A DNA stretch of 64,000 nucleotides, from positions 1 to 64,000 of IMG/VR virus record IMGVR_UViG_3300032607_000303. One strand, 5' to 3'. Below, one piece after another: positions 1 through 64,000 of this stretch. Under the pieces are notes generated by a model. The model searched no databases, was not told where the DNA came from, and was given only the letters and a program-made list of their open reading frames with translations. The translations under genes were made by a program, and so were the position numbers. The DNA comes from a virus. Position 1 is the first letter of the stretch. Each line of letters begins with the position of its first letter.

Positions 1-59
1 AATAGTCTTACAAAGGTTTCAACTAAACCTACCATACCATTAAATTAATAGGAAATTAA

Positions 60-1532
60 ATGACAACAGACGCACAAATGATAGCATGGCTTAAAAATGA
101 TTCTGCTATCCGCTGCGTCCTAATGGAAGTAGTAGTTTTAACAGGCGGTGTAGAAACTGTCAGATATATTTCTAATAGGGGGTACGTTACATACCCTTAC
201 GATACACCGCCTAACCAAGCATACATTCCTCTGATAGCTAGTGGCGTGAAGTTTACAGAAAGTTTATCTATAGATGGAACTCCTAGCCTATCCTATGGAA
301 GTATAGAGTTTGATAATTACTCAGGCGAGATTGACTCGTGGCTTAGTGATATATGGGTTAATAGGTCTGTAAAAATATATCTAGGAGATATGGCTTGGAA
401 TAGGTCACAATTCTATAAAATATTTGACGGTATTACAGCTACAAATGCTGCACCATCAAGAGATAAACTCTCTATTACTTTGAGTGATAAGATGTTGAGG
501 TTGAACACCACAATGTCTGAAGTGAAGCTAGGAGGAACATCTCCTAACTTTGATAAATTAATTCCCCTTCTTTTTGGAGAGTGTCATAACATATCACCTC
601 TGTTAATTGACAGTGCAACTGAAAAGTATCAAGTGCATAACGGGCCTATTGAGTCTATCATAGAAGTAAGAGACAATGGTGTCCCTGTCAGCTTCACCCC
701 CGATATACTTACAGGAACATTTGTACTGAATCAAGCAGTGGTAGGCACAATTACTTGCAGCGCTCAAGGGGATAAGCCAAGCCTCTATAGCAATAATGCT
801 GTGACAATAATAAAACGAATTGTCAAAGACTATGGCAATGCTCTGCAAAAATTGTCAGACTCTGATATTGACCTAATATCCTTTTCAAATTTTGCAGCAG
901 CTAACGTAGCACCTGTAGGAATATATCTAACGGATAAAGCTAACGTAATTGATGTTGTAAATAGGTTGTCATCAAGTATTGGTGCAAGAGCTGCAATGTC
1001 GAGGGAAGGCTTGCTGTACCTTGTCAAAGTTGATTTGCAAGGAATCTCAGGTGGGACATCTATTAACCCAGAAGACATGGTTCAGTTCAGTATTAATGTA
1101 GCCGAGTTGCCAACTGTTGTAGCGGCAGTGAAGTTAGGGTATTGTAGAAATTACACTGTACAGAGTAATCTTCAAACAGGCTTGCCAACATCTCACATTG
1201 ATTTGTTTGCTCTCGATTGGTTGTCAGTTACTAAGATTAATCAAACTACCTCTAGAAATTATAAGATGTTTGTAGACCCAGCCATGCAAGAGTCTGAGCT
1301 ATTGACCACAGCAGACGCTGACGTAGAAGCTAATCGTAGACTTGTATTGTTAGGTACGTATAGAAGAGTTATACGCTACCAAGGTCTTGGACACTTGTTG
1401 CTTGAAAAACTTGGAGGAATACAAACTATCAAGCACCCTCGATTTGGTCTATCAGGCGGTGTATCTGGACAAATTTTAAGTATAACGGCAGACTGGCTAA
1501 ACCCAAGGGTTGACATTAATGTACTACTGTAA
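60..1532 (+). CDS. Phage tail/baseplate hub-like structural protein
   Basis: 490-aa ORF with GGA RBS; IPLLFGECHNISP and VRDNGV motifs typical of siphophage tail-tip proteins; lies upstream of fibre genes. Confidence 0.65.
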   Translation: MTTDAQMIAWLKNDSAIRCVLMEVVVLTGGVETVRYISNRGYVTYPYDTPPNQAYIPLIASGVKFTESLSIDGTPSLSYGSIEFDNYSGEIDSWLSDIWVNRSVKIYLGDMAWNRSQFYKIFDGITATNAAPSRDKLSITLSDKMLRLNTTMSEVKLGGTSPNFDKLIPLLFGECHNISPLLIDSATEKYQVHNGPIESIIEVRDNGVPVSFTPDILTGTFVLNQAVVGTITCSAQGDKPSLYSNNAVTIIKRIVKDYGNALQKLSDSDIDLISFSNFAAANVAPVGIYLTDKANVIDVVNRLSSSIGARAAMSREGLLYLVKVDLQGISGGTSINPEDMVQFSINVAELPTVVAAVKLGYCRNYTVQSNLQTGLPTSHIDLFALDWLSVTKINQTTSRNYKMFVDPAMQESELLTTADADVEANRRLVLLGTYRRVIRYQGLGHLLLEKLGGIQTIKHPRFGLSGGVSGQILSITADWLNPRVDINVLL

Positions 1533-1541
1533 GGAGAATAA

Positions 1542-3509
1542 ATGAGCACTATTATAAATGCTAGGGATGTTCTCCTGCAAGCAACAGTACCGAGGTTACT
1601 TCCTGCTTTGCTTCCGGGAAACTTGACAGTTGCCACTACTAATGTTATAGGTTTTCCAGACTTCTACTCCAGTGTGCGATCTGTAGAAATTTCAACAACT
1701 AATCAAGTTTTTGTGAGTACGACCATAGCAGGAGTTACCCCGTCTAGTATTGTATTAACAGCAAAACTAAATAACATTCTAGGTACAGTTACTTGGAGTA
1801 TTGTCAGCGGCTCTGCTACATTTACTACAAATACTAACACGCTGTCTATAGCAAACAGCGGAATGACTTCTAACGTAGTAGTCTTTCAAGCCAGTGTAAC
1901 ATCAAACGGAATAACTTACACAGATAGAACTACTGTTGTAAAAGTTGTACAGGGTTCTTCCACTGTAACAGCATTCCTTACAAATGAGACTTTTTCTGTT
2001 GCCGCATTAGCTGCTGGAAGTGTCCTTAGTTATGCTTACTCTGGCGGTACATACAAAGTATTTAGCGGTTCTACCGAAGTAACAGGTACAGCAGTTGCAT
2101 ACTCAATAGTTTCATCTACAGGTGTCTCTGCTACCGTAGCTACAACAGGTATTTACTCTATAGACAACATGACGTCTGATAGTGCATCTTTTGTAATTAG
2201 GGCAATCTACGCTGGCATTACAGTAGATAAGACTTACTCTGTAACAAAGTCTAAGAGTACATTTAACGGGGATACAGGCTCTAACGGGGCAAGAGGTACA
2301 GTAAATATTGCACGTAGTATTACTGGTTCTATATGGTCAGATACAGAAGCTAGATTGGCACTATCTACCAATGGATACGGACTGCCACAGATAAGAGATA
2401 TTGTAACACTGTACAATACGTCTACTAATTATTCAGAGAGTAAGTTTTATGACGGAACTAATTTTCTGTCGCTAGATGCCTATGTTAATGGCAACTTACT
2501 GGTAACAGGTACAATTCTTTCTGATAAGATTGCAGCCAATGCTATTACTTCTATTAAGATTGCAGCGAATGCTATTACAGCAGACAAGATTACTGCTGGC
2601 ACTATAACAGCAGATAAAATTGATTCTCGTGGATTGTCTATAAAAGACGCAAACGGCAATATTATCCTAGCTGCTGGCAATGCGCTTGATTATACCAATG
2701 TAGGTGGGACTAAGCCTCCAAGCAATGCTAACTTTGTAAACAACACTAATCAGCTATTTGATGGCTCTAATTTAGGAGGCACAGCTAATTGGTCAGGTGT
2801 TGCTAACAATGACGGAAACTTGCCAGCTAATCGAGCCACAGTTGGGGCTACTTTCGGGACAAATGTTTTTGGTCAGATTACTAGATCAACCGCATCTACT
2901 TACATAGCAAACGCTGCTATTGACACCGCTCAAATTGCCAATCTTGCTGTGGGTAACGCACAGATTGCAAATGCAGCAATCACATCAGCTAAGATTGGTT
3001 CTTTGCAGGTAGATTCGCTTCAACTAGCTAACAATTCAGTTACTGTTCCAGTATTTACTGAAGACACAACTGTTTTGTATCAGTCTGTATTTACAACAGG
3101 AGGTAACGGTAGATATACAAATAAATATATTCCTATACTAGAGGTTACTGATGACTTTAGTGGATCAGACGTAGTTGTGTTTATAGGAATACGTGGTGAG
3201 CTGACAAGCGCAAGTCAATCTTGGGCGGGTCAGCAACCTACAGACGAGCTAACTTTAAGTCCTGCTCGTAATTGGGAGGATATTACAGTCAACATTGCTG
3301 TAAATAACATCATTGTAAAGCGCATTGCCTATGCATCTTATTTACATGTGGGTGTTTTAACATTAAGAAGCTCATTTCATCGAGTAACAAACATACCTTC
3401 AGGTGTGTGTACTATTAGCCTTATGTCAAACTATAGAGCTGATGGTGATGCGGGTGTAATCATTCAACGTGGCCCTATTGGTATGTACGTTCTAGGAGTA
3501 AAGAAATGA
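1542..3509 (+). CDS. Tail tip/central fibre protein
   Basis: 655 aa, Thr/Ser-rich beta domains, 10-aa repeats KIAANAITAD and IANAAIDTAQ typical of tail-tip proteins; AAGGAG RBS. Confidence 0.75.
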   Translation: MSTIINARDVLLQATVPRLLPALLPGNLTVATTNVIGFPDFYSSVRSVEISTTNQVFVSTTIAGVTPSSIVLTAKLNNILGTVTWSIVSGSATFTTNTNTLSIANSGMTSNVVVFQASVTSNGITYTDRTTVVKVVQGSSTVTAFLTNETFSVAALAAGSVLSYAYSGGTYKVFSGSTEVTGTAVAYSIVSSTGVSATVATTGIYSIDNMTSDSASFVIRAIYAGITVDKTYSVTKSKSTFNGDTGSNGARGTVNIARSITGSIWSDTEARLALSTNGYGLPQIRDIVTLYNTSTNYSESKFYDGTNFLSLDAYVNGNLLVTGTILSDKIAANAITSIKIAANAITADKITAGTITADKIDSRGLSIKDANGNIILAAGNALDYTNVGGTKPPSNANFVNNTNQLFDGSNLGGTANWSGVANNDGNLPANRATVGATFGTNVFGQITRSTASTYIANAAIDTAQIANLAVGNAQIANAAITSAKIGSLQVDSLQLANNSVTVPVFTEDTTVLYQSVFTTGGNGRYTNKYIPILEVTDDFSGSDVVVFIGIRGELTSASQSWAGQQPTDELTLSPARNWEDITVNIAVNNIIVKRIAYASYLHVGVLTLRSSFHRVTNIPSGVCTISLMSNYRADGDAGVIIQRGPIGMYVLGVKK

Positions 3510-4123
3510 TTACAATCTATAGTATTGCTACAGGAGCAATAAAAAGAACTCTATCTTGTCGTGAGGTTTCAATTCCATTCAATATAAAAGAAGGCGAAGG
3601 GTATGTTGAAGGAGAGTTTTCTTCTACTGACCACTATATATATGATGGGATACTTCATGCGTACTCTGAAGATGAAATTTTATTGATGGCTTCAGTTCCT
3701 TTAGGATGGAAGTGGCAAATGCCAGAACGTATTGCTGTAGATACCAGAGCACTAGAGCAAGCCAAGGCAACAGCAGCTTCACGTATCAATGTAGATCGAG
3801 ATCGTGCTGTAGCTTTCTTTGATCGCTTCACCTATGACTCTGTGATTTACGATGGCAATGCTGCTGCTCAAGAGAATATACGTGTAGCCGCCTTTATTGC
3901 AAATTCAAACACGCCTTTGCCAGAAGGATTTTCTTGGAGGTCTTTTGATAACGTAGACGTTCCTATGAATAAAGAACAACTACTAGGACTTCAAATAGCT
4001 CTACTCCAATCACTAGCTGCGGTAACTTTTAACTCTCACAAAATTGCTAGAGATTTAAAAAGTGAAATAGAGTCAGCTACAACAAACGAACAAGTGGACG
4101 CTATTAAGTGGCCTACTAAATAA
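3506..4123 (+). CDS. Tail fibre assembly chaperone-like protein (DUF4376-like C-terminus)
   Basis: ATGA overlap with the fibre gene; FSWRSFDNVDVPM and LKSEIESATTNEQVDAIKW pattern. Confidence 0.7.
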   Translation: MITIYSIATGAIKRTLSCREVSIPFNIKEGEGYVEGEFSSTDHYIYDGILHAYSEDEILLMASVPLGWKWQMPERIAVDTRALEQAKATAASRINVDRDRAVAFFDRFTYDSVIYDGNAAAQENIRVAAFIANSNTPLPEGFSWRSFDNVDVPMNKEQLLGLQIALLQSLAAVTFNSHKIARDLKSEIESATTNEQVDAIKWPTK

Positions 4124-4132
4124 GGAGCACTT

Positions 4133-4963
4133 GTGTCAAACCTGAGAATTTTATACGACATAGCCTCGGATAGAGCGACACTAACAGCCTCTACAACAGC
4201 TGGTAGTTTAGTTGTCGATAATTTAAAAAGTAATCATAAAAGTCTTGTATGGCGGTCAACTTCTACAACTGCTTCCCTGACAGCAACTTGGACAACACCA
4301 GAGTTTGTAGGATGTATTGCAATACCTTTCTGCAATTTTACATCAACGGCTACAATACGTGTAAGAGTTTATACGGACGCAGCAGGAAATGAACTTGTCT
4401 TTGATACAGGAGTTGTTCTAGCTTGCCCATATAGCCCTCTAGGTGCTTTTAAGTGGGGTGAGGAACCCATAGGAGTTAATTCTTATACTTATGGGGGCGG
4501 AACTTATGCATCTGTGTGGACACCTATAAAGACAGCTAGAAAAGTTGTAATAGACATAGTTGATGATGGGAACCCGGCAGGATATTTAGATTGTGGTAGG
4601 TTGGTTGTTGGTGGCTATTGGACTCCAATTTATAATCCTCAATACAGTGCTACAGCAACTTCGCAAGACACATCAAGACAATATAGAACAGAGGCTGGCG
4701 AGCTATTGTCAGATATCGGAACTGTAAGTAAAAGACTTAATATTAATCTTTCTATTCTAGTACCCAGTGATAGAGCAGCGTTTTGGCGGTCTATACGTAA
4801 CGTAGGTATGTCTAAGCCTATTTTTGTTAGCTTGTTCCCAGATGACCCGGACTCTGAGCTAGAGCAAACGCATCAAATATTCGGAAAGCTGCCTACACTT
4901 GGGGCTATTTCTGCAAGCAGCTACAATTTATATTCTGCACCACTAGAAGTCGAGGAAATTTAG
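4133..4963 (+). CDS. Virion structural protein (distal tail-like)
   Basis: GTG start after AAGGAG; NFTSTATIRVR and GYLDCGRLVVG motifs seen in tail-module proteins. Confidence 0.6.
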   Translation: MSNLRILYDIASDRATLTASTTAGSLVVDNLKSNHKSLVWRSTSTTASLTATWTTPEFVGCIAIPFCNFTSTATIRVRVYTDAAGNELVFDTGVVLACPYSPLGAFKWGEEPIGVNSYTYGGGTYASVWTPIKTARKVVIDIVDDGNPAGYLDCGRLVVGGYWTPIYNPQYSATATSQDTSRQYRTEAGELLSDIGTVSKRLNINLSILVPSDRAAFWRSIRNVGMSKPIFVSLFPDDPDSELEQTHQIFGKLPTLGAISASSYNLYSAPLEVEEI

Positions 4964-5263
4964 ATGAGCGACACTTTCTACCCCGGACAAAAAGATTACA
5001 TTGCTAAACTTAATACTCTAGCTTTGGCTGGCGACATAACAGCAGGTGTATCTAGCGTAGTTGGATTTGCCACAGCAGCGTCGGCTAGTGCTACTACTTC
5101 TAGTAATGCTGCTACACAGTCTGGAATTAGCGCTACAACATCTTCTACGGCTGCTGCATCAGCATTAGACTCAAAGAACACTATTGATTCTACAATATTA
5201 AATCTTGCTAATAATCTAATACAGACACAGGCTATTGTAGCTGAGTATCACGCATTTAACTAA
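4964..5263 (+). CDS. Short tail-fibre adaptor/anchor protein
   Basis: Ala/Ser-rich; N-terminus paralogous to 9353..9781. Confidence 0.55.
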   Translation: MSDTFYPGQKDYIAKLNTLALAGDITAGVSSVVGFATAASASATTSSNAATQSGISATTSSTAAASALDSKNTIDSTILNLANNLIQTQAIVAEYHAFN

Positions 5264-5293
5264 TAACTACAAATTATAAAAGGCTCTCTACTT

Positions 5294-8200
5294 ATGGCAA
5301 CTATTGACGATCTTACTAATTCTACAACTGCATTGCTTAGCGCTGTCAATGTTGGCAAAGCAACGCTTGATGCTAAAGTTGCTACTGCTACTACACAAGC
5401 TACGGCAGCAGCAGGGAGTGCTACAGCAGCCTCAGCATCAAACACAACTGCCCAATCAGCGCTTGCAGGCACAAGCTCAGCAGCAGCACAAGCAGCTAAT
5501 GCACGCGATCAAGCAATTACAGCATCGCAAGTAGCTACAGCGGCTAATGAAGTATTGGCAGCACAAAGCCAGTCTCTGCACTCTGGTTCAATCGTCAAGA
5601 TGTTTCCATATGACACAGGCAAGGATTCTGATCCGGGTTGGGTGAAGCGCTGCCAAGATAAAAGCTGGTTTAATGAAAGTCTTGGTGGCGATAAGTGGAT
5701 CGGCCAGAAAGCTACATTGGCATTAGCTTGGGCTACTACTGGCGCAGCAGTCAATACCGTGTATCAGAACACGGCAGATAAGAAATTCTATTCGCTCGGC
5801 GGCACAAGTGCAGCGCCTACGCAGACAGAAGTATTCCGAGGAATCTCGCGTGAGTTTCCAGCTACTTCGATGATTGTGGCTGAGTCAGGTCGTGTGATTA
5901 TTTATGACACAGCGACAGTGGGTGCGCCGATGTGGATGGTGTTTATCTCCGGCAATAGCAATGCAATTCATGTTGGTTCGATTCTTTCCACTGCTGCAAT
6001 AAATGGAAAGTTAATCGTTGGCTCCACAACTCAATTACAAGAAATTGACTTTATTCGAGATGCAACAAACTGGCGTGATGGCGGTAGAAGCTATGTAAGA
6101 AATGGTGTCCTGAGTACCAGAAATACAGCTACGTCATTTACTAATCTTAGTGTGGATGGGAAAATAGTTAACAGCACGGTCAACGACATTGCAGTAACCA
6201 TCCTCGACTCTGCACCTGTTGATCCAGCTACGGGTATGAAGGTGCCGACAATTGCTGTGTTCACTGATGGTGGAATTTCAATTATTAAAGATAATGGCAC
6301 GGTAGTTAATAGTGCTGAAACTGCAAGTTTTAAACATGGCGCAATTCGTAAATCTGATAATTCGATTTTAGCAGATAAAGGTTTGCAATCTTCTGCTTCT
6401 TGGTACGCCAGAAATTTAGAGCAACTGGGAGCGTCTTTTGGAATGTTTAACTACTCCCAGGCTTCTATTCCTGCTAGTTCAGTTAGCGGTAATTTTGTTC
6501 TGTCTGCGACAGAAGCAAAAGGTGCATCTGAAATAGTACGAGGAAGTTCTTCTAATGGTGTTGCATACATTAAAGAAAATCCATCCTCCCCAACCAAAGG
6601 CATGGTCGCAGCAATCACCAACGCCTATGCAACCGGATGGCAAGTCGGTAATTCGTTACTCAGCACACTAGCTGATACTGTCGCAGAGACTATTACAGCT
6701 TCGGGTGAGTTGGTAACGAATGGTACGTTTGATGCTGATGTGAGTGGGTGGAGCGCAACCAATGCAAACCTGACCTTTGATGCAGGCAGGTTAAAAGTTA
6801 CTACTATTACTTCAGCAGCGGGTTTTGCAGGACAAGTAATACCAACTGTTGTTGGTAAGTCTTACACTTTCTCTGTATCTTATCAGCCCGGTGCCGCTAT
6901 TTCCGCAGTATCGGTAGGGTCAGCGCCTGGAGGGACTAACCTATTTACTCAGATATTAGCGGGTAGTGGAGTACTCACTGGAACATTTACGGCAAGCACA
7001 ACAACATCTTATCTACTCCTACAGCCATTTACTAACGCTGCTGGTCAGATTGCCTATTTCGACAACATCAGCGTAAAACTAGCTGAACCAGATCGCTCAG
7101 TAAAGAACAAAGGTCTAATCCTTAACGGTACATTGACCAAATCAGCAGTAGCTACTGGCGCTAACTTAATGGCTTACTCTGGTTTCTCTGCGAGTAACTA
7201 TTTAAGCCAAGAATACAATAGTGATCTGGACTTTGGGACTGGTGATTTTAGTATTATGGGTTGGGTGAAAATTAGCAGTAGTAGCAGTAATGGAGACTCA
7301 ACAGTTTTATATAAATATTCGTCTAACCCTGTATCAGACCCACCAAACGGAATAAACGTATGGGTGTACCGAGATAGTGGTGGTGCTAGAATTAAAACAT
7401 GGTTAGGCACAGTTTCTTTAGATACTCCCGTTGGCTCTGTACCTGCGGATACATGGTTTCTTTTAACTATTCAGCGATCAGCAGGAATTGTATATATTTA
7501 CAACGGAGATCAACTTATCTCCAGTAATACTAATACATCCTCCATGACACTACTAAACTCATATCTTAGAGTGGGTAGTGGTCTGTATGCCAACAGTGGA
7601 AACAGTCTTTCTTTGTTCCGTATCTCCGCGACTGCTGCCAGCCAAGATCAAATTCAGCACATCTATCGCACCGAACTTGCCCTGTTCCAACCTAACGCTC
7701 AATGCACAATTGACGGTACATCATCTGCTATCACAGCAATGGCTTATGACGATAGCACTGACCTCCTGCAAGTCGGTACATCGTGGGGTCGTAGCTCATT
7801 TAAAGACTTGCTGCGTGTAGATTCGGAAGTCTCGACTATTGGTGCGATCACGACCATTGCATCAAGCAATGGTGCTGTAAGCATTGGATCGACTACTGGT
7901 TCAAGTCTTCGTCAACCTTCGATGAAACTGCGTGCTGAGTTGACTCGTCGGATTGAAGCTGCAAGGTTGAAGGGTAACGCGCTGGTTCCATTTGAATTTG
8001 ATGCAATCACTGGTCAGACAGCTTTCACTCTCCCGAAAGGCTATACGGCGGTATCTGTCTACTCTGGTGAGTTGAAGAAACGAGAAGGCTCAACGAAAAC
8101 TTGGACTCGTAGCTTTGATGGTTTTAAAGAAACTATCAACTTTGCTGTAGCTCCGGGTAACGCAGTATGGGTATCCATTCTCGCTAAACAATCCAACTAA
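5294..8200 (+). CDS. Tail fibre/receptor-binding protein with carbohydrate-binding and LamG-like domains
   Basis: 968 aa; Ala-rich N-terminal coil, ELVTNGTFDADVSGW CBM-like repeat, DFGTGDFSIMGWVK LamG signature. Confidence 0.8.
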   Translation: MATIDDLTNSTTALLSAVNVGKATLDAKVATATTQATAAAGSATAASASNTTAQSALAGTSSAAAQAANARDQAITASQVATAANEVLAAQSQSLHSGSIVKMFPYDTGKDSDPGWVKRCQDKSWFNESLGGDKWIGQKATLALAWATTGAAVNTVYQNTADKKFYSLGGTSAAPTQTEVFRGISREFPATSMIVAESGRVIIYDTATVGAPMWMVFISGNSNAIHVGSILSTAAINGKLIVGSTTQLQEIDFIRDATNWRDGGRSYVRNGVLSTRNTATSFTNLSVDGKIVNSTVNDIAVTILDSAPVDPATGMKVPTIAVFTDGGISIIKDNGTVVNSAETASFKHGAIRKSDNSILADKGLQSSASWYARNLEQLGASFGMFNYSQASIPASSVSGNFVLSATEAKGASEIVRGSSSNGVAYIKENPSSPTKGMVAAITNAYATGWQVGNSLLSTLADTVAETITASGELVTNGTFDADVSGWSATNANLTFDAGRLKVTTITSAAGFAGQVIPTVVGKSYTFSVSYQPGAAISAVSVGSAPGGTNLFTQILAGSGVLTGTFTASTTTSYLLLQPFTNAAGQIAYFDNISVKLAEPDRSVKNKGLILNGTLTKSAVATGANLMAYSGFSASNYLSQEYNSDLDFGTGDFSIMGWVKISSSSSNGDSTVLYKYSSNPVSDPPNGINVWVYRDSGGARIKTWLGTVSLDTPVGSVPADTWFLLTIQRSAGIVYIYNGDQLISSNTNTSSMTLLNSYLRVGSGLYANSGNSLSLFRISATAASQDQIQHIYRTELALFQPNAQCTIDGTSSAITAMAYDDSTDLLQVGTSWGRSSFKDLLRVDSEVSTIGAITTIASSNGAVSIGSTTGSSLRQPSMKLRAELTRRIEAARLKGNALVPFEFDAITGQTAFTLPKGYTAVSVYSGELKKREGSTKTWTRSFDGFKETINFAVAPGNAVWVSILAKQSN

Positions 8201-8209
8201 ATCAAATAA

Positions 8210-8223
8210 GGGGCTTCGGCCCC
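8210..8223 (+). other. UUCG tetraloop hairpin between genes
   Basis: GGGGC-TTCG-GCCCC followed by an RBS, with no U-tract. Confidence 0.6.
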
Positions 8224-8238
8224 GATAAGGAAATAATT

Positions 8239-8739
8239 ATGAGTATTGTAAATTTGATGGCGTCGGATATTTGGAGTGAAGCGGATATTGTAGGTCGTAC
8301 CGAGGCTATGATTTCTTCGCAGTTTAGCTACACAACAACAATGATTATAAATCGTAAAGTTACGGCTGCTTCTATTGGCTTATACTTAATGAGTGTTGAG
8401 GAAGAAAAAGAAGTTGAGAAATACTCAAACTTGTGTATATCCGCAGCAATTGCTGGTGATTTAGCTAGGTCTGATATGGCCCTACTACACCTTGTCATAG
8501 ATCACGAAGTAGCAGAAACTAGACTACTGGCTTTAAAAATAACTGAGCCAGAAACAGTTACAGTTGTAGACGCTGAAGGTGTTGAAAGTGAACAAGCTAA
8601 CCCGGCAATAACTGCTGATGCTAGTGAACGTAAAGTAGCACAAGCAACTATTGATAGCTCTTCTAAAGCAGTAGTAGAACTTGTCGCAGCTCGTAAGCCA
8701 GTAGTCGTAGACGTAGAAGTTTTTGCAGAGGCACTATAA
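8239..8739 (+). CDS. Hypothetical tail-associated protein
   Basis: 166-aa ORF with AAGGA RBS directly after the fibre gene. Confidence 0.6.
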   Translation: MSIVNLMASDIWSEADIVGRTEAMISSQFSYTTTMIINRKVTAASIGLYLMSVEEEKEVEKYSNLCISAAIAGDLARSDMALLHLVIDHEVAETRLLALKITEPETVTVVDAEGVESEQANPAITADASERKVAQATIDSSSKAVVELVAARKPVVVDVEVFAEAL

Positions 8740-9062
8740 TGGTTTTCTACACTAACTTCCTAGTCCCTAGTAATTCAGCAGCTATAACTATTGGTTTTGT
8801 TATACTAATTAGGCCGGAGTATATAAATGACATTGGACTACTAAAACATGAGAAAGTACATGTTAGACAATGGAAAGAATCATTTGGAATGTTTTGGCCT
8901 AGATACTTGTTAAGCAAGCGCTGGCGTAGAGATTACGAAGTTGAGGCATATAAAGAACAACTGAAATATTCACCAAATAACATTGAAACTTTCTCAAAAT
9001 ATTTGTCATGTAATTACAGGCTTGGAATTTCTAAAGATATTGCTAGGTCGCTACTTAAATAA
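8739..9062 (+). CDS. Small HExxH zinc-metallopeptidase-like protein
   Basis: LLKHEKVHVRQW and downstream YEVEAY. Confidence 0.55.
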   Translation: MVFYTNFLVPSNSAAITIGFVILIRPEYINDIGLLKHEKVHVRQWKESFGMFWPRYLLSKRWRRDYEVEAYKEQLKYSPNNIETFSKYLSCNYRLGISKDIARSLLK

Positions 9063-9070
9063 AGGCTTGT

Positions 9071-9304
9071 ATGGATATACCGTATGACAAACGACTTCAT
9101 ATAATTGTTGGTTGTGCTATTTTCCTATTTGCCTCCACAGTATTCCCTGTAGATATTTCCATAGGCTCTGTTATTGTAGCAGGTATAGGTAAGGAAATAT
9201 ACGATTACTTTCATCCAAATCACACATGCGATTTTTGGGATGCACTAGCTACTTTTGCAGGCGGCGCAATAGGCTTTCTAGCAAGATATTTTCTGGAGTA
9301 TTAA
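9071..9304 (+). CDS. Small membrane protein (VanZ-like)
   Basis: DKRLH...GKEIYD...DALAT pattern with hydrophobic helices. Confidence 0.55.
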   Translation: MDIPYDKRLHIIVGCAIFLFASTVFPVDISIGSVIVAGIGKEIYDYFHPNHTCDFWDALATFAGGAIGFLARYFLEY

Positions 9305-9352
9305 TTTAGTTTTGTGTAGAGTTATATGATAAATTTAAACTTAGGGAATTAA

Positions 9353-9781
9353 ATGAGTAATATCTTCTTTCAAGGTCAAACAGACTACGTTGAAAAATTG
9401 AATGCTTTGGCACTTGCTTCTGAGGTTGCTCAAATACCAGCAAATGCTGCTGCTGCTCAGAATAGTGCAAACAGTGCTTCTAGTAGTGCTTCTAATGCTT
9501 CTTCGTCAGCCGCCGCAGCGTTGGCTTCAAAAAACTCAGCAGCCTCTACTTACGAAAACTTCAATGCTAACTATCTCGGAGCTAAATCAACAGCGCCTAC
9601 AGTAGACAATGCAGGAGGCACGTTTGTGGATGGTTTTACAACTTATAACACTACCGGAATTGGTTTAGTTAATTTGACAATTTTAGGAGCAAGGTTATCC
9701 TTTAACGCGACTGGTACTTCTGCTGGTAGAGGTGCTCTTTTTAACGGTAACGCGGTGGTTTCATTTTCAGCGGAGCTATAA
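9353..9781 (+). CDS. Short (possibly internally deleted) tail fibre protein
   Basis: Anchor N-terminus plus YLGAKSTAPTVDN, joined to a C-terminal ...FSAEL end; followed by a chaperone-like gene. Confidence 0.55.
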   Translation: MSNIFFQGQTDYVEKLNALALASEVAQIPANAAAAQNSANSASSSASNASSSAAAALASKNSAASTYENFNANYLGAKSTAPTVDNAGGTFVDGFTTYNTTGIGLVNLTILGARLSFNATGTSAGRGALFNGNAVVSFSAEL

Positions 9782-10159
9782 ATGTACAAACTAACAAACT
9801 CAACTTCCATAATTCGTATCTCAGACGGGGCATACATTCCAAATGACCCAGCGAACACTGATTACGCGGAATACCTTGTATGGCTCGACGAAGGCAATAC
9901 GCCAGAACCCGCCGACCCTATCGTGATTCCTATACCAACAGTTATCAGCATGTCGCAAGCGCAACTTGCTCTGTACGCTGCCGGTCATCTTGATCGCATT
10001 GAAGCAGAGATTGGAACGCTGCCAAGAGAGGCGCAAATTCTATGGAAGAAAGCAAACACTGTTGTTCGCGGTGATGCTCTTGTGACTCAACTGGCCGGGT
10101 TCCTTGGACTAACTGGAACAGAAGTTGATAATTTATTTACGGAGGCATCAAAGCTATGA
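9782..10159 (+). CDS. Tail fibre chaperone-like protein
   Basis: [27 protein letters not shown] motif typical of fibre assembly proteins. Confidence 0.7.
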
Positions 10160-10488
10160 TTATCTTTGCGATAGGGATAGTCAGTATATACACTCTTTGG
10201 ATATTCTATTTAGCCGTTATGAACTTACAGCGTGCTAGGGACTCAGGGAAGCTAACTAAATCAGCCTATTACCTTGGTCTTCCAATACTGTACACTGGAT
10301 TGCTAATAGATTTCTTGGTAAACATATTTATCCTAAGTTTTATTTTTATAGACTTGCCAAAAGAATTTCTAGTAACTTCAAGACTAAAAAGATATGTAAA
10401 CAATGAAAGTGGTTGGCGTAAAAAGCTTGCTATTTGGTTTGCACTTAACCTGCTAGACTCTTTTGACCCTAGCGGCAAACACATCTAA
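10156..10488 (+). CDS. Membrane protein in lysis region
   Basis: Two hydrophobic segments; C-terminal [10 protein letters not shown]. Confidence 0.6.
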
Positions 10489-10496
10489 GGAAAATT

Positions 10497-10763
10497 ATGA
10501 CACCACTTGACATGCAAGCTGCTTTCAACATAGCTATTATGCTTATAGGAGGTCTTGGTGGGTGGGTTCTAAAATCCCTGTCAGATCAAATTAAAGACCT
10601 TAAATACTCGGATGTGCTGCACTTGGAAAAGATTCAAAAAATTGAAGTTCTAGTAGCTGGTACGTACGTCAAGAATGAAGCTTTAGATAAGCTATCGTCA
10701 TCTTTATTTGCTAAACTTGATCGTATAGAGTCTAAAATAGATGGTAAGCAAGATAAAGTTTAA
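10497..10763 (+). CDS. Putative holin/antiholin (1 TM plus coiled coil)
   Basis: N-terminal TM and KLDRIESKID coil; immediately upstream of the endolysin. Confidence 0.55.
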   Translation: MTPLDMQAAFNIAIMLIGGLGGWVLKSLSDQIKDLKYSDVLHLEKIQKIEVLVAGTYVKNEALDKLSSSLFAKLDRIESKIDGKQDKV

Positions 10764-10774
10764 AGGAAAATAAC

Positions 10775-11428
10775 ATGAAAGAAATTCAACAAACAAAAGT
10801 AGGCCAAGATGTCATTGACAGAGCTATTGCATGGACTAATAGACAATCATCACAACCTATTGTATCAGACGTAAAGCTTTGTGACAATGAGGTAGCTGTG
10901 CGTATTGCTACAAAGATTATTAAGAATTTTGAGGGTTGTTCTCTAAATGTGTACCCTGACCCAGCTAGTGATCTGTCAATTAAGCTAAGTGAGCATGACG
11001 TTCTTGCTAAATACATTGCAGGCAACCTAGAGTTACCCCCATACCTTGACGAGCTAAATGGCTCTCCGTGGACACAAGGTTGGGGGGAGACTAAGGGTGT
11101 TGTAAAGGGTGGCCCTAAATGGACTCAGGAACAAGCTGACAGTAAGTTAGCTTTACGTGTCAAAGAGTTTATGCAAGAGGTCTTGACAGCCTCTCCAAAC
11201 CTTGCAGAACAAAGTGCTGAGAAGATTGCTGCTATCACCTCACTAGCTTACAACATTGGCATTACACAATACAATGATAGCACAGCACGTAAGCGTATTG
11301 CTGAAAGTGATTGGAAGGGTGCAGCAGAAGCCATGCAGTGGTTCAATAAGGCTGGTGGGAAGCTGCTGCAAGGGTTAGTCAATAGGCGCAAGATCGAGGC
11401 TGATTTGTTTACGAGTGTACAAGGATAG
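10775..11428 (+). CDS. Endolysin, GH24 lysozyme
   Basis: FEG...YPD...WTQGWG catalytic region, SLAYNIG, GLVNRRKIE. Confidence 0.9.
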   Translation: MKEIQQTKVGQDVIDRAIAWTNRQSSQPIVSDVKLCDNEVAVRIATKIIKNFEGCSLNVYPDPASDLSIKLSEHDVLAKYIAGNLELPPYLDELNGSPWTQGWGETKGVVKGGPKWTQEQADSKLALRVKEFMQEVLTASPNLAEQSAEKIAAITSLAYNIGITQYNDSTARKRIAESDWKGAAEAMQWFNKAGGKLLQGLVNRRKIEADLFTSVQG

Positions 11429-11431
11429 TAT

Positions 11432-11959
11432 ATGGACTGGAAATCTCTAGTATCTACAATATCGCCTTGGATTGGCGCTGCCATAGGAGGCCCATTGGGT
11501 TCTGTCGCTATCACAGCTGTAGCTGATGCTCTAGGTCTTTCTGATAGCACAGAAGCCTCCATCAAACAAGCCTTGTCTAGTGCTACACCTGAGCAACTAC
11601 TAGCACTAAAAACAGCCGACCAAACATTCTCATTGCGTATGCAAGAGTTGGGGTTTGCTAACCTGAAAGATATGGAAGCACTGGCAGCTAATGACAGGAA
11701 CTCTGCTAGGCAGCGTGAGATGACTGTTAAGGATAACACCCCTAAAATCTTAGCTTACGGTATTACATTTGGATTTTTTAGCTTGCTGTTATTCATGCTA
11801 TTTAATGAAGTGCCTAACGGCTCTAGGGATTTGCTAAATATTTTGATGGGTGCTCTGGCGAGTGCTTGGGCGGGAGTTGTCGCGTATTATTTTGGGTCAT
11901 CTAGTGGAAGCTCTGAGAAAACTAAATTGCTTGCTCAAGCTTCTGCTATTAAAGAATAG
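11432..11959 (+). CDS. Holin-like protein (3-TM, gene-transfer-agent release type)
   Basis: GAAIGGPLG, DRNSARQRE and YYFGSS motifs; follows the lysozyme. Confidence 0.7.
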   Translation: MDWKSLVSTISPWIGAAIGGPLGSVAITAVADALGLSDSTEASIKQALSSATPEQLLALKTADQTFSLRMQELGFANLKDMEALAANDRNSARQREMTVKDNTPKILAYGITFGFFSLLLFMLFNEVPNGSRDLLNILMGALASAWAGVVAYYFGSSSGSSEKTKLLAQASAIKE

Positions 11960-11994
11960 ATTTCCTTCGTAGAGGATGCCTCACACGAGGCTTT

Positions 11995-12030
11995 GCCAGC
12001 GCCCTATTAAGGGTAGCTGGCTTTTTTATT
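11995..12030 (+). terminator. Rho-independent terminator ending the late operon
   Basis: GCCAGC-GCCCT...AGGGT-A-GCTGGC stem followed by TTTTTTATT. Confidence 0.8.
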
Positions 12031-12142
12031 GTCTAATCAGTTGTCGTCACAGACCAATTAGACGTTTAAATTACTAAGACATACAAACAGACAGGAAATC
12101 TATTTGGACGCATTATAGTGCTTATTTGTAACTAGGTAGGTG

Positions 12143-12526
12143 CTATGCAAGCTCCTTAGTTAAGTCTTCAAACAATGTACCTTTGGTAACTACCTTACTT
12201 ACACCGTCTTCCTTATTTCTTGCAATAAAGAAAGCCTTGAGTTCCGCTGGCTTATAAGGGGAATTTTTTGCAGCAGCTTTGCAAGCCAATTTTATATCTG
12301 TCTCCAAGTCTTTAATCTCTTGAAGCAAGTCAGCTTCACGCTCCTCAATCATATTCTTCAGTAGTTCCTGCATATCCTTAATTGCTTGTAGGTGCTTTTG
12401 AACCTCGTCATCGCCATCTTTCCACTCTTTCAGCAATGCTTTCTTTTCATCCAATGCTCGCAGTTTAGGCAGAATCTCACGAGAGTATTCTACGAGGGTT
12501 GTTGCTTGTACGTTTGCTTGTGTCAT
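12143..12526 (-). CDS. Hypothetical coiled-coil protein
   Basis: ORF; likely ATG at 12526 after GGAGAG. Confidence 0.6.
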   Translation of the reverse strand: MTQANVQATTLVEYSREILPKLRALDEKKALLKEWKDGDDEVQKHLQAIKDMQELLKNMIEEREADLLQEIKDLETDIKLACKAAAKNSPYKPAELKAFFIARNKEDGVSKVVTKGTLFEDLTKELA

Positions 12527-12562
12527 GTTTCTCTCCAATAATTTATAAAATGTTTGTTACGT

Positions 12563-12754
12563 TTAAGCCAGCCAGCCAAGGATGCCGCCAAAAGGTGCTA
12601 CAAAGATTCCTAGAATCTGTAACGCCCCTATCACGGACATTGTAGCTAGTGTCTCATTAGACTCAATTACGTTCATAAGATTTATAACCCATCCTACGCA
12701 AAATACAACAATCACTGCTAGGTAGGCTAGTGCAGCTAAAGCTTTAAATTTCAT
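12563..12754 (-). CDS. Small membrane protein
   Basis: AGGAG RBS, two TM segments. Confidence 0.6.
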   Translation of the reverse strand: MKFKALAALAYLAVIVVFCVGWVINLMNVIESNETLATMSVIGALQILGIFVAPFGGILGWLA

Positions 12755-12807
12755 ATTTTCTCCTGTATATAAGACCGTACCAAGTACGGTCTTATGGTTG
12801 TTAAAGC

Positions 12808-13884
12808 TTAAATCTCAATAATACTGTCACCCAAGTCATCACTGATAATGTTAAGAGAGTAGTTTGCACTATCAGCCTCTTGCTGTGCATTCTGGTTCTT
12901 GTTCAAGTCTAGCCAATTATCCATATATTTCAAAGGAGACTTGTCAACTTTAACAGGTGGTGTGAATAGCAATGTCTCATACACAACCTGAGCATTGTAG
13001 TCAATCCACTCTCGCATAAGAGGCTCATTTAATCCAACTACTTTACGACCTTCTGAGAACAAATAAGAGCACCAAGTGTACTCAGCATTAACTACCGAGT
13101 CAATAAGTTTCTTTACTTTAGTGCTGTTATTTTTAAGCCAATCTTTGCCTTGAGTAGTACCTAGCTCAATCTCAATAGCAACCCTATCAACTTCAGAGTG
13201 GATGAAACGCTCGTCTTGCATAATTTTCTGAACAAGCTTACCAATACCTTGAAAGTACCCTTGCTCTACGACAGCAAACGTAGCAGCAAACGAAGCCACA
13301 AATTGTAGACGCTCAAGACAGTAGAGAGCTACAAGTCCCATCATAACAAGAGGATAGGCGTCTTCTTTAGACATATCTCCGATAGTGTACATAGCACCTG
13401 CTTTTTGCAAGTTACCAAAGGCATTACCTACAGGCTCCATCCGGCCTAGAATATTGGCGTTATTCAAAACCTCTTTAAAAACTTCTTGAGGGTCTGGAAT
13501 ACACTGGCGAACAATCTCAGAGTAGGTAAGTGCGTGCAATACTTCAATCTCTGAGTTCTTTAGCAGTGCTGCCCATAGCTCGCTGTTTGTTACGAATGGA
13601 GCAAAGCAGGGTGCGATTGCTCGTGCTGCTACAGAGTCTAGCTCCCATTGTAGCGCAAGATTCTTAACCATAATATCTTTTGTGTCTTGTGGGCACGTAA
13701 GCATATCAAGGCGTGATTGCTCCAAGCTAATCTCATCCTCACTCCAATCTGAACTCTTTTGCTGCTTATAGAGTTGGAACAGTTTTGGGTAAGTTACATT
13801 GATACTGTCATATAGTGCTGGACTTTCCCCTAGAAACAGTGGGTACTTTCCTTGTTGCCATGTTGTGTTGTTTTTGTTGAACAT
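12808..13884 (-). CDS. nrdB: Ribonucleotide reductase class Ia beta subunit
   Basis: W..DEISL, ELDSV, EVLHALTY, ERLQF..SF and QDERFIH diiron/tyrosyl motifs. Confidence 0.95.
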   Translation of the reverse strand: MFNKNNTTWQQGKYPLFLGESPALYDSINVTYPKLFQLYKQQKSSDWSEDEISLEQSRLDMLTCPQDTKDIMVKNLALQWELDSVAARAIAPCFAPFVTNSELWAALLKNSEIEVLHALTYSEIVRQCIPDPQEVFKEVLNNANILGRMEPVGNAFGNLQKAGAMYTIGDMSKEDAYPLVMMGLVALYCLERLQFVASFAATFAVVEQGYFQGIGKLVQKIMQDERFIHSEVDRVAIEIELGTTQGKDWLKNNSTKVKKLIDSVVNAEYTWCSYLFSEGRKVVGLNEPLMREWIDYNAQVVYETLLFTPPVKVDKSPLKYMDNWLDLNKNQNAQQEADSANYSLNIISDDLGDSIIEI

Positions 13885-13891
13885 ATACTTC

Positions 13892-14293
13892 CTAAAGTGT
13901 ACAGCCGCCAGATGAGCAGCCTTTTTCTTCTACCTCGGACAAAGCGTGTCCTGACGCACTGTTACTGTAATACTTACTCTTGATACCGCATTTTACACGA
14001 TAGAGCCATTCAGAAAACAATTCTTTTGCGCTAATTTTACGAGGCTTATCGTCATCAAATCTGCGATAGTAGTCTGCGCTAATACCTTGACCACAGAATT
14101 TCTGAAAGATGGCATACATATCTGTCATATCTTTCATTGGTACATCCCAAGCAATTTGGTATGAGTCTTTTACTTCTTCCAGATCAGGAGCAATAAACAC
14201 TGTCTTGTTACTTCCTGATGTTTTAATAACCACATAGTCACGAATCGGGTAAATACTGTTAGTTGTATTTCCTGCAATACTACTACTTTCTAC
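13892..14293 (-). CDS. nrdA: nrdA exon 2
   Basis: Reads VESSSIAGNTTNSIYP...CGQGISA...KSKYY...GCSSGGCTL, with the YY pair and C-terminal redox cysteines. Confidence 0.92.
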   Translation of the reverse strand, partial: VESSSIAGNTTNSIYPIRDYVVIKTSGSNKTVFIAPDLEEVKDSYQIAWDVPMKDMTDMYAIFQKFCGQGISADYYRRFDDDKPRKISAKELFSEWLYRVKCGIKSKYYSNSASGHALSEVEEKGCSSGGCTL

Positions 14294-15503
14294 CGTTGTG
14301 TTCAGGACAGTTCGTTATGCTATCCCCGCTTTATTCAAGCTGCTGTATATTTCTATACAGACCAGACCATATCTTAATCTCGTGTGAGATTCTTAGCACT
14401 TCCACTCACTTGAGTGTACTCCATTTCTGGATGGTCGTTGAACCTTCTAGTGCCAATAGAACAGATTTTACAATAGAGTCAGTGTGAGGTATCCTTAAAA
14501 TACTTTTACCTTCTGACTCAGCTAAGACATTTTTTATCTTGTCTCTATTAGTAATAGCAAAAAGACTTGCACCATCTTCTAAGACATGTTGAATACCATC
14601 ATACTCTATAAAAATATTATAATCTGGTAAATAAAAATCAAAGAACGATCCTTTTACAAAATATTCCCTTATAAACTTTACCCCAAGGTCATTAAGTAAA
14701 ATTGCTAAATACTCTTCGTAAACCGATTTAGCTGAACCAAAACAATGCTTACACTTTCCACCTCTGTTTTTTAATGTCTGAAATTTTTCTGTAGTTTTAT
14801 GGCCACATTTTAAGCACTCAAATTCTGAAAATTTTGAACTGTTTATAAATGTAGAGGTTAGTCGATGCTCGCCAAACGGCATCTGCTTTAATTCTTCCTC
14901 TACAGACTCAACAGTCTTCCACGAACCGTAACCCTCTGAGTGCTCTGGGCATTTACTACCATTTACTACTGTGTTTCCGGTGTATCTAGTAAGAATACAG
15001 CCACATGCTAATTTTATTTCTATTAGCGACCTATCTCCGTACCCGTTATTTGCACTTATCAATTCAATATTATGTAAAGAAAGTTGTTGTTGCAATATTT
15101 CTTTAGTCCTAGTAAATAAACTTGGGCTACAAGACGGGCAGCTGATTATTTTGTTGTGGATTACATTCCCAACTGATCTTCTAAAAATAGTACCACATAC
15201 ATGTGCAAAGTATAATTCACTATCTTTGCCTTCGTATGTTTGATTTTCAACTAATTTTAGTGTATTTTCAGAAACTACAGAAACTCTTTCAGAAACTATT
15301 TCTACTGTTAATTTTTTACCCATATTTCTCCCTTTTAGTGAAGTCCTATAGGCACTAGCTTGGCTGCTGATTGTCCAATCTTCTGATTTTTAAGCATTCA
15401 CGCTCACCATTACTGGTCACGTTGTAGCTCAGAAGCTCTAAGGAGTTTCCAGCAATTCACAAAGTTTTTGCATCACTGTCACCAGTAAGCAGCCCATTTA
15501 TTT
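14294..15503 (-). mobile_element. Group I intron (1210 nt) in nrdA
   Basis: Exon ends CCU; P1 GCCU/GGGC with U.G pair; core motifs GAATTGCTGGAAA, AATCAGCAGCC, GAAGGTTCAACGACCATC and AAGATATGGTCT; terminal G at 14294; splicing restores MP|VESSS in frame. Confidence 0.93.
14406..15323 (-). CDS. Intron-encoded homing endonuclease, Zn-ribbon repeats plus Vsr/EDxHD (DUF559-like) nuclease
   Basis: CxxC repeats; C-terminal FDFYLPDYNIFIEYDGIQH...ILRIP; 3' end overlaps the intron core. Confidence 0.85.
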   Translation of the reverse strand: MGKKLTVEIVSERVSVVSENTLKLVENQTYEGKDSELYFAHVCGTIFRRSVGNVIHNKIISCPSCSPSLFTRTKEILQQQLSLHNIELISANNGYGDRSLIEIKLACGCILTRYTGNTVVNGSKCPEHSEGYGSWKTVESVEEELKQMPFGEHRLTSTFINSSKFSEFECLKCGHKTTEKFQTLKNRGGKCKHCFGSAKSVYEEYLAILLNDLGVKFIREYFVKGSFFDFYLPDYNIFIEYDGIQHVLEDGASLFAITNRDKIKNVLAESEGKSILRIPHTDSIVKSVLLALEGSTTIQKWSTLK

Positions 15504-17747
15504 AGGCATGAAAGCTTCTAGCACACTGTTACGCATACCAAACTCTTTAATCTCTTTACGCAAAGCTTCCCAATCATACATAAGCTTTTGCGGAGTTATA
15601 TTGTCTACTTCTTTACAGTATGTGTCAATAAGCAACCAACCATCTGAATATTTAGTTTTGTGAAACCACTCACATTTACCACGTTCTTTTGCCAAGCGCA
15701 CACTAGCTTTATGCAGAAAATAAGAGTGACGCTCTGCAACACGGTGTAGGTATGCTTTACTCATAAAACTCGTATAGTCAAAACCCCTCTGCGCTAAATC
15801 ATTAGCCAAATTTGTAATACCAACCCCTGCTGAACGTCTAGCATTAGATGTATATTTTAAATTAGGGAAAGGGTATTCCATAAGACTAATAACATTGTCC
15901 ACCATCTTCAATGCTCTGTAAGCCACTTCCTCATACTCTGAGTCTTTAACACGACCTACTACAATTGCTGCTAGATTACACAGACCAATCTCCCCACCTA
16001 CCTCACCCTCTACGTAAAGGTCTTCTACCGACCGATACCCTTTGGTTGGCAAGCCAATCTCTTGACAATTACCAGTTAGGATACCATTAAATATTCCCAT
16101 TCCACGTTTAGACTCCGTAAAGCAGTACGTGTCATCAGTTCTACCATCGTCAAATACACAATACACAATATCTGAATAAGTCTCACTGCTGTTAGGCAAA
16201 CTCCAATTAATCAAGCAGTCTCCACACAGTAGCTCAGAGGATGTTACTTGGCGAACAGTAAAATCTTCTTTGTTTTGAATATAGAATTTGTGTTGCTCTG
16301 TGCAACTAAGGTTAATACCTGATTGAAACTCTACACGAAGTAGCTTTCTTTTATTTCCAGTTTTACGTACAACTACATTAGACCATTCTTCACCATTCCA
16401 AATATCTACAGTAACATCACAAAGATCAGAAATATTTTTGTAACCTTTAAGAGTTAAAATTTTAGTCTCTGGTGCTACGCATAAGTTAGAAGAATAAATG
16501 ACATCCTTGAACGGAGTATGACGATTCATTTCCTGAATGTTATGCTCATACATGCGACCTGTTTCTTCTTGCACTCTCAAAAACTCTAGTACAAGCTTAC
16601 GGGCACTTACATACTCTCGCTTACCGTCTGATACTTCGTACTCATTGTACGCTTCTTCAAAGCCTGACGCAGAATACAATGCCTCATGCAGCTTAGGTGA
16701 AGTTTTATAGCTTACAAGCATCCATTGCTCATTGTTTGCTGCCTTCTTAGCCAGCAAAGGAGTATATCCAAAGCTATAGTCAATCCCGCCAATTTTGTTC
16801 TTAGCTACCGTCGTTGGGTGACGTAAACGCAGCAAAGTGAACACTTCAGGGTCTAGGCAGTTAAAGTGGATTGTAGCTGCTCCGCCTCTGCCACCTTGTA
16901 GGTTAGCGTGTACCGAGGCTTCTGTAGCACGATAGTAGGGAAGCTTTCCAGCATGTTTGATAGTGTTATTACGAACCCCATCGCCTTTGCTGCGCGTTTG
17001 TATAAAGCCACCAATCCCTGCACTAGCACATGTCATTGTATAAGCAATGTGATCGCCTGCTGCCAAACTCTTAGCATTGTCATTGCTCTTAAACACAGCA
17101 CAAGATGCGTAATTCATTTTGGGAGTTCCAAGATTTACAATGTTCGGCGTAGGAGCATTGATACGTCCTTCACTAAAATCTTTGTAGTAGCTCTCAACCT
17201 CTTTCATACGACTATTTCTAGGCTCATTAACGCATACACCTAAAGCCATGCGCAGCCATACAAATTGTGGGGATTCCAATACAATATTCTTTTCAACATC
17301 ACGAATAGAATATTTAGACGTAATCTGATGAACAACAGAATGAATGCTATTTAAGTCCTTTGTGTGATTAATAATTGTTTCAGCTACAGCTAGGTCTTCT
17401 GTTGAGTAGCCCATGTTAGACCACAGACCTTTACTGACCATGCTACTGTACATTGCAACAACTGTAGGGATTTTCTCATGCCCACCAAATGCTTGTTTGT
17501 AGATATCACCGATAAGCAAACGACCAGCCATCTTGAGGTGTGCTGTGTCTTCTTTCTCTGAGCAAGCCTGAATCATAGAGTTCTGCAAGTCTTGCGTTGT
17601 GCATTCGTCAGGGCATCTCTTGTATGCATCTCCTGCAATAGCAAACCAGTCTGCTCCTACAACTCCTGCCCACTCAGCCCAACGTGTCAATTTATTAGCA
17701 TCGAAATTAACAACATCTCCGTTACGCTTCTTAATATTAGAAATCAT
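15504..17747 (-). CDS. nrdA: nrdA exon 1 (ATP-cone; contains an intein)
   Basis: IKKRNG ATP-cone, PTP..NLGT, ASC, SNLC[intein]QEI and LCNL motifs. Confidence 0.95.
16068..16481 (-). mobile_element. Mini-intein (138 aa) at the NrdA catalytic cysteine
   Basis: Starts CVAPET, block B CTEQHKF, ends GILTGN followed by C(+1)QEI; no endonuclease domain. Confidence 0.92.
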
Positions 17748-17750
17748 CTA

Positions 17751-18290
17751 CTACCCTTTGCTTTGCTTAAACCACAATTTGTAATCTTCTTTGCACTTTA
17801 AAGACCCACCATCTGTAAAGTATGGGCCACGAATACTCTCACACATCGCTGCCATACACCACAAATTCTGTTCTTTAGAATGCCACTCAGGTTCTAGTTG
17901 ATTGTCTGGCATACCTTCCTTAATATTTTCATCGCTGTCAAGACCACCGTAGGCTCTAGACAATCCTGTAAGCATTCCTAATTCTTCTGTCAAGCTAATA
18001 TCCGTATAAGCTGTCATTACAAGACGGTCAGCCAGACTTGCATAAGGCCCGTTACGGAAATTAGCATCACAACGTACATCACCGCACACACGAAAACTTG
18101 TGACAACTTTATTTTGCATGTTGCGATGTGTGCTAGGGACGTAAGCATAGCCATAATATTCATCTAAACCAAACATACGAAGATATTTTAACATAATATC
18201 CTCATTGCTTGGGCACAGCATATCACGCTCAGACATGTGAGACAAACAATCAATTAGCTTTAAGTCTGTCAAAGAGATACTAAAACTCAT
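17751..18290 (-). CDS. Hypothetical protein
   Basis: 179-aa ORF with GGGAG RBS, within the operon. Confidence 0.65.
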   Translation of the reverse strand: MSFSISLTDLKLIDCLSHMSERDMLCPSNEDIMLKYLRMFGLDEYYGYAYVPSTHRNMQNKVVTSFRVCGDVRCDANFRNGPYASLADRLVMTAYTDISLTEELGMLTGLSRAYGGLDSDENIKEGMPDNQLEPEWHSKEQNLWCMAAMCESIRGPYFTDGGSLKCKEDYKLWFKQSKG

Positions 18291-18471
18291 ACGTATCTCC
18301 CGACATACCTTTGTATGGGCTTGTTGTATCTTTGCTCATTGCATCAATGACGCCCCGCAGCTTGCACAAGTGGGAAGCCATCGGAGGCTCTTTGTAGTCG
18401 TGGATCAAGCGCTTGTGAAGCCATGTCAGGAACTGTACATCTGTTAGTGTTGCGTTGTTTGTTGCGTTCAT
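18280..18471 (-). CDS. Hypothetical protein
   Basis: GGAGG RBS, coupled to the upstream gene. Confidence 0.55.
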   Translation of the reverse strand: MNATNNATLTDVQFLTWLHKRLIHDYKEPPMASHLCKLRGVIDAMSKDTTSPYKGMSGDTYEF

Positions 18472-18935
18472 TACATACCTCCCTTAAAGAAGTGGTCAGG
18501 GATAAGATTGCTAATATCAACACTTTTAAAATTTGATGGTTTACGTATCTTACCATTAGAGTCTGTGATTACAAATACTTTATGTTCTTCGTTAAATGTT
18601 GCTGTAAACTCAGAATCATATGGTACAGGTTTTCCAATAGGTATGTATTTACTATTATTATTGTCGCATACTTTTTTCAATGCTTCTTCTACATTAAATC
18701 CAGCAGCCTCAAGTTTCTGCATTAGGCCAGCCACTGTAACAAATAGGTCGCAGGCTGCGTCCAACAACTCTACAGAGTCTTTCTGCTCAAAGGCGTCTAC
18801 ACATTCTGCAAATTCTTCCCATATAAACGATATTTGATTGTCTACGCTAAATTCGTCAACGTCGAGTAGGTTGCCAGCCACAGAGTTAAATACTCTTGTG
18901 CTTTCGTACGCTGCTGCAATGCTTTCATTATTCAT
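18471..18935 (-). CDS. MazG/PRA-PH-like NTP pyrophosphohydrolase
   Basis: EEFAE...ELLDAACD, NNSKY and GKIRKP motifs. Confidence 0.8.
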   Translation of the reverse strand: MNNESIAAAYESTRVFNSVAGNLLDVDEFSVDNQISFIWEEFAECVDAFEQKDSVELLDAACDLFVTVAGLMQKLEAAGFNVEEALKKVCDNNNSKYIPIGKPVPYDSEFTATFNEEHKVFVITDSNGKIRKPSNFKSVDISNLIPDHFFKGGM

Positions 18936-18947
18936 ACTATCCTTGTG

Positions 18948-19193
18948 TTATATATTCTGGCTCACCAGCCATTGTTTCAGATTAGGCTCGTGAGATATTT
19001 GGTAGTAATTATTATACACTACCTGCTCACTATAAAGCAACATATCTTCTACACTTATAATACAATCCCCTTCCGGAGTTTGGTCAATGATTGTTGCGAA
19101 GGATACAAGTGGCTGTATAGAAATGCAGCCATTAGAATAGCATGTTAGGGCTAATGGTAGAGAGCCTATTTGGATTGGGTTAGTTGCTTGCAT
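18948..19193 (-). CDS. Hypothetical protein
   Basis: Contiguous ORF in the operon. Confidence 0.5.
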   Translation of the reverse strand: MQATNPIQIGSLPLALTCYSNGCISIQPLVSFATIIDQTPEGDCIISVEDMLLYSEQVVYNNYYQISHEPNLKQWLVSQNI

Positions 19194-19754
19194 CTACAAC
19201 CTTTTCCCGTGGTCTTCAGTGTATCCAGCACCTGCACTGTTTAGCAATTCTACCATTTTTGACCGATACTTGATAGCCATTTCCAATGCGTCTTCGCCAA
19301 ACACCTTTATAGAGAAGGATTTGGTGCTTTGTCTGCCCTCTAGTGTTTGCCAAGACGCTCGCCAGTACATGTTTCCAAGTTTTTCACTGAGGGATACTCC
19401 GACAACACCTGAAGTATTATCAACCCTCTTTTTATGGTTTCGTGAGTTAAAGATAGGTTCTACTGCACGCAGATTACCTATGTTGTTATTCGACCTTACA
19501 CCATCTATGTGGTCAATTTGAAACCCCTCTGGGATATTCCCATTAAATATTTCCCATACGATCCTGTGTACACCAGTCAACCTTCCCTTAAATCGGACAA
19601 TAAAGTATTCGTGTACCTTATTGAACCCTCCTGCCTCGTCGCCAACTGAAACATTTATGTGTGAGCCAGAAGCCCCGCTACAAATCTCTCTATTCCAACG
19701 AAGGCAACTCTTACTACTCTCATCATAAAGAAACCAATCTTTGTATTTCCCCAT
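19194..19754 (-). CDS. HNH homing endonuclease with AP2-like domain
   Basis: HRIVW...IDHIDG..NN...NLR and NTSGVVGV. Confidence 0.9.
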   Translation of the reverse strand: MGKYKDWFLYDESSKSCLRWNREICSGASGSHINVSVGDEAGGFNKVHEYFIVRFKGRLTGVHRIVWEIFNGNIPEGFQIDHIDGVRSNNNIGNLRAVEPIFNSRNHKKRVDNTSGVVGVSLSEKLGNMYWRASWQTLEGRQSTKSFSIKVFGEDALEMAIKYRSKMVELLNSAGAGYTEDHGKRL

Positions 19755-20587
19755 TACAGCACCATAGGGAATAATACTGGGTGGGAGTCGATGATGGCCC
19801 CTACACCTATGATGGGCCGCTTAAGTTGCAACTTGTTGTAAGCCATCGCCAAAGACTTCCCATCAACTAAGCACCCTACTTGCATACTCCAGAATAGGTC
19901 GTTTGGGTTACTCCAATACCCGATATTGAACTCGGAGTGATGATGCTCTTGCACGCAATTCATAGCGTAGCTTTGTGACAACTTAACACCATTTGCACTT
20001 TTTCCATGTGTGAAGTAACAACTCTGCCCATTCGGAAGAACAATCGTCATATCGTCATGCCAGCGCCAACCTTTGTCCACACCAAGAATATCTCCGTAGT
20101 CTTTTATATATGCCCGAGGGATGCCCGCTGTCATGGATTTCCGTAGGTGCAAACTTCCATGATTACTTTCAAGAATGTCCATTTGTGGAAATAGCTTGAA
20201 CAACTTGGCTATAACTTTCTTAGCCGCATGTAATTCATCTCCGGCAGAAGGCATGTCTGGGTTGTGCTCATGATAGGATTGCGCTGCGGCATCAACCTCG
20301 TCACCAACAGAGATAATTCTTGTAAACTTGTGCTTGTTATGGAGTTCTTCCAAAAAATTAATTGCATTAGGGTGGCACCAAGGAGCGTGTAGGTCACTTA
20401 TCACCAAGATTCTGGAGTTATCATGTACAACAGTCTCTACAGGTTCCTTAAACGCCTCATACTTACGCAAAAAGTCCGACACAGAACTCTTTGGAACCTT
20501 CAATACTTTGCTAATACCTCTCCAAGAAATTGCACCTGTGTTATTCAGACTAATGGCAGACTCTTCCCAGCTTTTAACAATACTCAT
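19754..20587 (-). CDS. Calcineurin-like metallophosphoesterase with N-terminal HTH
   Basis: SDLH, GDEVD, SNH, THG and HxH motifs. Confidence 0.85.
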   Translation of the reverse strand: MSIVKSWEESAISLNNTGAISWRGISKVLKVPKSSVSDFLRKYEAFKEPVETVVHDNSRILVISDLHAPWCHPNAINFLEELHNKHKFTRIISVGDEVDAAAQSYHEHNPDMPSAGDELHAAKKVIAKLFKLFPQMDILESNHGSLHLRKSMTAGIPRAYIKDYGDILGVDKGWRWHDDMTIVLPNGQSCYFTHGKSANGVKLSQSYAMNCVQEHHHSEFNIGYWSNPNDLFWSMQVGCLVDGKSLAMAYNKLQLKRPIIGVGAIIDSHPVLFPMVL

Positions 20588-20675
20588 ATCTCTCCTAAAT
20601 TACTATAAATTGAAAGCCCGAAGGCTTCCTATGATTCCTATGATTGCTAAGCTACTCTAATGTATCTAATAGCTA

Positions 20676-21122
20676 TTACATAGGCTCATTCCGAAGCATC
20701 TCATTTAACTCGTTACTAACTTCCAAGTAAAGGTCAGACATTTCTTTCAGCTTATCTCTCACACACTCTACTTCAACACGTTTAGCTTCAATGATAGCCT
20801 TACGAGTATTCTGTTCCAACAATTTCTCAGCAACTACAAGCTCCCATACCGCTGTTGTAATATATTGCTGCGCTGTGAGTTTATCTCGTTCAGCTTCGTA
20901 GAGGGATTGTAGGGAAGGCTTTTTACAGGACTCTACAAGTTTGAACCTCTCGGCGTTCCATTGCGGCAATTCTGCTGATACTCCAACCATATCCTCTACT
21001 GTACCATCCCAACTATTACCGTAGTATAGAATTGTGTATTCTTTACCTTTTTTAAGATTAGAACCCCATGAATTTTCATCATAAGTACATATAACACGGT
21101 CACCTACATTAAATTTAGCCAT
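20676..21122 (-). CDS. Hypothetical protein
   Basis: AAGGAG RBS before MAKFNVGDRV. Confidence 0.6.
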   Translation of the reverse strand: MAKFNVGDRVICTYDENSWGSNLKKGKEYTILYYGNSWDGTVEDMVGVSAELPQWNAERFKLVESCKKPSLQSLYEAERDKLTAQQYITTAVWELVVAEKLLEQNTRKAIIEAKRVEVECVRDKLKEMSDLYLEVSNELNEMLRNEPM

Positions 21123-21132
21123 TTGTTTCTCC

Positions 21133-21360
21133 TTATTTAGATTCATTGTAGACTGCTTGCAATACTTTAATCAGTTTAGCGATGTCTGTTGAATAGATTG
21201 GGATAGTGTCTACCAATCCTAAGCGAGAACTTACCAGTGTAATAGCAGATATCCCTACTTTGTCTGGAAATGTTACTTTGTAAAGGCCACCATCATCATT
21301 AATAAATTGATATCCTTCATATTCAATTTCATTTACTTGCTCAATATTCTTAAATGCCAT
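21133..21360 (-). CDS. Hypothetical protein
   Basis: AAGGAG RBS before MAFKNI. Confidence 0.55.
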   Translation of the reverse strand: MAFKNIEQVNEIEYEGYQFINDDGGLYKVTFPDKVGISAITLVSSRLGLVDTIPIYSTDIAKLIKVLQAVYNESK

Positions 21361-21907
21361 GCTGTTCTCCTTTAAGTATTTCATAAACGGCTGCTTCACG
21401 TTTCTTTGCATTACTCACTGCAACACCATCATACTTGTGTTTCTTTAAGTACGCAAGTAGTTGCGCAGAAGATTTATCTTTAATTACTGCCAATACTCTC
21501 TTACGTAGGAAAGCTTCTTCCATTGTGATGTTTAGACGCTCCGCTAAAGTATGGCAGTCATGGCAATTCTTGTCCAAAACTCTGAGGTTGTCAGTTTCAC
21601 AATAAAGATTGTTGGCAAACGCCCCGATATCCTCCCACTTCAAGATGCTACCTGCTGCGACAGGGTGATGGTCAACAATTACGTTCTTCCCAAGGTGCCA
21701 CTCTCCGCACATTGCACACTGGTACTCCCATTTCTGGAGCCTATTTGGGCCTTTGTAAGCCCGCCTAGCAAGCTTCAAAGCTTCTGCACGAGGAGGCCAT
21801 CGTAAGGATTTAGAGCGTAGTGCTGAACGAATCCAAGCAAGATATGCACTCTCAGTCATTGTTCCGCCACACCGTACAAGGGGTTCTTTAGGCTTCTTAG
21901 TTGCCAT
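21350..21907 (-). CDS. HNH-fold endonuclease (conserved phage replication-associated type)
   Basis: WIRSALR, YQCAMC, VDH and NLRVL...CH. Confidence 0.75.
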   Translation of the reverse strand: MATKKPKEPLVRCGGTMTESAYLAWIRSALRSKSLRWPPRAEALKLARRAYKGPNRLQKWEYQCAMCGEWHLGKNVIVDHHPVAAGSILKWEDIGAFANNLYCETDNLRVLDKNCHDCHTLAERLNITMEEAFLRKRVLAVIKDKSSAQLLAYLKKHKYDGVAVSNAKKREAAVYEILKGEQHGI

Positions 21908-21919
21908 CAATTATCTTTC

Positions 21920-22144
21920 TTAGGCGTCATCAAGACTTCTACTGTCTGAAAGAATCATGCTTGCTACACCATCTGCAAGCTCAAACTGTAACTTGAGGCT
22001 ACCTATATCTGCTGTAGGGAGTGTTTCGCTATTAACTGTCAATATAAATCTATCCATACATAGCATAAACTGGTTACGTGCTTCCAAAATAAAGTTTCGT
22101 TCATTATATTGGGTCTTTGACAAATTGCTAAATGGTACGTACAT
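21920..22144 (-). CDS. Hypothetical protein
   Basis: GGAG RBS. Confidence 0.5.
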   Translation of the reverse strand: MYVPFSNLSKTQYNERNFILEARNQFMLCMDRFILTVNSETLPTADIGSLKLQFELADGVASMILSDSRSLDDA

Positions 22145-22310
22145 TATTTCTCCGTTGTAAAGTTAGTTGTGTCGGTAAACACGATAGTATTCCCTTCATC
22201 ATTTATCACTAAGAAGTTTCCATTACTCATACCTATCAAAGTAAATATCTTATTTTGATATTCTAGTTCTTCTGGCGTCAATCTAAACGGCTTATAAAAT
22301 TTAATCTTCA

Positions 22311-23009
22311 TCACAGCGCCCCGTCGAGCACATTAATAGATTCCATCAAGTTAATCATATCATGATCGTTGTCAGCCTTAAATGGATTGTCAAAGCCTGC
22401 CCAGTAAACTTCGTATGCTCCTTCATTAATGGACACAGATGCTCCTGTAGAGAGTGTGAAGGACTTAATAGCATCCAACAAGTTGTCTGCATCAGCGTCT
22501 AGCAAAGTTTCTTGAGGCATATCATAGTCCGTACCACACTTACCACAATCGCACTTGCTGATGTTATCATGGCAAATATAACAAGTAAGGTCTTGTTCAG
22601 GCACCTCTATAAATTCTTCACATTCACAACCTGCAGTGCTTGAGCAGAAGAAGCATGGCTCATTGACGCTAGTGAACGCTTCCTTGCAATCAGGACATTC
22701 ACACCATGCGCATCCTTCTGGTTGTTCTGTAGTGGCCTCTGGAACATTTTTGTTAATTGCTTTGATATAATCTTCTAATTTCTTCATAGCATCCTCTTGT
22801 TGTGTGTTCTCATTTGGGAGAGGAATCCAAATACCTTTTTGTACTAGACCCTCTACAGTTTTTAGAGTATAGGTTACGCTCCCATTGGGCCAACTAACAT
22901 TACAATTACTGTCTCCAATAGGAGTACAAGTGAAGTGTGTATTTTCATAATTAAAGTGCGAAACTTGGAAAGGCTTTGTGAAATCAACTTGTTTAGTGTT
23001 AGTGGTCAT
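22311..23009 (-). CDS. Hypothetical Cys-rich protein
   Basis: Three CxxC-xn-CxC clusters. Confidence 0.6.
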   Translation of the reverse strand: MTTNTKQVDFTKPFQVSHFNYENTHFTCTPIGDSNCNVSWPNGSVTYTLKTVEGLVQKGIWIPLPNENTQQEDAMKKLEDYIKAINKNVPEATTEQPEGCAWCECPDCKEAFTSVNEPCFFCSSTAGCECEEFIEVPEQDLTCYICHDNISKCDCGKCGTDYDMPQETLLDADADNLLDAIKSFTLSTGASVSINEGAYEVYWAGFDNPFKADNDHDMINLMESINVLDGAL

Positions 23010-23039
23010 AGGTGCTTTCTAGGTTTGTTGGAGGTAATG

Positions 23040-24065
23040 TTAAAATGAAATTTGTAGTTTTGTTAGGAGTGCTTTTACGTTTGTTGGTTGTTCGTCTTTC
23101 TTCCGCAACATCTTAGCAAGATCAAAGCATTCTTGCAAGACATATAACCAATCAATTTTAATCTTATCGCCTCTCCAACCTACTACTACTTTAGGCTCAG
23201 GGTAGAGTTTCTTATACCCTTTTACAAGTGCTTCAAAGGCTTGCTTGTCATTAGTACATTCAGATAGTAGATTGAATGCTGCAATATCACCATGTTTCAC
23301 ATCAGAGAAGCAAGCCGCAGAAAAATTGTCGCTCGCATCTTGTCCCATAACCTGCCAGTAAAGGTGCAACCTACCCCACCCTCTAACCTTACCCTTATCA
23401 TCACGAGCAATCTTACCGAATCCAACTCGTAACTCTGGCTTGCTACATTGCCCCACATGATACTGCCACGAGTCTACTTGGCACAAGTCTTTGTCAGCGA
23501 AAGTGATAATTCCCTTATCAGATTCCCTACCTGTTGCCTTCCATTTTGTGTAAGCATTTAGGCCAGCTTCAGAAACCGCATCGTCACTCTCAGCCCCCTC
23601 AATAAATATACAGTTGTGTTCATCAACCATATATTGCTTTAAGGCTGACAAGTGAATAGGGCGCATACCTACTAACTCCCGTTGCCCTTTGTATTTCCAT
23701 AGAGTGGACATTTGTACACGATCTAGCTCACCACGACCTACAAAGCCTACGTAGCTGCTTGCGCCAGTTTCTTCAAGAAGTCCTTGTAAGCGTGTGTCTA
23801 CGGACTTCTTAGCTCTCTCTAGTGGCAAGGCTTCTTGGTGTTCTGTAAAGGTGAACTCGTCAGGCTTCAGGGATGCAAAGTTTAGTTCGTTGTATTCTTG
23901 AACAAACCCACCCTCTCTCTTTGGAGCCTTCCCCCAAAGTTCGGTCTTATTCTTCAACTTTATAGGTTCAGGAATGCCAGGGTGAGTTGCTAGAATGTAT
24001 GTCTCCTGAAAAACACAAGCCACTGTGTAGCAGATAAAGTCGGCATCAAGAATTAGGTAGCTCAT
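23040..24065 (-). CDS. 5'-3' exonuclease (T7 gp6/FEN-like)
   Basis: Likely start MSYLILDAD; YKGQR, ESDD, DKDL and DASDN motifs. Confidence 0.85.
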   Translation of the reverse strand: MSYLILDADFICYTVACVFQETYILATHPGIPEPIKLKNKTELWGKAPKREGGFVQEYNELNFASLKPDEFTFTEHQEALPLERAKKSVDTRLQGLLEETGASSYVGFVGRGELDRVQMSTLWKYKGQRELVGMRPIHLSALKQYMVDEHNCIFIEGAESDDAVSEAGLNAYTKWKATGRESDKGIITFADKDLCQVDSWQYHVGQCSKPELRVGFGKIARDDKGKVRGWGRLHLYWQVMGQDASDNFSAACFSDVKHGDIAAFNLLSECTNDKQAFEALVKGYKKLYPEPKVVVGWRGDKIKIDWLYVLQECFDLAKMLRKKDEQPTNVKALLTKLQISF

Positions 24066-24661
24066 AGCGCAGCACCATGCCCTTCCGAATAACCAGCACC
24101 CTCTGTATTTCTCTGCTCTAGCATATTTACACGGCACTGACAAGCCATCTTGAAAGCAACTTCATTACCTAATCTGTCTATGGAAAAGTATTTATTAACC
24201 CTCTTACCTTCGGAGTTGGCAAAGTATGCACCCCAATACTCCCGAACAAGTCCGCTCTTATCGGTATTTACTTTCTTAGATACACCTACAACACCTGATG
24301 AGTTTGCTACTGACATAGACCTATTACGATTATTAACCGAGTTAGTTGTAACTCTAAGGTTTGATATTAGGTTATTAGTTCTATCCCTGTCTACATGATC
24401 TATTGGTTTTATACCCAAACCACCGTTGTGAAGTTCGTAGATTATCCTGTGGCACAGGTAGGATACAAAGTTAAGGCTTACAACATAATACCCAATACCC
24501 TTATGAAAACCTCCAGCTTCGTCGCCGGCAAGCGCCTTGATAATCTTACCATTACTACCACTTCGCCAATCTTTAACTCGCCTCAAACCTGTCTTAGAAG
24601 TTGAATCGTAGTAAAAGTGCTCTGACCAATCTATACCTGAACTATCTTTTGCTGTCGTCAT
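24062..24661 (-). CDS. HNH homing endonuclease with AP2-like domain
   Basis: HRIIY...IDHVDRDRTNN..SNLR and NSSGVVGV. Confidence 0.9.
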   Translation of the reverse strand: MTTAKDSSGIDWSEHFYYDSTSKTGLRRVKDWRSGSNGKIIKALAGDEAGGFHKGIGYYVVSLNFVSYLCHRIIYELHNGGLGIKPIDHVDRDRTNNLISNLRVTTNSVNNRNRSMSVANSSGVVGVSKKVNTDKSGLVREYWGAYFANSEGKRVNKYFSIDRLGNEVAFKMACQCRVNMLEQRNTEGAGYSEGHGAAL

Positions 24662-24725
24662 CCGTACCTCTCAAAAATAAAGCCCACACCTTTTAGAGTG
24701 CAGGCTATTTAACTAATCAGTTATA

Positions 24726-25367
24726 TTAAAAAGGACTTTGATCGCCGTCATCTTCCATCTCTACAACCTTAGCCTTGACAGGCTTCACAGGACGACTATT
24801 CAATACTTCCTCTCGTGCCGCTTCAGTCTTAATCGGCTTACTGCCGAACTCATTACCCGATTTGCCGCCACCCGAAGATTCGTACTCAATAAACTTGTCT
24901 TCATCCATGAGCACGTTCTGGAGCCGCGAAAAAGTGCCGTAGTCATTTGAGGAAATGTAATAACTAACCTTACCGAAACTGCCATTTGCAATCAAACGAC
25001 TTTGACCAATTTCTGTACGGTTACCATCAGCATCGTCAATGTAAATCTTAGGCCGGAAGTTATCATCTACTGGAACACCGTCGTTAGTAGCTTGACGCTT
25101 TAGTTTGATGCCGTAGACATTCTTTTCACCTTTAAGATGTGCTGGAATAGGGATACGGTACTTGGCTTCAAAGTCTACCGCTTTGATTTTCTTGGAAGGC
25201 TGCTTCTTAAAAGTTTCATCCCATTTCTCGGCAGTGTCTTCGTCAACAATAACCTCAACAGACCATTCTTTCTCTGTCGATTGATATTTGGTGTCGGGCA
25301 TACCTACTTTTGCATATACCAGAGTGCCTTCGATGATGCCGAATGTGTTTTTAGCTTTAGTTGCCAT
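24726..25367 (-). CDS. ssb: Single-stranded DNA-binding protein (T7 gp2.5-like)
   Basis: IANGS motif, acidic tail ending in F (EDDGDQSPF), position next to the exonuclease. Confidence 0.75.
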   Translation of the reverse strand: MATKAKNTFGIIEGTLVYAKVGMPDTKYQSTEKEWSVEVIVDEDTAEKWDETFKKQPSKKIKAVDFEAKYRIPIPAHLKGEKNVYGIKLKRQATNDGVPVDDNFRPKIYIDDADGNRTEIGQSRLIANGSFGKVSYYISSNDYGTFSRLQNVLMDEDKFIEYESSGGGKSGNEFGSKPIKTEAAREEVLNSRPVKPVKAKVVEMEDDGDQSPF

Positions 25368-25445
25368 TGTTTTAGTTCCTGTTTAGATTACTATTAAGTG
25401 CTACGGTGCACTTGCTCTCAGCCTCCGTGCAGGCTGTTTTAAACT

Positions 25446-25522
25446 TGGTGTCCCGAGTCAGACTTGAACTGACGACCAATCCCTTATGAGGGGAGTGCTC
25501 TGACCAACTGAGCTATCGGGAC
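25446..25522 (-). tRNA. tRNA with CAT anticodon (probably Ile2; Met possible)
   Basis: Full cloverleaf GTCCCGA...CTCATAA...TTCAAGT...TCGGGACACCA; C4/C5 and variable region resemble tRNA-Ile2. Confidence 0.9.
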
Positions 25523-25541
25523 ATAACGACTTGAAGACGCT

Positions 25542-25571
25542 ATTATAATTCACCTAATAATAACCTGTCAA
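25542..25571 (-). promoter_or_regulatory. sigma70-like promoter for the tRNA and ssb
   Basis: TTGACA-18-TATAAT. Confidence 0.75.
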
Positions 25572-25720
25572 GCAACTATTTCAATAATTCTTGACAATCT
25601 CTGCCACAATGTTCATCAAATTAACACCTAAACAGAATCCATAAGTTGCCCTGTGTGGCGTCCCTGCTATCAAACAATACGCAGAGAATGCTACTAGGAA
25701 TAGGAGGAATGCTAAAAACA

Positions 25721-26011
25721 TCAAATAAACCCCTTCACAATCCACCCTGCACCCAATGCTACAAATGGCTTCAGAAAGCTAACTTTCAAATCATGCCAGA
25801 TATCCTCATCACTGTCCTTCTTAGGAACATGCTGCTTAGTGGCATACCCTACAACGCATACCAATCCAATAGCTGCTGGAATCGTGATAGGAATCATACC
25901 AAATGTCGTCACAATAAACCAGCCCCACAAGATGCTGAAAGCCCATCCGTTTAAGACAATAGAGACTGCTGCCAAACTAAGTTGACCAAGTACAGTAGCA
26001 AATTTATTCAT
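25721..26011 (-). CDS. Membrane protein
   Basis: Three hydrophobic segments, GGAGG RBS. Confidence 0.6.
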   Translation of the reverse strand: MNKFATVLGQLSLAAVSIVLNGWAFSILWGWFIVTTFGMIPITIPAAIGLVCVVGYATKQHVPKKDSDEDIWHDLKVSFLKPFVALGAGWIVKGFI

Positions 26012-26263
26012 CGCTTCCCTCCAAAATGTTCCTTCATATATTCCTTATACATTTCCCAAGCAATTAACATTTGTGTGTAGTAGCTCATTCGTCGTAAGCT
26101 CCTGCAAGTGTAATTGAAATTATTTCATAACTATAATTATCATTTTCTTCACTCTCAAGTGTATTTACATGAATAGCAGCGTCACCATAACTCTTGAATG
26201 CTTTGATAATTCGTGTCGAACAGTAGTCTGACAAGTCTGTTTCTTCAATCAAAAAGATTTCCA

Positions 26264-26608
26264 TTATGTTTTATCTTTATAAAAATATTTTCTACTATCA
26301 ACGTAGTAATATTGCTTGTCATAGCGATCATACTCAAACTTACCAATCGCTGTGTATTCCTTTCCGTTTACAATGAAGTCTTGCACATACTCATCGCAAC
26401 CACAATTACCAGAACCTTCGCAATCCTGAAAAGCTTCCTGCTCAAACCTATCCATTAGGTAACATTCAGCTTTTTCTAAGCTATCATATACGTGGTTTTG
26501 AATGTTCATACGCAGATTGTACAAATTATTTTTAGCCTCTGTAAGACTAATCTCCATGTCTCGTACAATCAATTCTGCTACTGCAATCTTGCCTTTAATA
26601 TTATCCAT
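26264..26608 (-). CDS. Hypothetical protein
   Basis: GGAG RBS, coupled ORF. Confidence 0.55.
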   Translation of the reverse strand: MDNIKGKIAVAELIVRDMEISLTEAKNNLYNLRMNIQNHVYDSLEKAECYLMDRFEQEAFQDCEGSGNCGCDEYVQDFIVNGKEYTAIGKFEYDRYDKQYYYVDSRKYFYKDKT

Positions 26609-26820
26609 TATTTCTCCAATACATATCGACTATAAATAGTTTCAAAGTCCGTCCCATTTTCCTCTACGCTCACAACTGTAGAAGTGATTGTCCAAATGCC
26701 TGACAAGTGGTTTCGATAATGCTTGATAGGAATTACATCGTGTTGCTCTCCTACGATTGGTGAGCCAGCCCCTTTAAACTCTCTGTAGAATACAATTGGT
26801 TTGTCTTCGTATTTCTTCAT
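26608..26820 (-). CDS. Hypothetical protein
   Basis: AGGAG RBS before MKKYED. Confidence 0.55.
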   Translation of the reverse strand: MKKYEDKPIVFYREFKGAGSPIVGEQHDVIPIKHYRNHLSGIWTITSTVVSVEENGTDFETIYSRYVLEK

Positions 26821-27299
26821 GCTTTCTCCTTGTTCCAATGTTTAAATTCATTAGCAAAATATACCACTTTGTTGCAGTCATATTCCATACTAGCTCCGAA
26901 TTTTCCTCGTCCCTGTGAAGCCTCTGACAGTCTTCGCGTTGCCTTAACAATGTTAGACAAGTCGAAGTCATTTGCCACCATAGCTCGACAGACATCCCCT
27001 ACTTCCACTGTGATAGTCTGTCCATCTTTATTAGTAATATCAAATGTATAGTAGCTAGAGCTAGAGCCGTCTGAGATAATTGGCTTGTCCACAATTTGTA
27101 GTGGTTTATCGGTCAATTCTTCTACAGCCTTATTAGTAGACAAGCGCCAAGATACAATGTCTGCATAATGCTCGCTAACTGTCCATCGTAAATCTCTACC
27201 AACTGCAATATGTCTATCACCATCACGAAACTTAACATCTACGACTACATAGCCTTTAACCGGGCACTCACCACCGTGCCAATCAATCCATTCACTCAT
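26817..27299 (-). CDS. DUF3310/gp1.7-like nucleotide metabolism protein
   Basis: SSSYY...NIVKATRR...DCNKVVYF pattern. Confidence 0.5.
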   Translation of the reverse strand: MSEWIDWHGGECPVKGYVVVDVKFRDGDRHIAVGRDLRWTVSEHYADIVSWRLSTNKAVEELTDKPLQIVDKPIISDGSSSSYYTFDITNKDGQTITVEVGDVCRAMVANDFDLSNIVKATRRLSEASQGRGKFGASMEYDCNKVVYFANEFKHWNKEKA

Positions 27300-27577
27300 A
27301 CTTTCTCCTTAGCTTCATTTGTAAGAATCTTACTATGTAAATATGTGGCTGCTACGCTTCCGAAGCCACCTCCGAGTCCTAATGATAATGCAACGTACAG
27401 CATATCGTCAAGGCCATTCTTTACAATTGTACTAACAACATACACTTCAAACAGCGCTAGTAAAATACTAACAGGCGGAATAAGCCAATATATCTTGTGA
27501 GAAACATTGCATTGTTGTAGAGACTTACAAGCAACATACCCTGTTGAAACTAAGAATGTAATTACGTAGCTATTCAT
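27296..27577 (-). CDS. Small membrane protein
   Basis: Three TM segments, GLGGGFGS. Confidence 0.6.
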   Translation of the reverse strand: MNSYVITFLVSTGYVACKSLQQCNVSHKIYWLIPPVSILLALFEVYVVSTIVKNGLDDMLYVALSLGLGGGFGSVAATYLHSKILTNEAKEKV

Positions 27578-27869
27578 ACTTCCCTAACAGTCAAAAGTTA
27601 TCATCATACTGCGCTTTACTATATCCTCGCTCCCACTCTGCAAAATTATTATCCCAAGTATTATACTCTGACCATGTGTAAGGGCAATCACTCAAGTGTT
27701 GGTAGTTATTGTAAGCCTTGTAACCTTCTTCATATGCTTCTGTGTTCATTACTTACCCTCCTCTATGCAGTAAGCTGCGTCATATCCCTCAACCCATTCA
27801 GACCATTCAAACCCTTCTGTAAAGATGTTGTAAGGACATTCCATGTGAGATACCCCTGACACATATGCT

Positions 27870-28394
27870 TCATAACCTTGCTGCCAAATACTCATTCCAT
27901 TCTCCTAATGTGTAATTCAAAATGCTGTCAATGTCATCATAATATATCTGCAAAAACATCTTGTCAACATCTATTTCAGCGCTATTTTCAAGACGTGTCA
28001 TGTTATTTATGTGCTTACTTCGTTTTTCGTAGAGCATTGCTGGGGAATCTGTCGTGTATCTGTGCATGTAACAGAATCGCAAAATGTCTTCAGGATTGTA
28101 CCTCCGAACAACATAAAATACGCCACGCTCAACAACCTTGCCCACAGGGAAGCCTTTTGGGGCAACCCATGAGGAAGTAAAACGTATTTGCACACGGTTC
28201 TTCTTAGCTTTATTGTTCTCTCTAGAAGGTTGAGAGAGTATGCTTGTGATGCACATGTCCACCATCGGCTTCCACATTGCTAGAGTAGCCTTAGAAGGCT
28301 TTGGGGCATCTGGTAGTATGGCTGCTACTGTTGTGCTGCGGCGTAGGTGACGAGGGTTCTTTAGTTGGTCAATGGGAAGCAAAGGTCTTGCCAT
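27870..28394 (-). CDS. Hypothetical basic protein
   Basis: Coupled to the polymerase gene (TAATG). Confidence 0.6.
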   Translation of the reverse strand: MARPLLPIDQLKNPRHLRRSTTVAAILPDAPKPSKATLAMWKPMVDMCITSILSQPSRENNKAKKNRVQIRFTSSWVAPKGFPVGKVVERGVFYVVRRYNPEDILRFCYMHRYTTDSPAMLYEKRSKHINNMTRLENSAEIDVDKMFLQIYYDDIDSILNYTLGEWNEYLAARL

Positions 28395-30505
28395 TATTTA
28401 TTCCTCTGAATAATAAGTTTATCTGCTTCAGCCACATAATAATCGTAATCAATATCACCAACATAGTCTTCGATATTGTTGCACGGCTTGACCATCCAAG
28501 CACTATCAATTGACAGTCTACGTTCCTCACCTCCTTCAACTAGTGGAGGCATAATTTTCACAAGTTTCCCACCAGACTTACAAGGGTAATACCTACAAAT
28601 ATTCTGCTGTGGAACATCAATAGGACTACCAAACTCATCTTCCATAACAAGTACAAGCCTACTACTCCTAGCAACTTTAGTACGTAGCATGAAATCAAAT
28701 TTCTCCTTGTGTGCCATAATAAATTCACGAACATCAACTCCACTAAGCATATTCGCTTCAGCAGCCATAGGGATAATTAACGATGAGTGATTTTTGTGCC
28801 ATCCTAAATCTTTGTATTCGTATGCTCCTTTACTTTTGAGCTTCCCATCAGTGTAGATAGCAATATAATTATTTACATCCCGAATAATCATCTTACTATA
28901 CTCAACAAATTCCAATTGTAGTTTTACTTGAGACTCCCATTGCTTACAAGCAGCATCATATTCTTCTTGATAATCTCTATCAAGAGCCACAGTGACACCA
29001 TCTGTATTTACACCAACCAAAAGTGTATCTTTAACCTCAAGCAATTTCTCAACCAACAAACATAATGAGAGTTGCCCATTAATAGTAATCTTCATTGTGT
29101 ATACAGGATCATAGAACACACTAAACTTGTTGTTAGAATTTCCATATGTAGCATTCAAAGCAAGCTTCAACATTGCATTCTCTGGAGCACTTTTAGGATA
29201 TGATTTACGTTGTTCATACACATCCTTATAAATCTCGCAGAATTTTACAGATAAGTGTTCTGGATACACGTTGTTAGAGATTGCAATATTAGGATACATT
29301 GAACTAACATCAGCATCAATGATCTTATACTTCTTAGTTTCCTGAACGATCTTACTATTCAAGCTACCATGAATTCCACCTGTACCGAAGTCCATACGGA
29401 AACCGTTCACAACAACATTCAATGTTTCAGCAATCTTCCAGCAGCCCCAATATGAATATTGATTCACACCTTTCTTCTTAGCTTTCAACTCCACCTTGTC
29501 AATCCATCCACAAGGATAGAATTTCTTGAATCTGTCACACTCAGATTGAGTTGGTTCATTAGTGATAGGATCAACAACAAGTTTCTTTTTCTTGATAACC
29601 ATTTCAGCATACTTAGCAACATCACCCAACAAATGTTCTGGAATATCAGAAAACACACCTTTTGTTTCAGTGATTACTTGTTTAGAGAACCACTGTTGAA
29701 TGGCAATAAATTCAGGACGCTTGAAATCATAATAGTCGAACAGACACTTTCCAATATCAATGCTGGAGCGTTTGCTTTGACGAGTTACACGTTTTCCTTC
29801 TGAATCTTTTGTGTACAGTTTTATGTTAGCTTCTTCTAGACGCATAACAAAGTAATCCCCACCAATCTTAGCATCAGAATGGTTGATGAAATCTCGGTTG
29901 TACAAATGAGTTAGCTTTTCACGAAACTCCACCAATGGAAGGCTGTGATTGTAAAATGCAAGAGTCATCATAACATCGTGCATATTATATTTCAACAACA
30001 CATCAATCTCATGATTTTTTAGTTCAGTTCCAACGGGGTATGGGAGGTCGGCAATATTACTCTCACGCATATTGAACTCAAGCATCTTCAAGCTCGTCAT
30101 TTTGGCTTGATTATCGAAATGATGTATCTTGAATAAATCTACTTGGTTCACATACCTTTCATTCAACTTTACTGTGTTTGGAAACTTACCTTTAAAGCTG
30201 TCAATCTGTTCTTGTGCAAACTTGTAAGCTCTCTTAGCAATAGTGGCCCCATTTATAGGAAGCTTACCACTGTCTCGTAGAGCTAACAGTTTGTGCAAGA
30301 CAGGGTAATCAAATGCCAAATTATTGAATCCTACTAAACTAGCATCTTGCTCTTTAATATAATCTAGGCAAGCAAATACTCGGTTCATTTCATTCTTACG
30401 ACTACTAACTTCAAAACTATTAGGAAACATTCCATCTGTACGAATTACACTAAAGGTAAAAGCATTAGGGTATGTTTCAATGTCAAAAATATATTTGTCA
30501 CTCAC
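28394..30505 (-). CDS. DNA polymerase, family B
   Basis: Exonuclease motifs FDIET, FN..FD and YN..D; polymerase motifs DVSSMYPN, KLALNATYG and NTDG. Confidence 0.92.
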   Translation of the reverse strand: MSDKYIFDIETYPNAFTFSVIRTDGMFPNSFEVSSRKNEMNRVFACLDYIKEQDASLVGFNNLAFDYPVLHKLLALRDSGKLPINGATIAKRAYKFAQEQIDSFKGKFPNTVKLNERYVNQVDLFKIHHFDNQAKMTSLKMLEFNMRESNIADLPYPVGTELKNHEIDVLLKYNMHDVMMTLAFYNHSLPLVEFREKLTHLYNRDFINHSDAKIGGDYFVMRLEEANIKLYTKDSEGKRVTRQSKRSSIDIGKCLFDYYDFKRPEFIAIQQWFSKQVITETKGVFSDIPEHLLGDVAKYAEMVIKKKKLVVDPITNEPTQSECDRFKKFYPCGWIDKVELKAKKKGVNQYSYWGCWKIAETLNVVVNGFRMDFGTGGIHGSLNSKIVQETKKYKIIDADVSSMYPNIAISNNVYPEHLSVKFCEIYKDVYEQRKSYPKSAPENAMLKLALNATYGNSNNKFSVFYDPVYTMKITINGQLSLCLLVEKLLEVKDTLLVGVNTDGVTVALDRDYQEEYDAACKQWESQVKLQLEFVEYSKMIIRDVNNYIAIYTDGKLKSKGAYEYKDLGWHKNHSSLIIPMAAEANMLSGVDVREFIMAHKEKFDFMLRTKVARSSRLVLVMEDEFGSPIDVPQQNICRYYPCKSGGKLVKIMPPLVEGGEERRLSIDSAWMVKPCNNIEDYVGDIDYDYYVAEADKLIIQRNK

Positions 30506-30522
30506 AACTTCTCCTTGTTATC

Positions 30523-30741
30523 CTACAAACCAAACAAAGCAGCCATCATAACCCAAAACATAGGCCACCAAAACGCTATCATAACACGCGAAGTCTCCCA
30601 ATGTATATTAGTAATGCAAAAGCCAGTCAAGAAAACTGACAGGCCATCTACAAATCCTATTGCCCATGGGAAGAACATAAATACTGCTAAGGCTGTCCAG
30701 CCAATTCCTTCCCAGAATGCTTTGATGAAAGCGTCACTCAT
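30523..30741 (-). CDS. Small membrane protein
   Basis: GGAG RBS before MSDAFIKAFW. Confidence 0.55.
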   Translation of the reverse strand: MSDAFIKAFWEGIGWTALAVFMFFPWAIGFVDGLSVFLTGFCITNIHWETSRVMIAFWWPMFWVMMAALFGL

Positions 30742-31369
30742 CACACTCCTCCATCTCATTAGTAGTGGCATTATTTTGCGAAAGCAAAATAGCCTGCTCA
30801 ATAGCTTCCTTAACAATCTCCACTGTTTCCTCATGCAATAGAATTTCATTGTGCGTAGCATGTACGTCATAATACGTTACATCGCCCTTCAGTGCAAGCA
30901 TAGACTCCCTCGAAATAACACCATCGTTAATTTTAGTCCATAAACTACTCTGTCCAGACGTTGTGACAATTGCTGTCACATGACATTTAATATCAAACTG
31001 TTGAACGCCTCGCATCACATCACTGTTAGTACGAATATCTCTGAACAGTTGTGACGGTGCCAGCATATTAAGAATCCCAGCAGCCTCGCACCCTGCAAAG
31101 GGAGTTGCCATTGTAATCATAGCCAATGTACGCTTACGATAGAATGATGCAAGGTAGGCTGCATAGACACCGCCCAATGAATGTGCCAAGAATACAATCT
31201 CATCTTCAGGATAGTATGACAGAAAATCTTCCATGTGTTCTAGGTTATTCCAGAAGCCCATACGAGAGTCGTATGACAAGTCCAAATATTCGTAATCTGG
31301 TAGGCATTTCTTAATGAATGAGAACGAGTTGTGAGTTGCAGAATTTCCGTGGCAAGTGATAATAATCAT
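30734..31369 (-). CDS. Alpha/beta hydrolase (lipase/esterase-like)
   Basis: HG oxyanion motif, AHSLGG nucleophile elbow, ATPFAG, NDGVI and C-terminal His. Confidence 0.85.
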   Translation of the reverse strand: MIIITCHGNSATHNSFSFIKKCLPDYEYLDLSYDSRMGFWNNLEHMEDFLSYYPEDEIVFLAHSLGGVYAAYLASFYRKRTLAMITMATPFAGCEAAGILNMLAPSQLFRDIRTNSDVMRGVQQFDIKCHVTAIVTTSGQSSLWTKINDGVISRESMLALKGDVTYYDVHATHNEILLHEETVEIVKEAIEQAILLSQNNATTNEMEECDE

Positions 31370-31680
31370 ACAGACTCCTTCAGCACATTGCGCATACTTT
31401 TCAGCACAGTTTCAAAACTCTTCTGTTCTACAAAGAAACTACAACGATGATTGGCAATACTCTCTGCAAGCTGCTTCTTCAAAGCTTTCTGAAGCTTGAC
31501 ATACTTTGCAATGGACGATGACAATTTACTAATAGCCTTGCTAAGTTTGTCTGCATAAACCTTGTCATTGTCTTTGTGAGCAGTTTGCCTCCACTGTTTG
31601 AATGTGTAAACATGGTCTTGCAGGATGTTGATGAGATTACGATTTAGTGCAATTTGTGACTGCAATTGTTGTTGGTTCAT
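31366..31680 (-). CDS. Hypothetical protein
   Basis: AAGGAG RBS. Confidence 0.55.
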   Translation of the reverse strand: MNQQQLQSQIALNRNLINILQDHVYTFKQWRQTAHKDNDKVYADKLSKAISKLSSSIAKYVKLQKALKKQLAESIANHRCSFFVEQKSFETVLKSMRNVLKESV

Positions 31681-31868
31681 TTTGACTCTCCTTTACGTAC
31701 TTCCATCATAGCATCTGCGTAACTATATGCACCTCTTGCAATAAGCAGGGCATGTGTGGTGTGATAACCTCCAATAAGCATTTTTGGAGGGTGCTTTAAT
31801 ACAAGCATCTGAAAAGCGAATCCTGCAAATTGGTCACGTACTTCTTGTAACGATTTCTCTTTGCTCAT
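31677..31868 (-). CDS. Hypothetical protein (RDxFA small phage family)
   Basis: RDQFA...AYSYADAMM. Confidence 0.6.
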   Translation of the reverse strand: MSKEKSLQEVRDQFAGFAFQMLVLKHPPKMLIGGYHTTHALLIARGAYSYADAMMEVRKGESK

Positions 31869-31936
31869 TTGATGCTCCTGTTATGTTTTATGATTTGTAA
31901 TAAGGGTTGTGAGGGAAAGGCTCTTGCAGCACATGA

Positions 31937-31965
31937 ATGATAGGGCTGCAAGAGGGGGCTGTCAA
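31937..31965 (-). promoter_or_regulatory. sigma70-like promoter
   Basis: TTGACA-17-TATCAT; overlapped by the 10-bp inverted repeat CTCTTGCAGC. Confidence 0.7.
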
Positions 31966-31982
31966 GGGGTTTTTGGGGTTAT

Positions 31983-32576
31983 TTACAAACCGTGTCTGTC
32001 TGTGTAGCCAGCCCCTTGACTGTTTAGTTGAGCAATCATTTTTAATCTGTACTCACAAGCTAGACGAAAGGCTTCTTCCTCTCCGTGAACATGGACAGAA
32101 AATATTTTATAGCATTTACCTAAGGATACACTATCTGCCCAAGATGCCTTGTAGTATCTATATTCAACATTAGCTGGATTTTTGTACTTAATGGATGTAA
32201 CGCCCACAAATCCAGATGTGTTGTTGTTTTGCTTCTTCTTGTTTCTTGAGTTATACTTTTCCTCGACTGCCCTTAAGTTACTAACTGAGTTATTTGTGGG
32301 GTCTCCATCAATATGATCTATAACATACTTTTCTGGAACATAACCATGAAACATCTCCCATATAATTCTGTGCACTCTGTACATACCTTGTTTATAGTGA
32401 ATCTGAGAATAGCCACCAGTACCGTTTAGCGATCCTGCAACATCACCAACACTGATATGTTTTCTTCCGTTACTTCTTCCGCTAAAGCAATCAATCGCCC
32501 ATCGTAAACAGGTCTGGCTAGACTCGTCATAGATGAAAAGTTTGTGGTAGTCTTCAATAGTTATTTTAGGTGCCAT
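31983..32576 (-). CDS. HNH homing endonuclease with AP2-like domain
   Basis: HRIIW...IDHIDGDPTNN..SNLR and NTSGFVGV. Confidence 0.9.
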   Translation of the reverse strand: MAPKITIEDYHKLFIYDESSQTCLRWAIDCFSGRSNGRKHISVGDVAGSLNGTGGYSQIHYKQGMYRVHRIIWEMFHGYVPEKYVIDHIDGDPTNNSVSNLRAVEEKYNSRNKKKQNNNTSGFVGVTSIKYKNPANVEYRYYKASWADSVSLGKCYKIFSVHVHGEEEAFRLACEYRLKMIAQLNSQGAGYTDRHGL

Positions 32577-32619
32577 TTCTTCCTTATAGGTGAAACCCGC
32601 ATCTTGTGCGGGCTGTTAG

Positions 32620-34413
32620 TTAAAACTCTGACGGATGCTGCTCTTGATAAACTTCCTTGTCCCACAACATAGCTGTCTCATTGTCGTAGAAAAGTTCAAG
32701 AGCTTTTCCGGTTACACCTGTTGCCCTCGACTTCAATAAATGAACTTCTGTAGTATTTCGCATCATCAAATCTTCGTGGGACTTGTCCCGCTGCAAGGCG
32801 ATATTGATACCAGCACTACGAAACTGCGTCCCTGAACCAATAAGCATCTCTTCACTAATAGTCCCACCCTGGGAAGCTGCCTTACTACCGCCAGATGGCT
32901 TTTTTGTGTGCGCCACCTGAACTAGAATACAGTTCGTAGCCTTGACCAAGTTCTTCTCCCACTTCATCCATTTATCGACTTCTTCCAAGGACGCACCAGA
33001 AAACACATCTGAGATAACATCAATTACACAGATGTCTACATCGTGCATAGTGATACATTCCTCAATCTTTTCTTGCAGCTTACTGAAGTCTCCACGGTCA
33101 TCCAGCAAATATAAGCGTGGCTGTCCGTCTGGGAACAAGAACAGATTCTTTGCGGCCTCCTTTGCAAGATCACTACTTACATATGCAATCTTCTCGTCCC
33201 TGTCCTCAATCATTGCAATCTTGCGACCCATATAGGAACTCAAAAGATTCTCGCCAAATTCAGATGCCTCGGCTTCAAGAGAACATACTAAAACCTTCTT
33301 GTTACACTCTGTCATCCAGTATGTGACACAAGAATTTACTACCGATGTCTTGCCACAGCCCGATCCAGCTAAGATATTCACGATATAGCCGTAGTTGATG
33401 CCTCCCGCAAGCATCTTGTTCAATTTTGACAAGTAATTCGGAAATGGAAGTTTGTCAACCTTACTACGAGCAACAATTTCATCGTAAATAGTATCAGCAG
33501 CAACCACGCCAGCGGGCGTATAGGGCTGACTATTCCAATAGTCATTAATCAAGTCACGTTCGCGGTTTACTGGCTTACCTGTTGTGTTATCCCAAACGTA
33601 AGAATTCGGGTCTTTCATGCGTAGTTTGGCAATAAAAACTTTTCCTTTTGGCAAAACTTTAGCAAGTTTCTCTGCTGCTTCCTCCCCTGCTTTATCCGAA
33701 TCCAACATAACTACAATCTTTTTTTGCCGTGACAGCCATTCATACTGCGCTTTTGCTGTGGTTGCTGTGCCTGACTCTCCGAGCGTAGAACAAACCACCG
33801 CGCACATGTCGTAATCTGCCTTACCCCGCTTTATTTGGTCGTCTTTCAGAACCTGAAACAGAGTCAATTGGTCGATTTCACCGCCAACTATGCAGACCGT
33901 ACCTGCATGGCTTTTAAAGCGAAACTGGCCTATGAAGTCAACCTCCTTGCCGACCCTCCCGATAGGATTTTCAAATGACTTGGGTAAAACTCTAGTCCGA
34001 TAGCCAGCAAGCTCCCCATCAATTGTAGTAGGTACATACTGTTTTACTGGAAGACCCGTTTCTTGGCTGTACTCATAGCGCACACCAAAAAAGGTGTTAG
34101 TGTCCGTTCGGATGCCTCGGAAACCTTTGCCATCATTACCAGTGATTTTCTTGATACGTTCGTTTTCCTCTGGTGTAATATTTTCGCGTGTAGTCACTTC
34201 TTCATCCTCATCGTATTCTTTAATGTCCCAACCCATTAACTCTCTATGCTCATCACTTGCCAAAGTCCACCCACAAGAGAAACAGTGCGCAGACTCCGTA
34301 GCAGCATAAACCCGTAAATTATTCTTTGACCTATCTCTGCCATTTCTGGCACAACGAGGGCATTGACACATACCGTCATTGTCGAGGTCAATTCCCCATT
34401 TATTCTCTGCCAA
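32620..34413 (-). CDS. DNA primase-helicase (T7 gp4-like)
   Basis: Zn finger CPRC...CFSC, TOPRIM GEID/DSD, Walker A GSGCGKT and LLKSR. Confidence 0.92.
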   Translation of the reverse strand: MAENKWGIDLDNDGMCQCPRCARNGRDRSKNNLRVYAATESAHCFSCGWTLASDEHRELMGWDIKEYDEDEEVTTRENITPEENERIKKITGNDGKGFRGIRTDTNTFFGVRYEYSQETGLPVKQYVPTTIDGELAGYRTRVLPKSFENPIGRVGKEVDFIGQFRFKSHAGTVCIVGGEIDQLTLFQVLKDDQIKRGKADYDMCAVVCSTLGESGTATTAKAQYEWLSRQKKIVVMLDSDKAGEEAAEKLAKVLPKGKVFIAKLRMKDPNSYVWDNTTGKPVNRERDLINDYWNSQPYTPAGVVAADTIYDEIVARSKVDKLPFPNYLSKLNKMLAGGINYGYIVNILAGSGCGKTSVVNSCVTYWMTECNKKVLVCSLEAEASEFGENLLSSYMGRKIAMIEDRDEKIAYVSSDLAKEAAKNLFLFPDGQPRLYLLDDRGDFSKLQEKIEECITMHDVDICVIDVISDVFSGASLEEVDKWMKWEKNLVKATNCILVQVAHTKKPSGGSKAASQGGTISEEMLIGSGTQFRSAGINIALQRDKSHEDLMMRNTTEVHLLKSRATGVTGKALELFYDNETAMLWDKEVYQEQHPSEF

Positions 34414-34460
34414 ATTCTCTCCTTAAAAAGCCCCTCACTCTTACAAATGAGGGGCTGCTA

Positions 34461-34670
34461 TTATCCTACCAAATGATCCTCAACATTAAATAACATACGC
34501 CATTCATTGCAAATATGGCACGGATTGTCTTGCTGATGCTCTAATTCTATCACGTTCTCACAGTAGCTACAAATCTTATCAGTGTGCAGCTTTCCATAAA
34601 AATACCTAGCTTGTTCAGCTTCCTCTACATAGTCTTCGTAGAGGATTTTCTTAGCGCCACCTTTAGCCAA
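34461..34670 (-). CDS. Small Zn-finger hypothetical protein
   Basis: Two CxxC motifs. Confidence 0.5.
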   Translation of the reverse strand: MAKGGAKKILYEDYVEEAEQARYFYGKLHTDKICSYCENVIELEHQQDNPCHICNEWRMLFNVEDHLVG

Positions 34671-35682
34671 TGTAATTTTCTCCGGGTATAGTCTTGCGGT
34701 GCATTACCCATCCACAATACTGTGCGCTCCATAGCTTGCCATCACGAGATGCATGACTTACACCAGGTTCCCAAGTATTTACATTACTAGGGTTGTTAAG
34801 TCCATAAGTTACTCCCCAATCTTTCCACTCAGACATTGAATTCATAGGTGTAGCCGCATGTTGCATGGCACTAGCATGTTTGCGCTCATCACCAATCAAC
34901 CTGTCATAAACTTCCAAGCACTTTACAAGGCCATAATCTTCGTTACGGAAGCTCACAGCTGCTGTACGTGCGCAGGACACTTTTATGGCTTGCTCAAGTG
35001 TGATTTCAATAATAGTGCCATCTTCAGCATACTCGTCAGCAGAATACCACCACTCCACTGCTCGTTCAGTGTCGGCATAAAGATAACAATCCACATATGG
35101 TAGGTGCCATTGTCCCGGTTTAGTTACGACAGGGACACTCTGCTCACGACCCTCAAACATACAACGTGCCAACTCAGCAATTGTTGGATCGGCTGCATCA
35201 TCATTTCGTAACCAAAAGAAATTAGAAAACTCTGTTCCACTAATTACAGTCTTCATCACTTGAAAAGGTTCTGTCAAACGGTTAAAAGTTTGTTTATGAT
35301 AACCTGCTTGATAAAACGCTTTAGACCACTTGAGTGCTTCGTCCTTTGCTAAATCCCAAGCATCTTTATTTTTCCATTTTTTAACCCAACCATCTTCCTC
35401 ACTTACTTTAACAATAGCCTCAAAGTCTTCACCTTTGTCTTGCATACCCGGATTAGCCTCACCAAAACGAACAGGCTTCCCTGTAAGCTGCTCTGCCATT
35501 TTCTTGAACGGAATAGCACGACTACTTGCAGAATTTGAACACAACATTTTGTGTGTTAGCAATTCAGAATGGATGATGCGAGGGTATGTCAATTCGTAAG
35601 TTGTCAAGCGATTACCAGCTTCGCTAACAGAGTCTGCCAAAACTTTTGCAACAATACCACTCTTACCTTTAATTTCAATCAT
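34663..35682 (-). CDS. thyX: Flavin-dependent thymidylate synthase-like protein
   Basis: YPRIIHSELLTH..SASSRAIP, HKQ..NRL.EPF, NFFWLR and HAS..H. Confidence 0.85.
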   Translation of the reverse strand: MIEIKGKSGIVAKVLADSVSEAGNRLTTYELTYPRIIHSELLTHKMLCSNSASSRAIPFKKMAEQLTGKPVRFGEANPGMQDKGEDFEAIVKVSEEDGWVKKWKNKDAWDLAKDEALKWSKAFYQAGYHKQTFNRLTEPFQVMKTVISGTEFSNFFWLRNDDAADPTIAELARCMFEGREQSVPVVTKPGQWHLPYVDCYLYADTERAVEWWYSADEYAEDGTIIEITLEQAIKVSCARTAAVSFRNEDYGLVKCLEVYDRLIGDERKHASAMQHAATPMNSMSEWKDWGVTYGLNNPSNVNTWEPGVSHASRDGKLWSAQYCGWVMHRKTIPGENYIG

Positions 35683-35864
35683 TCCTCATCCTCTTCTTCA
35701 ATTTCTTCAATTTCTTCAATATCACAAATAAAAATATCTTCCAAACAGTCCATAAGAGCAGTGTTAAGTAATATTGCCCTATCTGCTTCGTAAGAAAAAC
35801 CTCTAGCAGCTTTTATGTCCTCTGCTTTGATAATAAGTCTCATAGTTATTTCAAACTGTTTCAT
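35679..35864 (-). CDS. Small acidic hypothetical protein
   Basis: Coupled ORF. Confidence 0.5.
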   Translation of the reverse strand: MKQFEITMRLIIKAEDIKAARGFSYEADRAILLNTALMDCLEDIFICDIEEIEEIEEEDEE

Positions 35865-36169
35865 CCGATAATCTCCGTTTGAATATCCTCATCCACACAT
35901 TTGAAATTAATATCATGTCGCTCCCCAACTTTGCAATAAAGGGATGGTACAGCCTCCCCGATCCCTTCAACAAGTGCCATGTCCCCGTCAAATATCATCC
36001 GAGCTACATAACAAAACAACTCGTTTTGCTTATGACCTAACAAACACCCGTACTCGTCAAGTGTAAACAGATGAGTCTCAAATTCTTCTATAGATTCCTC
36101 ACCAATACACTGATCTTTGATGTCAATCTCAAATTCTTTAGTGATTGTAACGCGTATAGTTTTCTTCAT
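35861..36169 (-). CDS. Hypothetical protein
   Basis: AGGAG RBS. Confidence 0.55.
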   Translation of the reverse strand: MKKTIRVTITKEFEIDIKDQCIGEESIEEFETHLFTLDEYGCLLGHKQNELFCYVARMIFDGDMALVEGIGEAVPSLYCKVGERHDINFKCVDEDIQTEIIG

Positions 36170-36633
36170 TACGAATTCTCCTTTTGTATAGTGCGATAAA
36201 ATTTGTGGTTATCAACAATCATGACCAACTCCATCTTTTTAGCCCACTTAGGAGTCTTAATAGAAGTATTGTGAAAGTATTCTACCCTATTCCCCAAGAC
36301 TTTCCTACTACTTTCAACTCTATGTAGCCACTCTTTCATCTTCCCTGTCATTTCCTTGACAGGCTTCTTACCATACCAACTCCACTGTCCCTTCTCCGCA
36401 ACCACTTCACAGGCTGTCATATCTCTTATCCGCATCCTATTTTGCAGAACAGTGAGTACAGCCCGTTGTCCTGCCAGACTGCTCCCACGCGCTTCATAGT
36501 AAACTGCTGCATATTTACAGCCAGCCTCAGATGGCCTTTCAGAAGCTGCGGGAGGGCTTGCTAAAGCTATAACAAGTGCTACTGTTACAAAGGCCCACAA
36601 GAGCCTTACACGGGCCTTAATACAAGTCCTCAC
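36169..36633 (-). CDS. Cell wall hydrolase, SleB/Hydrolase_2 family, with signal peptide
   Basis: VYYEARG..GQ.AV..V..NR, QWSW, PKWA and HKFY. Confidence 0.88.
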   Translation of the reverse strand: MRTCIKARVRLLWAFVTVALVIALASPPAASERPSEAGCKYAAVYYEARGSSLAGQRAVLTVLQNRMRIRDMTACEVVAEKGQWSWYGKKPVKEMTGKMKEWLHRVESSRKVLGNRVEYFHNTSIKTPKWAKKMELVMIVDNHKFYRTIQKENS

Positions 36634-36916
36634 TGAACAATATGTTTGTAGGATTTCCTTTAGGTCTTCGAGTGTTAATCTGCCCTGCTGCTTTAGCTAC
36701 AGAGAGTGCTTCTGTGCGATCCATAAATATTCCCCATTGGTCAATGAAGCCTTGCTCCTCAGTATCTCTATTAAATTTTCCGCCAGAAACCTCGTACTCT
36801 TCAAGAGCTTCGCACATGAGCGCATCAAAATGCCTTGCACCAAGTAGCACAGCAGAACCATTATAGCGATTCGCAGCACACACGACAACTCGAATAGGTT
36901 TGTTCGGGGTGGTCAT
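36617..36916 (-). CDS. Conserved phage hypothetical protein
   Basis: VCAANR...ARH...QGFIDQ...LFSEDLY. Confidence 0.7.
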   Translation of the reverse strand: MTTPNKPIRVVVCAANRYNGSAVLLGARHFDALMCEALEEYEVSGGKFNRDTEEQGFIDQWGIFMDRTEALSVAKAAGQINTRRPKGNPTNILFSEDLY

Positions 36917-37179
36917 TTGGCAATCTCCAATATTGTATCAGCAATTTTAAGGCAATACTCTGAAAGTTGTTCTTCTGTGGTATTTACTAAGCACCAACCA
37001 TTTTGGTTATTAGTAGCAAACACAGCAGGATTTGCGCAGAACCCTTGTAAAACCTTCCCTGCAAAATACTCTCGTTTTGTTATTCCAGAAGAAGAAATCT
37101 GCGGGCCTGCTAAGAATCCATCCGTCCTCTCAACAATATCATCGCAAGGGAATGCCGGTCTAGAATTATCTTCAATCAT
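36913..37179 (-). CDS. Hypothetical protein
   Basis: PAFP...GITKREYFA...IAD pattern. Confidence 0.65.
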   Translation of the reverse strand: MIEDNSRPAFPCDDIVERTDGFLAGPQISSSGITKREYFAGKVLQGFCANPAVFATNNQNGWCLVNTTEEQLSEYCLKIADTILEIAK

Positions 37180-37484
37180 TATAATCCACCCAACCGTTCC
37201 TCAGCCTGTTGCTCACGCAATTCCTGCATAGCCCTACTCTTACCTATCATGCTACGATTTTCCTTATATTGTTCGCTACGTTGCAGGATACGATTATGAC
37301 GATCAATACGTTGGCTGTCTGTCATTCCTAGCGCCATCATAGATTGATATGCAATGTGCTGCACCCTACGGCTATAGTCACTACTCTCTGAGCAAATCTT
37401 CAGGATGTTCTCAAGTGCTTCACGATGGCTCATAGGAATTGATACACTGTAACGCTTCATGCTTGCTACGTTCTGTTCATTCAT
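37179..37484 (-). CDS. Hypothetical protein
   Basis: AAGGA RBS before MNEQNV. Confidence 0.5.
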   Translation of the reverse strand: MNEQNVASMKRYSVSIPMSHREALENILKICSESSDYSRRVQHIAYQSMMALGMTDSQRIDRHNRILQRSEQYKENRSMIGKSRAMQELREQQAEERLGGL

Positions 37485-37660
37485 ACAAATTCCTTCAATG
37501 TAAATTTTGTAATAAAGCAATTGACACAAACTCCGTAAGTTTCATTCATAATTTCTTTTACAACACTCTCAGCAATCTCCTGTGTCGCACACACTTCCTT
37601 TACAACTGTGTACTCTGCTGCTCCTGTGAAATATGCCTTGACAACTACGAATACGTCCAT

Positions 37661-37870
37661 TCAATATTCCTTAGCAATAACATTGACAATCTCATAATCT
37701 GATCCTTCTCCGAATGTCTTACAAGCCATCGAGTCATAACCCCAACTATTGCGCCAGCTAGACTTGAGTGCTGATATACTCATCCAGCAACCTTTACCAT
37801 TTGCTCGTATGTATTGTCCATTAGGCTTATAGCGAATAGCGTAAATTGCACTTACAACTTCATTTTTCAT
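37661..37870 (-). CDS. Hypothetical protein
   Basis: ORF in the operon. Confidence 0.5.
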   Translation of the reverse strand: MKNEVVSAIYAIRYKPNGQYIRANGKGCWMSISALKSSWRNSWGYDSMACKTFGEGSDYEIVNVIAKEY

Positions 37871-38049
37871 AATCTCTCATCAGTAAACTTTATGATAGGT
37901 GATATAGTATGTGGTTCGATCTGTCATACATTCAATCTCAGCAGTATCTCTAAGATCGTTAGCTATAGCTTCTGATGAACATACCCTGTAGATAGACTCC
38001 GAATTATCACAGAAATCGTAATAACTCTCCGTAATAATCCACACACCTT

Positions 38050-38409
38050 CTAGCATAATTCCTCCAAAGCTTCTTGACGAAGCGCCTGTTCAACAACCTC
38101 TGTCAACTTATCCCCTTGTTCCTCACTCATGTATTGTAGCACATCTACAGATTGCTCTAAGAACATTTCAGAAAACTCAAAGTCTGTACAGTCTCCGACA
38201 AACATCATACGCTCATGTAGCACAACTTCTGTCAAACTAAATGCCCCAAAATGTCCCGGATCAATGTAGCTGGCAGGTTCTTCTTCTTCCCAATAGTAGT
38301 GGACAGTGGCTTCTGTTGACCCACGTTGTTTTAGAGGTACACTGCCAAGCATAATTTCAATGTCTTTGAGTGTAATTAATGTGCTACCTGTTCCTTCATA
38401 TTGCTTCAT
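38050..38409 (-). CDS. Acidic hypothetical protein
   Basis: GGAGG RBS. Confidence 0.6.
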   Translation of the reverse strand: MKQYEGTGSTLITLKDIEIMLGSVPLKQRGSTEATVHYYWEEEEPASYIDPGHFGAFSLTEVVLHERMMFVGDCTDFEFSEMFLEQSVDVLQYMSEEQGDKLTEVVEQALRQEALEELC

Positions 38410-38596
38410 AGCTATTCCTCCCGTATTTCATAGACATACCCTAACACTGTTCCAGCATGGTATGACTGCTCTTTATGAGCCTTCCAAATCTCTGCTGCAT
38501 ACACACTATCGTAAAGCCCTACAAGCTGTGGCTGCATGTAAGGGAAGTGGGACATGTAGATTGTATATGTTTTGTTCATGTTCTAATTTTAAGAGT

Positions 38597-39514
38597 CTAC
38601 TCTGAAACATCTGAAGTAGATCGTTTGCAAATGTAGCGCGCAAAACGGGGCTTGTCTTTTACTCCTGCATCCATGCTTCTATACTTAACCATCTGCCCCA
38701 CCATCTCATCAGGGTTTTCCCAATAGTGTGCACGCTCCTCGTGAGTCATCTTACCAGCGCCAACATCAATCTCCTTACCTGTCTTGCAGTCAGTACATAC
38801 TAGCATCCCAACCATACCTTTGCCAACTTTATTTTCTTGATGGCTACTACGCTCTGTTCGACCCAATGCATTAACTTTAGCTTCGTTCAAGTTTTCCATA
38901 GCCTCTACTAAACAAACAACAATAGCTTCCTTGTCTGATTGAGGCTTCATACGCAAATAATTACCTTCTTTAGCTGTTGCACGACCACTCTTGTGAAGTC
39001 CATATTTTGAGCGAATGACAACACCCTCGTACCCATCGTCAAGACATTTATCATAGTATGCGACAATCACTGCCCGGCCTTTTAGTAGCTTGTAAGGGAT
39101 AACTCGGATGTTCTCAAGGTCAAACCAAAATTGATGAATGCTTTGGAAAGATAATAGTTCATTGTAGCGGTCAATATAGGGCTTATCTAGCAAGTCCTCT
39201 CGCAAGTAGTCAAACAGATTCCAAAATACTTTAGGCTCGCCTTGTATTGTACCCATCACAGAAGTTGTATCTCGGCATAAGGAATCTCCACGAATGTCTC
39301 CAAATGTAAACTCGCCATCAAAGCCTGTGCAGCGCACTTGGCTGTACTTTTCTGTTACGTACATATTACTGTGAGGCTTTAGGCTGCGACCAGTCATGCT
39401 TCCAGTGATATGCAAGCCTCGAACACCATCTAGTTTAGGAAACACCATAACTTCCTCAGTTTCTGAAATCTTGTCCAAATCTAGGTCACAGCAAAGGTGT
39501 GGTTTGGTTGTCAT
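38597..39514 (-). CDS. ATP-dependent DNA ligase
   Basis: KLDGVR, FDGE, YEGVVIR, RMK and KPRF motifs. Confidence 0.93.
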   Translation of the reverse strand: MTTKPHLCCDLDLDKISETEEVMVFPKLDGVRGLHITGSMTGRSLKPHSNMYVTEKYSQVRCTGFDGEFTFGDIRGDSLCRDTTSVMGTIQGEPKVFWNLFDYLREDLLDKPYIDRYNELLSFQSIHQFWFDLENIRVIPYKLLKGRAVIVAYYDKCLDDGYEGVVIRSKYGLHKSGRATAKEGNYLRMKPQSDKEAIVVCLVEAMENLNEAKVNALGRTERSSHQENKVGKGMVGMLVCTDCKTGKEIDVGAGKMTHEERAHYWENPDEMVGQMVKYRSMDAGVKDKPRFARYICKRSTSDVSE

Positions 39515-39747
39515 TTCATCCCCTTAAACAAACTTTCCAATATATCAATAGCCGCATACAATTTTGTATTACATTGAGTTGTATTGTACACATCAACAAT
39601 TTCCTCTGCTGCCTCGTTAACATCTTCCATCTGCTTGATATACTTTAGCAATGTCTTCACAGCGCCGATAGGATTTATGCTGCATTCCAGCAGAGAGTAG
39701 TCTTCCAAGTTATCTAGTGCCTCTGTTGCTTGCTCTTTGGTAATCAT
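39511..39747 (-). CDS. Hypothetical protein (first gene of the leftward operon)
   Basis: AGGA RBS before MITKEQ. Confidence 0.55.
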   Translation of the reverse strand: MITKEQATEALDNLEDYSLLECSINPIGAVKTLLKYIKQMEDVNEAAEEIVDVYNTTQCNTKLYAAIDILESLFKGMK

Positions 39748-39778
39748 TTTGTTTCCTGTGTGATGTGAAAGAAGCCCA

Positions 39779-39807
39779 AGAATAGCAACCCTACCCACCC
39801 ATGTCAA
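39779..39807 (-). promoter_or_regulatory. Leftward sigma70-like promoter
   Basis: TTGACA-17-TATTCT. Confidence 0.75.
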
Positions 39808-39850
39808 CAACTTTCTGACGCCATCTAGCCAAATAAAATTGCAAAATATC

Positions 39851-39879
39851 TTGCACAAGCGTCCCACATAGGCTAATAT
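39851..39879 (+). promoter_or_regulatory. Rightward sigma70-like promoter
   Basis: TTGCAC-17-TAATAT at the strand switch. Confidence 0.65.
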
Positions 39880-39934
39880 TTGTTAATTGCAGCACACAAC
39901 GTAGCACAGCCGAAAGGCTTCACAGGAGAAATAA

Positions 39935-40108
39935 ATGAAACAACGCCTCTCAAATGACACATGCCGCTGTAAAGGTGTTGCTTGCCGAGAGTCTGAGAAA
40001 TGCCTTCGTCACACTGATAGACCAGAGGGACGCTATAGCTTTACGAACACTTTGAGAGAAAGTAATACAGAGCCTTGTAAATTCTTCTTAACTAACAGGA
40101 ACGACTAA
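39935..40108 (+). CDS. Small Cys-rich protein (57 aa, not in the ORF track)
   Basis: AGGAG RBS; DTCRC...C...CLR...C. Confidence 0.6.
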   Translation: MKQRLSNDTCRCKGVACRESEKCLRHTDRPEGRYSFTNTLRESNTEPCKFFLTNRND

Positions 40109-40109
40109 A

Positions 40110-40364
40110 ATGATTGAACGTGATATTGTAGAGTGGAACAAAATGGTAGTACAGTCTCAGAAGAATATGGAGGGAGATGCTCCAGCACATGAGGATATTC
40201 TCGTAATTCGTGTAGATGTTTGGATATCTTCACTACTCTCTGAGATTCGTATGCTTAAATATGCAGAGGATATTCGATTGTCTCGCACAATGACTGTACA
40301 AGAGGCTGAGAAATTGGCTATTGAGCAAATTGCTAAAGAAGAATTGACAAAAGGAAATGTATGA
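40110..40364 (+). CDS. Hypothetical protein
   Basis: AGGA RBS. Confidence 0.55.
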   Translation: MIERDIVEWNKMVVQSQKNMEGDAPAHEDILVIRVDVWISSLLSEIRMLKYAEDIRLSRTMTVQEAEKLAIEQIAKEELTKGNV

Positions 40365-41140
40365 ACGCTATTATCAATGTAACGAAGAATGTTGTTGGAA
40401 ATAAAACTATTGAAACTGTTAATGCTCGTGCATTGCATGAGTTTCTTGGAGTAGGTAGGGATTTCTCAGAGTGGATTAAGTCTCGTATAGAGAAGTATGA
40501 CTTCACAGAGGGTTCTGACTACGTAACTGCTGAAATTTTGAGCACACCAGATTTGGGGAGCGCAAAAGCAAGGCCACAAGTGAAGAAAGAGTACCATATT
40601 AGTATCTCCATGGCTAAAGAAATGTCCATGGTAGAAAACAATGTCCAAGGGAAAGAGGCGCGTAAGTATTTTATTGCATGTGAGACTCGGCTCAACGATA
40701 CACCTAAAGGTATTGTTCTAGACAACCCTATGCAACTCCGTGCTGCTCTGCTGGCATACACAGAAACTGTAATTGCTCTTGAGGCAAGCGTACTGTCACT
40801 AACCAATGATGTTGTTAAGAAAGACGAAGTGATTGAAAAGCAGCTTCCAGCAGTGGAATTTGTACGTATGTTCGTAGAGCGAGGACTAAATACTTGCTTG
40901 AGTGATGCTTTCAAAGGGCTTGGGCTGAAGCCTACTATCTTCATCAAGCACCTAACACAAGACGGTGTGCTGTTTAAGCGTCAAGGTGGCACTGTAAATC
41001 ACGCTAAGCAGGCACACATCAACGCTGGACACTTTGTAGAGCGGTTCAGTGAATATTCTACACAGACACTAATTACACCGAAAGGTGTTCTGTGGCTCAC
41101 TAAGAACTACAAAGCGTACATGGAGGAACACTCTAAATAA
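40361..41140 (+). CDS. Antirepressor-like protein (AntA/AntB N-terminus plus KilAC-like C-terminus)
   Basis: VNARALHEFL...FSEWI, MAKEMSM..ARKYFIACE and ITPKG. Confidence 0.85.
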   Translation: MNAIINVTKNVVGNKTIETVNARALHEFLGVGRDFSEWIKSRIEKYDFTEGSDYVTAEILSTPDLGSAKARPQVKKEYHISISMAKEMSMVENNVQGKEARKYFIACETRLNDTPKGIVLDNPMQLRAALLAYTETVIALEASVLSLTNDVVKKDEVIEKQLPAVEFVRMFVERGLNTCLSDAFKGLGLKPTIFIKHLTQDGVLFKRQGGTVNHAKQAHINAGHFVERFSEYSTQTLITPKGVLWLTKNYKAYMEEHSK

Positions 41141-41146
41141 TACACT

Positions 41147-41184
41147 AAGCCTTCCCTGCCAAAAAGCTCGGAGGGCTTTTGTTT
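41147..41184 (+). terminator. Rho-independent terminator
   Basis: AAGCCTTCC...GGAGGGCTT-TTGTTT. Confidence 0.7.
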
Positions 41185-41215
41185 GTCTGATTAATAAATT
41201 ATTTACAAATAGTTG

Positions 41216-41244
41216 TTGACGAAATTGTTGTGAGGTGGGATACT
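41216..41244 (+). promoter_or_regulatory. sigma70-like promoter
   Basis: TTGACG-17-GATACT with an AT-rich UP element. Confidence 0.7.
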
Positions 41245-41352
41245 TAATTCCTCAGCACAAACAATGTTCGGTGAAAGCTGGGAAGTAAAACCTACAGGAA
41301 GTTTGGGCTTTACAGCACAATGGGTATCTATTGAACATCTTAAGGAAGTAAA

Positions 41353-41595
41353 ATGAAACTCTTTTTCATCTGGCAAGAAGAAAATAACGGATACGATACA
41401 TACGACTCAGCAGTTGTCTGTGCAAAAGATGAATCTGATGCTAAGAAAATGCACCCTGAAAATGGTGAGAACATCGTAAATAATGAGTTTGGTTGCTGGG
41501 TAAGGGATACAGAATTTGTATTTGTGAAGTATATTGGAACTGCTGCAAAGGGAACTAAGCGTGATGTCATTTGTGCATCATTTAATGCAGGTTAA
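41353..41595 (+). CDS. Conserved phage hypothetical protein
   Basis: YDTYDSAVVCA...VICASFNAG. Confidence 0.65.
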   Translation: MKLFFIWQEENNGYDTYDSAVVCAKDESDAKKMHPENGENIVNNEFGCWVRDTEFVFVKYIGTAAKGTKRDVICASFNAG

Positions 41596-41623
41596 TTCTT
41601 ACAAATAATTTAAAGAAAATCAA

Positions 41624-41800
41624 ATGGACAAAGTTAAGAAAGCATTACGCCTCTTTGCATCACGCACAGCAACACGTAGCCAGCGTCATCACAATGTACG
41701 ACAATACTTAAAGGCTCTGGAGTACATGGGAGACTCTTGGATACTTGCCAAGCCTGTAGAGTTGAAGAAGATTGTTAAGGCTGCTGCCAAACATCATTAA
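41624..41800 (+). CDS. Small basic protein (58 aa, not in the ORF track)
   Basis: MDKVKKALRLF...GDSWILAKP. Confidence 0.5.
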   Translation: MDKVKKALRLFASRTATRSQRHHNVRQYLKALEYMGDSWILAKPVELKKIVKAAAKHH

Positions 41801-41909
41801 CGTATTGTAGCCAGATAGCAAATAGACGCGTAACAGTGTAATTGATACAATCATAGCCAATAGCTGTTATAATTGATTTTAGCAGCTTAATTACAATAGA
41901 AAGCACAAT

Positions 41910-42125
41910 ATGCCTCGCACATTCACACTCCCTTGCAGCGTCATTAAGACAGCCATCAAACATATCCCTCACAAGCCGCTCAAAGGCTGTCCTGATAATG
42001 ACTACTACGACATAACTAAAGACAGAGAGACATTTTGCATTGTACTAAAGAGCAACGGAAAAGTTATGTTCACAACAGTTAATAAGACAATTGCTGTAGC
42101 TACGCTGGAAGGAATGTTAGCATGA
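41910..42125 (+). CDS. Hypothetical protein
   Basis: Early-region ORF. Confidence 0.5.
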   Translation: MPRTFTLPCSVIKTAIKHIPHKPLKGCPDNDYYDITKDRETFCIVLKSNGKVMFTTVNKTIAVATLEGMLA

Positions 42126-42319
42126 ATGACATTACAGTAGTTTTTGATAAACAAAATGGTAAAGATGCTATGTCTATCATGTACTGTAAAGATGTAGTAT
42201 CAATAGGTATGTCAGATGATTGGTATATCCATCATGTACAAATTAACTTGTCTATTAAAGAGTTTAGAAAAATATATAAGAATGTTGAAGAGGCTCACGC
42301 TAAATCTAACGTAGCGTAA
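42122..42319 (+). CDS. Hypothetical protein
   Basis: AAGGA RBS, ATGA overlap. Confidence 0.5.
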   Translation: MNDITVVFDKQNGKDAMSIMYCKDVVSIGMSDDWYIHHVQINLSIKEFRKIYKNVEEAHAKSNVA

Positions 42320-42336
42320 TAACAACACACAAAATA

Positions 42337-42365
42337 TTGACACAATCATTGTAATAATTTATTCT
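42337..42365 (+). promoter_or_regulatory. sigma70-like promoter
   Basis: TTGACA-17-TATTCT. Confidence 0.7.
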
Positions 42366-42413
42366 TAACACATGGCCTAAGCAATTATGCAAGGGCAATT
42401 CTAAGGAAATGAA

Positions 42414-42611
42414 ATGATTCTAGTCCTAGTAACAAACGGTAAGAACGATAGCGTAGACTATGTTAAAGTTGTAACTTTTCAAGAACGCTTTCTAGCTGAA
42501 AAATATATTACTCATATCAGCACAGACCTTTATTGCAAGCATTGGATAAAGGCCAAGATTGTGAAAGAGGGTGAACAAGTTGAATTATACCCAACTTACG
42601 AGCAAATGTGA
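42414..42611 (+). CDS. Hypothetical protein
   Basis: AAGGA RBS. Confidence 0.55.
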   Translation: MILVLVTNGKNDSVDYVKVVTFQERFLAEKYITHISTDLYCKHWIKAKIVKEGEQVELYPTYEQM

Positions 42612-42802
42612 TGACAACAGATAATGAGTTCTACGCTTACAAAGCCCTTGTGAAAGCTGCCATGCAAGACATTCACAAACGTATGGCTGAATCCTACTAT
42701 TCAGAGCCGGGACGTAGGCTCACATACATGGACATGGATGCTTTCTATGAGCATCTTGGAAAGATTGGAATGGGAGGCTGTCTTGACCAGTTGGAGAAAT
42801 AA
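42608..42802 (+). CDS. Hypothetical protein
   Basis: Coupled ORF. Confidence 0.5.
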   Translation: MMTTDNEFYAYKALVKAAMQDIHKRMAESYYSEPGRRLTYMDMDAFYEHLGKIGMGGCLDQLEK

Positions 42803-42948
42803 GATAACTCTACACAAAACAGCTTGTAAAACCTCTGAATAGTAGTAGAATGTACAAACAGTAGCAGAAGCCCTATATGCAGCTAAAAGGATCCTGCTGA
42901 CAATAGATTGGAGGCTTTCAAGAGCCTTCTCGTTAATAAAACAAATAG

Positions 42949-43209
42949 GTGAATCAAATGAACAGGAAATACAGAGTTATTAGTAACACAAAGTACACAC
43001 ACTTTTACCCTATAGGTACTGTAGTAAAGATACTTTCAGTAGGCTATGAAGACAACTGCGTAGATGTTGTAGATATCTATGATGAAATATTTCAAACACT
43101 TGTTGTAGATGATCTTGAGGAGATTTTTGTTGTGGATGACAAAAAGAAAGACTCCTCTGAGCGGATTGCTGATCTCAATTCTTTTAAGTCTGTAGGAAAA
43201 GCTTCTTAG
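42949..43209 (+). CDS. Hypothetical protein
   Basis: AGGTG RBS; HFYPIGTVV. Confidence 0.5.
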   Translation: MNQMNRKYRVISNTKYTHFYPIGTVVKILSVGYEDNCVDVVDIYDEIFQTLVVDDLEEIFVVDDKKKDSSERIADLNSFKSVGKAS

Positions 43210-43844
43210 GTGCCCGGAGCATTAGGATTTACAATGGTTTGTTTCTGTAATAAGGATGTTCCTGTAGGTTGTGATGTGTATATTAAAGGTAATTAAAATG
43301 CTAGATATAATTGACGTTGTTCTGTGTATATGCTTGTTGTCCTCTTTAGGGCTATTGGCAATGATCTTGGTAAATTGCAAGAATAATGTGAGGGAGGTTG
43401 AGTGAAAGCAATTATGTGGTATTTGCTAGGGTCTTGTACAGCTTCTGTTTTGGTAGCTGTTTGGATGACTGTTAGGAGTAGGAAGCGTAGTGTTTTTGGT
43501 AAGATTGTTTAGTGATTGACACACAATCTTGTGAGGATTTGCACAAATAATTATGCTACGCATAGGAAATGTGCAAGTTCTCACAAATATTGTACAAAGA
43601 TAAAAGATTGTCCACAAATATTGTAAGAACAAGATGAACGTAGTGAATCTTGCAAGGGACAGCAATAGCTGGCACGCAGCCTGAAGGAATGACGTTAGTC
43701 AGTCCTAAGGTTCTTATGCTTTAGTCTATCCACCATACAAGTCTGCCATTATAAAGTCTTGTGCGGTCGTTGTGCGTAGCACAGGTTCTGCACAGTACCT
43801 TACAGTGCATAGTTTGTTGATGTATAATGCTTATGTGCAAAGAC

Positions 43845-43976
43845 TTTCTTTTAATTCTTCTTTTATTCTTCTATTCCTATTCTTTTAGTACAGTGCCAGC
43901 GGGGGATAGTTATACCCGTGTCAGGGGGATAGATGCCCCACAGAGGGGTATAAGAGTAACCTTGTGGCGGGGATTG
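43845..43976. repeat. Candidate iterons (4 x GGGG(G/T)AT) beside a pyrimidine-rich AT tract
   Basis: CAGCGGGGGATAG, CAGGGGGATAG, CAGAGGGGTATAAG and GGCGGGGATTG, spaced about 20-25 nt apart. Confidence 0.55.
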
Positions 43977-44002
43977 ACCCAAACATCTAAGTAGCGTATA
44001 AT
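43974..44002 (+). promoter_or_regulatory. sigma70 promoter
   Basis: TTGACC-17-TATAAT. Confidence 0.8.
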
Positions 44003-44028
44003 ACGCAGGTAACAACGGAAGGAAATAT

Positions 44029-44211
44029 ATGCAATTCACCCTAAACACTGACTTAGCTGTATGGCTTGACTCAGTTCGTGGGCAACATTCACGACAAGCA
44101 TTCATAACAAGAGTCTTACGGCAACAAATGGTAGTACAGCAGTACACTTCTCACACTAAGGAAACGCATGAAGAAAATATCACCTATGGGGTTGCTCAAC
44201 CTCTTTCATAA
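44029..44211 (+). CDS. Small ribbon-helix-helix-like protein
   Basis: MQFTLNTDLAVWLD...SRQAFITRVL. Confidence 0.45.
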   Translation: MQFTLNTDLAVWLDSVRGQHSRQAFITRVLRQQMVVQQYTSHTKETHEENITYGVAQPLS

Positions 44212-44797
44212 GTCGGCAGCAGCCGATGTCAATCTGACAGTACATGAACATCGCCTCATGTCTGTCATCATAACGTACATCAATGGGGAAGACCTCTCCA
44301 AAGGTTACAAAGCTTGGCCTAGTACGGATACTCTTATCCGCTTCACAGGGCTTGGCACAACTACAATCGAAAATGGCAGGAAGAAACTTGTAAAGGATGG
44401 TTGGCTAACAATCATTTCTGGCAAGGGTAAGGGAAGTAGTAACCAGTATTTTGTGAATGGTGCAAAGATTGTTGAGGCAGCAGCTAAATCTGGTGTATCA
44501 TACAACGATCAGGAGGCAGTTAAAGACGCTTCCATACCTGCACAGAAGGAGCCTCATAAGCGTAACATGGAGCCAGCAAGGGCTGCTATAGGTAAGCCTA
44601 CTGTCAAGGTTGTTGAGCCAACAGTAGCATGGTTTGAAGATGATCCTGTGAAGACTTTTGAGAAGCCTACTAAAGTGTCTATCAATCCTGATGGCTCAAA
44701 TCCATTCCACAAGAACGGCTTGCGTTGTCACTCCTACGAAGACCATGCAAATGCTACAAGAAATAAAGTAGAAACATCTTGTGATGATCCGTTTTGA
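44168..44797 (+). CDS. Winged-HTH replication-initiator-like protein
   Basis: AWPSTDTL...GL.TTT...KLVKDGWL...SNQY (HTH_36-like). Confidence 0.7.
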   Translation: MKKISPMGLLNLFHKSAAADVNLTVHEHRLMSVIITYINGEDLSKGYKAWPSTDTLIRFTGLGTTTIENGRKKLVKDGWLTIISGKGKGSSNQYFVNGAKIVEAAAKSGVSYNDQEAVKDASIPAQKEPHKRNMEPARAAIGKPTVKVVEPTVAWFEDDPVKTFEKPTKVSINPDGSNPFHKNGLRCHSYEDHANATRNKVETSCDDPF

Positions 44798-44957
44798 TGT
44801 ATAATTAATACAGAGGGTAAATTGAACTACGAACAAAATCTTCAAGTAATCCTTGACTACCTAAACGGTAAACTGAGTAGATATGCAATAGACAGTATGA
44901 CCTACCCAGAATTACAACTAGCCTACGACAAACTTACAACACTTTGAAAGGAACACT

Positions 44958-46433
44958 ATGTCCAACAATCCAACTGAACAACAACTCTATTGTGTAAAAC
45001 TATGCACAACTGAAAATAAAGTTAAAATATCCGCAGCAGCCGGGTCAGGAAAAACGTCTACACTAATCCTAATTGCTGACAGCTTAAAGGTTCCTTCAGT
45101 TTACCTAGCATTCAATAAGTCGATTGCAACTGAAGCATCTTCAAAGTTCCCTAAGCATGTTACATGCCGAACTACACATAGCCTTGCTTATGGAGCCTTT
45201 GGTGTTCCATTACAAAGCAAGCTGACACGCCCTAGAGGTCATTATGTCAACGTAGCTGGTACAGGAAGTGAGATTGCTAAATATTACCATCTTGACCCTG
45301 TTGTAGATGCTTCTGGAGAGTATGCAGCAACAGCTAACGCAATGGGTTTGTTCATTCGTACAACTGTTGAGCGATTTGAACAGAGTGCAGATATGCAGAT
45401 TGGTAAGTGGCATGTCCCTAAACGCGATATGGAGAAAGTGTTGGCTGCTGACAAGAGTGCTGAAGGTTATGTACTCAAGATGGCTAAGAAATTGTGGCAG
45501 GATCGTATCAATGTAAATTCTAATGTGTTGGCTACACATGATACATACTTGAAGCTATATCAGATGAGTAAGCCTGTGCTTCCTTTTGATATTGTGTATG
45601 TTGACGAATTTCAAGATACTACGCCTTGTGTAATGGATATTGTAAATAATCAAAAGGATACAGCTAAGATTGTAGCTGTTGGTGATTCGTTTCAGGCCAT
45701 CTACTCGTTTCGAGGAGCTATCAATGCAATGGCCTTGATGACTTGCCAAGAAGCTCATCTCAGCATGTCCTTCCGTTTCGGACAAGGTATTGCTGATGTA
45801 GCTACAGCAGTACTTGGTAACAAGATGGTTATTCAAGGTCGTCCTGACTTAAAGAGTGTGATTGGTTATGATGTTGTGGACAAGGCTAAGCCTTACATGT
45901 ATCTGTTCCGTACCAATGCTATGTTGCTTACAGAGGCTGTAGCAGCCATTGACCGTGGTGAGCAAGTGAAGGTTGCTATTGATGTCAAAGACTTTGTAAA
46001 GCTGTTGCAGAGTGCTGTAGCCTTGCACGCTAACGACCATAAGAAGGTAAAGCATGAACGTATTCTTCCTTACCCTAGCTGGTCTGTGCTGGCTGTAGAG
46101 GGAAAAGCTACAGGAGGGGAGTTGAAACGTGTGTTGGAGATTGTTGAAGGGCGACGAGCAAAGATTGCTGACGAGAAGAATTGGTGCCAAGTTGCATCTG
46201 CTAGAAACTTTATGGGTGCGTCTGTGTCTCCGTATAGTATCACAGCTTGCTCATGGTGCAGCGTTGGTGCTATAGAGTGCGTAGAAAAATCTGTATTTGA
46301 CACATCAGCACATGTCCAGCTAGAAGCCTTTATGGGCAATGATATTGGTGAGTTCAATGATACGCACAGCCATTCCGAAGTTATGGCAGCATGGGATAAG
46401 GCTATTGCTGAGTGTGCTAAGGAGGCTGTATGA
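44958..46433 (+). CDS. UvrD/Rep-like SF1 helicase, C-terminally truncated and fused to an unrelated domain
   Basis: AAAGSGKT, VDEFQD, VGD..QAIYSFRGA and SFRFG present; motifs V and VI absent. Confidence 0.8.
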   Translation: MSNNPTEQQLYCVKLCTTENKVKISAAAGSGKTSTLILIADSLKVPSVYLAFNKSIATEASSKFPKHVTCRTTHSLAYGAFGVPLQSKLTRPRGHYVNVAGTGSEIAKYYHLDPVVDASGEYAATANAMGLFIRTTVERFEQSADMQIGKWHVPKRDMEKVLAADKSAEGYVLKMAKKLWQDRINVNSNVLATHDTYLKLYQMSKPVLPFDIVYVDEFQDTTPCVMDIVNNQKDTAKIVAVGDSFQAIYSFRGAINAMALMTCQEAHLSMSFRFGQGIADVATAVLGNKMVIQGRPDLKSVIGYDVVDKAKPYMYLFRTNAMLLTEAVAAIDRGEQVKVAIDVKDFVKLLQSAVALHANDHKKVKHERILPYPSWSVLAVEGKATGGELKRVLEIVEGRRAKIADEKNWCQVASARNFMGASVSPYSITACSWCSVGAIECVEKSVFDTSAHVQLEAFMGNDIGEFNDTHSHSEVMAAWDKAIAECAKEAV

Positions 46434-46705
46434 CAGACGATAAGGTATTACGAGATTATTCCCAAGAAGTGTACGGCGAAAGTTGTTACCAAATGTCTGT
46501 GCAGTCTCTTGTAGACTCACACAGATTGCTTAGATCTCACCGTATAGAGTTTGAGGGGAGTATTCGTGAAGCACGCAAAGAAGCTTATGCTAAGTCTTTT
46601 AAGTTTCATACAGAGTCCTTCAAAGGTAAGGATATGATTGACATTGACGAGTTGCGGCAAATGACTCTTGATGAGATTATAGAGAGGATCACTAATGGAA
46701 ATTAA
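46430..46705 (+). CDS. Hypothetical protein
   Basis: AGGAGG RBS. Confidence 0.55.
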   Translation: MTDDKVLRDYSQEVYGESCYQMSVQSLVDSHRLLRSHRIEFEGSIREARKEAYAKSFKFHTESFKGKDMIDIDELRQMTLDEIIERITNGN

Positions 46706-46910
46706 AACAACAAACAATCCTGTATGGATTAACGCTCATACGGCCTCATTGCTTCCTTACGGCTCTGCTGTCCTAGCATTGACAAGAGGAGGCAAGCTGA
46801 TAGAGACTATTTGGACTCTTACCAGCATTGATACATGTGACGCTTATATGCTGTATCCTAAGATTCCTGCTGATATTAAGGCTTTGCAACAAGGGAGGAA
46901 TTGTGAATAA
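46695..46910 (+). CDS. Hypothetical protein
   Basis: GAGGA RBS. Confidence 0.55.
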   Translation: MEIKTTNNPVWINAHTASLLPYGSAVLALTRGGKLIETIWTLTSIDTCDAYMLYPKIPADIKALQQGRNCE

Positions 46911-47199
46911 CATCTCTCCTACACCTTGGATTGTACGTTGTATGTCAGACTATATTGAAGTAACTGATGCAACAGGAAATTCAGTAACAAATAATGAGAG
47001 TTACTACCCAACAGCTTTGAAGGTAGGTAATGCTTCAATAATATCTGCTGCCCCTGACCTTCTGGAAGCACTTGAATTTGCCCGCAACGGTTTGCTTTGG
47101 TATCAAGAAAAGTACCCTTTTGAAGTAAGTGAGTGTGATTTTGAATTTATGAAGCAGATTGATGCAGTCATCAACAAAGCCACCAAGGAAATTAAATGA
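46903..47199 (+). CDS. Hypothetical protein (TPxPW...AAPDLLEAL family)
   Basis: GGAGG RBS before GTG; NASIISAAPDLLEAL. Confidence 0.65.
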   Translation: MNNISPTPWIVRCMSDYIEVTDATGNSVTNNESYYPTALKVGNASIISAAPDLLEALEFARNGLLWYQEKYPFEVSECDFEFMKQIDAVINKATKEIK

Positions 47200-47570
47200 A
47201 CGCCCTAGCACAATACAGAGCCTCACAAACACCTGAGCAAATTGCACAACGCCTTGTAGAAGCTAGACAAGCTGCACATGACAATCGTGCATTTAGAGAG
47301 GCTAACAAGCACCTCTACAAGACAGAATATCTTGACAGCAACAATTGGCAATCTCTTGCAACAAAACATTCTGTACGTATGCCCAATCAAGATGAGCCTG
47401 TCACAACAAAGAGTCTTCGCAAGTATCTGAAGCGTTGCAATGTCTCTGTAGAAACATTCAATGAGCATTACACAAGCATGGCTTATTTTATTAAAAATAA
47501 TAGCACATGGACAGCGTTTGCAGGGGCTGGATTGATATTGGAGATTAAGGATAGTATGACAATCAATTGA
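47196..47570 (+). CDS. Hypothetical protein
   Basis: AAGGA RBS. Confidence 0.6.
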   Translation: MNALAQYRASQTPEQIAQRLVEARQAAHDNRAFREANKHLYKTEYLDSNNWQSLATKHSVRMPNQDEPVTTKSLRKYLKRCNVSVETFNEHYTSMAYFIKNNSTWTAFAGAGLILEIKDSMTIN

Positions 47571-47687
47571 AATAACATCGTTGTATTGGTTTCAGAGAGA
47601 TTCTAGCATCCCTAGCACATTCCCCTTATGATTCTACATCCGTATTCAATTAAATTGATTTCAGGGTAAGAACACATAAGGAAGTGT

Positions 47688-47716
47688 TTGACAGGCATTC
47701 TAATAAGTTATAAGAT
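47688..47716 (+). promoter_or_regulatory. sigma70-like promoter
   Basis: TTGACA-17-TAAGAT. Confidence 0.7.
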
Positions 47717-47741
47717 GTGTTCATTGACAACAGGAGATAGT

Positions 47742-47924
47742 ATGAACAGTAACAAAGAGGTCTATGAAGACGATGTGTACGATGACTCTAACATACATTC
47801 AGACATCGACACAGAAGCTATAGCATGGGCTTACCAAAAGCTCCTAGCCTATGGTGTAGGAAATACAACAATGGACAATGCAATGATGCTGGACAGGCTC
47901 AACCTTATGTTATTGGAGAATTGA
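47742..47924 (+). CDS. Small acidic hypothetical protein
   Basis: AGGAG RBS before MNSNKE. Confidence 0.55.
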   Translation: MNSNKEVYEDDVYDDSNIHSDIDTEAIAWAYQKLLAYGVGNTTMDNAMMLDRLNLMLLEN

Positions 47925-48105
47925 TATGCGTGTTATTGAGTATAACAATAATCAAGAGATTGCTATTGTGTTGCAAGACACTGGTGAGATTGCCAAGATG
48001 TTGATGGCTATTATGGTGTACAATGGTTCGCCGGAGAGGAAACTTTCTAAGATACCTGTGAGAGTTGTGGAGTTGCTTGAAGAAGCATTGCAGAAAGAAT
48101 AATTT

Positions 48106-48133
48106 AAAGCCTCCTAGTGAGGCTATTATTTTT
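48106..48133 (+). terminator. Terminator hairpin (copy 1)
   Basis: AAAGCCTCCTAGTGAGGCT followed by a T-rich tail. Confidence 0.7.
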
Positions 48134-48147
48134 GATTTTGTAAAAAC

Positions 48148-48235
48148 ATTTTTCAGGTTTCTGAAATTAAATTTTATGGGTTTTGGTAAATAATTTTATG
48201 GGTTTTGGAAATAAAATTCTAGGAATTTTGTAATT
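48148..48235. repeat. Tandem repeat with 22-nt period
   Basis: AATTTTATGGGTTTTGG exact at 48170 and 48192, with degenerate flanking copies. Confidence 0.7.
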
Positions 48236-48255
48236 CTTGATAATTTATTTTGTCG

Positions 48256-48284
48256 TTGACAGCGTTGGTACATGTTTAGATAGT
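48256..48284 (+). promoter_or_regulatory. sigma70-like promoter
   Basis: TTGACA-17-GATAGT. Confidence 0.6.
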
Positions 48285-48315
48285 TTATTGTAAACAATTA
48301 AAGGAGAAATTAGTA

Positions 48316-49065
48316 ATGACACCATCAATTAAAACATTTGTTCTGTCCACTGTTGACGTAGTTAAGACGATGACAAGTATGGAAATTGTCTCGTACATCA
48401 ATGAGTGCCGTGAAGATGGAAAGCCACTAATCTCCCACCCAGATTTTCTGAAGAAAGTAGATAAGGTGCTTAAAAAAGATGCAGGAAATTTTTCCGACAT
48501 CTATTTAGATGCTTATGGTCGAGAGCAGAGGTGCTTTAATTTCCCTAAGCGTGAGGCAAACCTAATGGTTATGAGCGAATCTTACGAAGTTCAAGCTAGA
48601 GTATATGACCGAATGGCAGAGCTTGAAAATAATGTACAGAAGCCTGTTTCAGTTATCCCTGACTTCGACAACCCTATTGCTGCTGCTAGAGCTTGGATTG
48701 TAGAGCGTGAAGCTGTGCTAGAGTTGGCAGCTTCTGTAGCAGAACAAGCCCTACGTATTGCCCATGATGCCCCAAAGGTTGAGTATGTGGATAAATTTAT
48801 AGAGGTTGGCTTTGATATGAACCTCCGTGATGCTTGGAAAAGTTTACATGTAAAACCTAACATCTTTAGCAAGCACTTAGTGGACGAGGGCGTACTGTAC
48901 GAAAAGAATTCAACAAAACACGCTTACTCGTCACATATTAATGCAGGCTATTTTGTAGAGCGTCAGACAAACTTCGGGACACAAGTGTATGTAACACCTA
49001 AAGGTAAAACTTACATTGCTAAGAGGTTTTCTGATTGGCTTAAAAATAATACCACAAAGAAATAG
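48316..49065 (+). CDS. Rha-like/antirepressor protein with KilAC-like C-terminus
   Basis: TMTSMEI, FPKREA.LM.MSES, AARAW, PKVEY.D and VTPKG. Confidence 0.85.
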   Translation: MTPSIKTFVLSTVDVVKTMTSMEIVSYINECREDGKPLISHPDFLKKVDKVLKKDAGNFSDIYLDAYGREQRCFNFPKREANLMVMSESYEVQARVYDRMAELENNVQKPVSVIPDFDNPIAAARAWIVEREAVLELAASVAEQALRIAHDAPKVEYVDKFIEVGFDMNLRDAWKSLHVKPNIFSKHLVDEGVLYEKNSTKHAYSSHINAGYFVERQTNFGTQVYVTPKGKTYIAKRFSDWLKNNTTKK

Positions 49066-49069
49066 CAAA

Positions 49070-49097
49070 AAAGCCTCCTAGTGGGGCTTTTATTTTT
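49070..49097 (+). terminator. Terminator hairpin (copy 2)
   Basis: AAAGCCTCCTAGTGGGGCTTTTATTTTT. Confidence 0.8.
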
Positions 49098-49706
49098 AAT
49101 GTAAATTTTATAATTGTATTTGTAATAAATTTTTTAGTATGTAAAATTTTTATAATATACTTTTACTACCTTACAGTTTAAAATACGATTTACTCCTGAA
49201 AACCAACTTGTAAAACCGTGGAGCTGGCCCCGAAGAATTTTCAGTCTTCTTAGCGTTAATTTTACAATATCTCCCTCGCAAGTTTCAATCGTACACCCTT
49301 TCGCCATCTGACACACCTCAAAATTGTATTGAAATTTCCCTGAATGCGAATAATTCCTATTTACAGCATATTGATAATGCGAAATCAATAGGCGTAAGCT
49401 ATACCTGCCAGAAAGCCCTACAATCGTTTTAAATTGGTTCCCCTTATGTTTCTATAGGTGGATGGGTAAAATGCCATGGCGGGCCTGTATAGCGCCTTGC
49501 TAGTCATTTCATGCTGCATATTGCCTGGACATGCCGTGATAATTTGGCGCTCTTATATGGTGGCCGCGCCTGCTATATAGCTACATTACATACCTTGCAA
49601 GGCAATAGCAATAGCCAATCGTAAGTTATTTTTGCATAGTGTAAAACTACTGTACTGGCGATGTAGGGATTATTTAAAATATTTGTACTATTTGTGTAGA
49701 AAATAG

Positions 49707-49735
49707 TTGACTGTGGTTTTTAGGCACGCTATTAT
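49707..49735 (+). promoter_or_regulatory. sigma70-like promoter of the putative pre-early cassette
   Basis: TTGACT-17-TATTAT. Confidence 0.7.
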
Positions 49736-49913
49736 TCTGTATGCACTGAAAAGCAAGTGCCAACTAACATATAGATAACAAGAATGTACACTTCAAAAAC
49801 TGGCAAGATATTCGAGGCGATTGTATTTATCGCAATGTTTGTTGCAATCTGTGGATTTTCTTTATACCATATTGCACGATTAATCGACGGCATGTAATTT
49901 AAAGGAAATTAAA

Positions 49914-50312
49914 ATGGAAATCAATATCACGAAGTTTTACAATGTATCTTACCCGAAAGACTATAGCTCGAGCGTTATGGAAATTGGAAATAACGCTGGC
50001 AAAGCAACATGGCAGGCGGCGAACGATGATAGTTATGAATATATGATGTTAGACAATATTGATAAGCTTGATGCCATGCGTTATTATATCGAAGACTTAG
50101 GGGGTTGGCACCGTTCGGAAATTTCAGCTATGTCTGATATAGAACTTAATTCATTTCTTATACAAATGATATCAGGTGATATCCGAGAATCCTGTTTAAA
50201 TGAAGACAGAAATGACTGGCAGGGTTATCAGAAAGAGTCTGAGGCTGGGCAAATTTCCGGCAGAATTCTTGTCGGTGACTTGGGCGAAGTTTATTACTAC
50301 ATTGGCGATTAA
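49914..50312 (+). CDS. Acidic hypothetical protein
   Basis: AAGGA RBS. Confidence 0.65.
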   Translation: MEINITKFYNVSYPKDYSSSVMEIGNNAGKATWQAANDDSYEYMMLDNIDKLDAMRYYIEDLGGWHRSEISAMSDIELNSFLIQMISGDIRESCLNEDRNDWQGYQKESEAGQISGRILVGDLGEVYYYIGD

Positions 50313-50339
50313 TTTAAATAACTTTAAAGGAAATATAAA

Positions 50340-50633
50340 ATGAATAACATTAAAAACACAAAAGAAATTTTTTTCGTCGAAGTTACGGATACATACGGCG
50401 GCGAAGCAAACTACAGCTGGGTTCATAAATATCTGGTAAAAGCTACTACAATGCGCGGTGCTATAAGCGTAGTTTCAAAGTATGAAGGATTCGCAGGACG
50501 TTTAAAGGTTGATGGAAATTATGGCGATATGACACGCCATAACGTATCAGGCGCAGCTATTTGCATTTTTACACAATATGCCGATGAGTATAATTCCGGA
50601 GGCGTTAGAGCGCTTAATTTTGAGCCTAATTAA
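50340..50633 (+). CDS. Hypothetical protein
   Basis: EVTDTYGGEANYSWV motif; AAGGA RBS. Confidence 0.65.
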   Translation: MNNIKNTKEIFFVEVTDTYGGEANYSWVHKYLVKATTMRGAISVVSKYEGFAGRLKVDGNYGDMTRHNVSGAAICIFTQYADEYNSGGVRALNFEPN

Positions 50634-50716
50634 AACAATAAACAATAGGCTTTAAAGAACAATATTAGAGCCTATTAATTTATTGTTTTAATGTAGTTCT
50701 AACCAGAAAGAAAATC

Positions 50717-51310
50717 ATGCGTACAATAGAAACTAATATTTATAAATACAATCAACTTTCAAACAAGGCTAAACAAAAAGCACGCGATTGGTATTTGTCC
50801 GGCGACCGTGATAACGGTTCAGAATTCGTTATTGATGATGCAAAAGAGATTGCCAGCATTATAGGTATAGAAATTGATAATATTTACTATACAGGGTTTT
50901 CTAATCAAGGCGATGGCGCTAGTTTTACAGGTTATTATAAGTATGTAAAAGGTGGATTGAAAGCACTGAAAAAACATGCCGCAATTGATAAAGAACTGCA
51001 CAGAATTGGACAGGAATTGCAAGATATTCAAAAGAGTAATTTTTATGGCCTGTCATGTAAAATTGAGCACCGAGGAAATTACTACCACGAAAACACAATG
51101 CGTATTGATAGTATTGATAGTAATATTCCATTATCTGACGAAGCATACAATGAAGCAGAAAATAATATTTCCAAAGCTTTAAAAGATTTTGCACGGTGGA
51201 TATATAGTAATTTGGAAAAGGAAAACGATTATAATAATCTTGAAAGCACAATAGAAGAAAACATTATTTATAACGATTATGAATTCACACCAGAAGGAAA
51301 AATTGTATAA
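50717..51310 (+). CDS. Hypothetical early protein
   Basis: LSNKAKQKARDWY...GFSNQGDGASF...NDYEFTPEG pattern seen in phage early genes. Confidence 0.7.
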   Translation: MRTIETNIYKYNQLSNKAKQKARDWYLSGDRDNGSEFVIDDAKEIASIIGIEIDNIYYTGFSNQGDGASFTGYYKYVKGGLKALKKHAAIDKELHRIGQELQDIQKSNFYGLSCKIEHRGNYYHENTMRIDSIDSNIPLSDEAYNEAENNISKALKDFARWIYSNLEKENDYNNLESTIEENIIYNDYEFTPEGKIV

Positions 51311-51585
51311 TGCCAACCATCGGAAATTATCGCGTTAGCTCTAATAACCCCCGCGTAGAATCTGGACATCATAAGGAATGCATGGGAACATGCCGGGTAA
51401 AATTACATGGCGTCATTCTTGCTAGCGTAGAACTGCCGCATAGTGATCCGCTTACATGGATGCGCAGACGCCCGCAGGATGAAAGCAGAAAAGAGTTAGA
51501 GAGACAATTGATTGAGAATAATGTAAGTGTTGCAGATGTTACAATGATAATGACGTTGCCGGACAGTAAAAAGAATTTTAAATAG
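51310..51585 (+). CDS. Hypothetical protein
   Basis: TAATG coupling. Confidence 0.5.
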   Translation: MPTIGNYRVSSNNPRVESGHHKECMGTCRVKLHGVILASVELPHSDPLTWMRRRPQDESRKELERQLIENNVSVADVTMIMTLPDSKKNFK

Positions 51586-51656
51586 TGCTTGCAAGGCTGT
51601 AGAAATAGTGTAGAATAGCTGTATTGGAAGTCAATTGTAACGCACAGGAGAATAAA

Positions 51657-52133
51657 ATGAATACAATTCAAACAATCAAGACAATCGTATTAGCTTACAA
51701 CAATCAATTCAATGCTGAAGAATTGCCTGTAAATCGCCTTGTTGTGTCTGACGACGTTGTATCAATCATGGCAACAATCATTGACAGCCAATCGCATACC
51801 TGTGACATTGACAATCTTGACGACATAATCGAAGCTTTAGAAAGCTTGCGCGACTGTTACGGAGAAAGCGAATTTACGTTAGACTTTGACGGAAATGAAT
51901 ACAGGTTGATTGGCGAAGATGCAATATGGGATATCTATGTGGACTCTATTAAGGAAATTGTTGAAGACTGTTATGATTTAAAACTCAATGATATGCCAGA
52001 CTTTGTTGCATTATCAATTGATTGGGAACAAACAGCTAAGAACGCATATGTTGATGGATATGGTCACACGTTCAGCGGCTACGATGGCAGCGAGGAAGAA
52101 GCAGGAAAATACTATATCTTTCGTACTAATTAA
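51657..52133 (+). CDS. Highly acidic ArdA-like antirestriction candidate
   Basis: AGGAG RBS; D/E-rich; IDWEQTAKN...YYIFR resembles the ArdA C-terminal pattern. Confidence 0.5.
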   Translation: MNTIQTIKTIVLAYNNQFNAEELPVNRLVVSDDVVSIMATIIDSQSHTCDIDNLDDIIEALESLRDCYGESEFTLDFDGNEYRLIGEDAIWDIYVDSIKEIVEDCYDLKLNDMPDFVALSIDWEQTAKNAYVDGYGHTFSGYDGSEEEAGKYYIFRTN

Positions 52134-52231
52134 ATAGCATCAATTAATAAAGCATGTTAGAATATGTCAATACATGCTTTATTTGTGGAAATTATTAATT
52201 GTTTATAACGTAACATTTTGGAGAATATAAT

Positions 52232-52639
52232 ATGCTTTCATTACAGCAAATTGAAACACGTATTAACGAAGTTTTCACAATGGCGAAATTATGCAAGCAT
52301 ACAACTGTGCAGCTTAATGATAGTATTGCCAAGTCAATGGAAGTTATATACAGCCGTACGCCATCAGGACGCTTGCGTTATTCTATATGGGAACAAGGCT
52401 ATTCTCGTGGATTGATAGCGGCTAACAATTCTGCAATATGGCAAGATGTAGAATTCTGCTACCGTGATAAGGATGGAATAATATACAGCACGGCAAGAAA
52501 CAGTATGCATCGCAGTATTGATATCCTATACGGTAACGGGAAATCGAGTCTTATCAACAATATGGAATGCGCGCATTTGTGGATAGGATCGTATAAAGAG
52601 TATACGCCATGGAAATGTTCGGCTGGCGTTACACAATAA
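52232..52639 (+). CDS. Hypothetical protein
   Basis: GGAG RBS. Confidence 0.55.
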   Translation: MLSLQQIETRINEVFTMAKLCKHTTVQLNDSIAKSMEVIYSRTPSGRLRYSIWEQGYSRGLIAANNSAIWQDVEFCYRDKDGIIYSTARNSMHRSIDILYGNGKSSLINNMECAHLWIGSYKEYTPWKCSAGVTQ

Positions 52640-53034
52640 AGGAATAACATAATGTACATTGAGAATATTATTTATTGGATTATGCTGGCAACAATTGTAA
52701 TTAATTCTAATCGTATTGTTTTTTAATTGGATGTTATTATGATCTTTACAATAATGGGTTATAAAGTAGAAAATGTAGAGCAAGCTAGATCGATTCTATT
52801 TGTAGCAGTATTAAAAGGTGATAAGACTATTTCAGAACAGTGTAGGTCAGTTATTACTCAATATGAAAAATCTTATTAATCACACAATTAAATTAGTAAT
52901 AGTTGCCATATGGCCCTATATATTATTTATCATAGTGTATTACTTAAATAAATGGTTAGGTTGATAATCGTAATGCAGTAGATAAGTATTAGTAAGTGGT
53001 ATTGAATAATATAATTAGAGAATAGTAAGCATAT

Positions 53035-53055
53035 AAGCCCCTATACGGGGCTTTT
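53035..53055 (+). terminator. Rho-independent terminator
   Basis: AAGCCCC-TATAC-GGGGCTTTT. Confidence 0.8.
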
Positions 53056-53083
53056 CCTATTGGCAAGCGCATTGTATAAGGTT

Positions 53084-53246
53084 GGCGTATAGGACGCTGG
53101 CATGACGCTATACAGGACGCTATGCAAGCGCTATGCAGGAGCCTATGAGTGTAGCTGGCAAGTGGGAAATAGGGCGCGTATTAGTTGCTTATAGTATAGC
53201 TAAGTGGGAAATTAATAGCGTTATTGATAGCATGGTGGGAAATTGT
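53084..53246. repeat. Short direct repeats (CGCTATrCAGGA-like units; GTGGGAAAT x3)
   Basis: 11-12-nt units at 53084-53150; GTGGGAAAT at about 53162, 53204 and 53235. Confidence 0.65.
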
Positions 53247-53974
53247 ATAGTGTAGGGTAGGATATGGCAGAGTATATATATAAGTTATATAGGAGTTTAA
53301 CGGGATATCGCACCGAATACAGTAGCCCCTTCTTTCCCTTCTCTTCATAAGATTATTATCGCGCATATTAATCGTACAATACTTATCACAATAGCAACAT
53401 AATATAACGTCATTTAAGCTCATTGAGCGCCCTAATAGTTGCTCAGCAGTAACATTATTAATATACTAATGATGCGCGAATAGGCTATTGATAGCAGCAC
53501 GGTATGATGTGCGCGGTACCCTTGCAAGGGTATGGTATAGGCTGTAGTTATTAAGAGCCTTAATAGGCTCCTATTCCGATACCATAGGGCACTTGCGGGG
53601 CGTAGTAGGTTATCCAAGTAGGATTATGGCAGGCTCAATCATGCACTGGCAGGTGGCATGATAGTGCGATGCTATCGGCTAGGGACGTATCAGGATCGAA
53701 CGTCTGTGATATTTTAGAGGATCAAATTCTAATCGGAGCCATGGGTTATCCCTTGTTAAATCACCAATATGCCTCTGTCCATTTTTGAGAATTTCCCAGC
53801 CTCCTGACAAGCTTTAAAAAATTCTAATAAGCGCTCCAAAATGTGAAATAATTAGAATATTTCTTGACATTTAACCTAATATATGCCTGATATTTATGCT
53901 ATAAGATGTGCCTTTACCTATCGTTTAAGCCTGTATTCTGAAAAAATTTTATAAAAATTTCATAGAAATGTTGC

Positions 53975-54003
53975 TTGACGTATGTGATATTTAGCCTCAT
54001 AAT
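53975..54003 (+). promoter_or_regulatory. sigma70-like promoter of the recombinase gene
   Basis: TTGACG-17-CATAAT. Confidence 0.7.
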
Positions 54004-54038
54004 ATCCCTACTTTACAGAGCTTCTAGGAGAAATAATA

Positions 54039-54686
54039 ATGGCAACAATATTTGGGTATGGTCGAGTGAGCCGCACAGGTCAATCTTCAGAGAATCAGCG
54101 TCAAGCTATTGAGAAACACCTCGGTAAACCTGTCGATGTCTGGTATGAAGACCATGCTGTAAGCGGCACTGTAAAGACCAGTGTGAGGCCATTATTCTCT
54201 AGGATGGTGAAAGAGGCTGTAGCTGGTGATACGCTTGTCTTCAATCGTGTTGATCGTATATCACGTAGAGCGTCAGATACATTGACAACTGTAGAGGGAC
54301 TGTTGGAGAGAGGCGTAGAAGTTTATATAATACAGATTGGCAAAGACCCTCTTAGTTCTGCTAAGGGTAAGATGATGTTAGGAATATTTGCCATCTTTGC
54401 TGAGGACGAGAGAATGGCATTGGTGGAGCGTACAAAGGATGGGCTTGCCAGAGTTAAAAAGAATGGCGCAATACTTGGCCCTAAGCTGTCTATCAATCCT
54501 GAGACATTAAGAGCTTTGTGTATTGGCAGAGCAGATAAGATTACATTAGATGTTCTTAGTAACATGTATGGCATAGACAGAAATACAATACTAAGGAATG
54601 TAAAGAAGTGGGGAGGTAGCTTAGAAGAATACGAAGCAGAATGGAATAAGCGGGATAAGCAATACAAGGCTAAGGAACAAGCGTAA
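54039..54686 (+). CDS. Small serine recombinase (resolvase/invertase family)
   Basis: YGRVS...Q, VSGT..RP, GDTL...VDRISR, ERTKDGL and a C-terminal HTH. Confidence 0.93.
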   Translation: MATIFGYGRVSRTGQSSENQRQAIEKHLGKPVDVWYEDHAVSGTVKTSVRPLFSRMVKEAVAGDTLVFNRVDRISRRASDTLTTVEGLLERGVEVYIIQIGKDPLSSAKGKMMLGIFAIFAEDERMALVERTKDGLARVKKNGAILGPKLSINPETLRALCIGRADKITLDVLSNMYGIDRNTILRNVKKWGGSLEEYEAEWNKRDKQYKAKEQA

Positions 54687-54692
54687 TAAAAT

Positions 54693-54722
54693 AGGCCACT
54701 AAGAAGTTATCCTAGTGGCCTT
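54693..54722. terminator. Hairpin between convergent genes
   Basis: AGGCCACTA...TAGTGGCCT. Confidence 0.65.
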
Positions 54723-54726
54723 CATA

Positions 54727-55398
54727 CTACTTAGTATTGTTAATACGATCAGAGGCTATATCAAAATACTTCTGATCCACTTCAATTCCTATAAAGTTTC
54801 TATTTGTATTAACACAAGCTACACCTGTTGTTCCGCTGCCCATGAATATGTCTAGTACAGTTTCATTTACTTTGGAGGAATTTGTTATTAGTTTCTCAAT
54901 TACATCTAAAGGCTTTTGCGTAATATGCACCTTACCGTTTGAAAGTTTAGGCATGACAGCTTTGAAGTTATCTCTGCTGGTATAATCATTAATAGGTTTT
55001 GCAGCGCCCTTACGAAAGAACAATACAAGCTCAGTCTGCTTGTAGTACCAACGATTAGGCATACCAGTATCTTTAATCATAGATAGTATATTGTGTAGTT
55101 TGAAGCCTACTTTAGTGGCTGCATTCAAATACTCTTGCAAAGAAACAGTATTGGTGAAAACGTAAAAGTGTGTCCGTTCCTTCAGTTTATCGAAGCACAA
55201 AGTCATCCACTCTTCAGTGTTTGGGATATCTCCCTCAAATACATTGTTACCCATACTGTTTGGCATCCAGTTAGGGCGACAAGACTTTCCACGCTTAGTC
55301 ATACGGTAAGGCGGGTCAATTAGAATCAAGTCCACACTTCCACTATCTACCTCCTTCATCCGTTCCAAACAATCCCCAAGCATCAACAAACTAGACAT
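54727..55398 (-). CDS. DNA N6-adenine/N4-cytosine methyltransferase (beta class)
   Basis: DPPY, H.TQKP and VLDIFMGSGTT. Confidence 0.92.
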   Translation of the reverse strand: MSSLLMLGDCLERMKEVDSGSVDLILIDPPYRMTKRGKSCRPNWMPNSMGNNVFEGDIPNTEEWMTLCFDKLKERTHFYVFTNTVSLQEYLNAATKVGFKLHNILSMIKDTGMPNRWYYKQTELVLFFRKGAAKPINDYTSRDNFKAVMPKLSNGKVHITQKPLDVIEKLITNSSKVNETVLDIFMGSGTTGVACVNTNRNFIGIEVDQKYFDIASDRINNTK

Positions 55399-55520
55399 AC
55401 TCTCTCCTAATCAGGCTCTACCTATTGCAAGTAGAGCCTACAATCAATTTAAAATGAATGGCTGGCACATTCATATTGCTATATGGTGTAAGCAGCTAAA
55501 CAGCCCCTAAAGCTAATAGA

Positions 55521-55823
55521 TTAGCTGTTCCATTCCTCAAGAACAAATGTCAGCGTAACAAACGTAACAACTCCATCCTCACGCCATACACGGTAGTTAA
55601 AGCCTCCACTACCTAGTTGATAATCATTAGCACCATAGCTCCCCTGAATAGCTCTACGTAGTCCCTTTCGGGCATCCTCACGTAACGTACTCTCAACAGG
55701 TATTCCACCTTCATCTTTACAATTAGCCCAAGACCACTCTAGCACTTGCATAACCTTAGCTACCTTGCTGAATGAAAACCAATCCATAATCTCGTCAATT
55801 AGTTTTTGTTCGTTTTGTGTCAT
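55521..55823 (-). CDS. Hypothetical protein
   Basis: AGGAG RBS. Confidence 0.6.
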   Translation of the reverse strand: MTQNEQKLIDEIMDWFSFSKVAKVMQVLEWSWANCKDEGGIPVESTLREDARKGLRRAIQGSYGANDYQLGSGGFNYRVWREDGVVTFVTLTFVLEEWNS

Positions 55824-56015
55824 TGTATGCTCCTATTAGTAGTTTCATAATATTCTGTACATCCTTTAATGTTAGGTGCTTAGGCATCTTAGCACTAGAG
55901 CCTATTAAATGTCTCACCTCCCTGTACAATATCTCTGTCTCTGTTAGTATTGGCATAAGACCTTAAAAGTATAAAGCCTTGCAAGCCTATTATCAGCTAT
56001 GCAAGGCTTATTAGT

Positions 56016-56705
56016 TTATTGGCGTGTAGGAGCTAGATTCAGTGGCTTACGTACACGTTTAGGTTTTTCCTCAGCAATATCTTTAAGAGCCTCTTGCTCA
56101 GCTTCCCATTCTGCTTTCTGACATTCCATACGATGAATGGCACGCTCACACCACATTTCAGCATCAAGCCAAATATCCCGACCAAGAAGCATTTGTGTAA
56201 TCTCTTCTTCACTCAAGAAATACTTGTATGTCTCACGAAACTTCTTGTTACGGAATTGTAGGTCGAATGCACTCTTAGCATTATACTCCGCTACCGTACC
56301 CCCTGATCCATCATAGCCTGCATGAATGAGCGAGTTGAATCCATCAGACAATTCAAACGAGTCGCATTCGAGGAGAATTTGAGAGGCCATACTATGCGCC
56401 CCACCTCCAGCTTTGATGTGAATTGGTGCCTCACATTTACGCATGCTATGAATGAAGCAATCTCCAGCATCGACTGAACCTCCTGGGCAACAAGACAAGT
56501 GTATTTCAATCTCATCATCTTCATGGGCATTATCCAACACTTGAATAGCTGTACAGAACTGCGAGACAGACTCAATAGCAGAGTCAATTGTAATCACATA
56601 CTTACCACGTTTATTAGGGAAATATGAAACATTATACTCCATAGAGTCGTTATAGTTGTGTGAGGAACGGGCATTGATTGTTTGTTTCATTACTTTGTTT
56701 TGCAT
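56016..56705 (-). CDS. ClpP-like protease
   Basis: PGGSV, AHSMAS (Ser), LIH (His) and RDIWL (Asp). Confidence 0.8.
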   Translation of the reverse strand: MQNKVMKQTINARSSHNYNDSMEYNVSYFPNKRGKYVITIDSAIESVSQFCTAIQVLDNAHEDDEIEIHLSCCPGGSVDAGDCFIHSMRKCEAPIHIKAGGGAHSMASQILLECDSFELSDGFNSLIHAGYDGSGGTVAEYNAKSAFDLQFRNKKFRETYKYFLSEEEITQMLLGRDIWLDAEMWCERAIHRMECQKAEWEAEQEALKDIAEEKPKRVRKPLNLAPTRQ

Positions 56706-56712
56706 ATGTTCC

Positions 56713-57510
56713 TTAGTTGTTATTGTAGTACATTTTAACAAGAGCACGAGTTAGACCGCTTCTAATTACATCATCAGGGGTGAATCTAACAACACCAATA
56801 TTACTGTTAATCTCTTCCAAGTCTTCATCAAGCAAATATCGTGGTTGCTCTTGTTTCATACGGTCAAGCAAGTCGAGAGTTTCCTCAATACCGCTAAGGC
56901 CACGCAAGTCGTGCTGTTTCTGATCCCCTGTGAAAATAATCTGAGCACCTTGACCCATACGTGTCAGCACCATTTCAAATTCATCCTTAGTGAAGTTTTG
57001 TGATTCCTCACTAATGCAGATGCAGCCCTCTAGTGACATGCCACGCATATATTCAGCAGGAAGCATGACAACAATCTCTTTCTCCAAACAATACTTTAGA
57101 TAACCACTACCCATAAACTTAGCAAGATGCGCGAGAGTTTGTGCAAAGAAAGGAGTCATCTTTTCAGAGATTGTTCCGGGAAGCAGACCAATGCTTTTAC
57201 CAACACTGACAGCAGGACGGACAAGATATACTTTCTCAATCTTCTTAGCCTTCAGTTGTGTAGCAGCATGATAGGCAGCAATCATACTCTTACCAACACC
57301 TGCACTTCCTGCTAGAAAGATTACACTGCGACCCTCTTTAAGCATAGACAGGGCAAGTTTCTGATTATTATTCTTAGCCTCAAATCTTGGAGTTGTTGCT
57401 TGCTGTACCTCTACCTCATGTGCCACCTCTAAAAATTTGGCTTTAGTCTGAGGACGATCTTCACCGTCTTTACCATTGCGGCGAGTTACATGTGCTTTCT
57501 GACGAGTCAT
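56713..57510 (-). CDS. phoH: PhoH-family ATPase
   Basis: GSAGVGKS, RPAV, GLLPG..EK, MRG.S, EESQN, LTRMG, GD..Q.D and RSGL. Confidence 0.93.
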   Translation of the reverse strand: MTRQKAHVTRRNGKDGEDRPQTKAKFLEVAHEVEVQQATTPRFEAKNNNQKLALSMLKEGRSVIFLAGSAGVGKSMIAAYHAATQLKAKKIEKVYLVRPAVSVGKSIGLLPGTISEKMTPFFAQTLAHLAKFMGSGYLKYCLEKEIVVMLPAEYMRGMSLEGCICISEESQNFTKDEFEMVLTRMGQGAQIIFTGDQKQHDLRGLSGIEETLDLLDRMKQEQPRYLLDEDLEEINSNIGVVRFTPDDVIRSGLTRALVKMYYNNN

Positions 57511-57541
57511 ACTATTCCTCTTTAATTTGCTAATAGTTATA

Positions 57542-57763
57542 TTAATTTACAGATTTAGGTCGTCCAGCAAGTTTCTTAACAGGTTGCATAAATACGGAGT
57601 CATGAGCCTCGCCACTTTCAGCTTTACACATACCAATCGAGAACAATGTGTAGAAAATAGAAAACTCCTCATTCTCGTCAATAACGTATCCGTCCTGTGC
57701 AGCCTTTACAACTTCGTGCATGAATTGCATTGGGTTGTTTGATGCTATTTGTTTCTTATGCAT
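57542..57763 (-). CDS. Hypothetical protein
   Basis: AAGGAG RBS. Confidence 0.6.
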   Translation of the reverse strand: MHKKQIASNNPMQFMHEVVKAAQDGYVIDENEEFSIFYTLFSIGMCKAESGEAHDSVFMQPVKKLAGRPKSVN

Positions 57764-57859
57764 GTTACTCTCCTTTATAAGTTGATATTAAAGATTCGTG
57801 CTCGTCATTAAGTTGTTCTTCCATTTCATAATCCAGTAGCCATTCTTCTAGGTATTCCA

Positions 57860-58084
57860 TCAGACTTTCCCTCCTGTAAGCAAAACTAACAACGGATTTA
57901 GATATCGTTCTTGCGTCATATGAAGGTCTTCCATAACAGCATTGTGAGCAACATCAATATTCAATGCATCAACATACACACAACGTAGAATAGGCTTAGG
58001 CTTCTTAGCGTCCTTAGAAGGTACACGGTAGTAGACATGACAACCTGTTGGTTGCTTAGCTTCTGTTGTATATGTAACACCCAT
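57860..58084 (-). CDS. Hypothetical protein
   Basis: AGGAG RBS. Confidence 0.55.
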   Translation of the reverse strand: MGVTYTTEAKQPTGCHVYYRVPSKDAKKPKPILRCVYVDALNIDVAHNAVMEDLHMTQERYLNPLLVLLTGGKV

Positions 58085-58207
58085 TACCTAATTCTCCTAA
58101 CACTATACCCTATAACTATGTAAATTGCATCAAACGCATAAACTATATTTCTGCCCGTAACTGTGTGGATCATAATTATAGTAAACCATTTAATCCTGTT
58201 AATCATG

Positions 58208-58399
58208 TCATGGCCATCCATCTGAGTAGAATGATATCACACGCTTAAAAGCTTTCAAATCCTTTGCGTGAATTTTAATATCGTGTTGTGTAATATCTGA
58301 AAACTGGTATTTATGAAGTGTCTCTAATTCCTGTGTAAGAACGTCTAGTGTGATGTTCAAACATGTTTCGTTGCAGAGGCTAATTGTACGTGTATTCAT
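58208..58399 (-). CDS. Hypothetical protein
   Basis: AAGGAG RBS. Confidence 0.55.
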   Translation of the reverse strand: MNTRTISLCNETCLNITLDVLTQELETLHKYQFSDITQHDIKIHAKDLKAFKRVISFYSDGWP

Positions 58400-58425
58400 A
58401 TCTCTCCTTGTTGTATATGTTTATA

Positions 58426-58698
58426 TTACTTAATACGTTTCTTGCTGTCAAGTTTGTTTTGCTTATCTTTCATGGCTGCTAGGAAAGATTGCTGAGGGTT
58501 TTGTTGAGCGATTGCTTTCAAATCTACACAAACCAATTCGTCTAAACACCACTCAGCATACCATTTTGAACATGATGCACTTACAACACCATTGTCATAC
58601 ACTACTTCAATAATTCCAGCATTGTGAAGATATAATAGTTTTTCCGTTAGAAACTTCCTTGGGTGACTATTTCCAACTACTAATATTTGTGGCTTCAT
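58426..58698 (-). CDS. Hypothetical protein
   Basis: GGGAG RBS. Confidence 0.55.
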   Translation of the reverse strand: MKPQILVVGNSHPRKFLTEKLLYLHNAGIIEVVYDNGVVSASCSKWYAEWCLDELVCVDLKAIAQQNPQQSFLAAMKDKQNKLDSKKRIK

Positions 58699-59001
58699 AC
58701 CATCTCCCTTTAACTTGTTTCTAGTATGACAGTATAATTCTGTGTGTCAACAATTAATTTTAAATACTTCCAGTCTATATGAAAGAAGCCTAACAACACT
58801 CTCAAGGCTTTGTAGGCTCATGGAATATTGTTAGGCTTCTTAGTGTCTATTGTTCAAGACCTGCGTAGTGTAGCACATTTGATGTGGTTGTCAAGGGCTT
58901 GCATAATCTGGAAGTATGTGTTACAGTGTCAAACAAGTTACCTAGTAGGGAACCCTTCTATAGACGATTAAGTTTCTCATTTTAGCCAAAAGTGGCATTT
59001 T

Positions 59002-59018
59002 GGGACAAACTTTGTCCC
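59002..59018. promoter_or_regulatory. 17-bp palindrome, operator-like, copy 1
   Basis: GGGACAAA-C-TTTGTCCC. Confidence 0.65.
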
Positions 59019-59034
59019 ATTCACAGGAGATAGT

Positions 59035-59154
59035 ATGGTTTTAGAGTATGAAGACGTAGTAGTATCTAAGTGGTTAGAGTCTCTTGACAAGGAAATTCTA
59101 CAAGGTTGGGAGGACTACTATATAGATGACAACGCTGAGTGGTATTACGATTAG
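59035..59154 (+). CDS. 39-aa acidic/aromatic peptide
   Basis: AGGAG RBS; MVLEYEDVVVSKWLESLDKEILQGWEDYYIDDNAEWYYD. Confidence 0.5.
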   Translation: MVLEYEDVVVSKWLESLDKEILQGWEDYYIDDNAEWYYD

Positions 59155-59218
59155 TCACTTAGGAGTAGACCCGTTTATAGAGGATTGAGTTTTTAAATAT
59201 TGCCAGTATGCCCTAAAC

Positions 59219-59235
59219 GGGACAAACTTTGTCCC
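59219..59235. promoter_or_regulatory. 17-bp palindrome, operator-like, copy 2
   Basis: Identical to 59002-59018. Confidence 0.65.
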
Positions 59236-59250
59236 AAACACAAGGAATAC

Positions 59251-60312
59251 ATGATTACAATAACACAAATCATCAAACAAATGGAAGACTCTGAAGTAGA
59301 CATATCAGACCTTACACCTATGCAGCTACAATCTTATAGGAACCAACTCAAGCGTTTAGAAGGTATGTGCGGAGCTAAGATGGCTGAGACTTCTACGAAA
59401 GATCACTCTTACAATGATGAAGATGTATGTAAGTACATTGATACTATCTTGGATAGAGGTTTTAACCTTGAGACAACAGCACTAGGCGACTTCCCCAACT
59501 TCATAGATGCACAGAGGCTCCGTAGATGGACAACAATGATTGCCGAAAGAGTTGCAGCCTCTGAGTTTAGTGCAAAGAAGTTCAGGGTTCACAGCCTCCG
59601 ATTGTTGCGAAGTAATATAGCAGCATCCAAGAATCTGCACGACTTACGGCAGGCTGTAAACTTGATGATTAGCCCTCTGGAGTTATGGAGAGATCACCTT
59701 ACTACCTGTGACAAGTATAGTGAGAAGAACCAGAAGGCTGAGACAACAGAGCAAACTAAGTATGTAGATGCAATACTGAAACGACTTGAGAAATCCGAGA
59801 GTTTGTGCAAAGAAAGTAAGCGGGTACTAGACGAGATTATGGGGTACTACGATGAGGGTATGGGCGACATATCCCTTCTGCGCAATTGTGAGAACGCTAA
59901 GAAATCACAAGGGTTGAGTGATGAACAGGCAGCTAGTTTATTTGGCATCAATCGTAAAGCACTCCAACGACTACGTAAAAACATCGTGCTGGCACCTGTC
60001 GAGGATGTCTCTTACAAAGAACCTAGCAAGGCATATTGGGATGACATGGCAGCAGTGCAGAAAAAGACTAAGGAGGCTTTCTACAAGAAGAAAGGGATGG
60101 CTACTACATTTGCAGTAGGTCAAGTTTGGTTGTTGCAAGGACACAACGTAGGGACACTTATGGAAGTAAATGAGTTGGATAACCCTTCGACAGTTGTGTA
60201 CAAGGATTCCTTCGGAGTGCTCGTAAAGTGTAACGAAACTGGTGAAAGTTTGGACGGTATTTCTCCTTCATTGTTGGCTATCTTTCCAAAGAACCTTAAC
60301 ACAAAGTACTGA
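59251..60312 (+). CDS. Hypothetical protein with internal HTH
   Basis: AAGGA RBS before MITIT; SDEQAASLFGINRKALQRLR. Confidence 0.6.
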   Translation: MITITQIIKQMEDSEVDISDLTPMQLQSYRNQLKRLEGMCGAKMAETSTKDHSYNDEDVCKYIDTILDRGFNLETTALGDFPNFIDAQRLRRWTTMIAERVAASEFSAKKFRVHSLRLLRSNIAASKNLHDLRQAVNLMISPLELWRDHLTTCDKYSEKNQKAETTEQTKYVDAILKRLEKSESLCKESKRVLDEIMGYYDEGMGDISLLRNCENAKKSQGLSDEQAASLFGINRKALQRLRKNIVLAPVEDVSYKEPSKAYWDDMAAVQKKTKEAFYKKKGMATTFAVGQVWLLQGHNVGTLMEVNELDNPSTVVYKDSFGVLVKCNETGESLDGISPSLLAIFPKNLNTKY

Positions 60313-60338
60313 AATAATCAGATGTATTTTGCTAACGC

Positions 60339-60367
60339 TTGACAAAAGTGTTAGTTCAGTGTATTAT
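60339..60367 (+). promoter_or_regulatory. sigma70-like promoter
   Basis: TTGACA-17-TATTAT. Confidence 0.75.
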
Positions 60368-60399
60368 GCTCTCAATTAAAGAACAGGTAGGAGAACACT

Positions 60400-60726
60400 T
60401 TGGGGGCGCAGCTACTAATTCCAACAGAAATAAGTTTTAATCGTAGACAAGCACATCCGTTACAAAAGACTAGCAAGGCTCTCAGTAAGGAAGTTGAAGC
60501 CATCATTGAGAAGTTACTGAAGCTTTGTAACAGCCAAGATGAAAAGACATCTGAGCGTGCATGTAGTAAGTTGCTAGACTATCACATTGAGATGATTTCA
60601 GCAATTGAGAAAGACGAGATCACAAGAAAGCTACTCAGCATCAAGCATGGTAATGGTAGCAGAGATTTGGAAGAGTCTGACAGTATGCCTATGATTGATT
60701 TCAATAGCATACAGAATATCGAGTAA
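60400..60726 (+). CDS. Putative terminase small subunit
   Basis: AGGAG RBS with TTG start; small helical protein upstream of the tRNAs and terL. Confidence 0.45.
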   Translation: MGAQLLIPTEISFNRRQAHPLQKTSKALSKEVEAIIEKLLKLCNSQDEKTSERACSKLLDYHIEMISAIEKDEITRKLLSIKHGNGSRDLEESDSMPMIDFNSIQNIE

Positions 60727-60839
60727 GAATGTTGTAGTAAAGTCTCCGAAGGTCGCTACCTGAAGGTTGATAATCGTACCTTACAAATGCGGTGAGGGAA
60801 ATGTACATATGAGGGTAAAAGTCCTAGCATATTAACAAA

Positions 60840-60916
60840 GCGCCCTTGGTGAAATTGGTAAACACAGCGGTCTTAGAAGCCGTAAGCTGAAAGTTCGAGT
60901 CTTTCAGGGCGCACCA
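60840..60916 (+). tRNA. tRNA-Leu(TAG), short variable loop
   Basis: GCGCCCT/AGGGCGC-ACCA; anticodon loop CTTAGAA; TTCGAGT T-loop; 77 nt. Confidence 0.88.
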
Positions 60917-60942
60917 AACAAGCTGGATAGACAGCTAACACC

Positions 60943-61017
60943 GCCTTTATAGTTCAGTGATAGAATACGCCCTTTGTACGGGTGAGACGACAGTTTGATT
61001 CTAGTCTAGAGGCACCA
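60943..61017 (+). tRNA. tRNA-Thr(TGT), atypical or degenerate
   Basis: GCCTTTA/TAGAGGC-ACCA; loop TTTGTAC; no GG in the D-loop, bulged T-stem. Confidence 0.65.
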
Positions 61018-61100
61018 CCAATGTAAGCGAATCGGGTTGCAACCCTTGGGACACTGTGTTGTCTCTAGCTTACACCTATATTAATCCGCACAGGGATAAA

Positions 61101-61856
61101 ATGAAAATAGCAACAAAAGAAAGCGTAATCGCATCTATACTTAGGTTTGTAACAGAAAATAGTAGGTACCCAACTAAGACAGATTGTAGGGATACTGACT
61201 GGTTATACAGTGCGCAAACAAATCGGCGTGTAGTAGGTTCTGTGCAAGAGATGAATATACTCTCTGATTTTCTTCTTAGCAACCCACTACCAGATAACCC
61301 TAAAAGATTTTGCAAGCAATGTGGCAAGGAAATAGACAATAAAGCAAGGGTATTTTGTAGTAGGTCGTGCTCTGCGAAGTTCAATAATAATACAGAGAAA
61401 AAGATAAAGTCAACTCAGAAGATTGAAGTAATTGATAAAGTCCGTGTTGTAAAAGAAGTTGTTGACCTCGGAAACTGCGTACATTGCAGTAATAAATTGA
61501 CAGCTAGGAATACGGTATTTTGTTCTACTGCTTGTGCGTCAGATCACAGATTAGCACATAGTATTCAAAATTGGTTAAGCAGTGGTAAAGTCCATAATGG
61601 AAACCAAGCTATCCGCAGCTATTTAAAACTCTTAGTGGGGGATAGCTGCTCTGTTTGTGGTATCTTAGAACATAACGGTAAACCTATAACCTTTGAAGTT
61701 GACCACATCAGTGGCGACAGTACGGACGATAGATATGAAAATGTCTGTCTTATTTGTCCAAATTGCCACTCTCAAACAGACACCTACAAAGGTAGAAACA
61801 GAGGTAACGGAAGGCACTCAAGGGCGCAGCGTTATCGTGAAGGAAAGAGTTATTAA
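61101..61856 (+). CDS. HNH endonuclease with Zn-finger repeats
   Basis: Two CxxC/FCS..C repeats; EVDHISGD...N..LICPNCHSQT. Confidence 0.88.
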   Translation: MKIATKESVIASILRFVTENSRYPTKTDCRDTDWLYSAQTNRRVVGSVQEMNILSDFLLSNPLPDNPKRFCKQCGKEIDNKARVFCSRSCSAKFNNNTEKKIKSTQKIEVIDKVRVVKEVVDLGNCVHCSNKLTARNTVFCSTACASDHRLAHSIQNWLSSGKVHNGNQAIRSYLKLLVGDSCSVCGILEHNGKPITFEVDHISGDSTDDRYENVCLICPNCHSQTDTYKGRNRGNGRHSRAQRYREGKSY

Positions 61857-61860
61857 ATAG

Positions 61861-62155
61861 AAGTAAAGACCTCTCCCGACTCATTTCCACATGAATATCG
61901 GTGAAGTCTCTTTAGAGCCTTTACAGAACCTGCTCCCTAGTGTGAGTCAGCCTCTCCTCTGCGTCTAAGTTGTAGCAGGTTCTGTAAGTGTTTTAAAGAA
62001 TTTACATAACTTTGTATGGACTACACGTAAGTGTGTATGTCTGCAACGAAGGCTATGTATCTCTATTGTATGAATGTTATACAGTAGCCAAGAGGTGAGG
62101 CTCACGACATGGTGAGTAAGTTATCCAGCATGGAAGTGTGGCGTGGATACAGCTT
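61861..62155 (+). ncRNA. Candidate structured RNA between the HNH gene and tRNA-Ser
   Basis: 14-bp perfect stem 61921-61934/61974-61987; loop complementary to 62091-62102; further small hairpins. Confidence 0.45.
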
Positions 62156-62246
62156 GGAAAATTGGCTGAGTGGCTGAAGGCGTCGGTCTTGAAAACCGAA
62201 GAACGTTCATAGCGTTTCGTGAGTTCGACTCTCACATTTTCCTCCA
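62156..62246 (+). tRNA. tRNA-Ser(TGA)
   Basis: GGAAAAT/ATTTTCC-TCCA, loop CTTGAAA, long variable arm. Confidence 0.92.
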
Positions 62247-62312
62247 AGATTATTTTGTAATAGGCTCGACCATCCGAGAGGATGTGTCGGGCTGTAGTTT
62301 CTTTAGTAAGTA

Positions 62313-62396
62313 TTCTTAATAGAGTGCATTGGTTGTGTCCCTCCAAGGCTTCCTGTGCATTCTGTTAAGAAGATTTATTAACTTCCCTTGGAGGGA
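62313..62396 (+). promoter_or_regulatory. RBS-sequestering pseudoknot candidate
   Basis: 17-bp stem with 3 G.U pairs; loop TCCCTCCAAGG is the exact complement of CCTTGGAGGGA at the SD. Confidence 0.65.
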
Positions 62397-62401
62397 ATTG
62401 T

Positions 62402-63100
62402 ATGACAGAAGTAAAGGTAGGAATGAAATTCACCAAGTTAACCGTAGTTGCTCCAGCAGGTAAGAGTAAATGGTTATGTTCATGTGACTGCGGAAACGAG
62501 AAAGTACTCTGTTCATCAATGCTGACATCTAACCATAATAAAAGTTGTGGTTGCTCTGTAGATAGACATGGTATGCGTTACCATCGCGCTTACAAGAGTT
62601 GGCTCCACATGAAACAGCGTTGCACTAATCCAGAAAACCTAGATTACCCTAATTACGGTGGTCGTGGTATTACAGTACATGAAGATTTTGCTAAATCGTT
62701 TCCAGTATGGCTTGCAGCAATTGGTGAGCGACCAGAAGGCCGTTACAGCATCGGACGTATTGACAATAATCTTGGTTATACTTACGGAAATATTCGATGG
62801 GAAGATGATGAACAACAATCTCGTAACCATTGCAAATCCGTAACAAATAAGACTGGGATTGTTGGAGTTGTCTATCGAGAGCGAAACATAAATGGAGGAA
62901 TTTACTGCATTTGGGTAGCTCAATGGGCCAACGAAACTAATAAAAAGAAATCAAAAGACTTTAGTTGTAATAAGTATGGTTACGATGTAGCCAAGCAACT
63001 TGCTATTGATTATCGAAATAAAATGATGGTAGAGCTAAACATCCGAGGATTTGATTACGCAGAATCTCACGGTAGTGTAAAGGAGATTTTGAATGGCTAA
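62402..63100 (+). CDS. HNH-like homing endonuclease with AP2-like domain
   Basis: WLCSCDCG, MKQRC.N...YGGRGI, RIDNN.GY..GN.RW and NKTGIVGV. Confidence 0.88.
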   Translation: MTEVKVGMKFTKLTVVAPAGKSKWLCSCDCGNEKVLCSSMLTSNHNKSCGCSVDRHGMRYHRAYKSWLHMKQRCTNPENLDYPNYGGRGITVHEDFAKSFPVWLAAIGERPEGRYSIGRIDNNLGYTYGNIRWEDDEQQSRNHCKSVTNKTGIVGVVYRERNINGGIYCIWVAQWANETNKKKSKDFSCNKYGYDVAKQLAIDYRNKMMVELNIRGFDYAESHGSVKEILNG

Positions 63101-64000
63101 AGATATACGCTTGTCCTTTGGGCCAGCAAGTTTAAAACAGCAAATGGTCTTACAAGATATGGAGACTGATTTGCTGGTCGTTGGCGGAGGCAATGGCGGG
63201 GGCAAGAGCCACATGGCGTTAGTAAAGGCTCTGAAGTATGTACAAGACCCTAATGCTGTTGTGCTGATCGTTCGCCTCAGTTACCCGCTTCTCAAAAGTG
63301 CGGGTGGCTTAGTAAGTGAATCAAAGCATATTTACAGCCACTTCAAAGCCACTTGGAAAGAACAGAAACTTGAGTGGCATTTCCCTAACGGTGCCCTCAT
63401 TAAATTTTATGCAATGCCACAGGATTTGACACAACTTCAAGGCCAACAATACAGTAACATCATTGTGGATGAGGCAGCAGAGTTTACCCTTGCAGATATT
63501 CTTGCCCTACGTGCCCGCCTTCGGGCGGTTCGCTATAAGGGTAAGTTGAACATGATGGCGACCTGTAATCCGTCTAGGAGTAGCTGGTTATTTGACTTTG
63601 TTTCCTATTCACTTGATGAAGACGGTGTTCCACTAGCAGGTACAGAGGATATAACTAGGTGGTTTGTTATTTTGGCAGGAAAAATATTCTGGGGTAATTC
63701 TAGGGAAGATTTGTTTGAGCGTCATGGACAAGGGTATGTTCTTGGTGGTGACTTTAGGCCACTAAGTTTTCGTTTTATTCCTATGGATATCTACTCTAAC
63801 CCAATCCTTCTAAAGAATAATCCTGCCTACCTTGCAGACCTTCTAGCGCAGAGCCGAGTAAATCAGTTACGCTTTCTAAAAGGTAGCTGGACGGCAGTGA
63901 CTGAAGGTAATTCGTATATTCGTAGGGAGTGGTTCAATTTTGTATCTTTCCCACCCTCAGAGGTAACAAACAGAGGTCGTGGATGGGATACTGCTGCGTC
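63093..64000 (+). CDS. terL: Terminase large subunit (5' part; runs off the window)
   Basis: AAGGAG RBS; GGGNGGGKS Walker A, IVDEAAEF Walker B and ATCNP. Confidence 0.9.
   Translation, partial: MAKDIRLSFGPASLKQQMVLQDMETDLLVVGGGNGGGKSHMALVKALKYVQDPNAVVLIVRLSYPLLKSAGGLVSESKHIYSHFKATWKEQKLEWHFPNGALIKFYAMPQDLTQLQGQQYSNIIVDEAAEFTLADILALRARLRAVRYKGKLNMMATCNPSRSSWLFDFVSYSLDEDGVPLAGTEDITRWFVILAGKIFWGNSREDLFERHGQGYVLGGDFRPLSFRFIPMDIYSNPILLKNNPAYLADLLAQSRVNQLRFLKGSWTAVTEGNSYIRREWFNFVSFPPSEVTNRGRGWDTAA

Follow-up and report, generated by a model that had tools for sequence, protein, structure and literature searches.

Close to the 3' end of the window, by which we mean the whole 64,000-nucleotide stretch analysed (positions 1 to 64,000 of virus record IMGVR_UViG_3300032607_000303), a tRNA gene, a structured leader, a homing-endonuclease-like gene and the terminase gene terL follow one another on the same strand. 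The features are:

62156-62246, + strand: tRNA-Ser (UGA anticodon), directly upstream of the leader (ARAGORN; Rfam tRNA 56 bits)
62263-62293, + strand: GC-rich 13-bp hairpin, then a U-rich stretch (MFE fold), at the position of the relatives' terminator-like hairpin
62303-62311, + strand: lower stem 5' strand, 9 bp, partner 62373-62381 (MFE folds)
62313-62329, + strand: S1 5' strand, upper stem (manual reading, MFE folds, covariation in alignment A3)
62338-62348, + strand: S2a, anti-SD UCCCUCCAAGG in the 25-nt apical loop, exact complement of 62386-62396
62355-62371, + strand: S1 3' strand, upper stem (evidence as for 62313-62329)
62366-62382, + strand: conserved 17-mer box TAAGAAGATTTATTAAC, identical in the window and in relatives L004 and L047
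62373-62381, + strand: lower stem 3' strand, inside the conserved box (MFE folds)
62383-62397, + strand: alternative local 6-bp hairpin over the SD, UUCCCU/AGGGAA (62383-62388/62392-62397; MFE folds)
62386-62396, + strand: S2b, CCUUGGAGGGA with the SD GGAGG, 5 nt 5' of the ATG
62402-63100, + strand: homing-endonuclease-like gene, 232 aa, AP2 domain, phrog_374 type (Pfam, PHROGs)
63080-63085, + strand: terL's own SD AAGGAG, 7 nt 5' of the terL ATG
63093-64000, + strand: terL, 482 aa in the whole genome, continuing past the window end (Pfam Terminase_6N, E = 1.1e-15)

The initial annotation called the endonuclease-like gene an HNH gene. This name holds at the level of the PHROGs families, which are named 'HNH endonuclease' (phrog_374, E = 8.8e-44); Pfam identifies an AP2 domain (E = 1.3e-9) and no HNH domain. 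The protein is 36% identical to that of the gene behind the L265 leader. Its gene ends at 63100 and so overlaps the terL ATG at 63093 by 8 nt, as annotated, but the suggestion of a translationally coupled terminase is not supported: terL has a strong SD of its own, and the overlap is absent in L004. The full terL reading frame lies at L002:1094-2542, and the nearest cultured terL proteins, from Pseudomonas PAK_P1-like phages, are 37% identical.

Upstream, a terminator scan of the window called none at 62263-62293. The corresponding positions of L264 (8908-8943) and L047 (5474-5502) carry terminator-like sites, and in the relatives this hairpin is found 40-70 nt 5' of the element. Over the tRNA-Ser, the Rfam sX4 model scores 30.6 against a gathering score of 70. 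A minus-strand ORF (62077-62346) and a TTG ORF (62329-62463) overlap the tRNA or the hairpin and have no SD.

The hairpin and its loop in the window

Read base by base, TTCTTAATAGAGTGCAT (62313-62329) pairs contiguously with GTGCATTCTGTTAAGAA (62355-62371) over 17 bp, 14 of them Watson-Crick and three G.U or U.G, and closes a 25-nt loop (62330-62354). Stem and loop are thus as initially described, as is the character of the exceptions: all three non-Watson-Crick positions are G.U, with no other mismatch. The same is true of every non-Watson-Crick stem position in the long-stem leaders (window 3/17, L004 5/21, L047 4/19), which argues that S1 is a real RNA structure on the + strand. Beyond a 1x1 internal loop, RNAfold adds a lower stem of 9 bp (62303-62311/62373-62381), which brings the hairpin to 26 bp in total. 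The window fold has z = -4.6 to -5.8, and none of 200 shuffles folded equally well.

A near relative in run X7, represented by one 278-nt contig, carries six listed changes within 62276-62416. Five of the six swap G.U with G-C or A-U, and S2a, S2b and the box are hit by none. Pairing is kept via G.U at all four of the changes at 62358, 62359, 62360 and 62364, and in the lower stem G62306>A converts G.U to A-U. Coverage of the element in X8 consists of one 107-nt contig, whose four differences are outside those listed. The structure has no match in Rfam 15. In the window leader the best scores were 16.3 bits, for miRNA models with gathering scores of at least 85, and nothing apart from the tRNAs came near gathering; in the L264 leader the best was 15.3 bits, with no family match.

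The loop is complementary to the ribosome-binding site. Loop sequence TCCCTCCAAGG (62338-62348) is the exact 11-nt reverse complement of CCTTGGAGGGA (62386-62396), a match given in the initial annotation and also recovered in a repeat search of the window; the SD GGAGG (62390-62394) and the ATG (62402-62404) are likewise where they had been placed. The S2 duplex has a predicted energy of -22.1 kcal/mol, compared with a mean of -10.0 for shuffled loops, and an 11-nt run against the SD region occurs in 3 of 5,000 random 25-nt window segments. By themselves, exact inverted repeats of at least 11 nt within 80 nt are not rare in the window: its 64 kb hold 16 inverted pairs of that length and spacing, three of them exact. 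The decisive evidence against chance comes from sequence comparison, as conservation with compensatory change in relatives.

Leaders of related phages

Eighteen viral contigs yielded 13 distinct leaders of two architectures. Three leaders have a long hairpin of 26-29 bp (window 17+9, L004 21+6, L047 19+10). The other ten are short-stem leaders with a 5-bp outer helix and a 7-bp hairpin. The lower stems of L004 and L047, of 6 and 10 bp, form in registers other than the window's, and the long-stem total of 26-29 bp is kept despite complete sequence turnover. All 13 stem from viral contigs of freshwater origin that are related to one another, several of them belonging to sample series that carry similar numbers, and are therefore not phylogenetically independent. 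The closest terL relatives (P0001 and P0003-P0008, 97-83% identical) lie outside this set; single compensatory changes would be likeliest to show among them.

Covariation in related phages, the comparison proposed in the initial annotation, bears out both pairings. In alignment A3, 95.2% of S1 cells are paired and both sides have changed in 6 of 21 pairs; none of 500 shuffles scored as high, and slid controls gave 38-49% (L047 is displaced by one column in this alignment). In alignment A6, 97.1% of S1 cells are paired, with both sides changed in 5 of 7 pairs. The covariance model scores 101.6 bits on the + strand against 24.2 bits on the - strand. The proposal of an RNA structure is thus supported for the + strand by G.U-only mismatches and by covarying stems.

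The loop/SD match is kept through double compensatory changes. Across the 13 leaders there are seven distinct types of loop and SD flank, which form Watson-Crick runs of 5-11 nt with their own partners and of 2-6 nt with the partners of others. When partners were permuted among six types, the observed sum was reached by 1 of 720 permutations. Where the window has CCCUCC/GGAGGG, L004 and L047 have CCUCCC/GGGAGG, a double compensatory change; the short-stem relatives contribute five further versions, and the seventh type, CUCUAC/GUAGAG versus CUACAC/GUGUAG, adds two compensatory pairs. In the A6 alignment both sides of S2 have changed in 3 of 6 pairs and 66.7% of cells are paired in the MAFFT register. 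These counts understate the pairing because rows are out of register: in the MAFFT alignments (A5, A6) S2 of the short-stem rows does not fall in one register, 4 of the 10 rows being off by one column, and the pairing of the shifted rows was taken from a custom script. S2 spans 10-11 bp over the whole SD in the three long-stem leaders and 5-7 bp at the 5' end of the SD in the ten short-stem leaders, where it covers only the first 1-2 nt and leaves most of the SD outside. The distance from the end of S2b to the start codon is 5-11 nt in every leader.

The AU-rich box between hairpin and SD is also conserved. The window, L004 and L047 share exactly the same 17-mer, even though the L047 terL is only 47% identical. 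Its core, UAUUAAC, lies 1-4 nt 5' of S2b in all leaders, including the ten short-stem ones, where it is outside any stem. The box occurs as a single copy in the genome; allowing up to three mismatches, the window holds one other site, which is within chance. TTTATTAAC occurs three times in 80.8 kb. Similarly, the box 10-mer with at most one mismatch is no commoner than its reversed control in five related genomes. We rejected a multi-copy promoter motif on account of the single copy and this lack of enrichment. A scan for sigma-70-like promoters in the leaders of the window and its relatives called none, though the phage's late-promoter type may differ.

The downstream gene matches the phrog_374 or phrog_681 endonuclease type in all 13 leaders, and terL follows. 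The gene is present or absent between otherwise collinear leaders. Three contigs lack it (L084=L269, L276 and L278); they retain the terminator plus the leader's first 21-22 nt, which run directly into the terL SD, and S1, box and S2 are all absent. Among the sequences compared, the module is found only where the endonuclease gene is present. An ancestral terL leader is consequently rejected as the origin of S1, box and S2, since the endonuclease-free relatives have none of them. We also rejected the idea that leader architecture tracks endonuclease type; both architectures occur with both gene types.

Further searches defined the reach of the module. A search of 46 other sources (~480 kb in all) with covariance model R1, for which the three long-stem leaders were the input, yielded no new members, and further scans of viral contigs gave no additional leaders. 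Searching viral contigs with the window's endonuclease-like protein returned zero loci. Among cultured phages, a DNA search with 62100-63300 matched only the tRNA-Ser (23 records) and one with the L264 leader matched nothing. A metagenome scan with the 17-mer gave at least 120 stretches; among the matches listed, none had the loop or the SD.

A predicted loop-SD pseudoknot and rival readings

Judged by covariation, both predicted helices, S1 and S2, exist as selected RNA pairings, and an H-type pseudoknot consists of two such helices. The conserved leaders, the covarying stems, the preference of S2 strands for their own partners and the association with endonuclease genes therefore support the loop-SD pseudoknot that the initial annotation had put forward, as a predicted structure with a presumed repressive role. 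We think it somewhat probable that the element works in cis as RNA, folding into an H-type pseudoknot that masks the ribosome-binding site and throttles the free-standing endonuclease-like gene; it is most likely a brake on nuclease production. The S1 hairpin would present its apical loop, which would pair with the SD region just downstream, and the resulting pseudoknot would occlude the ribosome-binding site, so that the nuclease would be poorly translated from transcripts that enter from the tRNA/leader region upstream. We infer that the effect is repression. The throttle may be constitutive, or it may be bypassed as in T4 by transcripts that start 3' of the hairpin and do not carry the anti-SD loop. 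Such a start would need to fall between S1 and S2b, precisely where the conserved AU-rich box lies; because no sigma-70-like promoter was called and the box is single-copy, the bypass gains no positive support from these searches.

The two architectures would differ in detail. The pseudoknot-blind MFE structure of the window is the 26-bp hairpin plus the weak local SD hairpin, and the pseudoknot requires the lower stem to be open. A long-stem leader cannot hold the pseudoknot together with the lower 6-10 bp of its stem. The two are predicted to be nearly isoenergetic, which makes a two-state equilibrium possible: with a crude fixed penalty, the energy estimated for the pseudoknot differs by no more than 2-3 kcal/mol from the nested MFE in each of the three long-stem leaders. 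Pseudoknot loops L1/L2/L3 would measure 8/6/14 nt in the window, 4/0/16 in L004 and 4/0/20 in L047. In the short-stem leaders pairing would take up all 6-7 nt of the loop, leaving an L1 of 0-1 nt; this, and the coverage of just 1-2 SD nucleotides by S2, makes occlusion less certain there. More tentatively, and with considerable doubt, the hairpin, AU-rich box and SD flank could make up a modular silencer, carried along with, or invariably rebuilt around, free-standing homing-endonuclease cassettes inserted before terL, the strictly conserved box serving as a protein site or late-transcript start that flips a near-isoenergetic switch between pseudoknot and long hairpin.

The pairings might instead serve as a platform. 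A phage or host protein on the box could set translation in the manner of gp32, or the pseudoknot could act positively as a standby site, enhancer or 5' stabiliser. The box is conserved far beyond what pairing needs, since the 17-mer stays identical at 47% terL identity while its lower-stem partners shift register, and its core is kept unpaired in the short-stem leaders, where the SD is also mostly outside S2. The gene 32 operator is described as a pseudoknot with unstructured A+U-rich sequence after it that overlaps the RBS (PMC3014915). We nevertheless consider an operator or platform unlikely: no candidate for a box-binding protein emerged, and an activating role is difficult to reconcile with the long-stem S2, whose 10-11 bp take in the entire SD. 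Endonuclease types also vary among the leaders, making autoregulation by one shared DNA- or RNA-binding domain unlikely.

The initial annotation proposed a switch, in which cutting of the long stem by RNase III or processing of the tRNA-Ser would free the SD and turn on nuclease and terL. The tRNA and the leader do lie on the same strand. RNase III processing sites comprise about two turns, at least 20 bp, of near-continuous dsRNA, and the 26-29 bp kept in the long-stem leaders are of substrate size. Such dsRNA is present in these three leaders but absent from the other ten, whose 7-bp hairpin and 5-bp outer helix cannot be substrates; long dsRNA is therefore not a conserved part of the mechanism, and the RNase III trigger fails for 10 of 13 leaders. 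The tRNA-Ser trigger fares no better, for a tRNA-Ser adjoins the element only in the window, and L004 and L047 have a tRNA-Thr ~290 nt upstream. Even in cleaved RNA the 11-bp loop-SD duplex (-22 kcal/mol) would not separate unaided, and terL has its own SD. Such a switch strikes us as distinctly improbable.

A DNA-level element, such as a promoter, operator or packaging/recognition site by the terminase genes, with incidental RNA pairings, is less probable again. It would account for a single-copy, AT-rich, perfectly conserved box just 5' of the packaging genes, and a new transcription start would make sense there because the relatives have a terminator-like hairpin 40-70 nt upstream. Against it, the stem mismatches are all G.U on the + strand and would turn into A.C in DNA or on the opposite strand, two separate helices covary, no sigma-70-like site is called in the leaders, and the motif is not enriched over the reversed control in five related genomes. 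The endonuclease-free relatives, too, lack the box, yet their terL comes directly after the terminator. A DNA-level role could hold for the box alone, leaving S1 and S2 untouched. That a hairpin merely coincides with an unrelated 11-nt inverted repeat is hardly credible: the window does hold 16 inverted repeats of at least 11 nt within 80 nt, three of them exact, but the pairing is conserved with compensation in 13 leaders and was matched by only 3 of 5,000 random segments and 1 of 720 permutations.

Relation to known systems and significance

In T-even phages, structures that sequester the RBS silence translation of homing endonuclease genes and late transcripts bypass them; examples are I-TevI, I-TevII, I-TevIII and segB, together with mobE of Aeromonas phage Aeh1 (PMC2988022, PMC3014915). 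The preferred reading, an RBS-occluding pseudoknot, resembles them: a cis RNA structure, here predicted and supported by covariation, pairs with the SD of a phage homing-endonuclease gene, here a homing-endonuclease-like one, within a transcription unit of essential genes, and its presumed purpose is to limit or delay nuclease synthesis. The topology differs. In T-even phages the SD lies in a simple hairpin stem; here its selected partner lies upstream, in a hairpin's apical loop, the pairing crosses S1, and the only nested structure at the SD is the weak local 6-bp hairpin. T-even phages have a mapped late promoter inside the structure, giving transcripts without the inhibitory strand; none is detectable here, and a conserved AU-rich box lies between hairpin and SD. 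The phages also differ, being unrelated, uncultivated and from freshwater.

In having a pseudoknot and then an unstructured AU-rich stretch to the RBS, the element is also like the gene 32 operator of T4, T2 and RB69 (PMC3014915), which has a UUAA-repeat leader. That pseudoknot lies ~67 nt upstream, does not include the SD and nucleates cooperative gp32 binding, whereas here the SD region is itself a pseudoknot strand. A hairpin loop that pairs beside or over the RBS controls initiation in the IncI-alpha/IncB repZ/repA and E. coli rpsO (S15) leaders. The IncI-alpha repZ pseudoknot near the SD activates translation and needs leader-peptide translation and an antisense RNA; that of rpsO is stabilised by S15. 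We know of no tie between either pseudoknot and homing endonucleases or phage packaging genes. The present element shares their loop-tail pairing at the RBS, here with a homing-endonuclease-like gene before terL. Judged by the titles listed, a literature search outside the subscription journals found no loop-SD pseudoknot for a homing endonuclease. Structurally, the element is a new variation on the RBS sequestration of T-even homing endonuclease genes.

A homing endonuclease gene has to be expressed in a way that spares the essential genes it invades. To our knowledge, the sole worked-out solution is the T-even RBS hairpin with late-promoter bypass. Unrelated, uncultivated freshwater phages of 80-90 kb would appear to reach the same end by a different topology, a loop-to-SD pseudoknot with a presumed repressive effect. 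Its two architectures are joined by a conserved AU-rich box and, in the leaders examined, are present exactly when an endonuclease gene precedes terL. What emerges is a compact RNA motif, about 80-110 nt long, which has covariation support and no counterpart in Rfam; it also points to the terL leader as a hot spot at which tRNA genes and nuclease cassettes accumulate. If the reading as a silencer switch is true, nuclease synthesis would be timed relative to DNA packaging with terL undisturbed, and the element would represent a new and widespread class of cis-regulatory RNAs in phages, one confined to mobile nuclease genes.

Genomic setting of the element

The source IMG/VR virus record is 80,845 bp long and has terminal repeats; the window is its bases 1-64000. 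The order of features on the + strand is as follows.

108-aa gene, +
tRNA-Leu, +
60943-61014, +, additional tRNA (Rfam, 46.4 bits; absent from the ARAGORN output)
61056-61856, +, true HNH gene
between the HNH gene and tRNA-Ser, +, non-coding RNA-like sequence of about 300 nt
62156-62246, +, tRNA-Ser
62263-62293, +, GC-rich hairpin
the element, +
62402-63100, +, 232-aa gene
63093 onward, +, terL (482 aa)

The initial annotation described a stem, a 25-nt loop, an 11-nt complement between loop and Shine-Dalgarno (SD) region, and an ATG at 62402. Base-by-base reading bears out each of these, and all three non-Watson-Crick stem positions are indeed G.U. We call the stem S1 (62313-62329/62355-62371), the loop/SD pairing S2 (62338-62348 with 62386-62396), and the AU-rich conserved stretch between hairpin loop and SD the box (62366-62382, core UAUUAAC). 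A repeat search of the window recovered S2 independently as inverted repeat I15, 100% complementary. RNAfold adds a 9-bp lower stem (62303-62311/62373-62381) across a 1 × 1 internal loop, giving a hairpin of 26 bp in total, and folds the SD locally into a small hairpin (62383-62397). Measured against shuffles, folding gives z = -4.6 (106 nt) and -5.8 (174 nt); none of 200 shuffles folds as well. There are 16 inverted pairs of at least 11 nt within 80 nt in the window, three of them exact. An exact 11-nt inverted repeat is therefore not rare in itself, and the case for the element depends on context and conservation. An 11-nt run against the element's SD region was reached by 3 of 5,000 random 25-nt window segments.

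In Pfam the 232-aa protein matches AP2 and not HNH; in PHROGs it falls in families annotated HNH endonuclease (phrog_374, E = 8.8e-44). By eye, it contains a GRIDNN...GNIRWE stretch, presumably at the position of the histidine-containing motif in HNH_3-type proteins; GRIDN is also present in the L265 protein from a related contig. The protein may therefore have altered catalysis or serve in DNA binding only. The terL start overlaps this gene by 8 nt and has its own SD, AAGGAG, 7 nt upstream; the closest cultured terL is 37% identical, from Pseudomonas PAK_P1-like phages.

The non-coding stretch also contains a second long hairpin (61909-61999; 26-nt arms, 85% complementary; 39-nt loop with a pyrimidine-rich block). 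Two relatives, L004 and L047, likewise fold into a long hairpin directly 3' of tRNA-Thr; its stem sequences differ from those of the window, and its loop carries a comparable block. The candidate long-range partner for the window loop is only a 6-nt exact run, and the best partner in L047 is a 12-nt run with G.U at another relative position, so that such pairing does not appear clearly conserved. A block GGTGAGGCTCAC...TGGTGAGTAAGT is kept in the non-coding leaders (window 62094-62125, L047 5408-5435); the window tRNA-Ser sits between it and the element, as though inserted into the leader.

Covariation in long-stem and short-stem leaders

Terminase-based and motif-based scans of viral contigs yielded two homologous long-stem leaders, L004 and L047, whose terL is 90% and only 47% identical to that of the window. 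Both have the order terminator-like hairpin, long hairpin, 17-mer TAAGAAGATTTATTAAC, SD, endonuclease-like gene (phrog_681, T5orf172/treble-clef type) and terL, and the 17-mer is identical in all three. Their stem sequences are wholly unlike that of the window, yet base pairing extends over 21 bp in L004 and 19 bp in L047, and the mismatches (five and four, respectively) are all G.U. When the long-stem leaders are aligned, 95.2% of cells are paired and 6 of 21 pairs are changed on both sides. Out of 500 shuffles, one reaches the alignment's count of doubly changed pairs, and none reaches its covariation score, its share of paired cells, its doubly changed cells or its further pair types. In slid controls 38-49% of cells pair. 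A covariance model scores 100-114 bits on the + strand versus 15-24 bits on the - strand.

The loop/SD region reads CCUCCCAAGG/CCUUGGGAGG in L004 and L047 and (U)CCCUCCAAGG/CCUUGGAGGG(A) in the window: at two adjacent base pairs both partners are altered, U-A having become C-G and C-G having become U-A, with complementarity retained. A near-identical variant, a single 278-nt contig from a lake-water run, has nine differences from the window over 62276-62416; among the six listed, five interconvert G.U with A-U or G-C inside stems, one disrupts the lowest pair of the upper stem, and none falls in the loop segment, box or SD. In a further contig (L003 1-620; terL 81% identical) a different endonuclease-like gene, phrog_953, precedes terL; only about 18 nt of contig lie before the start of this gene, leaving the leader outside.

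More distant relatives (terL 52-53% identical in the three that came from the terL scan, L069, L070 and L073) have a leader of different build that shares its plan with the long-stem form. A strong terminator-like hairpin (called in L264) comes first. Next are an outer helix of 5 bp (GUGGC/GYCAC), an internal loop rich in pyrimidines, and a hairpin of 7 bp whose loop measures 6-7 nt. After these come UAGC, the box core (UAUUAAC or a close variant of it), another 1-2 nt, and a target segment that is complementary to the hairpin loop and extends into the SD. There are ten distinct short-stem leaders on 15 contigs, with eight different hairpin-stem sequences; S1 is 97.1% paired and five of its seven pairs are changed on both sides. 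Loop and target occur in five versions.

Loop/target versions of the short-stem leaders
CUGUACU/AGUACAG
CUACAC/GUGUAG
CCACAU/GUGUGG
CCGUAAU/AUUACGG
CUCUAC/GUAGAG

In a register-free analysis, the longest Watson-Crick run is 5-11 nt with a loop's own downstream region versus 2-6 nt with those of other types, and the observed sum was reached by one of 720 permutations, the identity only. With the register given by MAFFT, S2 pairing stands at 66.7%, and three of six pairs are changed on both sides; the shortfall arises because four rows are shifted by one column. At the level of sequence comparison, covariation shows that S1 and S2 are both under selection as RNA pairings of the + strand and that S2 involves the ribosome-binding region.

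Proposed pseudoknot, competing fold and box

We infer that S1 and S2 together make up an H-type pseudoknot and that this structure holds down translation of the endonuclease-like gene. It would hinder 30S binding, and less endonuclease-like protein would be made from transcripts reading through from upstream. The window S2 duplex is worth about -22 kcal/mol, and the pseudoknot loops would measure 8, 6 and 14 nt. The 14-nt L3 must span the 17-bp S1, which it can do only with the 9-bp lower stem open. Rough energies with a fixed pseudoknot penalty are -37.7 (pseudoknot) versus -39.7 kcal/mol (nested fold) for the window, -46.2 versus -44.5 for L004 and -40.4 versus -43.1 for L047; this suggests two states of similar stability in long-stem leaders, the fixed penalty making the values indicative only.

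The main rival is that the box is a protein-binding site, as in the T4 gene 32 operator. The box is more conserved than pairing requires, and this is the main unexplained feature. It sits precisely between the hairpin's anti-SD loop and the SD; it is single-copy and is not enriched in five related genomes. Promoter scans of the window, L264 and L047 called no sigma-70-like site at the element or leaders; in T-even phages, according to PMC2988022, late transcripts begin inside the inhibitory structure.

The triggers proposed in the initial annotation fare less well. RNase III is compatible with the stems of 26-29 bp in the three long-stem leaders, but the ten other leaders, with only 7 + 5 bp, rule it out as the common mechanism. 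Processing of tRNA-Ser was the other proposal, and this tRNA adjoins the element only in the window. The suggested coupling of terL to the nuclease gene is doubtful given the separate SD of terL; in L004, moreover, terL and the gene before it do not overlap.

A module linked to an inserted gene

All 13 leaders precede an endonuclease-like gene, which is of the phrog_374/AP2 type behind the leaders of the window, L265 and L275 and of the phrog_681 type behind the other ten. Leader architecture does not track gene type: each type stands behind long-stem and short-stem leaders alike. In three contigs without an endonuclease gene (L084=L269, 4449-4560; L276; L278) what remains is the terminator-like hairpin plus the initial 21-22 nt of the short-stem leader, with GTGGCGAACAGGGTAGCTCCCC kept, and the terL SD and ATG follow directly. 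Hairpin, box and loop/target pair are all absent from them, which argues that the module comes and goes with the inserted gene; the retained GTGGCGAACAGGGTAGCTCCCC places the module's left edge just after GTAGCTCCC. In other relatives (L062-L084) the space before terL holds 0-16 tRNA genes, endonuclease-like genes or a 109-aa gene abutting terL. This space is a hot spot. Separately, one relative has a terL reading frame of 840 aa (L075 3340-5862), and database relative P0106 (828 aa) carries, besides terminase domains, PF05204 and PF14528, which we take to be homing-endonuclease/LAGLIDADG families; this would suggest an intein inside terL.

The predicted function of the element is like that of the RBS-sequestering hairpins of I-TevI, I-TevII, I-TevIII, segB and mobE. 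Those T-even-type hairpins, however, hold the SD in a simple hairpin stem, a definition that the element does not fit. The element matched no Rfam family, and in the literature searched no paper dealt with a homing endonuclease gene whose SD is covered by a pseudoknot. On the strength of 13 distinct leaders, all from related freshwater viral contigs, we regard it as a structurally new version of a known kind of regulatory element and as a candidate new RNA motif family.
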